From positions 1,612,001 through 1,676,000 of the forward strand of contig JBLDXI010000020.1 of NCBI GenBank assembly GCA_047495785.1: 64,000 nt of DNA, in the 5' to 3' direction. Each line of letters opens with the position of its first letter. Position 1 is the first letter of the stretch. The DNA is from Lepidodermella squamata. Its lineage: Eukaryota; Animalia; Gastrotricha. Shown one piece after another: positions 1-64,000 of this stretch. Below the pieces are notes generated by a model. That model was not told where the DNA came from. It did not search any database and worked only from the letters and a program-made list of their open reading frames with translations. The position numbers were made by a program, and so were the translations under genes.

Positions 1-1759
1 TACGCTAATAAAGAGAAATATTTATGATGCGAGATGAAAAAGCAGAGCTGCTAGTTGTTATCCGTGGCGACCTGACCTCTTGCGTGTCGCTAGTCTTGCC
101 TCGAATTTTCATAGCTGCTCTTCTAACATCACAAGCGTGTGTGCGTGTGAGACGTCGCTTCGTACATTATTATTATTATTATTATAACATCCTATGTGAA
201 GAAACATCATATTTCAAATTCGTTCTGTTGCCGTGTAAATATTTTGTTTCTTACATGTGCTATTATTTTGCTGCCCTTTCCGCACTGTGTTGATTGTTTT
301 TCTATATGAACTATTTAATATTATAATTATTGCATACTTACCTTCTTATACGCTACTGATACGATCAACGCGAATCAGTATAAAACGTCATCGGACCCTC
401 CTTTTTTTCGGATGAAGTGATTGGTTATACGTGTCTGGATCAATATTTTAGTCTTCTACCAATATTCTTGTTTTCTATACTTGAATTTTTTGACACGTAT
501 AACGCGCGATAGATACTATATATATTTATTACTTCCTCGATGACACTTTTCAGAGTCGATGTACTCGTTGTCCTGAATCCCGCGCGCGCGCACACACGCT
601 TGTGTTGTTTTTTGAAAACTAGTTGAAGCCTGCGGCCATGTTGTCCGCGGAATTGACTACCTAAACGCTCTAGCTTGTTTACTCATCTCGTAAAACTTGA
701 TTACTTCCTGAAGTCAAACGATTGTTGGCACTTTCTGCGGAGAATTTCAGCCCGTGAAATGAAAATTGAGCGAGATTCTCGCGCTGTATATTACAACTTG
801 TAAAATGTGAATACCTATATAATGAAAATATCGACTATATAGTGAGGATTATCGCTTTTCTGTTCGAGAAATGTGTAATAATGATGATCATATCGTTCTT
901 ATGCGATTATTGTGTTGCTCTCTTCGCTCTCTTCTCTCGCTCTCGCTCTCGGAATGAAGAATTATTATTAATATTATTATACTATTATACTATCATTATT
1001 ATACAGTTGATGTCTGCAAGTCGTTTATCGGTAGTGTGCGCAATCCTTTTTAATAGAAAACGCTGTGTCTGCGATCACAGCCTTGTACTGTCAGCAGAAC
1101 TACTACTACATTTACTTACCGTATATAGGAGCAGCGATCATGATGTTGATAATGATAAGAAAACGGTATGATGAAGTAAAGCTTTCACTGCTGATGAAGT
1201 CAAGCGTGTCTTTTGAGATATTCTAGGTCGGAAATTTCCGTGTTTTTTCAGTGACAGGAAACTCCAGGCCTCAAGCATGGGCTGGATCGATGCCGGGTTC
1301 AAATCACAGATTCAGGGAAAGTCCGATATAAAGCGTGGTCTAGAGGACGCGCAACTACTTTTTGAGTTCACAGCTTTTTGCATCAAGTTCAGTTATTTTC
1401 CGATATTCCTACGATTTCACTGAATACATTCAAAATTTACACGAGAAAGCCCAGACGTTTCGCATGTTCGTATGTTACCCCGATGGGCCAAAATTTCCGA
1501 TCATGGTTGCGTTATTTATGGGACACTCCCTCCGTGACAGGAAAAAGGAAAGGATTCTGGAGCTCGTGGTAGAGGTTCCGCTAGCATTTGATGCCCATCC
1601 TTGCCCCCAGCGGCGTGAGGAACTTGAATTAGTTCACAGAAAGTGAGAAAGCTATTTTTTATTACTCACTCAGAATTCTTGTCTCAATTATCCGAACCTC
1701 AGCGCCGCGTCCGACATTCAATTATTGAGGATTCCTCCTACGCCATGCAACAGCGGGAC

Positions 1760-2299
1760 CTGTCAGTATTAATAATTAGCTTTGATTGATCCGGACGAAT
1801 AAGTTGCTTTCACTGTGGAATATAACATTTTCACCTGAAAAATCGATCGTCAGCCATTGGGGAACTTTTGCATGCCAAAATATAGGCAACTTCAGCCGAA
1901 CTTTTCTTTTCAAAATGGAAGCTGGCGAAGGTGTCCCATCTGTGCCGGCAGTACATTTTTCAAGTGAAAATGTTATTTGATTCTACATACATAGGTACAT
2001 AGGTGGCCAAAAAAGCCGCAGTGGGGCGAATTCGATGCTCATCAATTTAATGAGCAGTTTCGAGAAATTGAGGAGTTGCATTGGCAAAAGAATGCTTGAA
2101 ATTCTTCAATGTCTTAAATTAATGAATTAAATTAATTTCAATAGTTTAATAATAATTAATCAATAGTTTAAATTCCCCTTAAATTAATGAGCATCGAATT
2201 CGCCCCACTGCGGCTTTTTTGGCCACCTTGTATATTGAAAGCAACTTAGTCACTATTCACTATTCTTCCGGATCAATTAATCAAATCAAATACTGACAG
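1760..2299. mobile_element. Degenerate inverted-repeat element (older MITE-like) enclosing a younger MITE
   Basis: Left arm CTGTCAGTA...TTGATCCGGACGAATAAGTTGCTTTCA (1760-1813) matches, with indels, the reverse complement of TGAAAGCAACTTA...TATTCTTCCGGATCAA...TACTGACAG (2236-2299). Confidence 0.6.
1998..2230. mobile_element. Tc1/mariner-type MITE, about 233 bp
   Basis: About 50 bp near-perfect TIRs (AGGTGGCCAAAAAAGCCGCAGTGGGGCGAATTCGATGCTCAT...), TA on both flanks (1996-1997, 2231-2232), AT-rich non-coding interior. Confidence 0.85.
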
Positions 2300-3747
2300 C
2301 CAAATCAAGGCACCGCTTGACAGCCGCTGAGAACGCAAACCCGATAATTTTCAACTCCCGTTAGTACTATTGTTTCATTGGAGTGATAGCGTCAGTTCTA
2401 AATTTGTAGGTCATTTTCGAATTTCTGTGACAGCACGGCGGACTGGGTGATATTGAACTGGAAACTGACATTTATTACTGTAAACACCCATGTAGAAATG
2501 ACCCTACTGGTATGAACTATTGAACTGGCGACATTGGAACCACAAATTGACCTTGAACCATAATTTGCTTTGGTAAATGCTGCCCTAGAAGCCCTGCTAT
2601 CAGCATAAAGAACCGAGCCAGACAAATGCCGGAGGGCGTGGTAAGATAACAGCTGCCGGTAGGTCTATGAATCACGGTACCATGTGCCTTGGCCGATGAT
2701 TAACGCTAATGCGTGATGCAACACCGGTTGAAAGACAGAAAAAAAACCAGGTGACCTCAGTCAACCAGACAAATTTATTGCCCACCTTGATATGCTCACG
2801 AATATATTTAACAAAGAAGACCTCATCATAGCTGTCAAGTGGCTTGCTGTTTTATCGGTAAAAGAGAAATATCATTTCATAGATTTGCGAAATATAACAT
2901 CACGGTAGATGCAGCATTAACAAATAAATCAAGCATCCTCGCTCATTCTGACTGATCTGAGTTGATTTTCGCCAACGACACAATGAAAATAAATTAATTT
3001 GGCTGCTTCGCATTTCACATTCTTTAAATCGATTCTCTGTCGGAAATTTAAAACGGGCGCGTATACATCCAACTATAACCAGTCAAATCTAAATTTCAAA
3101 ATAAAATCAGCTTACCAAAAAAATGAAGCGAATGATACTAAAAGTTGACTAATATAAGATTCTCAAAAAATCTGACGCGGCAAAAATAACTGATGTCATG
3201 ACAGCGTACAGATCGTCTACAATAATAAGCTTAGTAATTATTAAATTAGTTGAAGAAAAGCAAACCGGAGACATAGCATGGTGAAAAATGGACGCAGCGA
3301 TCAGCCCAAAAATAATATTCGGAAAAATGAAAGAGATGATGAAGTTGCGAACACTTAACAGCTACACTTATCTCGATTATATACGCCAGCGTTATTCCTA
3401 TTCTTATTCGAGAGGGAATCCTTACCCAGAGGTTGGTTCTAAAGAGGACGACTGAAGCGTCAGCGCTCAAGCGAAAAAGTCAGAAGATAGTCCTGCAATG
3501 ATCACAACATCGATTTTTGCTGAAATAAAGACTTGGAATAGCTATATACACCTTCATCACGTTTCCATCATCGTCATCATCGTCATGCAATCGTCACTAA
3601 AAATATCTTGAAATTCTTCATGCAAAAAGCTGTTGTTTTAACAACTAAATTCCATTTGAAAAATTGAACGAGACAATTGAAGATAGTTTTTTTTTCACTG
3701 CGCTATAGCTAAATGCAAGTTTTTTGTTGTTATAATAGCCGGATTTT

Positions 3748-6700
3748 TCAGGACGAGAGGAATCCCCACAGCTCGACAACCTCGATAGTGAAGTCTTCGG
3801 TAGCCGTGAGCAGGTCGTTGTCGAAGGTGGCGCAGCGCTGCGTGCGGCCGCGGTACAGGTCCGAGTCGAGCCACAGGCCGTTGACGCCGTTCGAGGAGCC
3901 GAACATGAGCGACTCACGGTTGCCGCGGATGAAGAACGTGTTGTCGCCAGACCAGCGAAAGACATGGAAAGTCGGGAAGAAGGAGAAGAGGCAGCATTCA
4001 GAACTTCCGTAGAAGTGGTCCGACACGCGCAGCCGGCACGAAGACACTGCCCCGAAAACGGCGCCCGATAGGTCGTGCACGACGAGCAGCTGCGGCGAGT
4101 CCGCGTTCTGCGCCGCCCGGAACAGCGTCGACAGCGAGAAGCCGTCGCTCGCCGAGCTGTACAGCAACGTCCACGTTGTACCGATGCAGATGGGAGGTAG
4201 AATGGTACATAACTCACGGACGTAGTCGTCGGAAAGCACGGTCGATTTTCCCTAAGAAAAACATCACAAAATACAGAAAAAGCTCTTACTTTTGTTTGGC
4301 AAAAACCATGTTTTTGGGGGAGAGGTAAGTCAGAAAAAAATCTTTAAAAATTGAAATTTGTGGAGGGGGCCGATTTCCAACTGCTGTAAGAAATGGGGAA
4401 TTTTCATAATTTTTTTTATTAATTTTATGGATAATTTGGAAACTCATTAGATTTATCAGTTGTTTAAATAAATTTTTTTATTATTTGCTAGCAAAAATAT
4501 CCGAATTGAGCGCGATTTCAGTGTCCCGGATGAAAGATCCAAATTAAGGTTAGAAAGCCCTAAATAGATGATGAAATTGAAATTAAAGATTAAATTGGGT
4601 GCCAACTTTCATACATCAAAAAGGGCCCAAAAATCAAGCTTCGTAGAAACCCGAAACTCGGACTACCCTAACCCTAACCTTAATCCTGAACCCTAACCCC
4701 AACCCGAACCCCAACCCTGGCACCTAACCCTAACCCCTACCCCAATTCCTAATCACAGTTTGGCTAAAAAACACGATTTTATGAAAAAAAATATGTATGA
4801 AAGTTAATTTTGTCATACATAAATATGTATGAAATTGCACTTCGAATTGAATTTTGAAAAATACCAAATTATTCGCCTCAAAATCGAATTTTGAAAAATT
4901 ATATTTTTCCAAAATTGACGGTAAAAAACCCCAAAATATTGAGTCCGAAAATGTTCGCTCTTACTTATTCAATTTGTTAAAAATTAGGTATATTTCAAAA
5001 TCCCTTTAATTTGGTACCGCTAAATAGCTCGTCTTTCATACTATCAGGTGATTTCAATAGAAATTTTTTAACCTTCCTAGATGCGCCAAGAAAGGTGGAA
5101 AAAGTAGGTTGTCCTAACTTGACCGCTGTTACTCAAAAAAAGAGAAATTCTCAAGACAATTACCTGCATTTCTGGTAGGGGCAGGCTCCGCCTGATTTCA
5201 GCGTCTTCCGCCTGATTGCGTTTCACCGACTCGTCGATAGATATAACTTCCCATTCTTTGTACGTCGATTCAACAAGGCCGTCCGGTAACCGCTGCACGT
5301 TGTCCGATGGCCGGAAGCCGACAACGCGAGCCTTGTGCGCCGAGTGGGAAACCGCGTTCGGATTGCTGCCGTGCATTCCGGCCATTTCCGGGTTCCAATG
5401 CGTGAAAAACAGCTGCAGGCCGCGGGCGCATTTCGCAGGCACCCGGAACCAGTACTCCGGGTTGGCCGGGCAAGGCGAACCGCCGATTCCGAGAGCAGCT
5501 AGCGATTCGTCGTTCAACAACGACGAGCCGCCAATTCGAAGAAAGAGACTGGTAGGAGCAGCCGGGTCACTGAGATGAACTTCACCCGTCTGCAGCGATA
5601 AAGCTGGAGGGGAAAATGACAAAAAATCACGATTAGCCAATCATGGACAGATATTTGAACACGGGTAAGAAGGGTTCAATGGAAACTACTGTGTGTCTCG
5701 TGCTAGGCAGCTTTAAAAGATTTCAAAAGTCCACACTTCAGGCGTGTACTCGTTTCGAAGAAAGGGTTAGCGTTCTCTCAAAACGTAGGGCACAAATATC
5801 AGAGGTAAAACTTCTTTTATTTACGAGATTTGGCTGGAATTTCAGAAGAAATAAGAAAAACCAAAATTAAATCAAACTTGATAAAGGAAAAAATATTTCG
5901 AAATTTTGAAAATACTAGACAAATTTAACGGGGTTCTTATGTAAGACAACAATAAACAACATTTTCATGGTGCCTTTTATGTTACTGAATATTTTTTGTC
6001 CTGGGTGTAACTATTGAAACGATACGTCAAGCGTTACGCAGCATGCGAAATTTTAATCTAAATTTCAGAGTTTAAAGAGAATAATTTTCACTACGTCTAC
6101 TACAGAGAATAAATATCAAGATGATATAAGGTGCATGCAGGACGGCAGCTAGCTAGGGTGACTTCACTGCGGGTTCCGATTACATCAAAGCCGAGCAGTA
6201 GCAAACAGACCTCGCTTCAGGCTGGAGGTAAAACGCCGGGTTGGTTTTGTAAGCGGGACAGCATCGGTCAATTCTGTGATTAGTAGTGAACACCAATAGC
6301 GATGCCAGCAAAAGAGAGGAAAAAAAGCGGCAGCGGGATGAGGAATTTTCATTTTATTAAGAAAGTTCAAGGCGTTAGTTACGTTTAAAAGCGTAGCAAA
6401 TCGCGGTATGAAAATTATGGAATTATGTGAATTCACTCGGGTGATGGATGGGCTCGTCATGCGGTATAAAGTGGCATATAGCCCAACTTACTTTCCACTG
6501 ATTGCGATATCGAAGGTTCAACTTTTGCCAAAGTGCTGAGGCTGATTCGCTTCAAAGGCGTGCCGATGGCGCCGGCTAGTTGCGATGACATCTAGCGAAG
6601 AAAAATCCAAAATATTATTCAAAATCGAACATTTTAGCATGAAGCATGTAAATAATCGAATAAACCGTGATTGGTCAAGGTAACTTCGGACACTTGAAAC

Positions 6701-9700
6701 TTTGTACGTAATTTTAAAAAATATGGAATTTTTCGCATAAAATGAGCAACTTTCGTTTTTCGTTACGTGCAAAAATCAAAATTATTTGAGCCGAAATGGA
6801 TCTTACTTTTTTCAAAAACATGACCCATTTCTAGTTTCTAGGGCGAAAAATTTAACGAAAAACAAAAAATACAGAAATTCTAAAAATTTTCAGAAAAATC
6901 AGAAACCCTTTTCCCCCACATTTGGTTCAAATTTCGAATTTAATTTCGTGGAAAATCCTCAAAAACCAGGTCTTGTCCAAAGTTACCCCTCGGTTTTCGC
7001 AGCTTTTTAGGCTAAATTCTCCCGAAACCATGGGCAAAGGAAAAAAAGGTAACTGGATGAGAAACTTTTCAAGGGCAAATAGACGCTTCAAGCTTTACCC
7101 AAAATAAAACAGAAATTTGTTCATGTACAGCTTTCAACGCCGTATTTCGCACCATCTAAAAAATCAACCAGTGCATATTTTTTCGTGATCTCAATTCCCC
7201 GCTGATCCAAAATTGCCTCAAAATTGCCTCAAGATGGCAAATTTACCTCGGTGATAGCAGTCGCTGATTCTGAAACTGCCGCGACTGCTTTATTCGCACC
7301 GGCGGACACAGCACCCGTCACCGCACCAGCCGCCGAACTAGCGGCCTGAATCACCGAGCTGTTGCTTTCACTTCTTTCCGTCACGGTTTTCAGCGGAGTC
7401 TGCTCGAAGGCGTTATCGGCAAGAGACGACGATAGGTTAGGCGGCGAGGTGGAACACACGTTTACAGACGCCTCCGCCGCCATCACCTCATCAGGCCCGG
7501 CTTCCTCGCCTATCGAAGCCACGCTAGCGGTTTTCGTCGACCGGCTAGGCACAGCCGACGACGAGACAATTCGCCCGCGTTGCGGCGCGCCTGGAATTTG
7601 ACGAAACACGCCAACAGTCGCTATCCAATTCATGGGAAGTAGCAAATCGCCGGGTGGCAGGGGCGTTGTTGAGCTGCTGGTAGGCGAGGTAGATCGATCT
7701 CCCTCGTGCTCTCGGTTTTGCTGTTCAACCAACGCGGCAACCGCCGTTGGGTCGAACATGACCGCATTCGGGGTGATGAGCAGCGTTCCCGGCACGGCGT
7801 CTTCCAGCGATTTACTCGGCAGGTACAACGCGCGGGCTTTGACAAATTTCTCGACACATTCGTAGTCTTCGTTGATCATCGACTCGCTCGACTCGCGTGG
7901 GACAGCTTCTTTATCGTCCTTCAACGATGATGAGAGCGAAAAACAATTATAATCGATAATTGCAGTAGCAATATTATATTATCATAAAATTTCGTGTAAA
8001 GTGCATGAAAAATAGCCGTGATTCATGCCTAGAAAAGCGCTGCAAATACGACTTAATTGATGGCTGATTTTATTTTTCAACCTGCCGGCAGAGGGCGTGG
8101 TGAAAAATAAAAATCTGAAGCAAATTTAGGACATTATTATTGAACTAAAAAATCCGCCTTAAATTAAGCCGTATGTAGCAGCGGATGATAAAAAACGATA
8201 GAAATACAACATACTGTGTCTACAGAGCTTTGCTGCGCTGGTTCCGGTGCCGGTTCTGGGACGTAATTCGGATCGGGGACATTTATCACCTGGCAGCAAC
8301 GAAAGCAGCAAGTATAGAAACAACCAGTTTTAGTCATGCATTAGATGCTTAACAGTTGTCAAGAAAAATTCTCAGTCACTACTGCGTGGATCAAAGGCCA
8401 CAAAAGAACAAAAAGGATTAAGACAGTCGAGTGCGAAATTGAATTCTTTAGAATTTTAAAACTGAGCTACTAGTTAGTAGTATAGATAAGCTACCTGGCC
8501 AGGGAACAAGATCCGAGTAGTAAAGCGGTTGAGTTTTGTTATTTCGCCGACGGTCACATTGAGCTTAACCGCAATGGATTGCAACGTATCGCCATCACTG
8601 ACCTGGGAAAAGCATCGAACAAAATGAAATTAGTAAAAGTTGATCGAGTGATCTATAAAAAAAGAAAGCGAGCGCCGCCCTAAATCCACCTACCGATTTC
8701 GCCGCGTTAACTTTTGACATGTTCAGATGGTCGAAAATCATTAGATTTCACGCTCGGTTGGATAGTAAAAATTTTAGTCAAGCTTTCGAAAGTGAATGAC
8801 TGCCGTATCACTTGTGAGTAGGCGCATTATTGAATAGGTAAATACTGCCTACGAGATGATCAAGGGGTCTTCTTTACGAAATGCATTGTGGTAATAGCAA
8901 AGACATAGCTAATGTTCGCTTTGTCCTCGAATTTGTTCAACAGAGCGTGTTAAATAAGCCAGGGTCCCATGATCACTACAGACGTTGAAAACCCACTCAC
9001 ATAATGCGGAAACGAGAGACGACGTCCAATAGTTACATATAGATAGGCCAGCCAAAAAATTTGCGAAAAAACGGTGGGAAAAAAGTATAACCGCCGCAAT
9101 TGGGCTTATATTTGCGAGTATATAGCGCGTTATATAATAAAAAAAACACACGGAAACGCATGACGCAAATCGAGTTAGCTGATCTTGCATCGACCACGAC
9201 AACCCACCCTCTGATCACCGCACGCCCGCAGAATTGCTCATCGGAAAAAAACGCAAATATGGCAATCAGTATGCTCATTTCGCCAGTGCAGTCTAAAATT
9301 AACAAAAAATGACGCCCGCTTTTGAAATTTTTTAACTAGAATTCAGCTATTTGAAGGCATAAAATAATTGCCCCGCCATTTTCTGCGAACAGCGAAAAAA
9401 AATTGGCTAAAAAATTGGGCAATATCGATACAGGAAGTAAAATACGGCACACCCGACGGCACAAAAACAACGAGCCCGGTGAACAAATGCCTATGAATGA
9501 CACGGGTTAAAACGTATTTAACTCAGCTGAGAGTTAATTTCCTCCAATCGATTTACTACCGCGCAGCAGAAGCAGATGAGCGGCTGGATAAAAAACGGAG
9601 TTGGCGCCTGGGAGAAATCGCTAAGTGCGCATTTGTTTATACAGTCGCTACTCAGCTGTCATACAAAACGCGAGCCAACTGTCATTTTCGGACCGCTCAA

Positions 9701-12700
9701 GTTCTCTCGAGTGAACCTCAAAGATCCGGTTTCTGCGAATCTACTGCGTCTGCGCCATAATTATTTAGGTCAAAACAAACTCGTAACCGCAAAAATTCGA
9801 GAAAATCATTGGGCATGAAAATTAAAGAAATCGCAATAGAGAGGGGAAGATTTTAATAAACGTGATGAGCCATAAATTTTAACACATTGCTCCAGCCACT
9901 TAGCTATTCCTTTGTGTATAACGCAGAGCGATTTAGCAGTAATCGAATCGATTGTTCGCATTGATAAGTCGAAAACAGTGCTAAAACGCTGATTCTCGGA
10001 ACCGCAATACAACAGGCGTTAAAATTTGTATCTGAAATACTGAGTGCGAACAAAAGCCGGGCGTAATTGAAAATTGAAAGGCGCATAAAAAGATAATCGC
10101 CGAACGCCATTAAAAGCGAAAACTCTGCAGAAGCCGCCAGGTTAGTTGCGATTAAATTGACGGGTTTCCAAGATTAAAGCAGCGTATTATTATGCTTGTA
10201 AAAGTCGCCATATCGATTAGATTTTTCGCGGAGAAAATGATCCAATTTTACAAGCTATTCCTTATTTTTCATAAAATCTAGGAGTAAACTATCGGCCATA
10301 TACTGGAACTTTATTAACATTCTTTAAAACTACGCTGCCAAGGTGGAATTATACTAACTCTGCTCGATGTTTTGTATGGCGTTTACTCTGGGGAGAACCA
10401 GATCAAGAACAAAAGGCGACGGAAAGCAATGCGTGTAATGGAACATGAAGCAAACATTTCGTCGCAGAGTAAATAATAATGAGATTTGCTGCGTATATAA
10501 CGAGGCCGCCATGCGTAATAATATCAGTAAAATATCTAGGCGTCTCTAATTTTGGAACCTCATGACACAGACCTCACATGATACGAAAAAAGGACATACT
10601 TCATAACGTAGTGATCCTTTCGGCGAAACTTCACTCGCTCGTTTCGGTTGCTTCTCGCCTGCGCTCAAATCGACAGCTGGCGTTGCCGATGACGATGCTG
10701 CATCATGTGCCGGTGGCTCACCGGTGCTCGGGCGACCAAACTCTTCCGCCCCTTGAAAAAATGACGCAAATTGAATAAATTTAGCGTAACGTGGTAATAA
10801 CATCCGCAATTATAGCAATTAATAATAATTAATAATAATAAGCGCAACCAACCGACAACTTCGGAAATCGTCTCCATGACGTCCATTCTCAAAAATTAAC
10901 TAGTTCAAACGTCAGGTGACGACTCGTCGATAACCACGGTCGGAACCGCGGATTTAAGATCACATGATGATGTTAATGCATACAATATCATTTCTCACTA
11001 AGAGATTAAAATGATACGAAATTGCAGTCAAGGGATTTAAATACAATTCAGGGGAATAAAAAACGAGTTCGCGTTCAGAATATGCAACTAGAAACATTCC
11101 GTGCAATAAGCTAATCAAAAAATAAATTATGTATTTTTCAGAAAATTGGCTACACTTCAAAAATTAATTCCCCATATCGTGATTTTAAGAGCAGAATATC
11201 TAGGAGTCCGAATTTAAGGCGGATCAAGAACCAACAAAACGTCGGGCCGTTTGAGCAATAATAGCAGTCGAAATTTGCTCTGGTGTCCAAAAATCCAGTG
11301 TAAACCCATGAGAATGTAAGAAAAATAGTAAGTAAGCGCTGAGAAATCAGAAAATTTCCCAAGATTTCTTTTTCATGGATTCGTTTCAAGTTTATGAACG
11401 AACAAGGAAGCCGGCGATGATATATAGATTGTAATAAGTCTAAAACTTTGAAATTATTTAGCGAAAACTCTTGAGCCGCTAGAAATAAAATGAATATCAA
11501 ATTATTTTAAGAAACACCTATTGCTATATTTGAGGGTGAGCGGTCGAAGGTTTAGCCGGAAGAGACTACTCAGTTCGCATTATAAATAATAACAAAATAA
11601 CAATAGTCCAAGCTGATTGCTTTCGCCGAATATCCACGCTGAGAAGAGCAGCGCAGACGAGTACAAAGTAAAAGAGCTTGTAAGATGGAATTTGACAAGC
11701 AGAATTTTCAACGCGCCAAGTCGGTCGGTCGGTCGCTCGTGAGGTATCGATCTGCAGAGAACACGACACGCCAGCAAAGCGAATAATATGATGAAGACTA
11801 AACATATATATCGAAAGGGCACAGAAGCGTAAGCTACATACACATGCATTGCCGCACGCAAAAAATAAGGCTTGGATAATGTGAAATACTGTAAGATGCG
11901 AACAAAAACCGGGCATAGATGCAAGAATACAAATGCAAGATGCACGACAAGAAATGCGTATAAATAGGAACACTAAAATGCATTTCAATTCCAATAATAT
12001 TTCGCTATAATAGTAATATTATATCTCGATGTGTAGTAGGCATATACGCATGTCATGATGGAGCCGTAAAAGAAATAATATTACGCGACATTTTTTTTCG
12101 CGCAAATGCCTGAACACGATCTGCGCGACACCCAGCCAACTTACACGCCAATAGTCAGTATTATAAAATATTAGCGGGCTTGCCAAGTCAGCTGCTCATC
12201 GTCGAGAGAGAAGAAAAAAACAGCGAAAAGACAGCGTGCGGGGCAAAAGAGATTAAATCGGCAGGATGATGAGCACTGCATCCCAATGCGCATTACTATT
12301 TTACAAGCGAGTGAAACTAATTTAATAGATATAATATACATCCAAAGTTCAATTTAAAAAATTACTCGGCGATTGCGCATATCCCAAATTTTATTATATA
12401 GTCCCTCTATAAATGTAATAAACTAACCGGGTGGATCATCCGACGCCAGACTTGCCCATCTGCGTAGAGAAGCTGTTTCGACACTTGACGGTTGATTTTT
12501 CGACGGTCGGCCCGATGTTGTAGGAGCCGAAGTTTTAGGTGTCGTCGTGCTGCTTGAACGATCAAAAAGAGCGAGGTAAGGGCGCGAAACAATGTTCATA
12601 GCCGAATTTTTCATGGCTTATAATGCAATATAACGAAAAGAGCAGTCACACCCGTAAAAAAGGTGCCTCGACTACGAGCTGAAACTTGACGTGTTTGCTG

Positions 12701-13180
12701 CCTTAAGGTGGATACGCTATCCACCCCTAGTAAACACACGTAATGAGAAAAGCGGTTCAGCACGTCGATCGATGAAGAAACGTGCTGTCGTCGAATATCA
12801 CCCTACTATTTCCGATCTTTGACATACATCAACTGCACTGGCGCTTAATAATTTATGACATGGCGCGTGTAAAATGTTGTGTGATGAGCATTGCCTGCGG
12901 GAGATCGACAATTTACTCTTCGGCACCATGTATATTTGCATACGTATCAAAATCTCGATTTGTTATTTTATTAAAAGCGCTTTGTATTATACCTAGACGA
13001 GCCACCGCCGAAGCCTAGCCATCCCCACAGCATCGATTTACTGGGCTTGCTGCCTGATGACGGTGAAGTAGTTGCGGTCGTTTTGGAATTCGAAGCCCCA
13101 GGAGGAGGCGGTGATGCTGCTTGTTTGATGCCGTCGTTGACGGTACGCGAACGCGGTAATTTAGACGTGCTTAGAGACAT
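3748..13180 (-). CDS. OXR1: Oxidation resistance 1 / NCOA7 family protein (LysM + GRAM + TLDc), multi-exon
   Basis: Phase-compatible exons 13180-12993, 12552-12428, 10751-10600, 8602-8495 (LysM VSDGDTLQSIAVKLNVTVGEITKLN...LFPGQ), 8289-8215, 7918-7247 (GRAM GTLLITPNAVMFDP), ~6591-6492, optional 6273-6211, 5603-5164 (PEYWFRVP, KEWEVIS), 4251-3748 (TLDc WTLLYSSASDGFSLSTL...GLWLDSDLYRG...VELWGF). The two most 5' low-complexity exons are less certain. Confidence 0.92.
4666..4753. repeat. Degenerate interstitial telomere-like (CCCTAA)n tract
   Basis: CCCTAACCCTAACCTTAATCCTGAACCCTAACCCCAACCCGAACCCCAACCCTGGCACCTAACCCTAACCCC..., in the last OXR1 intron. Confidence 0.75.
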
Positions 13181-13795
13181 ATTTCCAGGTCAAAGGCAGA
13201 CGCTTTTTTAATGAATCGATAACAACGCAGCGTTTAGGAATACAAGACGCGGCGCTTTACCCAGACAGCTCATCGCACTTCAAGGCAGTATCAGCCTTGA
13301 AACATGAATCACTCGAATATGTATAAAATAACCTAGAAATTAGAAGATTGTACGAGAATGCTCTCAAGCACATAGTCCGGGAAATAATTCGGTAAAATTA
13401 TAAGGCCAGTAAAGCGCTAAAATCTCTCCCCATCAAAGCTGAATAAATATCGATCGGTGGTGTGTTTTCCCTAGAAAAACGATAGCACCAGTCACTCGTC
13501 ATAGTAAAAACCCAAGGTGGCTATGAACATCAATAGTTAATGAGCCATCTCTATCGAAATAATATAGATGAAATTTTTGGCACGCAAAAAGACGGCGGTG
13601 CTAATATATTTCTCGCGCTTAGTATTGTCGCACAATGTGTAGTAATGGGGAATTTGTGTGGTATATCGATTGTGAGGATCATCAAAAATTGACTAGGAGC
13701 GTTTATCGACGCACCATCGCGGCACATGTTTGTTCTGCGAGACAAACCCCATAAACGAAAAGCGACGCTGAGAGAAATAACGTTTTCTTCATGAT

Positions 13796-14400
13796 TCATT
13801 CTTTGTTCGTCCAGAAACATTCGCAATTCTGACGCCAATTCGATGAGCCGTCGCTGTAGGATTCCTATATACAACTCATTCAATACAAGCTAGCTGAGAA
13901 AATTAAAATGCACCTTCTTCCAAATAGGGACTCTAGCTTTCAATTGGTCGATCGCATACGAGACCGCTGCTAGAGAGCCAGCTCTTCGTTCAGAGGACAC
14001 TGCAATGACAACTGAGGACTCGCCAACTCGGACTTCTCTGTGAAATGAACCAGCGGTCATAACTTTTAACAGAGATTTATAGAAAGCTGAACCCAATTTT
14101 GTGCTGGATGAGGATGTTTTTCACGTGCCACTTCGCCCGTATCTCATCACATATTTCATTGAGGACTTTAATCGCCATAGGTTCATACGCTTCGTAGCTC
14201 AAGCAGCTCACTTCTTTGCCATCATAGGGCGATCGAGTTGTTCCTTGAAAAATTGACTCGCAATTAAAAAAAATGTCATCTTTCAGCCACTCATTTTTAC
14301 CGACAAACGTCGAGACAGCGCCACAAGTATTGTCCTGCACTTGCCGCATGACATCTTGCATATCGCCAATCGACTTGTCAGATACGGTTATTATGTTCAT
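13796..14400 (-). CDS. MOCS2: Molybdopterin synthase catalytic (large) subunit, MoaE/MOCS2B
   Basis: Exons 14400-14301, 14243-14093, 14037-13914, 13864-13796; motifs [56 protein letters not shown]-terminal WRQNCECFW. Confidence 0.95.
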
Positions 14401-14984
14401 TCTCGTTAACAGCTAATTTCAACACAAAATGTCGTTAGTTTTTAATTCTTGCATCTCAACTGGTGGTAACAATAAGAAAAACAGCTTCAATAATGTTTCA
14501 CTCAGCTTCTCATTTAACAGAAAAATTCACAGAAGAAGACGTGCATCAACGTGGCGCAATCATAAAAACACGAGAAAAAGTGAAAACTAAACGATATCAT
14601 AAGCAACAAAAATCGCTCAGCTTTGATTAAACAAATAAGTATAGGTATCGTCAACTGATAACTACTGGTTTCCTGTATGCAAAGGGTGAGCAAGAACTTT
14701 CGCGGAACCGGAAGAAATCATTTTTAAATGCGTTTGATGATGATGTATTTCACAAGTACAATGCATCGCTATAGCGCTATATGAACAAAAATATAGCCGA
14801 TTAATAAGAGAAATTTTATGGCAGTGCCATGAAAGGTCAAAGATGTACACGAAATCAATACCTCGCCATCGGCAATATTCTTTCGGTCAAATCGAAATCT
14901 GACAATCACAACAGATAAAGTATCCGGGTACAACGCGCGGGAAAAATGAGTAGAAACCAGCTTTATTCAGATTTCAGGTATATT

Positions 14985-16632
14985 TCACGCCAAAGGCGCT
15001 TCGGAAACAGCAGCGAATGACTTCACTCTAGAGAAATACAGGGGAGGGAAATTTTGTCGACCATTATTGGTGTCGTTGGAGCAGTCGAATTCGCTGACAG
15101 ATTCTTTCCCACCCGGAAATCGAGATACCAGTCGATAGCTTTTCCAGTTCAAATATGATCGATATCGTCGATTAAGAATCTCAAAACACTGGCAAAGAAC
15201 ATATTTACGAAATTCCGCGGAAACGCATCGTAAAATTACCATATAATATGTCAAAGTTGTGACCAATGATTTTGGCTCCTTTGAGCCAGGTCGACGCTGT
15301 TGATCGGCAGTCGAGGTTTTCTCCAAAATTATGTTCAAATCAGACCCTGAAATGCGATATACTCCCTGAATGACATTGAGGAACCTCGAATTCTTGTAGC
15401 GCAACTTGGGCAGCGAATTTATCGGGTCCTCTGGAGTAGTTAATGTCAATACTGTCCCTAAATTAGCAATACTTGTTTCTGCGGTCTTCTGTCAATTCGC
15501 TAATGACTTACCATCAGCAAAGAATCGAAAATATCTGTAATATTCTACTGAGTGCCAAGGTTGATAAGCACAGTCGAGGCCAATATCACCGCGTCTATGA
15601 TATACCACTCTACTGATATAGCAACCTGCACGAAACAGGAGATATGACCAAAGCTTCTCCAATTGTTGAAACTAACCATTGAAATGTAAATGTGGTACAG
15701 TGATGTAGAAATCTCTCCATGTAGCGCAGTCGGGTGAAAGATCCGTTGGAACCTCAAGGGTACGGCCGAAAGTTTTCAGGCAAATTAAACGCCACAATTC
15801 TGAGTCGCGTGCTACAAAGTATAAAGCTCGGCAAGTCATGGACATTTGCTCCACAGATCTAACATCCATTTGGCTACCAATTACCCAGCGCATTAGGTAA
15901 AGCAGCAGTTCATGGGGTAAATCTGAAATGTGATATGTCGATTGTTCATGTTCTTTGAAAATTCTGGTTTCTGCTTCGACACAGCAAGCCGGCATGGGAG
16001 AAACTGGGTCCGATCTCTCTTGAGCATCAACGCATCCTGGTATGCGGAATACAGTTTTAGACAAGTACAAGAAGATGAACTTGGAAACATACCTTTCGGC
16101 AACATGCTCAGCCGGTAGGTTTTCAAGTCATCGCGGGCATTGACTTCGATTGAAGGGTCCAGATGGACAGCGTGCCGATAATATTCGATCGCTGCGGGTA
16201 TTAAATGTATGAATGAAGCGAAACGGGATGAACAGACGGTACAAAATACCTTCAGCTAACTTTCCGTCCTTTTCAGCTGAATATCCAAGTAGGAACAATT
16301 TTTTAGCCTGAAAATGGACTTGTAAATAAGAAATTTAGGTTCGATTTTGCTGGCGAACTTTTTCTAACGCGACAGAAGGAGTTTCTGGGACGACAGCTTT
16401 TTTCGTAACGCCGGTTGGCCGAAATATGCCCATGCGCTTTTCCCTAAGTTCAGCTTCCCAGTTACGCCTGAAATCTTCAAGATCCTTAGATAGGCCCGAC
16501 TGTGGGACTGCCTCTTCATTATACCAGCATTCGTCTCCCGAATCTTCTGATGGGACCTTAAACAAAAATTAAGGAATCACCATTGAGCCTGATGACACGC
16601 GGCATAATTAATCAATAACTTACGACTGACAT
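14985..16632 (-). CDS. FBXO9: F-box only protein 9
   Basis: Micro first exon 16632-16624 (MSV); LEDFRRNWEAEL; TPR-like AKKLFLLG...AIEYYRHAVHLDPSIE; F-box HISDLPHELLLYLMRWV; PHLHFNG; YRYFRFFADG; C-terminal FPPLYFSRVKSF; AATAAA just after the stop (14967-14962). Confidence 0.93.
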
Positions 16633-17072
16633 ATTTTCAGCTCGCTATTTGAGTTTCGCTCTCACCACTTGAAAATGTGCATAAAATATGCAATCACTAA
16701 ACGAACAAAACATCATTTCTTACGACGTCTCGAACAAAAAACTAGTTCCAAACGGAACTCTTGCAGAGCTTCAATTTTAACTGGACTTGAGGCAAACGCC
16801 CAAGTCAATTAGCGCAAGAAACAAGCATAAATTTAGTCGAAATAAGTTGCGAAAGAAACCTTACAGATCTCATCAAACACTGAGTGGAAACGATTATTCC
16901 ATTTTGCGATAACACAAAACTCGAGAGCAGGTGACAATGATCAAAGCTCTAATTATCCTGTAGACATCCTGTATGTTATCTAGAAATAGGATGTCGGATG
17001 TCTACAATGCAATGTGCCGCCTTTTCATTAACAGAGCCACGATTTTTCGCTTCTCAACTCTATAGATAATTA

Positions 17073-17167
17073 CCGTAGTTACCGAAATACAAGCCTGGGC
17101 GGCACTACAAAGAACATCAAAGTGCCGACAAAGGGTTGCCGCCTAAGCTTGTATTTCGTAACTACGG
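17073..17167. mobile_element. Very short (95 bp) TA-flanked MITE-like palindrome
   Basis: CCGTAGTTACCGAAATACAAGCCTGGGCGGCA ... TGCCGCCTAAGCTTGTATTTCGTAACTACGG, about 32 bp arms, TA on both sides. Confidence 0.75.
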
Positions 17168-18215
17168 TATAAACAATCAGTACGATTTCAAGTAGTTTTC
17201 TGCGACTAGCCGTCGCCGCGTTCTTACATAAAGCGGCAGGGCTCATTATACTTGAGACCAGAATAGTCGTTGCTACGGATGTCTGCAAACTGCGCCTTTT
17301 CAGAGGCCAGGGCAGAGGGCTGGCGAAAAAAACGGTAGATTTTTTTCAAAATGTGATTGGTGATTGGGCTCCAATCCGGGTTCCAAGGAAAACTGAGACG
17401 GCGAGGAAGGATACTTCCGCAAGGTCCAGCAGATGGTGAATAATTGCTGGTAAGGTTCAATAAATGGTAAATGGCTTTTGGATTCGCACTTCGGCGGTCT
17501 GCCATCCAACGGGCCCGGATGTAGGCACGGTAATGAATTACCTTTTCTCGTTTCTTCGCGAAATGAGCTCGCTGTCGGCAGTCGTATTCTGTTTTAAACG
17601 TTTTCAGAACTTGGTCTCTGAGGATCTTCGGGTTTTCGGAAGATCTAGGTCATGCCATTTGCTAGCAGAACAAAACCGGATGCTAAGGTGATGAGCTTGA
17701 GCTTGCCCGGAGCTTGCCTTGGGATTTCGACGCAATCATATCTGATTTTGTGATCGAAAGAGGGAGGGGGATTTCTTCACCAAGTTGTGAAGACAAGCAA
17801 TTGGGACATGGGACTATAGTAATTTGGTTATTTCAGACGGGATAACGTGTTAACTTGGTCAATCTTCAGCAGCGTTTGAGATCTAACGCATTGCTTCCCG
17901 AGCTTGTAGTCAGGACGAATGTTTCACCACTGCCCACTGCCCAATGCCGAAGCCACTCATAAGGCGTTTACCTTAGGCTGAATCTCAACAGGATCCGCAG
18001 GAACTCAAAGACATTCAATCTCAAATGTAGGTCGAAGAGGATGTATAACGTTCATTCATAAAACTTTTGGCTCCTTTCTCAATTCAAAAATGACCTTGAA
18101 CTTGGAGCATGATTGAATTAGCTCATTGCATTTTTGTGATATGGAGAATGAAATATCCACTATTCCAATATTAATTAATCATTAATCATGCGAAAAAGTT
18201 GTTGAAAATGTCAAG

Positions 18216-18255
18216 TCGAATCGAAACGAATCGATGAAACGAATCGAAATCGAAT
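18216..18255. repeat. Short degenerate (TCGAA/ACGAA)n tandem repeat
   Basis: TCGAATCGAAACGAATCGATGAAACGAATCGAAATCGAAT upstream of IPO5. Confidence 0.6.
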
Positions 18256-18771
18256 GGTAATAATCTTCGTCTTCTGATCGTCCATTCTGTATAAGCCATG
18301 TTACTGCACACCTGTCCCGTTACATGGCAAATCTTTGATACTAGATTGTTTTTGACAATTAATAATTAGTGCGTTTATCTTCTATTCTCTTGAAATATGA
18401 CTTTGGCCTCTTCAGATGGGAGGATGAGGCATGAGACCGTGAAGCCCCCGAGAAATCTTTCATCTGCGAACAATACGACTTTGCCAGTACCTCTATTTTC
18501 TATTTTCTAACCAGCTCTAGGGTATTTTCTATAACCCAACTATTAAGGTCCCTTTCAGTAAATGCGCACCTGGCTATCTTAGAAGCTTCAAGCGTTTAAC
18601 GCACTCCCTTTTGTCCACTTATCCTTAGCGAATACTTTCCCCAAATCTACCATACCCTTACCTACCTGGTATATTAGAACATAGGAACTGTATGATATTC
18701 TGTTTCGCTTTTTGTATAATTGAGATTTGCCGTTCATAGAGTCGTTAGTACCCTTATTCTGATACTCGACG

Positions 18772-21700
18772 ATGACCACGTGCACCATTGAGGATTTCGT
18801 CAAGGTCTTGCATCAACTGCTGAATCCTGAGAATGAAGAGCGTGTTAAAGCTGAGGTAAGTCTTGATCAAGTTTCAAAAGTTGTCATTCAATTGTATTCA
18901 TTTTTAAGCAATGGTACGATCAAATTGCCGCTCTTCACCGTTTGGAACTGCTGTTTCAAGTAATTTCTCAGCGCACTCTTCCGGCCGAGGTATTTTCCAC
19001 TTAAAGCTCTGCCTAAAAACGACAGAATGAACTCTTTCTTTCTGTATAGCTAAGATCACTGGCGATGGTGCTTAGCAGAAAGCTTCTTATGGGGTCATTT
19101 GAGCAGCTATTCCCTGCTGGGGTGACTGATCCAGCCACCGAACCATTTAAAAGGCAGCTTCTGGTTCTAGTTGTCGCTGAGGAGGATGTGCAGATGTCAC
19201 GAAAACTTGGCGAAATTGTTGCAGAATTGGCTCGTCAGCTGAAAGGTATGAATGCCCCTTGAATGATAGACTCGAGTTGAGCAATTGGGTTTCAGATGAT
19301 AATGGCGTTTCTTTGTGGCCGGAGGCCCTCAAATTTTTGTTTGACGCTGTAACCTCCATTCAACCACATCTCAAAAGGACAGCTCTGCACATAATAGGGT
19401 TTGTTTTATTATTATTTCGCAAAAATCTTTCTTTACTGGTATGATTTCATAGACAACACCCGGGAATTTTCGGTAGCCAACAGTCTCATTACATCGGGGT
19501 GATCCGTGATGTCTTCATGCAATGCCTTCGCGATCAGGATGCTCTTGTTCGCAACGAAGCAGTGACTTGTGTTGCATCTTTCCTTGACCATAACTCCGGT
19601 CAAGATGACGTCGTCATGGCCTTGCGAGACTCAGCTCCTCATTTGCTGCAAGTCGTTGCCGAGTCAGCCAACACTTGTGATGATGACACGGCTCTCAAAT
19701 GCTTAATTGATCTTGCTGACAAAGTTCCACAGTATCTTCGGCCGCAGTTGGATAATATCGTTGTGTTTTGTTTGAAGGTAAATACAATTTGAGCGTTCAT
19801 TTCATTGAAAATTCATTCTTTTTATTTTAGCTGGCTGGAACTGCTGATGCTGATGATAGCTGGAAGCACATGGCTTTGGAGGTTGTTGTCACATTAGCTG
19901 AATCTGCTTCTGCAATGTTCAGGAAGCTTTGCACCCGCCACATTCCGGCTATTGTTTCGCGTTTGTTAGAGTTCATGTGCGATGTTGAAGAAGAGGAGGA
20001 CTGGGCTTTCAGAGACACAGCTGAAAATGAAGAGCAAGATCAAGATTCGAACCCTTTCTTCGGCGAAACGAGCTTGGACCGTCTCGCCATTGGTCTGGGT
20101 GGTCGTGCTTTAATTGCTACGTTGTTGCAACATTGGCAACAGATGTTGGCTGATGCTAGATGGCAAGCTCGCCACGCAGCTTTAATGGCTATTTCGGCTT
20201 GCGGTGAGGGTTGCCGCAAGCAGATGGAACCTATTTTGGACCAGTTGGTCAGTGCAATTTTGCCTTTCTTGGCAGATTCGCATCCTCGCGTTCGTTACGC
20301 ATCTTGTAACGCATTGGGCCAAATGTCGACGGATTTCGGCCCGCTCTTCCAGAAGAAGTTCCACGACAAGGTCATTCCTGGTCTCTTGTCCGTTATGGAC
20401 GACTATGCTCATCCTCGTGTTCAGGCTCACGGAGGCGCTGCTTTGGTCAATTTCAGCGAGGAATGCCCACCGTCGTTGATGACCCCTTACCTCGACATGA
20501 TTATCGCTAAACTCGAGGCAGTTCTTCAAGCGAAATTCCACGAATTGATGGAACGTGGCAATAAACTTGTCTTGGAACAAGTTGTAACCACCTTGGCTGC
20601 TGTTGCTGATTCTGCCGAAGAGCGTTTCGCTAATTACTATGACCGCTTCATGCCTTGTTTGAAATACATTCTTCAGAATGCGACCAGCCCTCAATTGCGT
20701 CTACTTCGCGGTAAAACAATCGAGTGTGTCAGCTTAATCGGCCTGGCGGTTGGTAAGGAGAAGTTCGCCCCTGACTGTATGGAGGTCATGCAGGTCCTAC
20801 TACAGGCTCAAAACGCGCCTGCTGACGGGGCTACCCCCGATGCGGCAGCTGCTGCTGCTGCGGCCGGGCCTGGTGAATTATCAGTCGATGATCCTCAATT
20901 GGCTTACATGATTTCGGCCTGGGCTAGGATGTGCCGGATTTTGGGCAAAGATTTCTGCCCGTATTTGCCCATTGTTATGCCGTCGCTGCTCCGTTTAGCT
21001 GCCATGAAACCTGACGTGGCTATTTTGAGCCAGGACGAAGCTAAGGAGCTGCTAACCGACGACGAATGGCAGGTCGTTAATCTCGGAGACCAGCAAAACG
21101 TCGGAATCAAGACAACCGGTCTTGAGGAGAAAGCCCAGGCCTGTAACATGCTAGTCTGTTACGCCCGTGAGTTGGGTGACGGCTTTATCGAATACGTCGA
21201 GCGCGTTGCTCGCATTATGGTGCAGCACCTGAAGTTCTACTTCCACGAAGGCGTGCGAACTGCCGCAGCCGAATCGCTGCCGTGCTTACTCGAATCGGCT
21301 CAGAGCCGAGGCCACGAATTATCTAGCGCTTTATGGCAATTTGCAGCCCAACCCCTACTGGCAGCTATTGATTGCGAAATGGTTAGTTGATGCGGGAATA
21401 TTTTTGCTAAAAACTGCCACGGGCCTGGAATTTTCGTAGACGATACCTATTTTGGTCAGTTTTTAAGCTGGAATTTTTCAATTTTAGGAATTATCGGTTC
21501 TGGCTGTTCAACTGGGCGCGTTGGCCGAATGCATCGAAACTATGGGCCGTGGTTCGCTGAGCCATGACCAGCTCACCACTCTGTCGGCTTTGTTGGGTAA
21601 AATTGTCGACGAACATATGGAAAGGCAAGCCGATCGTCAGCAACAGCGTACCGGCGAAGATTATGATGAGGCCGTTGAAGAAAATCTTCAGGTGAGTTAC

Positions 21701-22568
21701 AAATCCAATCTACCTTAAACATTTTAACAAGTGATTCTTCTCAATACAGGAAGAAGATGAAGATGACGTTCATGTCTTAAGCAAAGTTTCCGATGTGATT
21801 CACTCACTTTTCTACGTGTACGGCGTTGAATATCTGCAATATTTTGAACAATTGGCGCCCAAGTTCTCGCAACTCCTTTCCCCCACCCAACCGTGGGCGG
21901 ATCGCCAGTGGTCAATTTGCGTTTTCGATGACGTTGTCGAGTACGCGAGCCCTCAATCTGCCGCTTACCTCCCACTTTTCGGCGTTCGCCTTGTCGAATG
22001 CATCGTCGACGCGCAGCCGGAAGTTCGCCAGGCTGCTGCGTATGGTATCGGCATTCTCGCGCGATACGGCGGCCAGGACAGCGCGACGACTCAGCTGATC
22101 ACAAACGCGGTCCCACTGCTCGTTCGCTGCATCAACGAGCCGAACTCGCGCCAGCCCGAGGTCGTTAGCGCGACTGAGAACTGCATCTCCGCAGTAATGA
22201 AAATCATCCGTTATCGCAACTATGACGTGGCAAATCTACTTCCGGTGTGGTTCTCATGGCTGCCGATCTGGGACGACCAGGACGAGTGCGAAAATAACTA
22301 CGACTACCTGTGCGAGCTGGTCGAGGGCAACAACGCCGTGATTTTGGGTGCTGAAAACGCTAATTTGCCTCGCGTTGTTTCGATCATGGCCGACGCGTTG
22401 GAGCGCGAATCGATTCTGCCGATCGGATCGACGGCTCGGCGCATTGTCGGGCTGCTAACCCAGCTACGCTCGTCCGCCGAAATGCTGTTCAACTTCTGCA
22501 TGAGCCAGCTGTCGCCAACTCAAGCTCAGGCGGTTCTAACGGCGCTTTCAAACCCGCCTCCCCAATAA
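18772..22568 (+). CDS. IPO5: Importin-5 (karyopherin beta-3)
   Basis: Multi-exon HEAT-repeat protein; LDRLAIGLGG, HPRVRYASCNALGQMSTDF, HPRVQAHGGAALVNFSEECP, LRLLRGKTIECVSLIGLAVGKEKF, ISAWARMCRILG, LKFYFHEGVR, EVRQAAAYGIG, ATENCISAV. Confidence 0.97.
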
Positions 22569-23169
22569 TTATTGAAATTTTTGCCTAAAAAACTGCTTAG
22601 CTAAAAATAACTAGATCAAAGTATAGCCTAGCTAAACCTTGCACTTCTTATTATCCAGAGCACATTCCCCCGTGTTGAATTTATTAGTGATAACGCAAGA
22701 CTTGGCGGCGGAAAATTGGAGGGATGATTTTTTGCCGGTGTTTGTTTTGGTTGCTGATGTATTTTTTTCTGTGCGTCCCGTGCGAATCACTGCTAATAAT
22801 AATGACGATGAAGACGATGAACCGCCGAGATACTGTGTTTCTTGAGTCTGCATTTAATCTAGGTGTGCTCCGGTGTCTGAAGAACGTTGAGTGATCGTAA
22901 AACCATCTTCATCTGTGTTACTTATTTTTCTCAGCGGGAGAGCGCTTAAACAGACTCTCGCTAAAACTACAATAACAATAAAACAGCAAATAAAACGTGA
23001 AAAAGCGATGTGTGTGAAGAAGGAGGTCTTTATAAAATAAACGAAGAAATGCCACGAAACAACGTGTTTTTATTACTTTCGCAAAAAATAATATTATCGA
23101 ATTTTTAAGGAGGAATTTTGATTTTTTCCCGATATTTTCAATTCTCAGAATTAATAGAAAAATGCAGAT

Positions 23170-25170
23170 TTACACAACTTCGCCGGCATTCATAATTCGC
23201 AGTGGGTTACGCAAACTCTCAGCAGTAATATTTCGAATGATAACATCCTTGAAAAACAGTTTTTCTATCGAGTTGTTCCTGCTAGTTTTTAAATGGCTCC
23301 TATCAAGAACCAGATCGATCTCGTAGATCAAGTGCAGGCTTCCATCTGCGGATCGAAAAACTGATATGTCCGATTTGAGATTGCGCCAAGATTTTCGCTT
23401 CATCGTCAGCTCATCATCGGCCTGATTTCTGCGATATACGACGTAATCAGCGGATGCTTTTACAGAGTTATCATTTTCGATTGAGATCGTTATTTCAGCT
23501 CTATCTTCATTTGTTTCAAAATCGTCTTCATTCGACTCGTGGGCCCCGAAGCGACCTTTGTGTTGACCGATTTCCCGCTCATCATCATCGCCGTCAGTCG
23601 AACTTGGGCAAACTTCGTCCGAAATGATAGCTATTACCCGGTATATATCCATAATCAGAACGATTCCGTTTTTCACAGCGAAAAAAATGTTCGCGAAAGT
23701 GATGATCTTTTTTTCGAAGATGAAAAACATGCGAATTATGAAGAAGGGGCCATCCTTGGAACGATTCGTGGTTAGGGAAAAGTTAATATTAAATTGCATT
23801 ACTCACTTGAAGGGCAATAGTAAAAACCATAGCCCAAACCTCATTGGTGAAGCAAAAACAGCTGAATTTGATGAACCTTCGCTTTGCAGCAGGACAATCG
23901 GGATCGATATCCACGAATCGGCTATGTCGAGCAAGAGTTGCTATCAATCAAAATATCGCTGTAATGTCCTGATTCGAGGCACGTTAACTCACCGGTGTAA
24001 TTGACAGCGAACTGTACATGGGATAAGGAATAGAGAATCAGAACTGCGACGACGTAGTCGAAAACATTTCCGACCCCTACGTACATGAGCGAATCGATTA
24101 TGTCCAGAATATCTGTTGCCTGTTAAAAGATACCCAATCGATGCTTTGTCACTCATATTTTGATGTCATTACCATCGCGACGTAAATTAGAAGCAGTTGA
24201 GACAGTTGGTCCCGAGTCATTGCACCTTTTGGAAATAGCCACTGTTTTAATATAGAATAAAAATAGTCAGTCCAGGTTTTATTCAAGTCTACGTTACTTA
24301 CCTTAGAAAATATGAGCATTATAAAGAATAATTGCTCCATTATTCTGGCCCACTCGAATTCGGTGAATTCGACACCACCGAAATCAAACTATTAACGTCA
24401 GAAGGATGAAATGAGCGTAAAATTCTTCATCTCCCATCTCACGTTAGATATCGTTCCGAATCTTTGGGGCTCAAATACATCCAGTTGCTCGAAGCTCGTC
24501 GTATTTGGGTTGTTTCTGATTCCTAGCCACTTCAATGTATACCTTTAATAATTTTCTAGTGAAATTTTTGAGAATTTTAGGGTGAGTTTGAACTTACAGG
24601 TGAATTTCGATCATCCAAATCGATGCCAAGCTGGAAAGGACGAATATTCCCATTGCTGGCGAACACCTGAAATAATTCATACTGTAATTTTAATAAATAA
24701 GGCTTGAAAGTTATGGGCACCAACCATTTATATTCGTGGCCAGAGTTAAGGAACCAGGTAACCAAAAATTCAGGTATGAATAGCGCGATCCTACAAAAAA
24801 GTTTGTACTTAAGCCCTCTTTTCAAGGTTTAAAACTAACCCAATCATCGGAGTCCAGTAGCAGAATGGCTCCAACTTCTTGACCCCGCTACCTTCTGTTG
24901 AAAGCTGTTGAGAAGTCGATGAGGAGTTGGAATCAGTAGATGCTTCGAACGAAAACCCAGTTGAATCGACTGAAATATGCCCACCATTGACACCAGCAGC
25001 GCGCCATGTCAAAACAAAAATTGTCTGAAAAATTTGGATACAAACGCTAAATTTTGTTACAAAATCTCGAAGCTTACCAAGGACATCAAAATGCGAACAA
25101 ATATGGCTTTGATTAGATCGTAAAACTTGGAGAAGCATCCAGCACAAGTTCCTTGAAAACTGCTAACCAT
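23170..25170 (-). CDS. TMEM26-like multi-pass membrane protein, paralogue A (10 exons)
   Basis: Starts MVSSFQG...DLIKAIFVRILMSL; family motifs WLFPKGAMTRDQLSQLLLIYVAMATDILD, SHVQF, QDGPFFIIRM...IFFAVKNGIVLIMDIYRV. Confidence 0.85.
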
Positions 25171-25540
25171 TTCAAATGGTTATCGAATCTAATACGTTTG
25201 CTAGTAGGTATTGGCTCATGATTCGCGAAGCTATTTTAAACGTTCAATCAACGATTCAGCTTCATTCAATATTTATGCGTCGATACTTTCATGTTGTTGG
25301 CAACTGATTACGCGTTCTGTTCATCAACCTTGATGGTGCGTGGCTAGGCCGTTGTCACCATCAATTCGTAAATATTCTGCCCATTTCCAGACGCTATCTG
25401 ATTTATTCATTTTTTAAAAGCCAATGGGATATAAACGAAACAAAATTGTGTATTTTTTGCTTTGGCATTGCGGAAAATTGTGAATATTCAATAAAAATCC
25501 AGAAAAATCATAAAAAAAACCAGGTGAAGCAGAGAATTCT

Positions 25541-28014
25541 CTAATGTTCATCAACTCTAGCTAAATCTATCCAGCCTTCGTCTTCAGGTATAGCTTTAGG
25601 TTTCGGCTTGGGTTTCTTTTCTCGTTCTTGGTCGTCGTCTTTAGTCACTCTGCTAGGTTTTATTGAGGATTCCGCCGCTCGCGATGAAGTGCTAGTCATT
25701 GTGTTTACCACAGCAGTTGCTCGTGTCACAGGTTGAAGCATAGAAGGCCTAGCTCGAGTTGAAACTGGAGCGGGAGCAGGAGCAGGGACTCTAGCCGTTT
25801 CGCCCCTAGAGTTTACTGAAACGGTACGGGCAACAGGGACTCTCGGTGTAGGGTCAGCCTGAAGAGCTATCGAATTTGCCTGAGCCTGAGAGACAGCTAC
25901 AGGTCCGATTTGGTTGACTGCTCTTCTTCTAAGAACAGCATTTTCAAGTCTATCACCCCCTGCTGTCATGCTTTCCGGCTTTTTGACAACCATATTTCGA
26001 ATACGCACCTGTAAACTCAATTCGAAGTTGGTTTTCGCGTAAAAGATGACGAAAATTTACGTCTTTCATTATCAGAGATTTCTCCAGGCCTCCAACACTA
26101 ATAGACGTACCATTATCAGGTGAAATTGACACGGCCTTTTCGTCCAAAACCAAGTCGACCTCGTAAAAAAGGTGGAGATCATCGTCATTCTCAAATGGCG
26201 ATGCCTCAGACTGCAAACTGCGCCACTGCTTCCGTTTCCAGCAATCTTCATCTGTGTCCGGGAAGGGCTTGAAAGCGTACTCAGCCATTGCCTTGACAAC
26301 GCTATTCAAACTGATGTTCAGGCTGATTTCCGCCCTATTAGGTTTTTCGTCATCTTCATCATCACTGGCGTTGTTAGGGTCTGCACGGCGGTGTCCGCCT
26401 GTTGAGTTGTTTATCACAATTTCTTCCGTGTCCGCCTTCCCCGACATTGCCCGGTGGGCGGCCTCATCTATAATTATCGTTATGACGCGATAAAAGTCGA
26501 TGGTTAAGACGATCGCGTTTTTGACCGTGAAGAATATGTTCCCGAATGTGATTATGCGCAAGCCGAAGATGAAGTACAGTCGAACGATAAAGAAAGGACC
26601 GTCCTTCGCATAAGCAAGGTAAGATTCAAGTTACAAACAGACATTCCTTTTAGCAGAGCGCTTACTTGCAAGGTAATCGTTAGCAGCATCGCCCACATAT
26701 CGCTGAAGAAGCAGAAACAGGCGGCTTTTTTGAACTTCAGGTCAAAATTTTGCCACTTGATTACTTATTTCTTGTTTTAGCCACTCTTTCAAACCTTATT
26801 TTCTTCCGATCGATGGTCTACGGCTATTCGAGCTGGTCTAGATAATGTTGCCGTTGTATTCAGAGTAAATTGAAGATGGGCACACGAATAAAGCATCTGA
26901 AAGTGATAAAAGTTTATTTAGGATGAAAGCTGAATGATGAACATGCTAACCAACCATTACTAAAATGACGTAGGCCAAATTATTGCCGATGCCAACGTAC
27001 ATCAGAGCGTCAATCATGTCCAGAATATCGGTACCCATTGCGATGTAGACTAGCAAAAGTTGGGACAGTTGAGCTCGAGTCATCACGCCTTTTGGTGACA
27101 TCCATTTCGAGATGACAATTGTAATGAAAAAAAATTGCTCAGCAATTCTAGCCCAATCTGTCGGCCGCAATTCAATCCCACCGAAATTAAACTGAAACTA
27201 AAGGGATTAGAAAAGCTGAAAAAGGTTGGCTGGATTTACCCCGGAGAGTGTTCCGTAGGTTTCGTACTCGAAAATATCGTCAACCTCTTCGAAACTGGAG
27301 GCATTCGGGCGTATAGCGATAGCGTTCCACTTTAAAACGTACAAATCGATTTCGATAATCCAAATAGACATCAATACAGAGGCGACGTAAATAGCCATGG
27401 CAGGGGACCACCTTGACAAAAGAATAAAATTTCACAGACAAATCTAGTCAAATCCTTACCATTTATACTCCTGACCCTTGTTGATGAACCATGAGACAAA
27501 AAATTCAGGGATATATAAAAATATTCTGAAATCTGAATTTTGAGGCATCGATGCAGGGCTTCTAATTAAAATTAGTTACCCCAAAGCTGGCATCCAATAC
27601 ACATACCTGAAAGAATATTGAAATAATTCAGCATTATATAGGTAATTAATTAAAATGCTTCATTTATACCAGGGTTCTTGGGCTACTCCTCCATTGCTTA
27701 TAATACGGCTTGTATTGCTGTGATAACGTCCTTCAGCCAACTCGTACTTGAAATCATCAGCTGAAGTTGGAAAGTTGGATCCATTAACAGCTGCAGCTCG
27801 AAGAGTGATCGCAAAAATAGTCTGTAGGATCGCAAAAATTATTGACAAAATTGTACCAATTTATTCAACCAACCAGTGATAGGATCAATCTGGTGATTAC
27901 GGCCTTGATTAGATCAAAAAATCGTTTCCAGAATTGACTGCAGGCTGCCTTGAAGCGCTTCAGCGCTGCCTTTGATTTGACTTCATTATGATTGGCGTTA
28001 TTCTCTGACAACAT
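25541..28014 (-). CDS. TMEM26-like multi-pass membrane protein, paralogue B (10 exons) with long low-complexity tail
   Basis: Starts MLSENNAN...DLIKAVITRLILSL; WMSPKGVMTRAQLSQLLLVYIAMGTDILD, QDGPFFIVRL...IFFTVKNAIVLTIDFYRV; intron 26060-26009 joins the two overlapping ORFs (KD|VRIRN). Confidence 0.85.
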
Positions 28015-29119
28015 GAATGTGATTTTTATTTATCTGTGATAATTTTAGTATAGTACTTTTTATGACAGCTAGTGACTGCAATGTCGATTGAAATCGGCAG
28101 GAGCGTATTGTAAAATATTAATGAATACAAGCCCTTTTAACTCATCGTTTATCATCTATTACAACCTGGTTTGAGTGAAAGAGTGGCATTTGCGAATTTT
28201 CATTGTTTTTTTCAATCGAATTTTAAGCATCACAAGACAATGATAATTACATTTTTACCCCTGAAGGGACATGTCAATGTATCGCTACGAATCTTTTACC
28301 CAAACGTATTGCAGGCAATATATTTCCAGCAGATCGCGGAGCATAACTCTTACACGTGGTTACGATGTTCAAATGTCTTCAAATCCCACACAGTATAAGG
28401 AATGCAGGGTCATTTGAGGTTCAAATTATGAAGTCAAATTCCAATATAGCTAAGTACCCTATTATATTACTAATTAATTGATGCAAATGTTTCCAGTGAA
28501 ACTCAATCTTGCGTGTTCAGGTTTATTCTCAGCATCAGATATCGTCTCCTGAACTGAATGTCCGAAAGAAATCGATGAAAACATTGCTTGATATTTTTTT
28601 GCATAGGTGCGGGCTTCAACGGACCGATCAAGCTTAAGTGATTCGCTTCATGTGATGAGATTCTAATCAGGATAAATGATTGCCAAGTCGGGGCGCCAAC
28701 CTTTGCCCACCTGTGATGGACGATTTTTGTGCCTGTTATCGGATAATTGAGATTTCCTAATGATGGCCATTCCTTCCTCTCAGAAAAAGGTTGTTTGTAG
28801 TTATTGACTTAGCCATGGACTAAAAGCAACCTGAATTTTCAATTAAATGAAATTGAAACGCTATGTCTTTGAAATGTCCGAAGTCAACCCTCTGTTTTAA
28901 TGAAGATTGAAAAACCGAAAAACGCATGCTTTATTTTTTTAGTGATAACATTCTCGCTGAGGTGCACTTTTAATTTCAGACTTCTTAACACAATATCTCA
29001 AAAACTGGGTAATAAAGTCATTAAACGCGATGATAATATAAAATATTCCTCATGGTATATCAAAAAGACTGTATAATACGACGACGAGGGTTCCATTATG
29101 TTGCATTGGCTCCAGCTTT

Positions 29120-29436
29120 TTAGCGACCCCATTTGAAAATGTTGTGCTTGTAGCCTTTAAGGCCATTGACATCTCCACTGGTTCGCTTGCTCATCGAATT
29201 GTAGCCGTCGCTGTAAAAAAACGTATAAATCAATATAACTAAAGGTGCTTGAGATGAAAATATTACTATTGCGCTTCGTCGAGAACGTTTTGAAGCCAGT
29301 TCAAAAGTTCCGCCTTGTCTTCATCGTTGACAGTATCTTCATCTTCGATAAGCATTGAAGGATTTGCGCTGGCGCAAGAGATCATCAGGGCTACCAAAAA
29401 CCCAGCCAAGGCGAGGATCAAAATTCGGGTGTCCAT
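29120..29436 (-). CDS. Neuropeptide precursor 1 (86 aa), predicted TSGDVNGLKGYKHNIFKW-amide
   Basis: Exons 29436-29267 and 29210-29120 (56 bp GT-AG intron): MDTRILILALAGFLVALMISCASA (signal) NPSMLIEDEDTVNDEDKAELLNWLQNVLDEAQYDGYNSMS-KR-TSGDVNGLKGYKHNIFKW-GR*. Not in the ORF track. Confidence 0.88.
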
Positions 29437-30576
29437 TTTCCTGAAATGCTCTACTGAATTAATATCTAAATGTTAAAATGTTATAGTAAGGATAAACAGG
29501 GACAATTGAGGGTTGGCGATAAGCCTGGCGTCTGAATACAAGACTTCAAAAACAAATAATGATGTGCGTGTTGTGCTGTCTGAGGGTTTCGGGCGATTTT
29601 CGCACCGCTTTATATTTCGAGGGTGTTATAATTCAGCGGCGACGATGATGGCGATGACGAAGAGGGAGAGAGAGAGAGAGCCGCGTAGGCGTAGGGCTTG
29701 TTCATTTCTACAGCCGGGAACGATTACAAATTATTGGCGATGATGGCGAAAATTCGCCAAAAGGCGCGATGAGGCTATAATTTATATGCATTTTTCGCCG
29801 ACGTAGCCGCAAAATGCGCACCTAATAAATACGTGTCCGCCGTTGGTGCCCGAAGTGGTTGATTATTTATTACTCATATTTATACATGGATGGCGATGGA
29901 AACACGATGTCAAATGCCAGGAGCGCAGATGCCGCTTATTGATAAAAAAAATTGCTAATCGAACGTATTAAAGACCGACGCGTAGGATTATATACCACCC
30001 GTTTGTTAAAATTTTTGGTGTTTTTTTTCCCCGTTGCTAACATTTAAATTGCTCTTCGTAATTTTCGGTCACCTCTTGAGGCTGGTATTTCATTAAGTGG
30101 GCCTAAAAAAATAATGCAAATTGATCGGAAAAAGTGCAAGTTTAAAACAGCCATCATTATTCCTTATAAATAATCGATGCGCTGTTTTTCTGCTAAAATC
30201 TTCCTTAATTCTACCCACGTCGCTCTCTTTATTATATAGCTTTAGTCTTCAACTGCGCTTTTTTGCGTCGGCGTTATACAAAAAATGCAGATTTCCCTGT
30301 CAATCAATCGCAATTTAGGGAATAATCCCATCCTTTTATTTTGAACAATGTTCCTTCTTTTTTCCAGCGCGAGTCTGGAGATTAAAGATAACCAAGCGTA
30401 AAAGCCATTGATATGCCATTGATAAATTTTATTGATCAAATATATAACAAAACAAATGGTCTTGCCAATATTTTTCTCCCTTTCGGATGACACGCGATGA
30501 GAACAAAGTACAAAAATGCTGGTTAAACGTAACAGATATATAGGATTTTCCACTAGAAAAACGACCAGTTTTGGTT

Positions 30577-30921
30577 TTAGCCCCATTTGAAGACGTTCGG
30601 TTTGTAGCCTTTCGGCCCGTTTTCCGCCGCATGAGCTGCGTGCATTTTTCGCATTGAGTCAGAGCTAAGCGAGTCATCGCCAACAATTTCAGCGCCTGCT
30701 GTCCGTTTGCTAGCCCGCCCAGCATCTTCAACCGAGCTGCCATAGTCTAGATCGTCCAGGCTCAAACTAGCATCGTCCTTTCGACCGTCCATCAGAGCGT
30801 CGAGTAAGGCATCGACAAACTCTTGCGAATTCGATTCATCGCCTAACCGTTCAACGATGGGTCTCGCTTCACAAAACACAGCTAGGCAGAAAAGAGCGAT
30901 GGTGATTTTCATCATGATCAT
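30577..30921 (-). CDS. Neuropeptide precursor 2 (about 114 aa), predicted ...ENGPKGYKPNVFKW-amide
   Basis: Signal peptide MIMMKITIALFCLAVFCEA, acidic spacer, RK/KR/RK dibasic sites, terminal Gly; C-terminus clearly homologous to precursor 1. Confidence 0.88.
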   Translation of the reverse strand: MIMMKITIALFCLAVFCEARPIVERLGDESNSQEFVDALLDALMDGRKDDASLSLDDLDYGSSVEDAGRASKRTAGAEIVGDDSLSSDSMRKMHAAHAAENGPKGYKPNVFKWG

Positions 30922-32577
30922 TTTGAAAGCCGATGAAGTCAGTATAAAAAAGTCTATAAAAATGAAATTGTAAGCGACACGTGTCAACGACTCTTCAAAG
31001 CACTACCGCTTAGATAATTACAAACAGCCAAAAACGTGTCCTGTTTAGAAGGAAGTTGAAATCAATCGCTGAAAAGCAATTTCTTCCTGACACCTGGGCA
31101 AGAAGCGGTAGCTTTTAACGGTGATTAAAAATGTAGCCACCTGTTAAGACCGTTTGAAAAGCGATTTCACTGAAGGCTTATATAAGGATGCAAGGGCTAT
31201 TCAGATATTTTAATTGAAGAGCTTGGAATTCCGGTTAGCTAATATCCTTACATTGTCTTTTGTCTCGAAACTATAGAGTCGAATTCCAATACTTGTATTT
31301 CCTAAAATACGGTAAGGTACAGTCTAATTGATGCAAATTCTTGCTGTCCATCGGCTTCGTGGCATCTTCTGAGATGGATGTCCGACGAAAATAAAAAACA
31401 TTTTAGACAATTTTCGAAATATTTGCAGTTGCATTGAAAGCTAGGTATATGAGCAGACATGGCTGGGGAATGTGAACTATCAGGCGAAAGCAGTTGAAAA
31501 ATTTAGAATTATATATGACATTTGGGCTGGCTAATAAAGCAACCAATGACGTAAGTCATATGCAGGTTCTTTTACGCACACACCTTGATCGCAACTAAAA
31601 ACAGCCTGGGAAGCATCGAGCCCGATTTGATATCCTACGCGAATTTAAGATCCGATTTGCTCCGGTTACTTGCCAGGGTATCGGACAAATGTTGGGATAT
31701 AATGGCGAATTTGCGTATGTGATTTTGCGGGGTATTATAGCATCACTGCGGTCAGTGTTGGAGTGGCTATTTTCGATTTTCACGATGTTTTAATCCGTCG
31801 CATCGGGCCGTGATAAATAAATTAAAAATTGGAGCGAATGCATACCATAAACCCATTCAATCGCGATTTAATTAGCAAGAAGAGTGGTACAAAAAAATGT
31901 GCCGTCAAGGCGACACGATAGCCACTACGGTGTGAGCTATAGTATACTTATTGCTTGAACGAGCTAACAGCAAACAATAGGGTGAGCATGATGTGGTTTT
32001 AAATAGCACTCGAATCCAGAGTAATCCAAAGCGTGCCATCCGTCTACGCGTTTCAAGTGAAACCCCGAGCGCACGATGCAATTTGCCGCCGGATGTCAAC
32101 GAGTATTGCGACCGGTGAATGATTCACACAGGGCGCCGTCATAAAAATCTGATTCCTCTACACCACGATTAGGTCAGCATCAGCCAAAAGCGCATGAGAA
32201 CACACGGACGACCTGAAGTGAAATTCATTGCATTTTCTTTATTGTTTAAATCGCGTCTTCGAAGTTTTAAATTTAAAACCATATTATATAAGACAATAAT
32301 ATTTATGGGAAATGACGAGTTCGCGAGTTCATATATTCACAGCACGAACGACACGTATTTTGATCTTCGTATCACATTATTGAGAAAAATCAGCATCAAA
32401 GAAAAATAAAACAAGGAACGTAAAAAATAACGAAAAAAAAGATTGAAAAATCTCTTTTTTAAAGTGGAAATAAAAGGCAGCACACAAATTCAGGTAATTT
32501 TTTGTTTACAATTTAAGGAAGATTCTCAGAGCATTTAATATAAAAAGAGCAACGTATCATTTTTTGAGAGCAATTTT

Positions 32578-35500
32578 TCAAAGATGAATGTCTGGCATGA
32601 GTCTAGCGCCGGGTGGAAGTGCGCTCGATGAGGAGTGGTGATGGGTAGAGGCTGACTGCCGCTGGCGGTGGCTCGACTCGTCGTAGCCGTAGATGAGCTC
32701 AGCCACGCCAACAGACGACCGCTCGTCACCCACTGCGCCGATAATGGCGTCGTCGAAAACAGCGCCGTGGTTGTCCTGGCCGAATTGATGATTATTGCTG
32801 GTCGACCGGCGCTGCGTAATGACGCCGACATGCTGGCTGCTCGCTTTTTCAGACGCAGTGCTACCCGCGCTGCTATCCCCGCTGCTACTGCTGCTGGCCA
32901 GGATCATGTCGGTGAAAACAGCGATTTGTTTGCTGGTAGCCATATGATGAGTCGCTGGCAGATTTCGAGCGCCGATTAGCCGGTCTGAGGTTCCGATGCC
33001 ACTAGCCCCGCTAACGCTGCTGCCCGTATCGTGGCATCGCCAGCAACAGAAACGGTCGAAGCATGGCGTTCGGCAAAGTCCGTAGACGAAGAAAACGTAG
33101 ACACCCTGTTTAAAAATTTTCATAAATTATTATCAAATTTGCATATTCATTGCCGTCAGATTATCTTAGGGTCATTTTTCTCTCACTGCGGATTCCTGCG
33201 ATCTAGAATGCACTATATTTTATGAATCCAAGCTCAAAATAATGATGGCTGGGGACAGTCAAAAAACGTCGCCCGAGATAAAATGGGTCAATATTCTTGC
33301 AAATCAACGTTGATTGCGTGAAATGCGTGGCAAACAGGAGCGCCGAAAATAGCTGCATGTACGAAATTAATGTTCAACTTTATATCCCGACTTTCACTCG
33401 ACTAAAATACAGGTCGAAATAGAATTTGGACGATATAATTGAATTGAAAACAACCAGTTCAGCAAATTTCTAGCTCGAAAACAACCCCTAGAGCTTCAAT
33501 GGCTAGATTAAGGACACATGAGCGCTTTGAACTCATTTTCTCCGAAGTCCGGGTATTTTTCTCATCTTGTCTCTTACTCAGGTTTCATATCAAAGCAACC
33601 CTTGACATCCAGGTATGAGGGAAATGTAAGAAGAGCTGAATAGACTTTGGACATTGCACTTCCTAAATCCCCGTCTTTTCGAATAAAAAACGAATATAAA
33701 AAAAGTGTTGCAAACCTGTATAAGACTGAAGGCGAGGAAAAGGGCGAGCCACCAGAAGTCGTTGAAGGCGAGATGTAGACCACCCCACAGCCAGGTGATA
33801 GCCGTCAGTGCCCACCAGGGCAGCATCAAACTGATCTCGCGCGAGTTGAACCTGCCACGGTACAAATCGTCATACGCATGCCACTGCGCTCTGAGTTGGA
33901 ACGCGTGGACGAAAAGGCCAGCTGCGGCTAATAGCGACAAAACAGCAGGCACGACTACGCCGAGAGACCCAGCAATCGGGTCAGTGACGAAGCACACATC
34001 GCCGAAGTTGCCAACATTGCCGTAGATAGCCGCCTCCGCGCGGGCCGAGCTTGCGTAGAATTGTTTGAAAACGTGGAAAGAGCCGGCGTAGAAGATGGCG
34101 ACAACAAAGGCCGGTACGCCCCAGCCTAATATGAAGAACCACACGTACTTACGCCGCGTGTGCTCGTCATTCAACACGAAAATACGCCACAGATTCAACG
34201 CCTGCGTGAATATCCACGTGAACTGCGCGACGAAGAAGTAATGCAACACCACGCCAATTACGGTACACTTGTAATGATCTGACGTCGATAGAGTGGTTAA
34301 AACTAGCAGGTGTGACTTGCTCAGTAGAACATCGATCGCATATACGAGTTGCGTAGCAAAGGCCGCAAATATTATATGCATGTTCAACGATGCGGAAAAT
34401 TGCGCGTGTGGCGAGCGCACGTGGTGGCAAATTAAGGTGGCTAGTAAAAATAGGCAAGAAAGGCCAAGGGCGGCGGCGAAATAGGGTGGATAGCCGTCGC
34501 GGCGTGGTATTCTAGCTCCGTATGACGAAAAATGTCGGCATCGGCATTGAACGAAGTCGTCAGTTCCGGCTGATAGGTCATTTTCCACGCTACATAACTC
34601 GTTGTGCCATGTGTTGTCGGCCGTTGAAGAGGCCATGTAGAAGCATTTTGCGTGATTTGGGGCAATTGCGTTGTTGGGCATATGTACGCGGTATTCGACA
34701 GCTGAGTCCAGGACCCCGAAACCCTCGCCGCCTCGCCACAGTTGCTCTTCATTTGGCACCGTGACCGTGAGTACTTTTCCACCGATCATGTCGTGCTGAA
34801 GAGGCTCGTCCGGTCGGTCGAACCACAAGGTCGATGAGTACTCAATGAAAGCCACGTTCGCGCAGGTTGGAGATGACGCAGCAAAAATATTGCTGTAAAG
34901 AAAAAAATAAAAAAAATCCTCCTTAATAAATTGAAAATACTTACCCGCTATCTGACATAGCAGCAGTTGCGATTTTGTCAATCAGATCATCTGGTAGCCG
35001 GACCCAATCGCCGAGTTTGCCTCGGAACGTGAAGCCGCGCTCGACAGTTCGCCGTCGCAGCTCCGACGCCTTCGCGCTAACAGCCTGGAAGCTGAAATGC
35101 GAACACGCAGCCGTTACAGGGTTCGAATCGCTATAGAACTGCTGATAGCTGTTCGCAGACGTTGATGAGCAGTTCGTCGTTTGTTGCAAACTGCGCAGTA
35201 CTAAGCTATCTAAAATTCGAGCCAAGGTCGTTCGCCCGACAACTGCGTCACGGCGCTTCGGGTTCGCAAGGTGACACAACGTGTTGAAGGCCGCATCACG
35301 GTACGCCGGGGTCAACGGGCGGCTGGCGACTGAACTCAAAACAGACTCAAGCCGGCCTAATTGCGCTTCGGTTAGCGAGTACGACGTAGCTGTGTCTTGC
35401 ACCAACTTCAGGGTACTTCCAACATCTACGTCCGCGACCAGGGCTTGAGCAACCGCCTGCCAACTTGTCAACTCTTCAGGCCGGACAATCGTAACATTCG

Positions 35501-38500
35501 CAACAGCGTAGCGATCGTCGACCCTAGCCCCGGCCGTAGGGTTAGACAACACAACCTGGAAAATTCGCGGCAACTGGCGAGTCGGCGACATCGGCCCGCC
35601 GAGAGGTATCACGACATCAGCAGACATAACGCCAGGTCGGAAAATGATTGTCTCCGAAATGTGGTGAAAATCGACTTTATCAACAGCCGGTAGCAACATC
35701 TCACCGCCATCTCCAGTTATTTCCTCCGGGACTTGGTAAGTTTGGACGTCGACTCGCACAGTTCGATCAGCGCCGCGGATTCGTTGAACTCGCAGGGTGG
35801 CTGCAGCTGCAAGGTGACTGATCGGTACCAGGGCGGAATTAGGCGCGAAACGGATCAGCCCGAACGGGTCGTCGCTATTCGCGACTTGAACAACAATTGC
35901 TGTAGCGTTTTGTTCAAGCTGAGCGCCAGGGTTAGCTGTTGTTAACTTGACACCGAATTCCCATTCAGTCTCCGGAACTTCGTCATCCAGGAGCGACACC
36001 GTGAAATAGCAGACCTCGGTGAAAGCCCGGCATTGCGCTGAACCTCGAGCTTGCACAAGTTTCTGGCGAAGGTTCAGCCCTTTCGGTGTATTCTTAGTTT
36101 CAAACGCCTCCCAGAATACGAAAACCTCGCCAAACATTGCCTGAGAGCGGCGTAGGGCTAATGTAACGTTAGGCTTCGAATCTTCGTTCGCAATAGGTCG
36201 TTGGTCGCAATCGAACCCAATACGGCCATTCCATAGATCGTTTCGCTCGATCGTGACCATAGTGAACCATTTCCCCTCGGTTTCGCTGGCTAGCCTCGCG
36301 CCGCCGACTGGCCGAGACAGGTAGACGGCGAAAGTTTCGTCCCCTTCGGCGATTTCGTCTTCCGAGAGTCGGACCGAGATTTTGGCCTGGCGTTGTCCGG
36401 ATTGCAGTACGACAACTTTGTCGAGTTGGCGGTAGTCGGCTTCTGTTGTAGCAACGGTAACAGCTGGCCGGGATGATAAAAGTGGCCATAAATTGGTGCG
36501 TTCAACTTCAACTAGCCACGGCTCAGAAGTGCTGGCAGTTCGGACTGTAACCGCAACCTCCCCAGCAGCGCCCACTAACACAAAAAAAATCAAATAAAAA
36601 TATAAGAAAATTATAAAAAAATTACCAAGTCGGTTGATGATAATGTTGGCAACTCGGCCACTTTCCGAGACATTCGAGCGTTCGACGTCGATGGTGAGAA
36701 CGCCGAACGGGTCGCTGTTAGCTCCGATGGTGATCATCGAGTAATTAGCGATTTGGCTGATCCGGGGAGAGCGAGGTGCCTCTGACGAAATAACCTCAGT
36801 CGGCAACTTCGCAACTCGAGTTATATTCACGAAGAAGTACTCGGAAGGTTCAGGTTCCGCATCACGATTTATCTGAAATTTACAAACAGATGAAACAAAA
36901 TTAAAGAGTTTTAATGCAACCAACCGTGACAGAAATAGTTCCGAGCGACTGGCCGTTTGAAATCAAAACCGAACCAGACTGAGATGGGACCTCATAGTCC
37001 AGACCAGGTTTCGCCGTTCCAGGTACGAATGTGTAGTAGACCATAATCGGGGCTAAACTGCCGTACAATCTCTCGACTGTGATGGTCACGCGACCTGAAT
37101 CTTCCGTGCCCTTGACATCGCGAGACAGCTCGGCAATTCTGACCAGGCCGTACCGTTCAATATCAGTCGTTCGATGGTCTTCATTCGGGCCGAACTCCGC
37201 ACCTCCGTCTACGAGAGATTCCGGATTCTCCCCGACAAAGTGGATCCGGTAAACGCGACACGGTTCCGCCTCACCGGAGGGTCTGACCCAGATAATGGCT
37301 TTATCTTCTCCGTGATTGATTTCCAAGCTTCCTTCACTAGGTTCAAGACGGCCCGCTGTGAACTGGCCTTCTTTCCCAGTATCTTGCGTCCAGTATAGGC
37401 GAAGGTTACCGTAGGTACCACGGCGGGTGACTACAACACGAGCAGCTCCAGTATTCTCGTCAACTAATGAGATAGGATCTTCGAATGCGACGATGCTATT
37501 TGCAGCTTCGGGTGAGGTCTTGATCTTCGCAATGTTCACGTCCAAAGTTGGTCGACTACTTTCGGCTATGATAGGTACCAAGGCCTCTTTCGCCGCATCG
37601 AGTAGTTCGACTCGAATCAACTGAACCGTGAAATTGCTGTCAGGATGCAGGAAGAACTTCGAGCCACGTGATAGCCGAACGATTTCCGAGGCCCACGATT
37701 TCCCCTCAGGGAATTCGATCAGCTCAGTTCGTGGTAGCAAGCCTGAAGCGCGACCTGGTGGGGATTCGTGGCGAAGGGAGTAGGTCAGTCGAGCGCGACC
37801 GAAGTTACCAGCCCGGCGCGTGAAGTTCAGCAGCAAAGTTCGCGACATATCAGCCTTCCTCACGATAAACTGCTGGTTGGATGAATTTATCGCAAAAACA
37901 CCGAACGGGTGGTCATTCGCGCTAATGACGAACTGAGCGAAGGTATCTTTATGGTCTAGTTCAGCGCCACCAGTTGCGCCAACTAGGGCGATAACAAACT
38001 GTTCGCGAAGTTCGGGAATGTCGTCCGGTAGGACTAAAACAGTGATTTCAGCAGATGATACACCGTTTTCTAATGTGACATTCCCACTCGGTGGCCAAAC
38101 ATCAGGAGCGGCTACGTCGATTGGACCCCGCAATTCCCATTTGACAGTCACCCTACCAACCGTGTTATCGCGACGCTCGATTCGGAAACTTAGCGTGACA
38201 TTAGCCTCACCCTCTGGTTCGGAGATTGTTCGCAGACTCAGCGATTCGCCGACAAACTTGAAAACACCGTTCGGGTGCCCGAATTTCGCCATGGTGATAG
38301 ACAGGGCGCCGTAGTTCGGATCGATTTCTCCCGCCTCTGTTGGGGAGGGTGGTATCGGGGTGACTCGGACTATTTTAAGCCAGAATTTCTTCTCAGGCTC
38401 CCACACGTTGTTATGGCCTCGGATGAGGATGGGCAGATCCCGGAAGCCGCCCGTTCCATCATTCCACTCGAAATCGCCCTGAAACTCGCAACCGTCTCCG

Positions 38501-41500
38501 TTAGGTGTCGGGCAAATATCGTCACCGCTAAGAACGGGTTTAGTCATATCATCAGGGCCGAATAGCTGCCACATCAGGCGCTGCTTCACATGCAAACCGC
38601 CACTTCGCTCGATTCTCGCAACGATTTCCGTTTCATTGAAGACGTTTGGTAGCTTCATCCGGGTCGCGCCAACAAACGCGAAACGGCCGTTCGGGAAGTC
38701 GGATTTAGCAATCGTGACGCGGCACCGATTCAGCGCCCTGTCAATCATCGCACCACCTGTTGCGTTGACCAGGATAACGTTGAAAACCCCGGCGGCCTCC
38801 GGCATTGTATCATCGACGAGGCGGATTGAAATCGTAGCGTTACTCTGCCCGTCCTCGATAGCGACCTCGCCAGCTACGTCGTAAAAATCGGTCCATTGCG
38901 CAGTTTCCACCTCAACTTTGTACAGGACTGTCACTCGGCCATAGGTACCCGGTTGCCGGGTTATCAGCAACTCAGCCCGGCCTGACTCTTCAACAGCGAT
39001 GATTGAATCACTCGCAAAGGCAACAATACCAGCTGAGTTATCATTCGCGGAGATGACTACGGCGACCGATGATTGCACCGGGTCTAAAGCCGGTGCTAAA
39101 TCAGGCGTGACCCATTTGTTCTTCCCGATTTGTAACCGGGTCAAATTAAGGTCATTCACATGAGGCGGTCGCAGTGAAACACTGGTTAAATTGACGAAAA
39201 ACTGCTCATTCGGTTCCGGCGTGTCGTCCTGGTATATCGGAATTTCCAGCGTCATCCTCGTTTGACCGGCAATGAATAACAGCCGGCCGGCGACTGGCTT
39301 GAAATCGCGCGGAGAGGCTGTATCAGTCGACGTCGTGAAGCCAACGTCGACCGAGCCGATTTTACCGAAACGGCGTTCGACGGTGAGGCAGACCGATTTG
39401 AAATCCTCGTCCACATACACAACCGGGTCTCCGATTATGGTGAACAGGCCGTGGGGGTAATCACTGGCTACGACCAAAACCGACACGGTTGAATGGGCGT
39501 GGTCCAGCGACGCAGCCGAGGCTACAGCAGATAGGAGGCGGAGTTCAAATGATTCAGCAAGCTGAGGTTCGTTATCGTCGCGAACTTGGAGCGTGATAGT
39601 AGCTTCAGCCGCCCGGTCTTCGAAAATTACCTGCCCCTCGGCGGTGAGGAATCGGCCCCTACCGCCAGACGGGCCAAGTTGCCAATCGACAGCGACCTCG
39701 CCGTAAATGCCGTTCTCTCGCATTAGGACTATGTCGACCTTACCCTGGTAGTCAGAATCGTCGAATGACGGCTCAGCGACTATCACTTTTTCGTAGCCAG
39801 GCTTTATCCGGACTACGCCACTCGCACCCGGGTCAGCTCGAATGATGATAACCGCATCGGAACCAGCCGGCGCCAGTTCGGCTAGCGTATCATTAGGAAC
39901 CAGCGATAGGATGAAGGCTTCGGTTCCTTCGAGTTCTTCGTCAGCTTTCGCCCGTAGGCAGACTTCTTTCACGATTTCACCCGGCGCGAAGGTCAGCACG
40001 CCAGAATAGGGTGGTAAGAAGTCTTGAGACGCGTTTGCACTCAAAACCCAGCGTAACTTGACCGTTCCCTCAGTTCCGTGTTGCCGAACGACCCGCACTG
40101 TAAGTTGGCTGGCCGGGTCAAAGTCTCGAACAGGCTCAGACAGAATGAGCTGAAATCATAAAACAGAAATCTCAAGTTAGGCAAAAACAGCCAATGTGAG
40201 CTGGCATGCATGAAATAGCGTGAAGTAACAGGCTTGGAAATGAAGAAATCGTGAGATTTCGCTGCCGAATTCCGTGAGCTCTAGAAGCATGCTTATTGAG
40301 AAAACAATAGGGATTTTTACCGAAAAATTAGCCATTAAATTAGTAATATCCAGCTCTTCAGAACTGCCTATGGCATCGAGCATCTGTCCGAGCGAAAAAT
40401 CAGGGAAATGAATAAAAAAGGGAAAAATTGAGTTAAAACCACAAAGGGGAAAAACGGGATTCAATGCGGATATTTTCAAAAATGTCTTACCGGTTGAGTG
40501 AGATCGAAAGAGAAGACACCATGCGGTGAATCATTGCGTTTAATGACGACTTTGACCGTGTTGCAAACACCAAGCCGTCCGCCGCCAATGACTTGCGTTA
40601 AAATGACATCGAAAACCTCGTCATTCTCGGGGATCGCATCGTCAACAACCGCGATGATAATGCCACTGACTCGTTGGTTGTCCTCAAAGGTGACAGTACC
40701 CATGCTAGGCGCGTAATCGCTTGGCGACGCGCTGCCGGGTCGAGTTTCCCAGTGGACAACCAGCCGGCCAGCCGAGCCGGTATGCCGAACAAGCGGCAAT
40801 TCGATCGAAGCGTCTTGCCCGATGATTTCATAGGCAGTCACCGAGGTCGGTAATTTGCTGATATCGAACTCAATGACCCCGTTCGCGTCATCATTAGCCG
40901 GTATGACTACAACCGCACTTTGCCGTTGCCGCTTGATAGACGGCGGCGCCCCGCGGCGTCGCTCGCCCGGCGCCAACCGGACTGAAGTCAAATTCAGCGT
41001 GAATTGCTCGGCCTCTTCCGGCAGATCGTCAGCGATTATCGTCACCCCGATCGGGACCCGCTTTTGCCCGTTCGTTATCGTAACCTTCCCGTCAATAACC
41101 GGGACGAAATCAGCACCTGGGGTGGCGGGAGCCTTGGCGGAAGACTGGTTGCTAATACTTATCGTGTCCAAAACCAGGCGGACCGGAGTTGATGGGACTG
41201 AGGCGGAAACCTGGTAATGAACCTCCAAGGTACCCTCGCTACCCTGTTCTCGCACTATGAACACAGTTTTTCGGTAATCTCGAGGTTCTTCGTAAGCCGT
41301 TACTACCACAGATTCCCAGCCGATAACTCCATGGGGCGAGTCATTCGCGAGAATTATGATTTTCGCCGTAGCCTGGTCGCCAATTCTAGCCGGGACTGAA
41401 GATGGCCCTAGCTGGTCTAAAACAACCGCAGCATATTCGTCAAGCTCCGGTTCAGGGTCATCAGGGATCGATAGCTGAATTCTAGCCGAGTTCTGCCCGT

Positions 41501-44500
41501 GTTCGAAAATGACCTCGCCGAAAAGTGGGGAGATATCGCGGTAACCGCCATCGGGTGGCGAAACTTGCCAGCGAACTCGAGCTGTGCCAAAGGTCCCGCC
41601 CCGTCGCACAACATTCAGAAAAACGACATTCGATAAGCCAACAATCTCATCAACTTCGATTAGTAATGAATCATTCGCGAAATCGATTATTCCATAGGCG
41701 TCGTCGTTAGTCCGGATCATGATTGCTACGCTTGACTGGTTTTCAGCTATCTCACAATCGCCCAACGGGTTTCGAAGTTGAAGCACGAAAGTTTCATTCA
41801 CCTCGGGCTCGTCATCATCTAAAACCGTGAGCATTGAGCTAAGTGGGCCCCGCTGGTTATGTAGCAGCGTAAAAGTGACGCCAAGGGGTGCGAAGTCGCT
41901 GGCAGCCGGGTCGATGCGACTGATGCCGTAGACAACAGAACGGATTCCGTCGCAGTTGGTCGCCACCAATACCTCAAGAGGTTGGCCTAGGGACGGTTGA
42001 TTGATGACGCTGGGATACATCCCGCAGGATGAGTGGCCAGACCAGACTGGGATGAACTTCCCAGTGTGCTGGTTCCAACGGAACATTCGCGATGGACCAG
42101 TTTCTTCGGCAGTTATCAGCTCAACTGAAAAAATTGGATTGATTCAAAGAATTCTTGAGTAAAAACCAGCTTACGAGTTCCAGCTTTAGGTGATTTATGG
42201 AAGCTGATTTGCCGCACCCTGGACGCGTCGATATTTTGCAGGGGGACAAACCGCTCTGTCGCCGAGTGCCATTTGAAAATCGAAACGCTATCGCCAATAC
42301 TTTGACTCCCATCCGTCTTGTTGCTAACCTCGCTGTCAGGGGTTAGTTTCGCTGTAGCAATAGCCAAAAAGTGGTCCAGCTCGTTGAGCGAGGCGAATTG
42401 AGCATCGACAGCTGACGGAGCTTCAATGCCCTGTTTCAGCTCGAAATGGCCGGTTCCAGTGCCGTACCAGTACAGCCGGCAGCTCAGGCCATGCTCATGG
42501 GTTTCCATCGCGAAGTAATTCACGATCAACACGTATGTGCTGTTACGAATTGCGAATGGCAAAACGCGTCGAGCACCCTCGGTTCTCGTGGTCTGGAAAA
42601 AATTCAATAAAATCTCAAACAGGTTCAGAAAAAAGTTCATCATTCAGTTATTAAAGCAGGCAGAAATTTGTTAGGTTAAGGTGGGTTTTGAAACAATTTC
42701 CTTACAATATTGCAAAGAATAGAATCCACTCCATTTTTATCCTTTTTCATTTCCGAATTAAAATAAAATTAGAGATGAATTGAAACGATACGAACCTTTA
42801 TTCCAGAGTCGAAGAAGTAGTGAGCGTGGCGAGACCATTCGTGAACAGTCAGTTGAAGCACTGTATTGCCATCTTCATCGGCAAAATTTGCCATGGCGAG
42901 GTAGAGCTGAGGTCCGAAACTGAAGGTAGCTACGTCTCGAGCTCCCATTGAGTCAATATCTTGATGCTGTGAAAAGAAATTTAAATTATTATCGAAAACG
43001 GTTATCTTGGGCAGAGAATACATACCACAATCAAAGTTCCATCCTCGGCAACTCGATAAATCCGAGTTTTCGACCTTAACCGGCTCGGAATTCCGAAATT
43101 AGCGATGACAAGGTAGTGCACGTTTTCGTCCTGGAACGAGCTGGCGGCTACGGCGTTATCTGTCAAGATTGACTGAACAGCCACAAGACTTCCCTGCCAA
43201 CGGAACCACGTCGACTGCGCAACATTTTCCACCATTTGCTGGTGCGAAAATTGCGAATCGCCTTTACTGGTCAGATTTTCATTCTGATGCGCCGAATTAT
43301 CGAGCGCTGCTAACGGCCCGGTTGAAGTTGATGACAGCATTAGGAAGTAAGTGAAGCCGTACATATCGAACGAATACCATTTCACAGTCTCTGAGCCGTA
43401 CAAAAGTTGTAGTGGAGATAGCAAAACTTTGTTTGTATCTCTCGTGTAACCAGCTGTTTGAGGTACTGTGATGAGGTCGAATGAAACAGTGCCGCTTGTG
43501 CCGTATTCTCGCGTGATTTCGATCGGCAGGTGTTGTTGGCCGGGTAGCTCGTCAACCTCGAGAGACGTCTCGCAGGTCGCCCCATCCGCCTCTTTCAAAC
43601 ACATTTTGATCAAGCCACGCGGGTAGTCACTTGTCGAGACATTTATCTGGATTTGATAGGCGTTATCGTCGAGCCGGGCGCCGCCGGTTGGGTCGCGAAG
43701 GACAATTCCGAATCGCTGCGCTTCTTCCGGAATATCATCATCAACAACAGCCGCCCAGAACGAAACTCGGCTTTGGCCGTCGAGGAAAATCAGGGAGGTG
43801 TTGCTGACGATGAGATTGCCTTTGACTGGGTAGTCTGACAGCGCTACAACGTCGAGTTGAACGGAAGAAACGCCGAAATGACCCGGCCGACGTTCGACGA
43901 ATATCGTGACATTCGACAACGCGCCAGGCCTTTCGTTGGGTTCGGATAAACGAATCGGGCCGGGCGGCATTGCGAAGCCTATCGTACCAGCAGCTCCATC
44001 ATTCGCTCGAATTTCCACCGTCACTACAAAATTATGAAAATTTAGATTAGAATGCATAAGTGAAATTTAAAAAATCCTCCTTATAAAAGAATAAATTTAA
44101 AAATTCAAATTAAATTAAATTAATGAGGAAAAAAATTAAAGAATGTAAAATTACTTCTTTGAGGCGATCCTAAAACAACGCCATCCGGGTTCGGACTCGC
44201 CAGAATAAGCTCGATCAATTCGGGCGGTTCAGGAATATTATCGTCAACAATGGTCAAATTGACGGTCGCATTTCGCTGGCCAGGCCCGAATGTCAGCGTT
44301 TGATCGATGAAAACGAAATCGGATGTCAGCGTAGTTCTAGCCGAGGCGTAGATGTAGACACTAATATTGCCGAAATCACCGCGAAGGCGGTCAACAACGA
44401 TGTCGATATGACCAACACTTTCGTCCAGCGAAATGTGGGCAGTTCGGAAGGCTAGCTCTCCTAAAGTTCCGTCATTAGCCGCGATTATTCCGCAACCAGC

Positions 44501-47500
44501 TGCGTTTGTTGGAGCGAGCCTAGGCGGAGTTGTGTCGATAGCACCGCCGCCATTCATCTCAACCCAGTGAGAGGCAAGGTTAACGCCGACTAGCCTAAAG
44601 CCGAACATTTCATCCAATTCAGGCTCGTTATCGTCGATTATCATGAGCGGAATTTCTAACAACTGAGTTCCATTCAAAATCGTGGCAGTTGCTTCACGTT
44701 GAGTTTGAAGGTCTCTTTCCGATACTACGGCCGTGTGGCCACGTCTGATCGGGCATTGCTCGTTCAATGCGGCTTCAACGGCGTAGGTAACGACCACATC
44801 GCCCCAGGATCCCCGGTTTCGCCGGATTTGCATAACAGGCCGCGGGTCGCTCTCAGAAAACCGTGAAACAGCTCGAACTAGGCCGAAAACTCCGTGCGGG
44901 TCGTCAGACGGGCGAACAGAAATCGCAACCGTGGATAAGGTCTCATTCAAAACAGCACCGCCATCGCGATCAATACCCTGGGTCTCAGGCACGAGAAGCT
45001 GCAGGAAGTACCGCTCGCCAAACTCAGGCACACCGTCCGGGATCAGGTACAGCGTAATGTTCCGCTTCGTCTCGCCTTCGTTGAAATGAAGCTCGCCGTG
45101 ATTCGCGTTAATACTCGTCAAATTCGCGCTGTTGTTGTACTTATCGACAATAGACCACGGGATAGTGATCTTGCCTTTCGCAGGTTGGGATCGCGAGACT
45201 TGAATAGGCAGGGTATCGCCCTCAGAAACAATGTAGCTTTCGTTTTCGAAGCCGATGACACCCGCGACAAAATCGTTGGCGCGAATCACGACAACCACAG
45301 TCGAATTTTCGCCCAAAACAGCCCCGCCGTCAGGCTGCTTCAAATAAATCGTTATCGTCTCTCGCTCCTCTGGAATAGGGTCGTCTTTGATACTGATAGA
45401 AAATGCTGGAAAAAAATGAATTAAAAAATTGAATAATTAAGGATATTAATTTTTTACTTTGAACTGTCACGCCTGGTGCGAAGTAGAGCGTAGCGCTGTC
45501 GCCGGTGAAATCGCCGGCTTTGAACATGTCGCCAACAGGGGTTGCCGTAGAACTGGCGCGATCAACTGCCCATGTCACGGCGACGCTGCCCATCGAACCG
45601 CCCTGTCGCGATATAACCATATCAATCGCTCGATCAGCCTCGTCCACCTCAATGTAATTTCCACCAGCGAGTAGACTCAGCATCAACCGCCCGTTCGCAT
45701 CGTTGTTTTGAAGAATGGTCTGGAAAAGATAATTAAAAATTCACGATCTTCCTTAAAATTTAAGGCTATGAATTTACCACAAGGGCTGTGTCGTTTTTCC
45801 CTATTGTTGGTCGATTATTTTCTGCTAGAATTCCGCCACTCCATTCAGCGAGCCGGACGTCTTCGAGTTTTATCCTGAATGTTTCATTCAACTCAGGGAT
45901 TCCATCCGCCTTAATGATGACTGGCAGTGACGAGTTGGCAACACCAGCCGGAATCGAAGCGTAGAACTTTCCAGAGATAAAATCTCCGTCATCACCACTC
46001 TCCGCCCATCGCCCGTACAGCACCTCCTCAGCCTTGTACTTATTCTTAACCCAATACTCGCTCTCGTTCGAGTGGACTATATCGCTATTCCGATTGAATC
46101 GTTCGCCAGCAATCCATAACCGGCAGCCCTTGTCGTTAGCTGTGTTCGCTAATTGGCCATTCTCTTTAAGCACGGCGATTCCGATGTCGAAAGCCTCGCA
46201 ATTTTTATCAGTGAGACATTCGAGCTGACAAGCAGTCATATCGTCGATAGGATTGCCAGATTGGGTGGTGCCTAGCCGGAACGATCTCGCATTTTGAGTA
46301 CGTCGATACCCACGAAATCCGAACTCGAAGAAATTCGACGGACTTTCGTTGAGAACGTCGAGAATATCGGAGATGTTCAAAGGCTCTACAACATAAGTCA
46401 CGTGAAGCGTCCCGAAAGTTCCGCCACTTCGATGCACGCCGATCGCGTGTTTTACCGGCGCAGCGTTTTCCCAAGCTGAAAATTCAGTCTGGCAAAAATT
46501 GATAGTCCCGTGCGGGTTATCATTCGCCCTGATTGTCAGGTGGTAAACGCGCTCGGCCGGTGGTCCTAATTCAGCGCCATCAGTCGCAAAATCCAGCGAA
46601 ATTTCAACAACTTCATCGATTTCAGGCACATCGTCTGCTAGGACGTAGAGGCTAATCATCGCCGAATCAGCGCCGGTGTTGAAGAACAAAGTTCCGTTGG
46701 TGGGGTGAACGTCATCAATCGCCGGTTTTCCGTCGATAGTCGCGGACCATCGGGCCTTTACGATACCGGTTAAGCCCCGTTTTCGCCTGACTACGATGTT
46801 GTTGACTAGGACTCGGTTCCCAACAGGCTCTTCAATCGATTGATGGGCAGGCTGGCGGAAGACGAGCAGCCCATTCGGGGAGTCACTAGCCGCAATTGTT
46901 ACAACAGCTCGTTTCGGCCAACCGACCTTGACCCCGCCAAAAGTGGTCTGGGGCATCAATTCAACGGCGAAAACCTCGCCAGTTTCGGGCATCAGATCGT
47001 CGACGATTAGGATCGGAAGTGACTTCTCCGTCTCGCCATGTTCGAGCCAGACCTCGTAGCCCCCGTTGGCCTCAAAATCTTGATGCTCGATCGCAGTGCC
47101 GTTTTCGAGTCGGAATTTCACGCCAACTTTGCCGTATGACCCTTTCTCCCGAACAATTTTAAGCGGGAACTCGCCGAATTCTATCGTGGCGTTTGCACCC
47201 TCTCTACCCTCGCTAACCGTAAGGTATTCATGAGACAACTGCAAAACGCCATGAGCATCGTCATTCGCGACAATAATAACCTCGGCATAAGCTTCAGACC
47301 GCGGGCAAATCGTCGGTTCTACAACGAAAATGTCCCGAGTTCGGTTTTGAAGCAACGATTTTTTCGAAGAAGTCCGCGCCATAGTTGGCACGTCAGACGT
47401 GAATTTCGGATCAGCGACTCTGACTGCGGTGATGATGATGAACAAACTTTCGTCATCTTCCGGGTCTGAATCGTCGATTATGTTGCCTAGCATGATTTCT

Positions 47501-50500
47501 TTATCGCTAACGCCCTCGTCGAAATACGTGTGCAAAACGTGTTGCTGCGTTCTAGTTCGATAGTCCATGCCGAATTTCGCGCGGCGTTTCGGCTCCAGGC
47601 CAAGTGGTTGAGGCACTGGTGGTTCCTCCTTAGACCCCATGACCTTGAAGGTGACCTGGACCCGCCCGAAAAGACCAGCTCTTCGGCTGATATTGAACCT
47701 TAACTCGCTGGAATTCTCGAACACTCGCAACGGTCTAAAGTCGTTTTTGATGAAAAACTCGCCGTAAGGGTTGTCGTTAGCCGCAATCGTGAAGTTACAC
47801 AGAGCCTTAGCGTCCTTAGCAACGGAGCCTCGAGACGCTTCGACGAGTTGGAAAGTGACCATTTCCGGTAGTTCAGGCAGGTCATCATCAACAACTTCGA
47901 CCAAAACTGTCGCGGCTTTTTGCCCGGGTCGGAAGGTCGCGAATCCCGAGCTGGGCCGCACGTCGTTGATTCCATCCTGAGTAACCTGCCAACGAACCTC
48001 AGCCGCGTCGAATGAGCCACCCTGCCTCACGATTTTCAACGGAATCGTCGCGATATTAGCCCCGTCAGACTCGGCAACCATCGCCCCGCAGGCGGTTTCA
48101 TCGAAAAGAAACTCTCCGTAAGGGAAGTCAGATTCAGTGATGATAATCTTAGCCCTGCCCGCGATAGCGCTGACCGTTGAACCACCTGTTGGATTAAGCA
48201 GTTCAACGAAGAAGTACTTCGAAGGTTCAGGGATTGAATTGTCGAAAATGGTGATGTTAATCTCGGCCGAATCCTCCCCCTCCTCTAGTCCGATGAATCC
48301 AGCAGCGGCTTGATAATCGCCATGGGCCTTCGCAGTGCCGTCAACAGTTCGAAACTCAACAGTCACCTTGCCCATAGTTCCTTGACTTCTTTGAATCGTT
48401 AGTGCGAAGGGCTTACTCTCCTCTTCCCTCGCGATTTGAGGCAGAATTTCAACAGGCTTTATCGGCCGGCCTTTGTGTTCACAAGGCACTGTAGGGCAGA
48501 ATTGGAACAGCCCGTTCGGCGAATCATTAGGCTGGATCCATAGCTCAGCCCTATCGTGGTCTGGGTGGATACTCGCGCCACTGGTCGGCGTCGACCCGAT
48601 CTCGCCATCAGCTACCGAAGTTCCTTCGATCAACAGAATGAATCTCTCCGCCCCTTCAGCCTCGGCGTCTTTCCTAGGCATTAGTGATAGCGTCATTTGC
48701 CGGACTCCGTTGTTGAACACAACATTGCCCTTAGCCTGTTCGAAATCGCTGTCAGCAAGCAGTTCCCGGCCGTCCTGTTTCACCTCATTAACGTGCCACG
48801 AAACTGAAACTTGATCAGCATCGCCACGTTGCCGCTCAATCGTGCAGTTGACCATTATTCCCTCGGCAACATCTGTCTCGGGCTTGCAGGAGCGAAGCAG
48901 GAACAGGCCGTTCGCGTTGTCGCTTTTTAGGACAGTCACCTTAGCGCTACCATCAGATGCCAGAATCTCAGCCCCTCCACTAACGTCCATCAATTTGACG
49001 GAGAAAACTTCATTCGCCTCTTCCTCGTCATCATCGACTGTGACCAGGGTCAAACTGTCGGTTTGATGGCCGCTTGGGAAGTCGACATACCCGTTAACTG
49101 GGTGGATGTCCTTTTGGCTGGGCAGCGAGAATAACTCCTGCATCTCTCCGTCTTGAATTGGCCGGGAATAGAGGCGGAAATCTTGAACTAGCCCGAAGAA
49201 TGGCTGGCCACCTGAAACATCAGCGCCAACAACAATTCTGCCAGAACTCGATATACTGAAGTCCGGTCCAGATTCGAGGAAGCTAAAAAAAACTGCGATA
49301 ATTATCCGGATTTTCGGAAAATTTAAGCTTACAAATTTTTGATCAAAGTGCCGTTGAGAGATACTCCAATATTACGCTGCCGATCTCGTTTAACATCGAT
49401 TTTTTCGAAGCAGTTCACCGCGACGAAATGCCAGTTACCATCGGTGATATGTGAGGGTAACATCGCGATTAAACGATGATTCCGAACATGAACTAGCAGT
49501 TCATTAGGGTGGCCTAACTGCAAGGCTAGACTGAACTCAGCGTGGCCACTGCGAGTGTCAGCTTTTGCAAACAAAAACTGCGGCTCGCCGATTACCTTCG
49601 TCGCCGGTTTGATCCAGAAACTGAGCGCGAATCCCTCTGAAAAGAAATTCGGGCCGGGGATTCGGCGCTTTGGCATGAAAATCGGTTCGCCTTTCAGTTC
49701 ATAGACATCAGTTTGGGTGTATGGCAATCGAACGTCAGCTCTTCGGACAATGAAATCAGGAGCGTCGATTAGCAAGTCGCGAAACGGCGGAATTTTCCCG
49801 GCAATGCCGTAGGAGTACATCTCCCAAATCGCTCGGATAGTCCCATTCAAACCCCGCAAACGATTCACATCGATCGTAACTCTGCTATTCCGATGATACC
49901 CAGGCAGGAAGTCTTCATCGACCCGAACCTCCCGGAATAGGATGGGGAACGTGATTAAACCATATGGCTGGTCGTTTTCTACGATCGTAACTTGAGCCCG
50001 GCGACCATCTTCCGCAATTCGAGCCGATTCAGTGTCGTAGATTTGGTACAACTCGACCTCGTAGGTTTCGTTGAATTCAGGCACTTCGTCGTCGATTGGG
50101 ATTAAATCGAATTTTTTAACGATTTCACCCTCGTCGAAAGTGACGCTTCCATTCGGTGGGGAGAACTCCTTGCACCCAGCCGGGGTGACAAGGCGCCATA
50201 GAAGGGTGACCTGGCCGAAGTAGCTCTTCTCGCGGAGAACTCCGATTTTAATTGCCTGACCCTCGTCGCCGTAGTGAACAGCCGGTGGCTCGAAGCGAAA
50301 AACTCCGGCGGCTTCGTCATTATTCGCTATGGTCACTGTCACCTCTGTATTTCCGAAAATCACGCATTCCCCAGTCGCGTCGGATAGAATGACCTTGAAA
50401 GTCTCGTCAGCCTCAGGCTCGTCGTCGTCGACAATATCGATCGTAATCGGTTTGTGACTCTCCCCCGGGCCGAAAACGACCTGGCGCGCGGCGAGGGGCG

Positions 50501-53500
50501 AGAAATCTCGACCAGCCTTCGCCGATTGGTCGATGGTAGAAATTCGGACCGAGCATTCGACAGTCACGTTTTCGCGAACTATGTCCATTTGAAGCTCGGC
50601 GCCTTCTTTCACAGTAATCCGATCAGAGCCAGCAAATTCGATTTGGTAGTCATTTTGCGGGATGAAAATATTAGCTACGGTATTTGTATCACTTCGAGAT
50701 AATCTAGCGCCTCCCTCGACTTCTTTCAATCTTATTATGAAATGCTCCATCGGCTCTGGAATTGCGTCATCGACCACAGATAACTGAATTTTTTGCCTAG
50801 TCTCCGCCTCGGCGAAGTGGAGCTTCCCAGATGAGATACGAAATTGCGTGGTAGGGTCGACGAAATCAGCGCTGCCTTGAGGCGGTATGAATTCGAGTTG
50901 CCACGAAACGGTCGCCGAGCCGAAACTGCCGCGTTTTCGAATCACAACTAATTCTTTCGACTCGCCCTCGCCTATGACCTCAGAAATTCCAGATTCGGAA
51001 AATTGAAACACGCCATGTGGGTCGTCATTCGCCGGAATAGTGACGGCTAATGAGGCTATAGCGTCATTTATGACAATTGGGGCGTCTCGGAACGACCGAA
51101 TCCTTATAGTAAATCGTTCGTTTAATTCCGGAACATCGTCAGCTTTTGCCATGAATGACACCTTTTGCTCAGAGATTCCATCCCGGAATTCAACAACAGT
51201 GGGCAAGCCGAGAAATTCTGTTCGATTCACGTCTTGTTCCGCGTAAATTTCAATGCGTCGATTCGCGAGATTGCCGCCACTTCGTCGGATTGTTACCTGG
51301 ATAGGGTCTTTCCCTTCCTCCAGGACAACAGCCCCGCTCGGGTCGGAAATTCCGAATTTACCAGCAGGGTTGTCATTTTCGCGGAAAATGATTCGTAACT
51401 GAGAACTATTCGCCGCTAATCTCTGGCTATCACTCGGTCGAACATTTACCAGTTTCAACACCATTTCCTCGTCTAGCTCAGGGTAAGGATCAGGCAAAAC
51501 TCGCAGGACAAGTCTAGCTTTTTCAGTTCCAGATTTGATGAGAAGAGATCGATTTTCTGGCAAGACGTAATCTTCCCCTGAAATCAAGAGTTGGTCCTGA
51601 TGGGCAATTTCCCAGTCGACCCATGCGTCGCCGCTGGTTCCGTTGCGGAAGATGTTTAGTTCAATGGTTAGCTCTTTATCTTCCGGCTCATCGATGTAAA
51701 TTACAGCCGGGCCGCTGAAACCCAACTCGCCATTCGCTAGCAATAGATCAAGCACAATCGTTGCAGTGGTGTAACGTCCTAAATTCGGACTGTTGTATGG
51801 CCGATAGTTCGGATCATAGACTTGAAATTAAAAAATTAATTGAACCGATTCGTAACAATTCGGGCGAAAATCTTACTGGTAAGTGGGTTCAGGCTGACAT
51901 TAAGTAGCCTAACGGTGAAAGCAGATCCAACAGGCAAGAAAGCTGCGTCATTGATCGGAAGTACGAACTGATAAGAGCTTTCGCAATCGGGCATAATAAG
52001 CCGGTTATCGCGAGTATCGAGAATTCCTGAAAATAACAAGAGGTCATTTTTTTGTCTCATCGATTTAGATTTTTTCGCTTCATTAATTTGAAAATTTATT
52101 TTTGTTTAGTTATATATTTTACCCATTCATATCGTAATTAATTTCCCTATTAATTATTTTGTTTATCGTGCGATGGAAATGATCGGTAAATTTTTGGAGG
52201 CGTGCGTAACAACTAGAAATTATTGCATACCTGATAAATTGCCAATGATGCGTGCATCGCCGACTTGGTACTCCGCTATGAAGTCGACAATTAGGTCGCC
52301 ATTGGTGCCGCCGTTGCGCGATAGCAACAAGCGCAGGCCCCGGCCGCGTCCGTTCATCTAAAAGGAATAATCAAAATAAAAGTCACGCTCAATTAGACGC
52401 GCGCCGCCTTAAAACTCACCGGAATTATCTTCTGCTCGTTAGGGTTTGCAAACTCAATGATGCCATGCGCGGCATCGCTGTCTTGTAAAATTATTACAGC
52501 TGGAGGGTTTTCGGCGGCGAGCCTTGCACCGCCTTTAACAGAACTCGGTTTCAAGAAAACACTGAATTTTTCAATGCGTTCCGGCTCTGAGTCTTGAACA
52601 ATAAAAATTCGGATTTCTTTCTCGGTTTCGCCCGGCCCGAAAGTGACAGTCCCAGTTGTCGGTCGCAAGTCAGAATCAGCCGGCTCGCGAGAATTAATTC
52701 GCATCAAAGTCCAGCTAAAAAAAATAGATAATTTTTCACTCGAATTAAGGTGGAATATTTCAAGACATACTTGACAGAAACTTGACCGAAACTGCCCTGT
52801 AAACGGCGGACGGTCAGAGTAACCTCACTCTGAGTGTCTTCATTCGCGATTTTAGTCGGACTGAGCTTCAACGGATCCTCAGTCGCGAACATCAATACAC
52901 CATTCGGATCATCGTTGGACAAGATGGTTATCTTAAAATTAAATTAATAAATTCGAAATAAAAATGTAATTTAAGATTTTTCTACCACTGTGTGTTGCAT
53001 TCCGATCAGAACAGCGTCGCCTTTCGGTTGGCCGAGTTTCACCATGAATTGCTCGTCAGCCTCCGGTTGGCTGTCGTCGATCAAGGTAACGCGAATTTTC
53101 TGCTCAAGAACACCGGGTTCGAAAACGACGACGGAAGAATCGCTTACGAAATCTATATCAGGCCGGCACTCAGGGTCGCTCGATACCAAACTATACGGCA
53201 CTTCGATTCTTGTCGACAGTGGCCCGACTTTGTGCGCCTGGCCTGATTTATCGACAATTTGACCCCGAGTTACAACGACATCAAGTGACGAATTCCGCTC
53301 ATCAGTCGTATAGCCAGTTTTCAGAAATCGAATCGGTGCGTCATTCGCCGGGATGAGAACCTTTAATTGGCAAGAAGTCGCGTTCGCCCGGGCTCCGTTT
53401 GAAATCGCGACCAACTCAATCAAAAACTCCTCGTCATCCTCCGGCTTCTCGTCGTCAACAGCCGTGAGCTGAAAAACAGCTTGGCGCTGCTGGTCCATGA

Positions 53501-54113
53501 AAACCACGTTGGATGAGCTGAGTTCCAAATCGTCCACCTCCGTAAATTTTCCGTTCGATTTCGCAATTTTCCGGCCGGTAACTTTTGTAACTGAAAGTTG
53601 CGCCGAAACTCGGCCGTCAGCGCCTCGTAGCCGATTTACAGTTATCATAGCCGGTTCTTGACCCTCCCGGAGCTGGATGAAACCTGCTTCGAAACCCAAC
53701 ACGCCGAAAGCGTCGTCATTCGGTTCAATAACGACAGTCGCATCAGGGCCAGTTGTCGCCGAATCAGAGCCAGGTAGTATCTTCAGGGCTAAGTGATAAG
53801 TCTCCCTTCCCTCGGGAATATCATCTGCCTCGACGAAGAAAGTCTTGTGAATTTGGTCGACATCTCGCCGAAAATGTAGCACGTAACTGGCTCCGCGGAA
53901 GTCGTAAGTCGCTTCCGGTTCTTTGAAGTACAAAACTGCAACGATATCACGTTCATGCGAGCCAGTTTTTCGCACGGTCACGTCAAAGCTTTTGCCCTCG
54001 GTTACGAAAAAACTGCGCGGGCTTATCTCAAGAATTGGCCCATCGCCCTCGACCTGACTTCTCACTGATCGTAATATTGAAGACAGGTAAATTAGAGCGT
54101 AAAGCAACCACAT
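32578..54113 (-). CDS. ADGRV1: Adhesion G protein-coupled receptor V1 (VLGR1/GPR98), about 18 coding exons, roughly 6,400 aa
   Basis: Signal peptide MWLLYALIYLSSILRSVRS; dozens of Calx-beta repeats (DDxxPExxExF...I.AND.P.G); LamG/pentraxin-like domain (FALSFWIKP...DGNWHFVAVN); EAR repeats (GARDVATFSFGPQLYLAMAN); GPS CRCRHFSSYGA; 7TM (LHYFFVAQFTWIFTQALNLWRIFVLNDEHT, GWGVPAF); tail ending DIHL. Length is a sum of exons read by eye. Confidence 0.96.
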
Positions 54114-56127
54114 GCTTTACGTCAACTAAAAACCTAAATCGGGCGAGAAGAGAGAAAATAAATGAACACGGTTTTTTATTAATTTTTCGGTGTTATTCTT
54201 GACGCACGATTAAAAAAATTAATCGATTAAGTAAAAGCGGCTATTTATTGTTATTTTGAAGTGTCATAGCCCGGCGCAGTTTAAGGCGGTCGCGCGCGCG
54301 CAAAAGGGGTGTTGTGTTATTGTTTTATTATTTTTACCTGGCGAGAGCTGACTCTGCAATTGCGCGCGCGGCTGCTGCATTTTGTGTTTTCTTGTTTTTG
54401 CGCGCCTGCGCTTTGTCGCTTTGTTTATAGCTGGTGGCGGTTTAAAAACTCTACGACACACGTCTTACCGCAGAATCAGAGAAGCACTTCATAATACAGA
54501 TCGGCTATTATCGATGGTCTAGTGTGTGTACAAACTCGTTTCGAGTAGGTCCACCTTAATCGAATTAAAATATATAACGAATATTATACAAAACAAATAG
54601 CCGGTTGACGATGTGCGGGGGGACAATTGCGAATAATAGATTTTTATTCATGAAATTTTTCAAAAAAATTTAGCCGACGAGACGTGATGTGAAAAATGGC
54701 AAGTCGCGAGCACGGGTGAGTAAGAGTGCGCGCCAAGGTGCGGCCATATTATTGTTGGCGTGGCTAGCCCGTTTCGCTCCGAAACGCGCCATTTACTCTC
54801 GACCAAGACGCTCTTCACGCCACACTGCAAGAAAACATTCAGGGTATCAATTTCACACAATAACAACACAACTTTTATATAAATACCGTGTAGTAAAAAT
54901 AATAACCGTTTTGGTATATTATTTTCTCGCCTGATTTTCACGCGCAAATAAAAATTGAGAAAAGGCGTAGTAGATGGAAAAATCAACAACAATAATAATA
55001 ACAATCGTCTTATATTTATGGCATCACTTGCATCATCAACATCGTCGAGGAGTAGGAGTTGAAGGCGGCGGTGGCGGCGGCGGCAGCGACAACAATAACA
55101 ACAGTAGCAATAATCAACAACACACGGGAGTGTCGGCAACTTCATGCCGGTTGCCGACGCAGGTATCGATTGACTTCAATTATAGCTTGGGCCCTGCTAC
55201 TAGGGCATAAAACTGCGTGAAAAAGCGCGGTTTATTAACAAACTTGAAATTTCAGCGCTCGTTATTAATATTGTTATCAGAGAACACATGGCCGTTTCGA
55301 TTGAGACCACCCATACTCACGCGCAGTCGACAAGAGCGCGTGTGTAGACGGACATCAGCGTTGCTCATAAAAAATTCTGCAACCTTGGCCCTTACATTAT
55401 ATGCGGCAACCCGCGCATTGTCTATATTATATGGCCGAGAATTTGCGGCATTTGCACTGATTTGTGAACTGTGTCTCTCGTCAAGTATTCCGGCGCACTT
55501 TGTACCGGCTTAATTGATCCGAATTTATTAAACATTGATTCAGCTCATTCCTGGAAATTATGTGACTCGGAATAAAAAATGCTATTTTTCAGAATCGAAA
55601 CTATACAAATCAAGACAACCCCCTCCGCTTTCCCGACACCGAGTTTTATTTTATTTCACAGCAAAAGTCTGAAAATTGATTCATAGTTACCTATAATTAA
55701 TATAATTTCCTGAGCTTGCATTAGGCATTCGTAGGTATAAGAGAAAGAGAAAGCTTTGCACATCGGGTTCGCATCGCATGCTGAAATGTAGTCACTGAAG
55801 CCCATAGACAACACTGCAACAGATAGGAAACTAACGATATTTCCATAGTAAACTTGATTAATTTTTAAAAAAATTTAAAAAGCTGCAGGTATCTCTTTCA
55901 AAAATTTTGATCTGCTCATAAATACTAGAAGCGGCCGTCTATCTAATGATGTCAGGCACACTTTGTGTTCCCTAATTTTCTAAAATTCGCCGAAAAGGGC
56001 TATATTTGGTGATTTTGGGCAAAATTGCCATTCATCTGCCGTGGTTGGCTCTTCCGGAATTTTTTTTAAAAATTAAAAAAAATAGTTTATCCATGGTGAG
56101 AATTTTCTCTATCCGGCGATATAAAAC

Positions 56128-56291
56128 TTGTCGTTTAATTAATTTATTTTAATTTTCCGATTTTTTCGGGGCTCCACAAATTATTATTTCCGAGAATGTC
56201 TCTAAACCAAGCAACGCTTTGAGAGTAGTCAAAGTCCAAGGAACAAGGCCAAAAGTAATCGAAAAATTAAAATAAATTAATTAAACGACAA
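56128..56291. repeat. AT-rich inverted repeat, about 35 bp arms
   Basis: TTGTCGTTTAATTAATTTATTTTAATTTTCCGATT versus AATCGAAAAATTAAAATAAATTAATTAAACGACAA. Confidence 0.7.
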
Positions 56292-56906
56292 ATGTGAGGT
56301 GAGAGGTGAGGCATTCATTGGTGAGTGAGTTGAAGCTGTACCCAGCACAGTGGCGCCCATTGTGACAAATTTCTTCGAGTAACTAGAGTAATTGATTTAG
56401 AGACTTTAACTTTGATTGAAGCCATAAGGAATCACAGATCTAACCAGTCAAGATCAAGACAGGCTATGCAGAGACAATCAAAAGATCCGCACGGTGGAAT
56501 TGAGGCGACACTAGTTGAAATTTTTCGCACGTGCGAAATAAGGCTGTTCATCCCCTGCAAAACGGACCAAAATGACGCCTTTTTCACGAGCTCCAAAAAT
56601 AGCTCCAACAAGGAAGGAGGGATAGTTTCAAGAATATGAATATATTCATGAGGTTTCATGAAACTGGGACATTATTAGTTAATTGCCAAAAATGCAGAAA
56701 AATTTGAGCAGTTGGAATAAGGTGTCGACAAATCAAAATAATGATTCCGGAATTTTTCTGACATAATTATCAACTGTGAGGGCTTCGGAATATTAATTAG
56801 CACCTCATGAATATTCATATTTTTACAACTATTAAAACTTCTTGGTCTGTCCGAGTTATACTTTTTATTTTTAGCTGATTTTAACCCAAGCTTGAAGCTA
56901 AAAATA

Positions 56907-57401
56907 CAGTGAAAGTTGTCTAAACCGGACTAAGGTCGCGCCAGGCAAAATCGTCCGGTTTAGAGAAAGTCCGAATTATTTTAAACCGGACTGAGTCCGG
57001 TATAGGAAATGCCACGTGAAATTCGTGGAATTTTTAAGTTTTACAAGCTAAGTAGCAGTTTTTGAGTACGGAATCGACAATTTTAATATAAATAATCAAC
57101 ATATTCAGCTATATTCGCAATAATTGGGAAGTTAAATTTTTTTTCAAAATTTTGAGGCTACTCTCGTCAGGCAGGTGCTGGCACTTTCTTCAAAAGTATA
57201 TAGAAAATTGGCCTTTTTATTGCATAAACCGGACTTCGAGCCCCAAAATCCGTCCGGTTTATACCACAGTCCGGTTTAGAGAGTCCGGTTTAGACAATAA
57301 AATTATAATGTAAAGTCCACACTTTCGGATCGAGCCACCCGAAATCGTCCGGTTTAGAGAAAGTCCGGTTTAGACCGGTCCGGTTTAAACAACTTTCACT
57401 G
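56907..57401. mobile_element. Non-autonomous Tc1/mariner/pogo-type element (495 bp) with repeated subterminal motifs
   Basis: TA|CAGTGAAAGTTGTCTAAACCGGAC ... GTCCGGTTTAAACAACTTTCACTG|TA; many GTCCGGTTTA copies in both orientations near each end. Confidence 0.88.
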
Positions 57402-58234
57402 TAGTTGGGGCGCGTGGGAAATATTTTTAGTTTTAACTAAACTATGTAATTCCTGAGCGTGAGTAACTTTTGATTTTCACTGTATTTCTAAAATTTCGTC
57501 AAATCAAAGCAGCGCGCGTCGTCGTGAAGCTTTATCGGACCTGGATTGTATAGCTGTTCATCTCCACCAACGCAACCCGTTTGTACCGGTGAAAATATTG
57601 AGGATAAAACTTGATAGAAATTACCTCCAGTTTCCAGTTTCCAGGAGAAATGACCTATTACAAGAACCGAGTTGCCCACATTGTTTGGCCACTGAGGTCC
57701 CGCATAAGCAGCGGCAATTTTCAGTTTTAAATGCTTCAAATCTTGCTAACCTTTTTTCGCGTTATAGAAGTCAATACTTGAAAACGCAAATGACTCGAAA
57801 TTTATTGGTATATAATAGTAGACGTTACAACAACAACAAAAGCGCGACGTTTCGTATGTAAAATCGCCAGTGCATCGATGAAGATGTGGAAAAATGACTT
57901 AAAAGCCATGAAAAAAAGATTTCAATAAATGCCTATATAACAAATTTGCTTCCCAGATATTTTAGAAAAGCATATTTTATATGGCTTTTCTCAGTCACAT
58001 GATGTCATCAAGAATAAGCGGATTGACAACAAGGATTAACAAGTTTTAAAATTAAAATCGTTTCGCGTTGTATTCATATACCGGGGTATATCTAAAGTGG
58101 CGATAAAATTCGATAAGAAATCCTTGACATATGAGATGGAATATCAAAGATATCTGATCGAAAGTACATAAAATTGCTTTGATAGAAAATTTGCGACATT
58201 ATATATATATATATAAGGATTCCATCGTCATAGT

Positions 58235-58462
58235 CTACTTCCGGCCCCAGCCGAACCTGAGTGGGGTGTAGTCGTCGGCACGCTTGTCCGCCCAGCCGTC
58301 CGCGCGGCCAACGGCGAAGGCGCGTTTGCGGTAGCTTTGAATCCGCTGCGACAGATCGCCGAAAAGTTCGTCGAAGTTGTCGCTATCTTCCACTTCAGCC
58401 GAAACGATGACCAGCACGACGGCGAGCATGATAGCAATAGCGGTAGCCCAGTTGAAGTTCAT
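58235..58462 (-). CDS. Neuropeptide precursor 3 (75 aa), predicted ADDYTPLRFGW-amide
   Basis: MNFNWATAIAIMLAVVLVIVSA (signal), acidic spacer, RKR-AFAVGRADGWAD-KR-ADDYTPLRFGW-GRK*; GC-rich coding island within AT-rich DNA. Confidence 0.88.
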   Translation of the reverse strand: MNFNWATAIAIMLAVVLVIVSAEVEDSDNFDELFGDLSQRIQSYRKRAFAVGRADGWADKRADDYTPLRFGWGRK

Positions 58463-61400
58463 TGTTATCGCGGTAGATTTACTCAAAAATCAGGTAAAGA
58501 AATTAAGCCCGGAAAAGCTATAAGTGAACAAAATGCAATGAATTATTATCTCAGCAAATCACGAGGACTTTAAATATTCTTAACAAGTTTGCCCAGCCCA
58601 AACGATAAATATTTGACTAGTGGTTTTTTGTGAGACGTTGGCTACATTTTTCCTCCTCCAGATTTTTCCAGAGCATGATTAGCTAGTCAAGTGGGACTTA
58701 ACCTATATGTTCGTTTGCCAACTAAATAGCGCTATTGATTTGCAGATTAAATAAGAAATTGGAGCGCAAATATTGGTGGAATGATACAATGTCGGGTTTG
58801 AGAACTGAGTAAGTATCAAATTTCTCGGGTGAAAATTTGCTTCCTTATAAAGAAAAAACACTGTCCATCCCTCCCGTTATATCCGGCGCGGATATTGCGC
58901 TCGCATGGCTGGAAATAATAATGTAATGGTAAACACCCTCACGACCATCCGTCCGAAGAACCAACGGCAGTGGGGGCGTGACGATCCAAGGTGACCTGAG
59001 CTAGCAGCTACCTTCGGCATTTTCAAAAGAATTTTAATTGCTGGACTCTCGGGTATATTAATAGAGCCTGTCACATAGCTGAAACGCGCATCGCGATGAA
59101 AATTAAACCAACGGCTCGTGATAGTCGGAAATTATAAAAAAAGAGCCCATATACCGTACCTTCTCGAAGTTTCTACAGCGAATAAAATGGGCGGTTGTCT
59201 AAGCGAAATAAGGTTGAAGTCTCCTGTAATGGACCTATTTATTCACACCTATTGCACAAGCGCTAGACATATTATGACCTTTCGCGTTGCGCTCAAAGGT
59301 TTCCATATATATGATTAAAATTCCGAAACCGATAGAATCCACATCATGTACTAATAATTATAATCACGCGCGCTAATCTCAGATTAATTGCGCAATAAAT
59401 TTTTTGTACGAAAACAGCTAGTAATTTGCCCTTAGGATGTTTTGTCTTACCGTGTGGTTGATGACTCAGTGTTGTCAAAACTCAACAAAAGCCATTGATC
59501 AGCAGCGGCTGCGTGGTGTTATTTTGCCAAAATTCGATGTCTTCAGCGGAAGTAGTTTAAAATTTTCCCACATTTAGCTAGTAAAATTTGAACATTTTCA
59601 TGCTTGACTGCGTAGTCCATCTTGTTGCCTAGTTATGGGGACTTTCCTAACAAGAGTGACATCTGCTTCGACACGCGTGCACTTCCGTTGCCGGCATCGC
59701 GGGCGCGTGCCCTGACACATCCCTCGCGCGGGTCCTAACGATGATGGTAAGAAAAAAGTCTGCACTACAACAAATTGCGAACTAGGCTTGATTGCTTAAT
59801 TGCGAACTAGGAGTTTTAAAACTAGGATAGCCTAATTGAAATTCTGATAAAGAAAAACAACCCTGTAATATTCTTAGACTTAGATACATAGAATTGTTAG
59901 TTAATTCGCTTTAGAGGCGGTAGTAAATCTACCTCGCATGAGGCTGAAAGTGATAAATTACCCAGCGGCTTCTCAAAATCGCCAACCACCAATATGCACA
60001 ATCGATAATACAGAGCTACAATAAAACCTGAATAAAAGCTGATAAAAGGCCGAAACTGTGGGAAAAGGATTAAGGCTAAGCCCAGTAACCATCAGAAAAG
60101 TTTAATTTGTAATTCCCAATGGATAGCATTGGCACAGCAACCTGATACCTAGGTATCGAGGCTCAATATTTATTTGAGGGCGCTGATTTTCGGGGTTTGA
60201 GTAGCTTACCTTTCCCAATTGTTAGAAACTTTGAAGATCCTGTGTGAAATGGAGACCCTACCTATTATGAATCCTTTCTTTTTGAAGCCTAACCGAAGTT
60301 ATTCTTAGGTAAAAGTTGGAGAGATTAGTTCTAAAAATGTTCATGAATCTCAAGCCAAAACATGTTATCCTTTGATGAGTGATTGGTTCAACTTGAAAAC
60401 GACCTAAGGTTGACGATTTTTAAATAGCTCAAAATTCAAATAAATTGCTGCCCGAGAGGGAGTGCTCATCAGGAAGGATGAACTCTCTATGTATACACCC
60501 GCAATCGAATTCGTCTAGTTTTTGCGCGTAAACATCCATTAGCCGCTCTAATCGTTGTCTGTGTCGTCACGTGTGCATGCAAAGTGCCAAATATTAAGCC
60601 GGAGGAATGCAGCTTATTCACGATGTTTCACAGGTAAAAAATGTCGCTGATTTTTCAAACCTAGTGCACTAGCTTTTTTTAAATTTATCACCCCTCATCG
60701 CGGACACAGGCCACAATGAAAATATCACTAAAAGCACACCCACGCTCATTAAGACGCCATTCAACCGGTGTCGTAGCAATTCCAATTTTATTTTTATTAT
60801 CGTCAACAAAAATCACAAACAATTACGAAAGCATTGAATCAATTCAAAAATTGCGAGTATCAAATTGAGGTTAAATGAAGCGGAAAATTCAGCAAATGCG
60901 ATACCACCGGCAAATTTTCGGACACCCACAACCGGTCGATAGCGTGAATCGGCAGGCCTTTCGAAAATTAGCGCCGTATGGGATGTACTTATCCCGGGGG
61001 TTCTCGGGCTGATCTTCAAAGATCCGCGCTAAATTAGTCAACTGATCCATTATTTCTGGTATAAAGAAACAATAAAATAATGTATATTATCGCGATAAAA
61101 AATTGTTATACCAGGCTCTGGTTTAGCGGCATTTCCCAAGTGGTGGGTCAATAGGAGGAAGATAGCTGCTAGCAGAGTAAATTTACGCGACATCTTCTTA
61201 GCATTAACTAAATTTTAGAACTGCGAGAAAACATTTGCCACGTTTCAGCGGCTGAAACGTGACACCCTTGAGTCAACAACATGGCGCTTATGTGTGTCTG
61301 CGATTTGGCGCCAATTGCAAGCAAAACATTTTTCTTTTACGATTTCCTCGTTTATTTCCATTTTCCTTCTCGTGGTGATGAGTTACATCAACATTTAAGG

Positions 61401-62093
61401 CAGACATTTGTTTGAAGGAACTATCAATTTTTGTATAACGCAAACGATAAATGGGATATAACACGCAGATAGACGACATGATTGCAAATTCTTCCGTTGA
61501 ACAGGAACGTGGAAATGACAATAGAACGCCCAATTCACATAGCATATATAAGATAACCGTAGTGAGATTTTGTGGATAAAATTTTCTCTTCACAAGTATT
61601 GAAAGCATCACATTCATGTATATTATTATGATATATCTGTTTTATAACGTAATATTTTTAGTATAATAACACCTGAAAATACGGCGTTTCCCACGCTCCG
61701 GCATCACAAAATAGTTACAAATATCAAACCAGAGAGGAGATAGCTATGTTCGAAACACAAAGAAAATAGTCATAAAATGTGCTAATTTGATAAATTGATA
61801 GCAGCGCTTGGGACATGACACCGTTTAATCCCAGCGGTGTAGGTGTGGATAAAATACAAGTCATCTAAAACACCGTATAACACGAATCGATCGCGTTTAA
61901 CATGCAAATCGGCTATGTGAATGCTTTTTATTCTTTTCGATATTTTAAAACTCAAACATGCATGCGCACGGGAAAACTATGTAACGATCACTTTTTTGTA
62001 GCGAAACGATGAATGAAATTTCATGATAAGCGCAAGTGATAGCAATAAAAAAATCTGAATTTTCGGAAAAATTCGAGTCGAGTTTTCGCAGGA

Positions 62094-64000
62094 CTAGTTG
62101 TTTCCGATCGTGGCCGTGTTAGTCATCGTTGCCGTGCCGCCGTTGCTGTTGTACGTGATGTTGCTGCTCGGGTAGCGAGAGACGACTTTTTGCACCCACT
62201 CGCCAAAGTTGATGTGCGAACGATCGGCAGTAACGAACGGGTGCTGCATCAGTTTTTGCAGGGTACCCCGCTCTTCTGGCTGCTTCCTCAAACTGAAAAA
62301 TAAAATGAAGAAGATATAATTCGTATTTCATGAAATAAACAAAGGATTCGGCGAAATTTTTGGCACGGCAAGATTCGGTGCCGTTTTTAAAATCAATGAA
62401 CTTGAAAATAGTCTGATTGCCATCAGGTTGTGGAGAATTTTATATCGGAAATTGACCATTGAAGAACATTTGTCTCAACATTTTCAATTTATTCAACTAT
62501 TCACATCTTATTTCTAGTTTTATACACACAGTCGATTTTCATTTCACTGTATTCAGAGGTTAGGAATCTTGCTAATTACCGAAAAACATGAAATTATTTT
62601 TGCCACGTCAACCTGATACGGTGTAACTTTTCGGTGAGACCGTCATTCAAGGAGGACGGGGCATTCTAGAGGTCTAAAACTTCAGAAATCTACCAGAAAA
62701 ACTGGATCAGGCCATGATGAAAGATTACAATCGTTTTTTCAGGCCAATGCATTTTTAGCGATTTGTTGGTAAATTTGGGAAAATCGCGCAATTTGTCAAA
62801 AGGGTATATATTTCCCAAGGTGAAAAAATTCTGCAAAAGAAACTGAACTTTCCATTGCGTTCCTCGAGATAGCTATTTTACGTAAGCTGAACGCGTGAAC
62901 AGTGAAAATTGCAATTTTATCAAATATTCTAGACGCCTCGAATTCACGGTAAAAAAAAGAGCAATGACTCAGTATCATTCGACTTCTCCTATAAAAAGTC
63001 TCTAAATTGTGATCTCTCGAATCGTTGAATTCATAACGCCGAAAACTCTGTGAGCATTGTTCGACCTGATCGCTGAATTTCCGTCAAAACTTGATATGGG
63101 ATAGTTTCGCGTTTTGAAGCTAACTTACCAGCTATGAACAAAATCACGGCATTCGGCGCTGAAACCTCGTTCTGGCAGACGAGGCGGCTCCTCATTGACG
63201 ATAGTCTCCAGGAGGTCGAAAATCGATAGAGCTGGCTCGTTGACACTCCAGCAAACTGGCAGCGGCTTGCCTGTTCGAACTGCCTCGTCATTCTGAGCTC
63301 CAATGTCTCCCTCGAAAGTGCGTTCAGTGTCCTTCGAATCAGGAGCTGGAATGGGATAGCGGCCGAGGCCAAGTTCGGCAAGAGAAAGGCCCATCGACCA
63401 GATGTCAGATTGCACGGAATATTCACGTCCGAGAAGACGCTCAGGAGCCATGTAAGATCTAAACAGAAACAAATAATTGTTGTCCAAGTAAATTTTAATC
63501 AATTTACCTAGTGCCGACGAAGCTATTAGCCATGGAATCGATCAGTTGGCCAGAAACACCGAAGTCGCACATTTTAATTTCACCTCTGGTGTTAACGAGA
63601 ATGTTCGAAGGTTTGACGTCGCGATGCACGATGCGGTGAGCCTCGCGAAGATAGTGTAGAGCTCTCAGAACGGCGACGCTGATGATAGACAGTAGCGGCT
63701 CTGCAATTCTGCTGCATCGCTTCAGCAACAAATCCAATGATCCGCCGTCCATGTACTCCATGCATATACTAATATCTGCGTCATCATGGAAACAACCGTA
63801 ATAGCCAACGATATATGGCGAAATGCAGTCGTTTAGAATTTTCAACTCGCGCATTATTTGGTTTTTGATAGCTGGCTTAATTTCCAAATGGATGACTTTC
63901 CTCGCCATCACAATTGAAGTTGGCTTGTGGACTACTTTGTATACTACGCCACCGTTGCCGACACCTAGTTCACCAAGTCTTTCGAAGTCATCCGCATGCA
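62094..64000 (-). CDS. MAP2K1: Dual-specificity MAP kinase kinase MEK1/2, 5' end outside the window
   Basis: Exons >64000-63507, 63459-63129, 62292-62094; [70 protein letters not shown], proline-rich insert. Confidence 0.97.

Follow-up and report, generated by a model that had tools for sequence, protein, structure and literature searches.

Comparison of two neighbouring TMEM26-like genes, A and B, in the 64-kb stretch of DNA that was analysed (the window) argues that heavy intron gain in this gene pair is real; splicing was observed for introns B6, B7 and the B copy of S5 only. In the history that we favour, and which we consider somewhat better than an even bet, introns S3 and S4 are ancient, S1, S2 and S5 entered before the duplication, and most of the introns private to one copy would have been gained independently in A and in B afterwards, as insertions.

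A tandem gene pair with shared and private introns

Genes A and B arose from one TMEM26-type gene by tandem duplication (Table 1). Each contains nine introns and the frames are open only once these are removed. Database and profile searches were carried out exon by exon, and the spliced proteins were used for alignment, local BLAST and the tree. Single exons matched PF09772 with scores of 63.7, 33.1 and 28.2 bits against a gathering cut-off of 22.2, and the exon matches covered profile positions 125-192 and 247-285. At E <= 0.001, 484 relatives of the family were retrieved, the named ones being 'transmembrane protein 26(-like)'; the best identity was 46% in a library of 1.84 billion proteins that holds no close species. 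When the last exon of A was used in a word-based protein search, no match fell within its length range; the same type of search with P0001 returned P0001 alone. The single locus (L001) obtained by scanning metagenome DNA with exon 6 of B was discarded as spurious. Pairwise alignment of the spliced proteins revealed 242 identical residues, the two copies being ~48-53% identical. Gene B includes a 27-nt exon (27580-27606) directly downstream of intron B2, and the 3' end of gene A is covered by contigs of X1, an independent RNA-like run of the same species from 2015.

Table 1. Gene models and intron positions of the A/B pair (window coordinates)
Feature	Position	Strand	Structure	Remarks
Gene A, TMEM26-like	25170-23170	minus	10 coding exons, 504 aa	open spliced ORF, PF09772 on exons
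Gene B, TMEM26-like	28014-25541	minus	10 coding exons, 658 aa	open spliced ORF, PF09772 on exons
S1	A 25025-25077, B 27822-27873	minus	phase 0, SL|TIF	lineage-specific; in no outgroup, not in L004
S2	A 24791-24839, B 27526-27579	minus	phase 2, G of MIG|I	lineage-specific
S3	A 24667-24724, B 27412-27459	minus	phase 2, W of EYKW	ancient bilaterian position
S4	A 24389-24442, B 27192-27239	minus	phase 0, before FDFGG	ancient position
S5	A 23755-23806, B 26604-26665	minus	phase 0, LQ|DGPFF	lineage-specific
A4	24543-24597	minus	55 bp, phase 2	retention gives a stop
A6	24242-24301	minus	60 bp, phase 0	in frame, stop-free; GTAAGT..ACAG, 28% GC
A7	24120-24172	minus	53 bp, phase 0	retention gives a stop and a frameshift
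A8	23941-23992	minus	52 bp, phase 1	retention gives a frameshift; no outgroup intron there
B2	27607-27669	minus	63 bp, phase 2	retention gives a stop; upstream of the 27-nt exon
B6	26897-26954	minus	58 bp, phase 0	X1 splice exact; retention gives a stop
B7	26735-26794	minus	60 bp, phase 0	X1 splice exact; retention gives stops
B9	26009-26060	minus	52 bp, phase 0, KD|V	C-terminal domain; retention gives a frameshift

The 18 interruptions are all short spliceosomal introns of the ordinary U2 type, 48-63 bp long. An earlier note on this DNA had claimed five shared introns and four private to each copy, the private ones being GT-AG introns of 52-63 bp, most of them in well-aligned sequence. The alignment confirmed this count by column and phase, and the eight private introns were found on the minus strand where that note had placed them, with the same lengths and ends. 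Each shared intron occupies one and the same alignment column in both copies and agrees in phase (0, 2, 2, 0 and 0 for S1 to S5). The A/B protein alignment is gapless at A4, A6, A7, A8, B6 and B9, whereas B2 and B7 adjoin small gaps of 1-3 residues; with B9 excised, for instance, VRIRNMV of B aligns to VIIRNIT of A. Along the gene the sites follow each other in the order S,B,S,S,A,S,A,A,B,A,B,S,B, in which A6 and A7 are the sole adjacent private pair of one copy. If retained, seven of the eight private introns would break the reading frame by a stop or a frameshift. The exception is A6, whose 20 extra residues are present in no homologue.

The junction check by RNA that the earlier note had proposed was obtained in part. 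Contigs of X1 omit exactly the predicted intervals of B6, B7 and the B copy of S5, with GT..AG ends, and no spliced contig was found for gene A among the 15 of 24 joints listed. The gene A joints among those listed were all fold-back contigs of the 'opposite strands' type, and the loose contig ends of this gene, where interpretable, carried unspliced sequence from a divergent haplotype. In the DNA run X2, which resolves two haplotypes, every intron is present in both, so that none of them is recent. Divergence between the haplotypes is ~15-18% in introns. A6 differs at 11 of its 60 positions, compared with ~3% in the adjoining exon, as expected of non-coding DNA, and A7 shows 8 SNPs and 1 indel.

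Ancient positions and positions specific to the lineage

Exact protein-to-genome maps were made for eight outgroup TMEM26 genes, namely four of molluscs (Pecten, Aplysia and two Haliotis genes) and those of a nemertean (Tubulanus), a millipede (Chamberlinius), a beetle (Coccinella) and a fish (Lampris). The sea-urchin gene P0148, intronless and uninformative, and P0075 and P0109, which have no genomic record, were left out of the intron mapping. The eight genes contain 2-6 introns each, coinciding with those of A and B at S3 and S4 only. At S3, where the homologues read E[YW]KW, the intron stands at the same column and phase in all eight intron-bearing outgroup genes. At S4, which precedes FNFGG in the homologues, a phase-0 intron occupies the identical column in two outgroups; in the remaining six, where the alignment is rich in gaps, it lies within 2-4 columns. 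On this comparison S3 and S4 are ancient (bilaterian) positions, and both copies have retained them. By contrast, S1, S2, S5 and all eight private sites, or 11 of the 13, have no matching intron in the eight outgroup genes; mapping onto TMEM26 orthologues, as the earlier note had suggested, thus placed no private site at an ancestral position. Because these 11 sites match no outgroup intron, the polarisation favours at least 11 intron gains in the lineage of this animal.

The nearest relative is known from a metagenome scaffold (ENA scaffold L004; protein P0157) and serves as the single near outgroup. The tree was (L004,(A,B)) with an SH-aLRT of 100 at both nodes; a grouping of B with L004 was not rejected by the AU test (p = 0.25). 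L004 is without all five shared introns, the ancient S3 and S4 included, runs continuously through the S5 site and carries introns of its own. It is also uninterrupted at the A4 site, as are B and every outgroup. Since S3 and S4 have both been lost from this relative, intron loss is active in the wider clade. One of its introns (5769-5821, phase 2) lies one alignment column, that is one codon, from B2 and has the same phase, a near-match whose chance is ~0.07 by a rough estimate. B2 may be common to L004 and have been lost from A, and the near-match suggests that loss explains one private intron or more. The earlier note had left the choice between intron gain and patchy loss; turnover is real and the outgroups favour gain, but loss too belongs to the wider lineage.

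Gain, loss and the source of the private introns

Most of the private introns are probably gains that followed the duplication, a timing given by parsimony with one near outgroup. In the ancestral animal gene, the TMEM26 domain would have been interrupted twice, by S3 and S4, and both copies kept these introns. The lineage would then have acquired new introns inside the long ancestral exons, S1, S2 and S5 being inserted ahead of the duplication and most of the eight paralogue-specific introns arriving separately in A and B after it; B2 is possibly older. These gains would represent extra DNA inserted at precise points, and neither the conversion of coding sequence nor the sliding of old introns, with no recognisable local duplication. 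We infer insertion as the mechanism. Intronisation of exon sequence was considered and rejected: the intron-bearing copy is not missing coding residues, since six private introns sit in gapless alignment and the other two, B2 and B7, have only small gaps nearby. The locus alone records the outcome of gain and not its mechanism.

Differential loss would start from a pre-duplication gene with 13 or more introns, of which each copy precisely deleted about four by reverse-transcript recombination or genomic deletion. We regard this as possible but rather doubtful. It agrees with the precise loss seen in the clade, L004/P0157 having lost both ancient introns and being without S1, S2 and S5, with a B2 that may be common to L004, and with the 5/4/4 counts, which fit an independent survival of ~0.6 per copy. 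Large exons in neighbouring genes (an importin exon of 506 aa and several of 1064-1124 aa with Calx-beta domains) may also fit heavy intron loss in this genome. However, the same 11 gains are needed, plus 7-8 further and mostly non-adjacent losses, and the ancestor would have carried ~13-16 introns in ~500 codons against 2-6 in the eight outgroup genes. Under a pure-loss model the gene would have held ~16 introns when it was duplicated (9 x 9 / 5), and, as the private sites interleave, ~14 earlier gains and 7-8 separate later losses would be required. The signature of reverse-transcript-mediated loss, adjacent and 3'-biased, was not found: the private sites are interspersed over the full length of the gene with no 3' bias, and A6 and A7 form the only run of adjacent losses. 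The premise of the earlier note that paralogues this alignable usually keep their introns is itself weak for copies as divergent as A and B in a compact, fast-evolving genome.

That the private 'introns' are annotation artefacts, either coding insertions or misplaced splice sites that split one intron by sliding, seems extremely unlikely. A6 is in frame and stop-free, B6, the L004 intron and A8 all fall within 17 codons, and no junction of gene A was seen in RNA among the 15 of 24 joints listed. Against this, frame disruption on retention affects the other seven, the X1 contigs splice B6 and B7 exactly as predicted, and A6 has the haplotype divergence and the low GC content of an intron. B6 and A8, the nearest private pair of the two copies, are not shifted versions of one intron, because they stand 46 nt apart in a conserved gapless alignment and their phases differ; intron sliding was rejected on these grounds.

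The earlier note had also called the gain possibly introner-like, the private introns then being degenerate copies from a family of intron-generating transposons that is active in this genome. Such an origin would account for precise insertions that leave the coding sequence intact, and the host is an aquatic animal; it is in aquatic settings that introners are enriched (PMC9860276). We consider it highly improbable, since among 3,325 genomes only two groups of animals had introners (PMC9860276), 48-63 bp is the ordinary intron size for this genome, and the sequences do not support an introner signature. No repeated copy of any of the 18 introns was detected in the window, where matches did not exceed 16 nt and the longest exact run was 14 nt. 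Terminal inverted repeats matched at 5-8 of 16 positions with none significant (all p >= 0.17), in agreement with the earlier remark that none are evident; no unusual intron folds were detected. Junction repeats at the intron boundaries were at most 5 nt and none was significant. Among them, the GTAT that the earlier note had observed at B2 is indeed there, within a junction repeat of 5 nt (G|GTAT), but chance suffices to explain it and its reading as an insertion duplication is not supported. In local alignments of introns with their flanks, the scores lay within those of shuffles and the tandem duplication of an AGGT exon segment left no signature; the best score, that of B2 (p = 0.035, uncorrected over 18 tests), came from a flank that takes in the next intron. 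On the favoured reading of post-duplication insertion, whatever the introns came from (a transposon, filler from repair or a copied intron), its trace would have been erased because introns evolve rapidly and are held to a tight length optimum of 48-63 bp.

Intron turnover in known systems

The mechanism of intron gain is a long-standing question and, to our knowledge, clear gains are rare in animals. With 11 of 13 sites lineage-specific and a reciprocal difference between tandem copies, this little-studied phylum becomes a candidate high-turnover lineage; the word 'intron' is absent from the main text of the published Lepidodermella genome paper. A bolder and unlikely proposal is that the lineage, probably Gastrotricha, underwent a genome-wide burst of intron gain, Oikopleura-like, continuing after recent duplications and possibly driven by transposons of which the 52-63 bp introns would be shrunken remnants. 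If true, this would be a first for Spiralia and would join very few cases in animals. Should the pattern hold genome-wide and younger gains with an intact source exist, this animal could offer a tractable system for the study of intron birth.

In paralogous gene families, intron gain reportedly exceeds loss, a result said to be that of Babenko et al. 2004. As in the A/B pair, some sites are common to the copies and others are not, and the outgroups assign most differences to gain after duplication. The present case differs in being one tandem pair from an unstudied phylum with one near outgroup, and in the number of novel sites within ~1.5 kb of coding sequence, which is unusually high (8 private and 3 shared). 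Intron turnover in the compact genome of Oikopleura dioica is said to have been described by Edvardsen 2004 and Denoeud 2010. Both cases combine a compact genome with near-minimal introns, mostly lineage-specific sites (here in this gene), no obvious signature of a source and the loss of ancestral introns in a close relative; the present one concerns one gene family only, and a spiralian instead of a tunicate. Introners (PMC9860276, PMC12130899) likewise represent insertion-type gain with the coding sequence kept in an aquatic host, but the A/B introns form no repeated family within the window, have neither terminal inverted repeats nor target-site duplications, and are of ordinary length and composition. 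In rice segmental duplicates, intron presence also differs at precise sites; there differential intron loss predominates and the ancestral sites are identifiable in outgroups (PMC1779517), whereas the private sites of A and B are absent from all outgroups.

Introns of the two TMEM26-like genes

The models of the tandem TMEM26-like genes A and B were rebuilt with the eight private introns of the earlier note and five more per gene read from the sequence (see the table). Single exons of A/B matched the Pfam Tmem26 family (PF09772) with scores above the curated threshold, and the two proteins have 242 identical residues, about 53% across conserved columns. Each of the 18 introns has GT-AG ends and a length of 48-63 bp; their GC content is about 32%, that of the exons 43-46%. 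When the two proteins are aligned, A and B agree in column and phase at five introns; with four introns private to A and four to B, this is the same set as the earlier note had listed, and the reciprocal difference is confirmed as real and beyond chance.

Gene B also contains a 27-nt micro-exon (27580-27606, YVYWMPAL) between B2 and S2, the skipping of which would keep the frame and remove a conserved transmembrane stretch. Its tail of 155 aa, Pro/Ala/Ser/Thr-rich and Lys-rich, is encoded after B9 (25541-26008); A has no such tail, and no Pfam match was found for it.

Genes A and B and their introns (S, common to both genes; A and B, private)
Feature	In gene A	In gene B	Strand	Remarks
Gene A	25170-23170		minus	9 introns, open 504-aa translation
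Gene B		28014-25541	minus	9 introns, 658-aa translation
S1	25025-25077	27822-27873	minus	phase 0
S2	24791-24839	27526-27579	minus	phase 2
S3	24667-24724	27412-27459	minus	phase 2, in W of E[YW]KW
S4	24389-24442	27192-27239	minus	phase 0, before FNFGG
S5	23755-23806	26604-26665	minus	phase 0
A4	24543-24597		minus	
A6	24242-24301		minus	
A7	24120-24172		minus	
A8	23941-23992		minus	
B2		27607-27669	minus	
B6		26897-26954	minus	
B7		26735-26794	minus	
B9		26009-26060	minus	

Evidence for splicing

Retention of seven of the eight private introns leads to a stop or a frameshift, the exception being A6, which is in frame and stop-free. A6 has the ends GTAAGT..ACAG and 28% GC, and its 20 extra residues are absent from every homologue in the alignment. 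Between the haplotypes of X2, a DNA run of 2024 with two very divergent haplotypes, 11 of its 60 positions differ, and about 3% in the exon next to it on the same alternative contigs. No joint removing an intron was seen in X2, so both haplotypes carry all 18 introns.

X1, an independent run of 2015 from the same species, guessed to be RNA, is 95-100% identical to the window. Its contigs precisely omit B6, B7 and S5 of B, with ends GT..AG, and one contig of 121 nt covers an entire 69-nt exon together with the junctions on both its sides. The joints in gene A, among the 15 of 24 listed, all belong to 'opposite strands' fold-back contigs, and the interpretable loose ends there look like unspliced sequence from a divergent haplotype. 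The RNA check asked for by the earlier note was thus borne out at three junctions of B and at no junction of A among the listed joints; those of A are supported by reading frame, homology and polymorphism, not RNA. In most X1 contigs across 23400-27300, the 'opposite strands' joints are spaced by about 100-120 nt, and several contigs stop within 1-2 bases of exon boundaries (e.g. 24120, 24667, 23991). Such fold-back contigs probably arose as artefacts during library preparation or assembly, the transcriptome being a low-input one.

Age of the intron sites

Among 1.84 billion representative proteins, 484 TMEM26 relatives were found with B exon 6, none of them exceeding 46% identity. Outgroup proteins were mapped exactly onto their own genomic loci with a purpose-written splice mapper and the intron sites were compared on a MAFFT alignment carrying intron marks. 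Introns were mapped in the molluscs Pecten maximus (three), Aplysia californica (four), Haliotis rubra and Haliotis asinina (two each), the nemertean Tubulanus polymorphus (two), the millipede Chamberlinius hualienensis (two), the beetle Coccinella septempunctata (six) and the fish Lampris incognitus (two in the TMEM26 domain, plus tail exons); the copy of the sea urchin Strongylocentrotus purpuratus is intronless. S3 is found in exactly the same column in each of the eight outgroups with introns and S4 in two of them, the other six being at most 2-4 columns off in a gap-rich stretch. At S1, S2 and S5, and at the private sites, none of these eight has an intron; the closest ones lie 5-9 nt off in other phases. 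Ancestral intron sites are generally regarded as conserved in molluscs, nemerteans and vertebrates, and on this basis the pattern points to an ancestral gene with two introns in the domain and a long 3' exon. If this reading holds, 11 of the 13 sites would be new to the lineage of this animal, irrespective of when they arose.

The top match, P0001, is a 307-aa ORF that had been predicted in prokaryotic style on L004 (CAOS20-1...scaffold_1778), a scaffold of 26 kb from an ENA metagenome. Reading L004 by eye gave a full TMEM26-like gene with 53-64 bp introns (5454-7327), which belongs to a small eukaryote and is the nearest relative of A and B. The C-terminal 'LHLVYELEF' domain is common to this gene, A and B. 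The tree (L004,(A,B)) has SH-aLRT 100 at both nodes, and a B+L004 grouping is not rejected by the AU test (p = 0.25). The L004 gene is continuous at all five shared and all A-only sites, both ancient introns being absent, and P0157, another contig from that organism, is continuous across S3 and A4 too. The L004 gene has its own intron at 6330-6386 (57 bp, phase 2, in 'TT-S-HAQF', between the B6 and A8 sites), in frame and stop-free, so that the gene caller read through it, and another in the C-terminal domain. The wider clade thus shows ongoing gain and loss, even of ancient introns. L004 is also broken by a gap of 40 N, and its reading frame shifts in a T-run near 5961; P0157 lacks this frameshift and shows it to be an assembly slip.

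The 13 sites follow each other along the gene as S,B,S,S,A,S,A,A,B,A,B,S,B. Introns gained before the duplication and then lost differently from each copy could produce this pattern, and for B2 such a history is suggested by the L004 intron 5769-5821 (phase 2, immediately before 'LLWLPCAG'), which shares the phase of B2 and is one alignment column away, where conservation is poor; with a chance of such a near-match roughly estimated at 7%, B2 may be older than the duplication and missing from A through loss. As an account of all private sites, differential loss appears rather unlikely: it demands at least 13 introns at the duplication node (about 16 by capture-recapture, 9 x 9 / 5) and, since the private sites are interleaved, 7 or 8 separate precise losses on top of the same at least 11 gains. 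Post-duplication gain needs gains only, so that parsimony favours it for the majority of the private introns; as there is just one near outgroup, we lean towards this reading.

Mode of gain and context

The A/B protein alignment has no gap at six private introns and almost none at the other two, which rules out intronisation of coding sequence. Sliding between B6 and A8 is excluded by their distance of 46 nt, their different phases and the conserved, gapless alignment. No intron match longer than 16 nt was found elsewhere in the 64-kb window, self excluded (longest exact run, 14 nt), and the introns did not stand out from shuffled controls in similarity to their flanks, in terminal inverted repeats or in folding energy (best p = 0.035 uncorrected, 18 tests). 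Junction repeats do not exceed 5 nt, the maximum being G|GTAT at B2. The earlier note had taken this repeat as compatible with an insertion duplication; it is present and not significant. That note's interpretation is partly borne out: the turnover is real and gain dominant, and introner-like gain finds no support in terminal repeats or in copies within the 64-kb window. Taken together, these results suggest insertion-type gains whose source would no longer be recognisable. Turnover of intron sequence is extremely fast: the X2 haplotypes show about 15-18% divergence plus indels inside introns (24120-24301, 24667-24724, 27412-27459) and about 3% in the adjoining exon. An unrecognisable source is expected if the introns are old, as both haplotypes carry them and differ so much within them.

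Adjoining the intron-dense TMEM26 pair, 33590-54113 (minus) has by contrast very few introns; its open exons are very long, reaching 1124 aa, and carry many Calx-beta domains, so that it is probably a single giant gene of FRAS/FREM or ADGRV1 type. In an importin-beta/IPO5-like gene (19870-22568, plus), two exons encode 506 and 257 aa; since its vertebrate orthologues are much richer in introns, it may have lost many.

In the paper on the published Lepidodermella squamata genome (122 Mb, about 3% heterozygosity, only an adult transcriptome), the term 'intron' does not occur in the main text (PMC11660948), and no publication on how introns evolve in gastrotrichs came up in full-text literature searches. 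Across 3,325 surveyed genomes of eukaryotes, introners turned up in just two animal groups (PMC9860276). A genome-wide burst of gain with identifiable sources, if shown, would make the locus far more important; paralogue- and lineage-specific intron gain is already known, and is met here in an unstudied phylum.

Follow-up and report, generated by a model that had tools for sequence, protein, structure and literature searches.

Two tandem genes and their transcripts

Two adjacent genes on the minus strand of the 64-kb window (the whole stretch of Lepidodermella squamata DNA that was analysed) are tandem paralogues encoding prepropeptides. Gene 1 (29436-29120, where 29120 is the final base of the stop codon) has two exons and encodes 86 amino acids. 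The coding part of exon 1 (29267..29436) comprises a predicted signal sequence, with the junction A-S-A|N, and an acidic spacer containing 11 Asp/Glu against 2 Lys/Arg residues, and it ends on two bases of a Tyr codon. It is followed by a phase 2 GT..AG intron of 56 nt (29211..29266, GTAATA...TTTTTTTACAG), which is the sole in-frame GT-AG pairing that preserves the S-K-R context. The coding part of exon 2 with the stop codon (29120..29210) encodes D-G-Y-N-S-M-S-K-R, where the K-R dibasic site (29183..29188) lies in the context S-K-R-T-S-G, and continues with the predicted mature peptide of 18 residues, T-S-G-D-V-N-G-L-K-G-Y-K-H-N-I-F-K-W (29129..29182), a Gly that would serve as amide donor and an Arg predicted to be trimmed.

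Gene 2 (30577..30921, minus strand, with the A of the ATG at 30921) is a single exon of 114 codons and a stop, identified as an open reading frame, covered by cDNA-type contigs of run X1 and represented by an orthologue in a second species (P0001, on contig L001). Its product consists, in order, of a signal sequence, an acidic spacer, S-K-R, a further spacer, R-K and a peptide that ends in Y-K-P-N-V-F-K-W-G-stop. The predicted signal sequence (residues 1-19, 30865..30921) would be cleaved at C-E-A|R-P, and the A|R-P junction is also kept in the orthologue; the signal sequences of both genes were judged by hand, from hydropathy and the heuristic -3/-1 rule. The K-R site (residues 72-73, 30703..30708) is found in the context S-K-R-T-A-G and the second dibasic site, R-K, at residues 91-92 (30646..30651), with S-K-R and R-K-M both invariant in the orthologue. 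The conserved C-terminal peptide, M-H-A-A-H-A-A-E-N-G-P-K-G-Y-K-P-N-V-F-K-W with its amide-donor Gly, occupies 30580..30645, and the mature form would be 40 residues long if released from K-R or 21 if released from R-K. A candidate TAG trans-splice acceptor (30954..30956, context tttttatAG) is predicted 32 nt upstream of the ATG, a layout that is also seen in gene 1 and in the orthologue. The arrangement described in the sequence-only reading, of same-strand tandem genes each with a signal peptide, an acidic spacer, an S-K-R site and a single C-terminal peptide, is thus borne out.

Evidence for transcription came from the whole-animal contigs of the public run X1, which is an RNA run by guess in its record and whose contigs behave as cDNA, with a poly-T end and the SMART cDNA oligo. 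The contigs cover only 28914-29467 and 30564-30899 and leave the 1.1-kb spacer between the genes bare. Exon 1 of gene 1 is covered at 29288-29401 and up to 29467, and the joint between exon 1 and exon 2 is present in two contig loose ends; the loose end before 29267 corresponds to 29195-29210 of the plus strand and matches the splice junction. The contigs remove exactly the 56 nt that had been predicted as an intron, and the spliced transcript was thereby found. Another loose end, behind 29467, marks a TAG acceptor (29466..29468, minus strand), 29 nt upstream of the ATG, where the mRNA acquires a non-genomic leader whose sequence is not encoded anywhere in the 64-kb window. At the opposite end of the transcript, a poly-T loose end before 28914 marks the poly(A) end of gene 1, giving a 3' UTR of about 205 nt (28914..29119, minus strand) with an AATAAA signal at 28935-28930 and the poly(A) site near 28914. 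Both genes are real and transcribed, and the gene 1 transcript is spliced, polyadenylated and leader-bearing. In X1, gene 1 has a very high word depth, in the hundreds to thousands, although expression is poorly gauged by contig depth.

Conservation and predicted processing

The two precursors share a C-terminal block in which 11 of 14 residues are identical (pairwise E 1e-7), four of these 11 being encoded by different synonymous codons in the two genes, whereas no similarity was detected between exon 1 of gene 1 and gene 2 (E 3.8), in agreement with the earlier observation that the remainder of the precursors has diverged. In a six-frame translation of the window, F-[KR]-W-G sites occur only in genes 1 and 2. 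When 1.84 billion proteins were scanned with HMMER, one relative was recovered, P0001, which is the orthologue of gene 2 in the other, distant species; a 608-residue protein from the HMMER search, P0002, was discarded as a low-complexity repeat matching the spacer. Strong conservation of gene 2 starts immediately past R-K-M: identity to the orthologue is 17 of 22 residues after R-K, as compared with 24 of 71 and 9 of 19 in the segments before it, and pN is 0.14 after R-K versus 0.49 and 0.44 before, with pS saturated at about 0.8. S-K-R, R-K and the final Gly are all invariant between the two proteins. Purifying selection is focused on the C-terminal region of about 22 residues, and the selection on this peptide that had been proposed from the window is now seen between species. 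These conservation figures cover three sequences (gene 1, gene 2 and the gene 2 orthologue), because a single orthologue was present in all the databases searched. The orthologue has Q at the Asn position and N at the Gly position of the GYKxNxFKW motif, so that these two positions of the motif as first formulated are not invariant. No orthologue of gene 1 was found on the 1.8-kb contig L001, and comparison of the flanks of gene 1, gene 2 and the orthologue revealed no non-coding conservation.

In light of these data, we consider it probable that each gene gives rise to a single signalling peptide that is amidated at its C-terminus and has the core Y-K-[P/H]-[N/Q]-[V/I]-F-K-W-NH2, for which we infer the processing steps, the amidation, the cell type and the receptor. 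The signal sequence would route the precursor into the secretory pathway, where a prohormone convertase would cut behind K-R, a conserved site, and probably also behind the likewise conserved R-K of gene 2. A carboxypeptidase would trim the terminal Arg of the gene 1 product and peptidylglycine alpha-amidating monooxygenase would convert the terminal Gly to an amide on Trp; the endings W-G-stop and W-G-R-stop differ, and both are thus predicted to yield Trp-amide. The freed peptide would then act on a receptor that recognises amidated aromatic peptide ends. The likeliest candidate is a GPCR of the rhodopsin type from the RFamide/Wamide receptor expansion of protostomes, which comprises receptors for amidated aromatic C-termini (PMC8557429). 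The features of amidated neuropeptide and peptide-hormone precursors that are found here are a signal sequence (as judged by hand), a dibasic site, a Gly end and selection on the mature peptide. One point against this reading is the Lys, rather than Arg, ahead of the amidated aromatic residue, which known [RK]-[FYW]-amide neuropeptides seldom show.

Many antimicrobial and venom precursors are also built from a signal sequence, an acidic propiece, K-R and a cationic amidated peptide, and the layout of genes 1 and 2 would also suit secreted peptides without a signalling role, for instance a gland secretion or peptides with an antimicrobial or defence function. The net charge of +3 of the short peptide forms is consistent with such a role, and the very high word depth of the gene 1 contigs could fit a gland product as well. 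Nevertheless, we regard this alternative as improbable: the mature end is the conserved portion and the prepro part the divergent one, the reverse of what is usual in defence peptides. Gene 2 in its 40-residue form carries almost no net charge, and Gly and Pro are abundant in the core. Helical amphipathicity is also low (muH 0.25-0.27), which speaks against a membrane-active peptide. Our verdict, as judged from the sequence, is that genes 1 and 2 appear to be genuine precursors of amidated signalling peptides, an ordinary kind of gene that would belong to an undescribed branch.

Comparison with described peptide families

Relatives of the precursors were sought in protein, metagenome and literature collections. 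No Pfam family reached E 10 for gene 2, either exon of gene 1, P0001 or a third gene of the window that is described below. In a word-indexed protein search, gene 2 gave 36 candidates, none of which reached E 10, exon 1 of gene 1 gave zero candidates, and a profile of gene 2 and its orthologue recovered only the orthologue; this type of search is nearly blind to the motif because no 5-residue word of it lacks variable positions, and the gene 1 exons were searched separately rather than as the joined spliced protein. A scan of metagenomes with the degenerate pattern K-G-Y-K-x-N-x-F-K-W-G gave no matches, while profile-derived patterns gave 74 matches of which none was upheld by tblastn, and no exact match to the gene 2 and third-gene products is recorded in public assemblies. 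A search of papers found neither FKWamide nor KWamide, and no neuropeptide paper with FKWG, NIFKW, NVFKW, GYKHN or GYKPN; nor did any paper turn up for the sequencing run from which the orthologue comes. The string FKWG is likewise absent from 2.76 million characters of supplementary spiralian precursor files and from the available portion of the supplementary files of a mollusc survey that includes two gastrotrich transcriptomes. The earlier statement that no family can be assigned therefore holds for Pfam, the full-library HMMER scan, the papers and both precursor collections. Almost all the neighbours of gene 2 in a protein language model are prohormone clusters (0.87-0.92; weak evidence), among them DH31, PDH, NPFF, QRFP, CCK, urotensin-2B and tachykinin.

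By sequence, the FKW-amides would constitute an undescribed family, which is best filed for now, provisionally, as a lineage-specific (gastrotrich) W-amide peptide family. Peptide signalling in gastrotrichs is almost unexplored, and a homology-based survey that included them, and that lists runs of Diuronotus aspetos and Mesodasys laticaudatus, recovered only a few peptide families (PMC6425005). A peptide unmatched by described families thus offers a concrete new ligand for receptor deorphanisation in Spiralia; its value is a specialist one and the general view of how such systems work is unchanged.

The kinins resemble the present peptides in having Phe and Trp close to the amidated end, and Drosophila leucokinin is likewise a single peptide located late in its precursor. 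The kinin core F-X-X-W-[G/S/A]-amide is nevertheless absent, there being one spacer residue and no second Gly: with a single residue between Phe and Trp and the Gly serving as amide donor, the predicted end is F-K-W-NH2 and not F-X-X-W-G-NH2. The luqins share a Phe ahead of the basic residue and Trp-amide, together with a K-x-Y-K stretch, and the echinoderm luqin K-P-Y-K-F-M-R-W-NH2 (PMC7041311) is a loose match to K-G-Y-K-...-F-K-W-NH2. In luqin precursors, however, the peptide directly follows the signal sequence, and near the C-terminus there are two Cys separated by about 10 residues (PMC7041311), whereas in genes 1 and 2 the peptide is C-terminal and Cys is absent past the signal sequence. 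The R-F/Y/W-amide end of luqin and RYamide is also replaced by K-W-amide, with Lys in place of Arg, in all three FKW sequences. The exclusion of both kinin and luqin from the sequence alone stands.

Vertebrate QRFP has a single long peptide at the extreme C-terminus, ending in aromatic-basic-aromatic-Gly-basic, and long and short forms of it arise through two basic sites. The layout here is the same, and QRFP/26RFa, PDF and myosuppressin precursors all share with genes 1 and 2 a signal sequence, a spacer, a dibasic site and one amidated peptide with Gly and a basic residue at the C-terminus; the likeness is one of architecture only and a sequence match is absent. Another reading, which we find very unlikely, is that the FKW peptides represent in gastrotrichs an ancient family of Bilateria, namely QRFP/26RFa, kisspeptin or luqin-type RW-amide, whose spiralian receptors are orphan or whose peptides are highly variable. 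In its favour, no ligand is known for the QRFP-type and kisspeptin-type receptors of Spiralia (PMC8557429), and a QRFP cluster is found among the language-model neighbours of gene 2 (0.88). However, Pfam RFamide_26RFa, like every other family, was unmatched even at E 10, the F-R-F-amide end of QRFP/26RFa is not present, and the likeness to QRFP, kisspeptin and luqin, including the echinoderm peptide above, is confined to three or four scattered residues. It is more speculative still, and we would give it little credence, that the FKW-amides are the missing protostome ligands of one such orphan spiralian receptor family (QRFP- or kisspeptin-type), in which case only the C-terminal placement of a single peptide and a skeleton of the form Y-x-x-[N/Q]-x-F...basic-aromatic-amide would reveal them as such.

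Possible relation to myoinhibitory peptides

The FKW-amide pair may possibly be an offshoot of the myoinhibitory-peptide (MIP, W-amide) family. According to this alternative, which we view as tentative and rather doubtful, genes 1 and 2 would have diverged within the MIP/allatostatin-B (W-amide) family, their N-terminal Trp having given way to Tyr, and would belong to a dispersed set of W-amide genes with one peptide each and act on a MIP-type receptor, either an SPR-type GPCR or a MIP-gated DEG/ENaC channel. If the peptides were indeed MIP-derived, W-amide signalling would be present in Rouphozoa, a group in which flatworms are reported to lack it, the 'defining' first Trp would be replaceable, and a normally multi-copy precursor would have been split into many one-peptide genes along the chromosome.

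MIPs are defined by a conserved N-terminal Trp located 5-8 residues ahead of the last Trp (PMC6425005, PMC7270403). The peptides of gene 1, gene 2 and the orthologue all end in Trp, with predicted amidation, but the defining N-terminal Trp is missing from all three and the X6 position is taken by Tyr. The core, Tyr-X6-Trp-amide, nevertheless shows the spacing of the W(X6)W motif found in arthropod MIPs, with a Trp-Gly end, an aromatic residue seven positions earlier and, as is likely, receptors for amidated aromatic ends. In MIPs, exchange of the first Trp for Ala only weakens activation of the receptor; the last Trp, by contrast, is indispensable (PMC7270403). Compared with annelid and brachiopod MIPs, the FKW core has in common an aromatic residue at position 1, Asn at position 4, a hydrophobic residue at position 6, a basic residue at position 7 and Trp-amide; the MIP sequences compared include A-W-N-K-N-S-M-R-V-W and S-W-S-S-K-N-M-K-L-W.

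Several features argue against a MIP origin. The Lys before the last Trp occupies a position at which MIPs usually have a small or aliphatic residue, the Asn at position 4 is replaced by Gln in the orthologue, and the FKW-amide peptides, which carry a long N-terminal extension, have 18-40 residues as compared with 9-12 for MIPs. In place of the multiple copies of a MIP precursor, there is one copy per gene, at the C-terminus of the precursor. No MIP was found in the two gastrotrichs included in the homology-based survey (PMC6425005), and the likeness is a post-hoc match at a few positions.

A third gene within the window (58235..58462), on the same strand as genes 1 and 2, has an ending that is also predicted to be Y-X6-W-amide, its C-terminus being Y-T-P-L-R-F-G-W-G-R-K. 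It contains L-R as in the arthropod pattern W-x-x-L-R-G-x-W and agrees with gene 2 at Y1, P3, F6 and W8. The earlier exclusion of MIP was made too quickly in view of the Tyr-X6-Trp-amide spacing and of this third Y-X6-W-amide gene.

Structure and transcripts of the tandem genes

Two small genes lie on the minus strand from 29120 to 30921. Gene 2 (30921-30577) is a single ORF of 114 codons, and gene 1 consists of exon 1, from the ATG at 29436 to 29267, a phase 2 intron of 56 nt at 29266-29211 (GTAATA...TTTTTTTACAG) and exon 2 at 29210-29120, where the gene ends. When all in-frame GT-AG pairings were tried, this was the only one that kept the residues around the S-K-R site of gene 1.

Assembled contigs of two public runs were compared with these models. 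X1 is a run of 2015 whose record gives a guessed RNA type; its contigs bear the SMART oligo and a poly-T end, and it behaves as cDNA. They are confined to 28914-29467 and 30564-30899, leaving the 1.1-kb spacer and the flanks bare, and coverage by the DNA-type run X2 is even along the whole stretch except for a dip at 30885-30969. The X1 loose end before 29267 is exactly plus-strand 29195-29210, and the same joint is found on the other strand in a second loose end; thus the predicted intron, by which the sequence-only reading had gene 1 split, is removed precisely. The poly(A) site of gene 1 lies near 28914, with AATAAA 16-21 nt upstream. X1 contig depth, a poor measure of expression, is far greater for gene 1 than for gene 2.

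Loose ends in X1 show that the gene 1 mRNA starts with about 21-24 letters (...TGCGAATTTGATTTGTGTCTA) that have no match in the window, even with 3 mismatches allowed. This leader is joined at a TAG acceptor (29465-29468, minus strand), 29 nt before the ATG, and the joint is seen in X1. Such a non-genomic 5' end is consistent with spliced-leader trans-splicing. TAG acceptors are also predicted for gene 2 at 30954-30956 (minus strand), 32 nt before the ATG, and for its orthologue, described below, at about 783-785 of contig L001, 38 nt before the ATG.

Precursors and predicted peptides

The anatomy that had been claimed for both genes is present in full in their translations. Each product has a hydrophobic N-terminal core and a small-residue cleavage site, judged by hand as A-S-A|N in gene 1 and C-E-A|R-P in gene 2, followed by an acidic spacer, S-K-R-T-[S/A]-G and one C-terminal peptide, which ends in N-G-L-K-G-Y-K-H-N-I-F-K-W-G-R-stop in gene 1 and in N-G-P-K-G-Y-K-P-N-V-F-K-W-G-stop in gene 2. 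By established prohormone chemistry both endings would yield a Trp-amide, with Gly as the amide donor and the Arg of gene 1 removed beforehand. The predicted mature peptide of gene 1 has 18 residues, and that of gene 2 has 40 residues if counted from K-R or 21 from a second site, R-K. Six-frame translation of the window gave no F-[KR]-W-G site beyond these two genes.

From established prohormone biochemistry, the signal peptide would be cleaved off, a convertase would cut at K-R and R-K, a carboxypeptidase would trim the basic residue and PAM would amidate the C-terminus. By analogy, the peptides would be secreted by neurons or endocrine cells and might act on a peptide-gated channel or on a GPCR of the RFamide/Wamide receptors, which are a protostome expansion (PMC8557429).

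The N-S-M-S-K-R of gene 1 (29183-29197, minus strand) resembles two contexts in gene 2 (30646-30708, minus strand), A-S-K-R-T-A-G after the cut and D-S-M-R-K before it. The extra 19-residue segment may have been gained in gene 2 through a partial internal duplication or lost from gene 1.

Paralogy, orthology and purifying selection

The two genes are paralogues that, as had been read from the sequence, share a C-terminal peptide amid a diverged remainder: 11 of the 14 residues of the C-terminal block are identical (pairwise E 1e-7), whereas no similarity was detected between exon 1 of gene 1 and gene 2 (E 3.8). Synonymous codon differences at four of these 11 identical residues indicate an old duplication in which the peptide was held constant.

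A word-indexed protein search, a method almost blind to the FKW motif, returned no relatives; the exons of gene 1 were used as separate queries and not as the joined protein. The motif and HMM search that had been proposed was run with HMMER over 1.84 billion representative proteins, using a profile of both C-terminal regions, and gave two matches, P0001 and P0002. P0002 was rejected as a low-complexity artefact, leaving P0001 as the sole true relative, and no described family was matched. P0001 has 123 aa (E 2e-10) and ends in ...R-K-M-Q-A-A-H-A-A-E-N-S-L-K-N-Y-K-P-Q-V-F-K-W-G-stop; its intron-less gene occupies 824-1195 of L001 (1-1802), a 1.8-kb genomic Logan contig of run SRR23086389. P0001 and the gene 2 product share 45% identity along the full length, which makes P0001 the gene 2 orthologue of a distant species. 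The non-coding flanks on L001 resemble nothing in the window, and the 607 nt downstream of the orthologue hold no counterpart of gene 1.

In the comparison of gene 2 with this orthologue, pS is at saturation (about 0.8). The non-synonymous difference reaches 0.49 over the prepro region and 0.44 from K-R to R-K but drops to 0.14 across the 22 codons that follow R-K; 17 of the 22 residues encoded there are the same in both. S-K-R, R-K-M and the terminal Gly do not vary. Purifying selection is therefore focused on the C-terminal peptide, as had been inferred, and the comparison points to the 21-residue form as the probable active part of gene 2. A conserved mature end with a free propiece is the neuropeptide pattern, and it speaks against a reading of the products as defence peptides, which we disfavour also because their amphipathicity is low. 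Across the three sequences the core is Y-K-[P/H]-[N/Q]-[V/I]-F-K-W-amide, so that the Y-K...F-K-W part of the GYKxNxFKW motif first proposed stands, whereas its G before Y and its N are not invariant.

A short amphipathic acidic stretch is common to all three propieces: A-E-L-L-N-W-L-Q-N-V-L-D-E in gene 1 (29340-29280, minus strand), F-V-D-A-L-L-D-A-L-M-D in gene 2 (30820-30790, minus strand) and V-I-D-A-L-Y-S-L-L-N-D in the orthologue (L001, about 935-975). Such a stretch might form a helix that serves the propeptide in sorting or chaperoning.

Relation to described peptide families

No Pfam family was matched at E 10 or better. FKWamide or FKW motif strings were not found in a literature search, and neither 2.76 million characters of spiralian precursor sequences nor the portion we covered of the files of a survey that includes two gastrotrichs contain the motif. 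The sequence-only reading had set aside kinin and luqin, and we agree: kinin is ruled out by its spacing, and luqin by Lys in place of Arg, by where the peptide sits in the precursor and by the lack of the Cys pair. Kinship with QRFP, kisspeptin or echinoderm luqin is very improbable, the likeness amounting to architecture and a few residues.

Myoinhibitory peptides (MIP/allatostatin-B, W(X6)W-amide) had been rejected as well, and here the spacing speaks for a relation, as the core is aromatic-X6-Trp-amide. Annelid and brachiopod MIPs (PMC7270403 supplement) share with it an aromatic position 1, N4, a hydrophobic position 6, a basic position 7 and the Trp-amide; in MIP, loss of the first Trp merely weakens receptor activation, whereas the last Trp is essential (PMC7270403). 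The defining first Trp is nonetheless missing from the pair, as had been noted, and for this reason we do not file it as MIP, membership being conceivable but doubtful. We regard genes 1 and 2 as genuine precursor genes of amidated signalling peptides, a sequence family undescribed so far, from an under-sampled phylum and with an ordinary mechanism.

A third small gene of the same strand and build (58462-58235, minus strand; 75 aa), a predicted prepropeptide gene, also bears on the MIP relation, with a Tyr-X6-Trp-amide end and L-R as in arthropod MIPs. Its product opens with a signal sequence and an acidic spacer, after which R-K-R, a segment of 12 residues and K-R lead to A-D-D-Y-T-P-L-R-F-G-W-G-R-K-stop. 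Six-frame translation of the window contains only 12 W-G-[K/R/stop] sites, and those of gene 1, gene 2 and this gene alone have a Tyr at X6 distance. The third gene has Y1, P3, F6 and W8 in common with gene 2 but no match in Pfam, Gastrin/CCK included. Its ending and these shared residues suggest that it may be a distant paralogue of the FKW pair rather than a CCK/sulfakinin relative.

The surrounding DNA is of animal type, with short spliceosomal introns, importin-like and MAP2K-like genes and a very large Calx-beta adhesion-GPCR gene. The latter (33590-54113, minus strand) has dozens of Calx-beta-type repeats, a seven-helix region at its end and unusually long exons, and by eye it appears ADGRV1/VLGR1-like.
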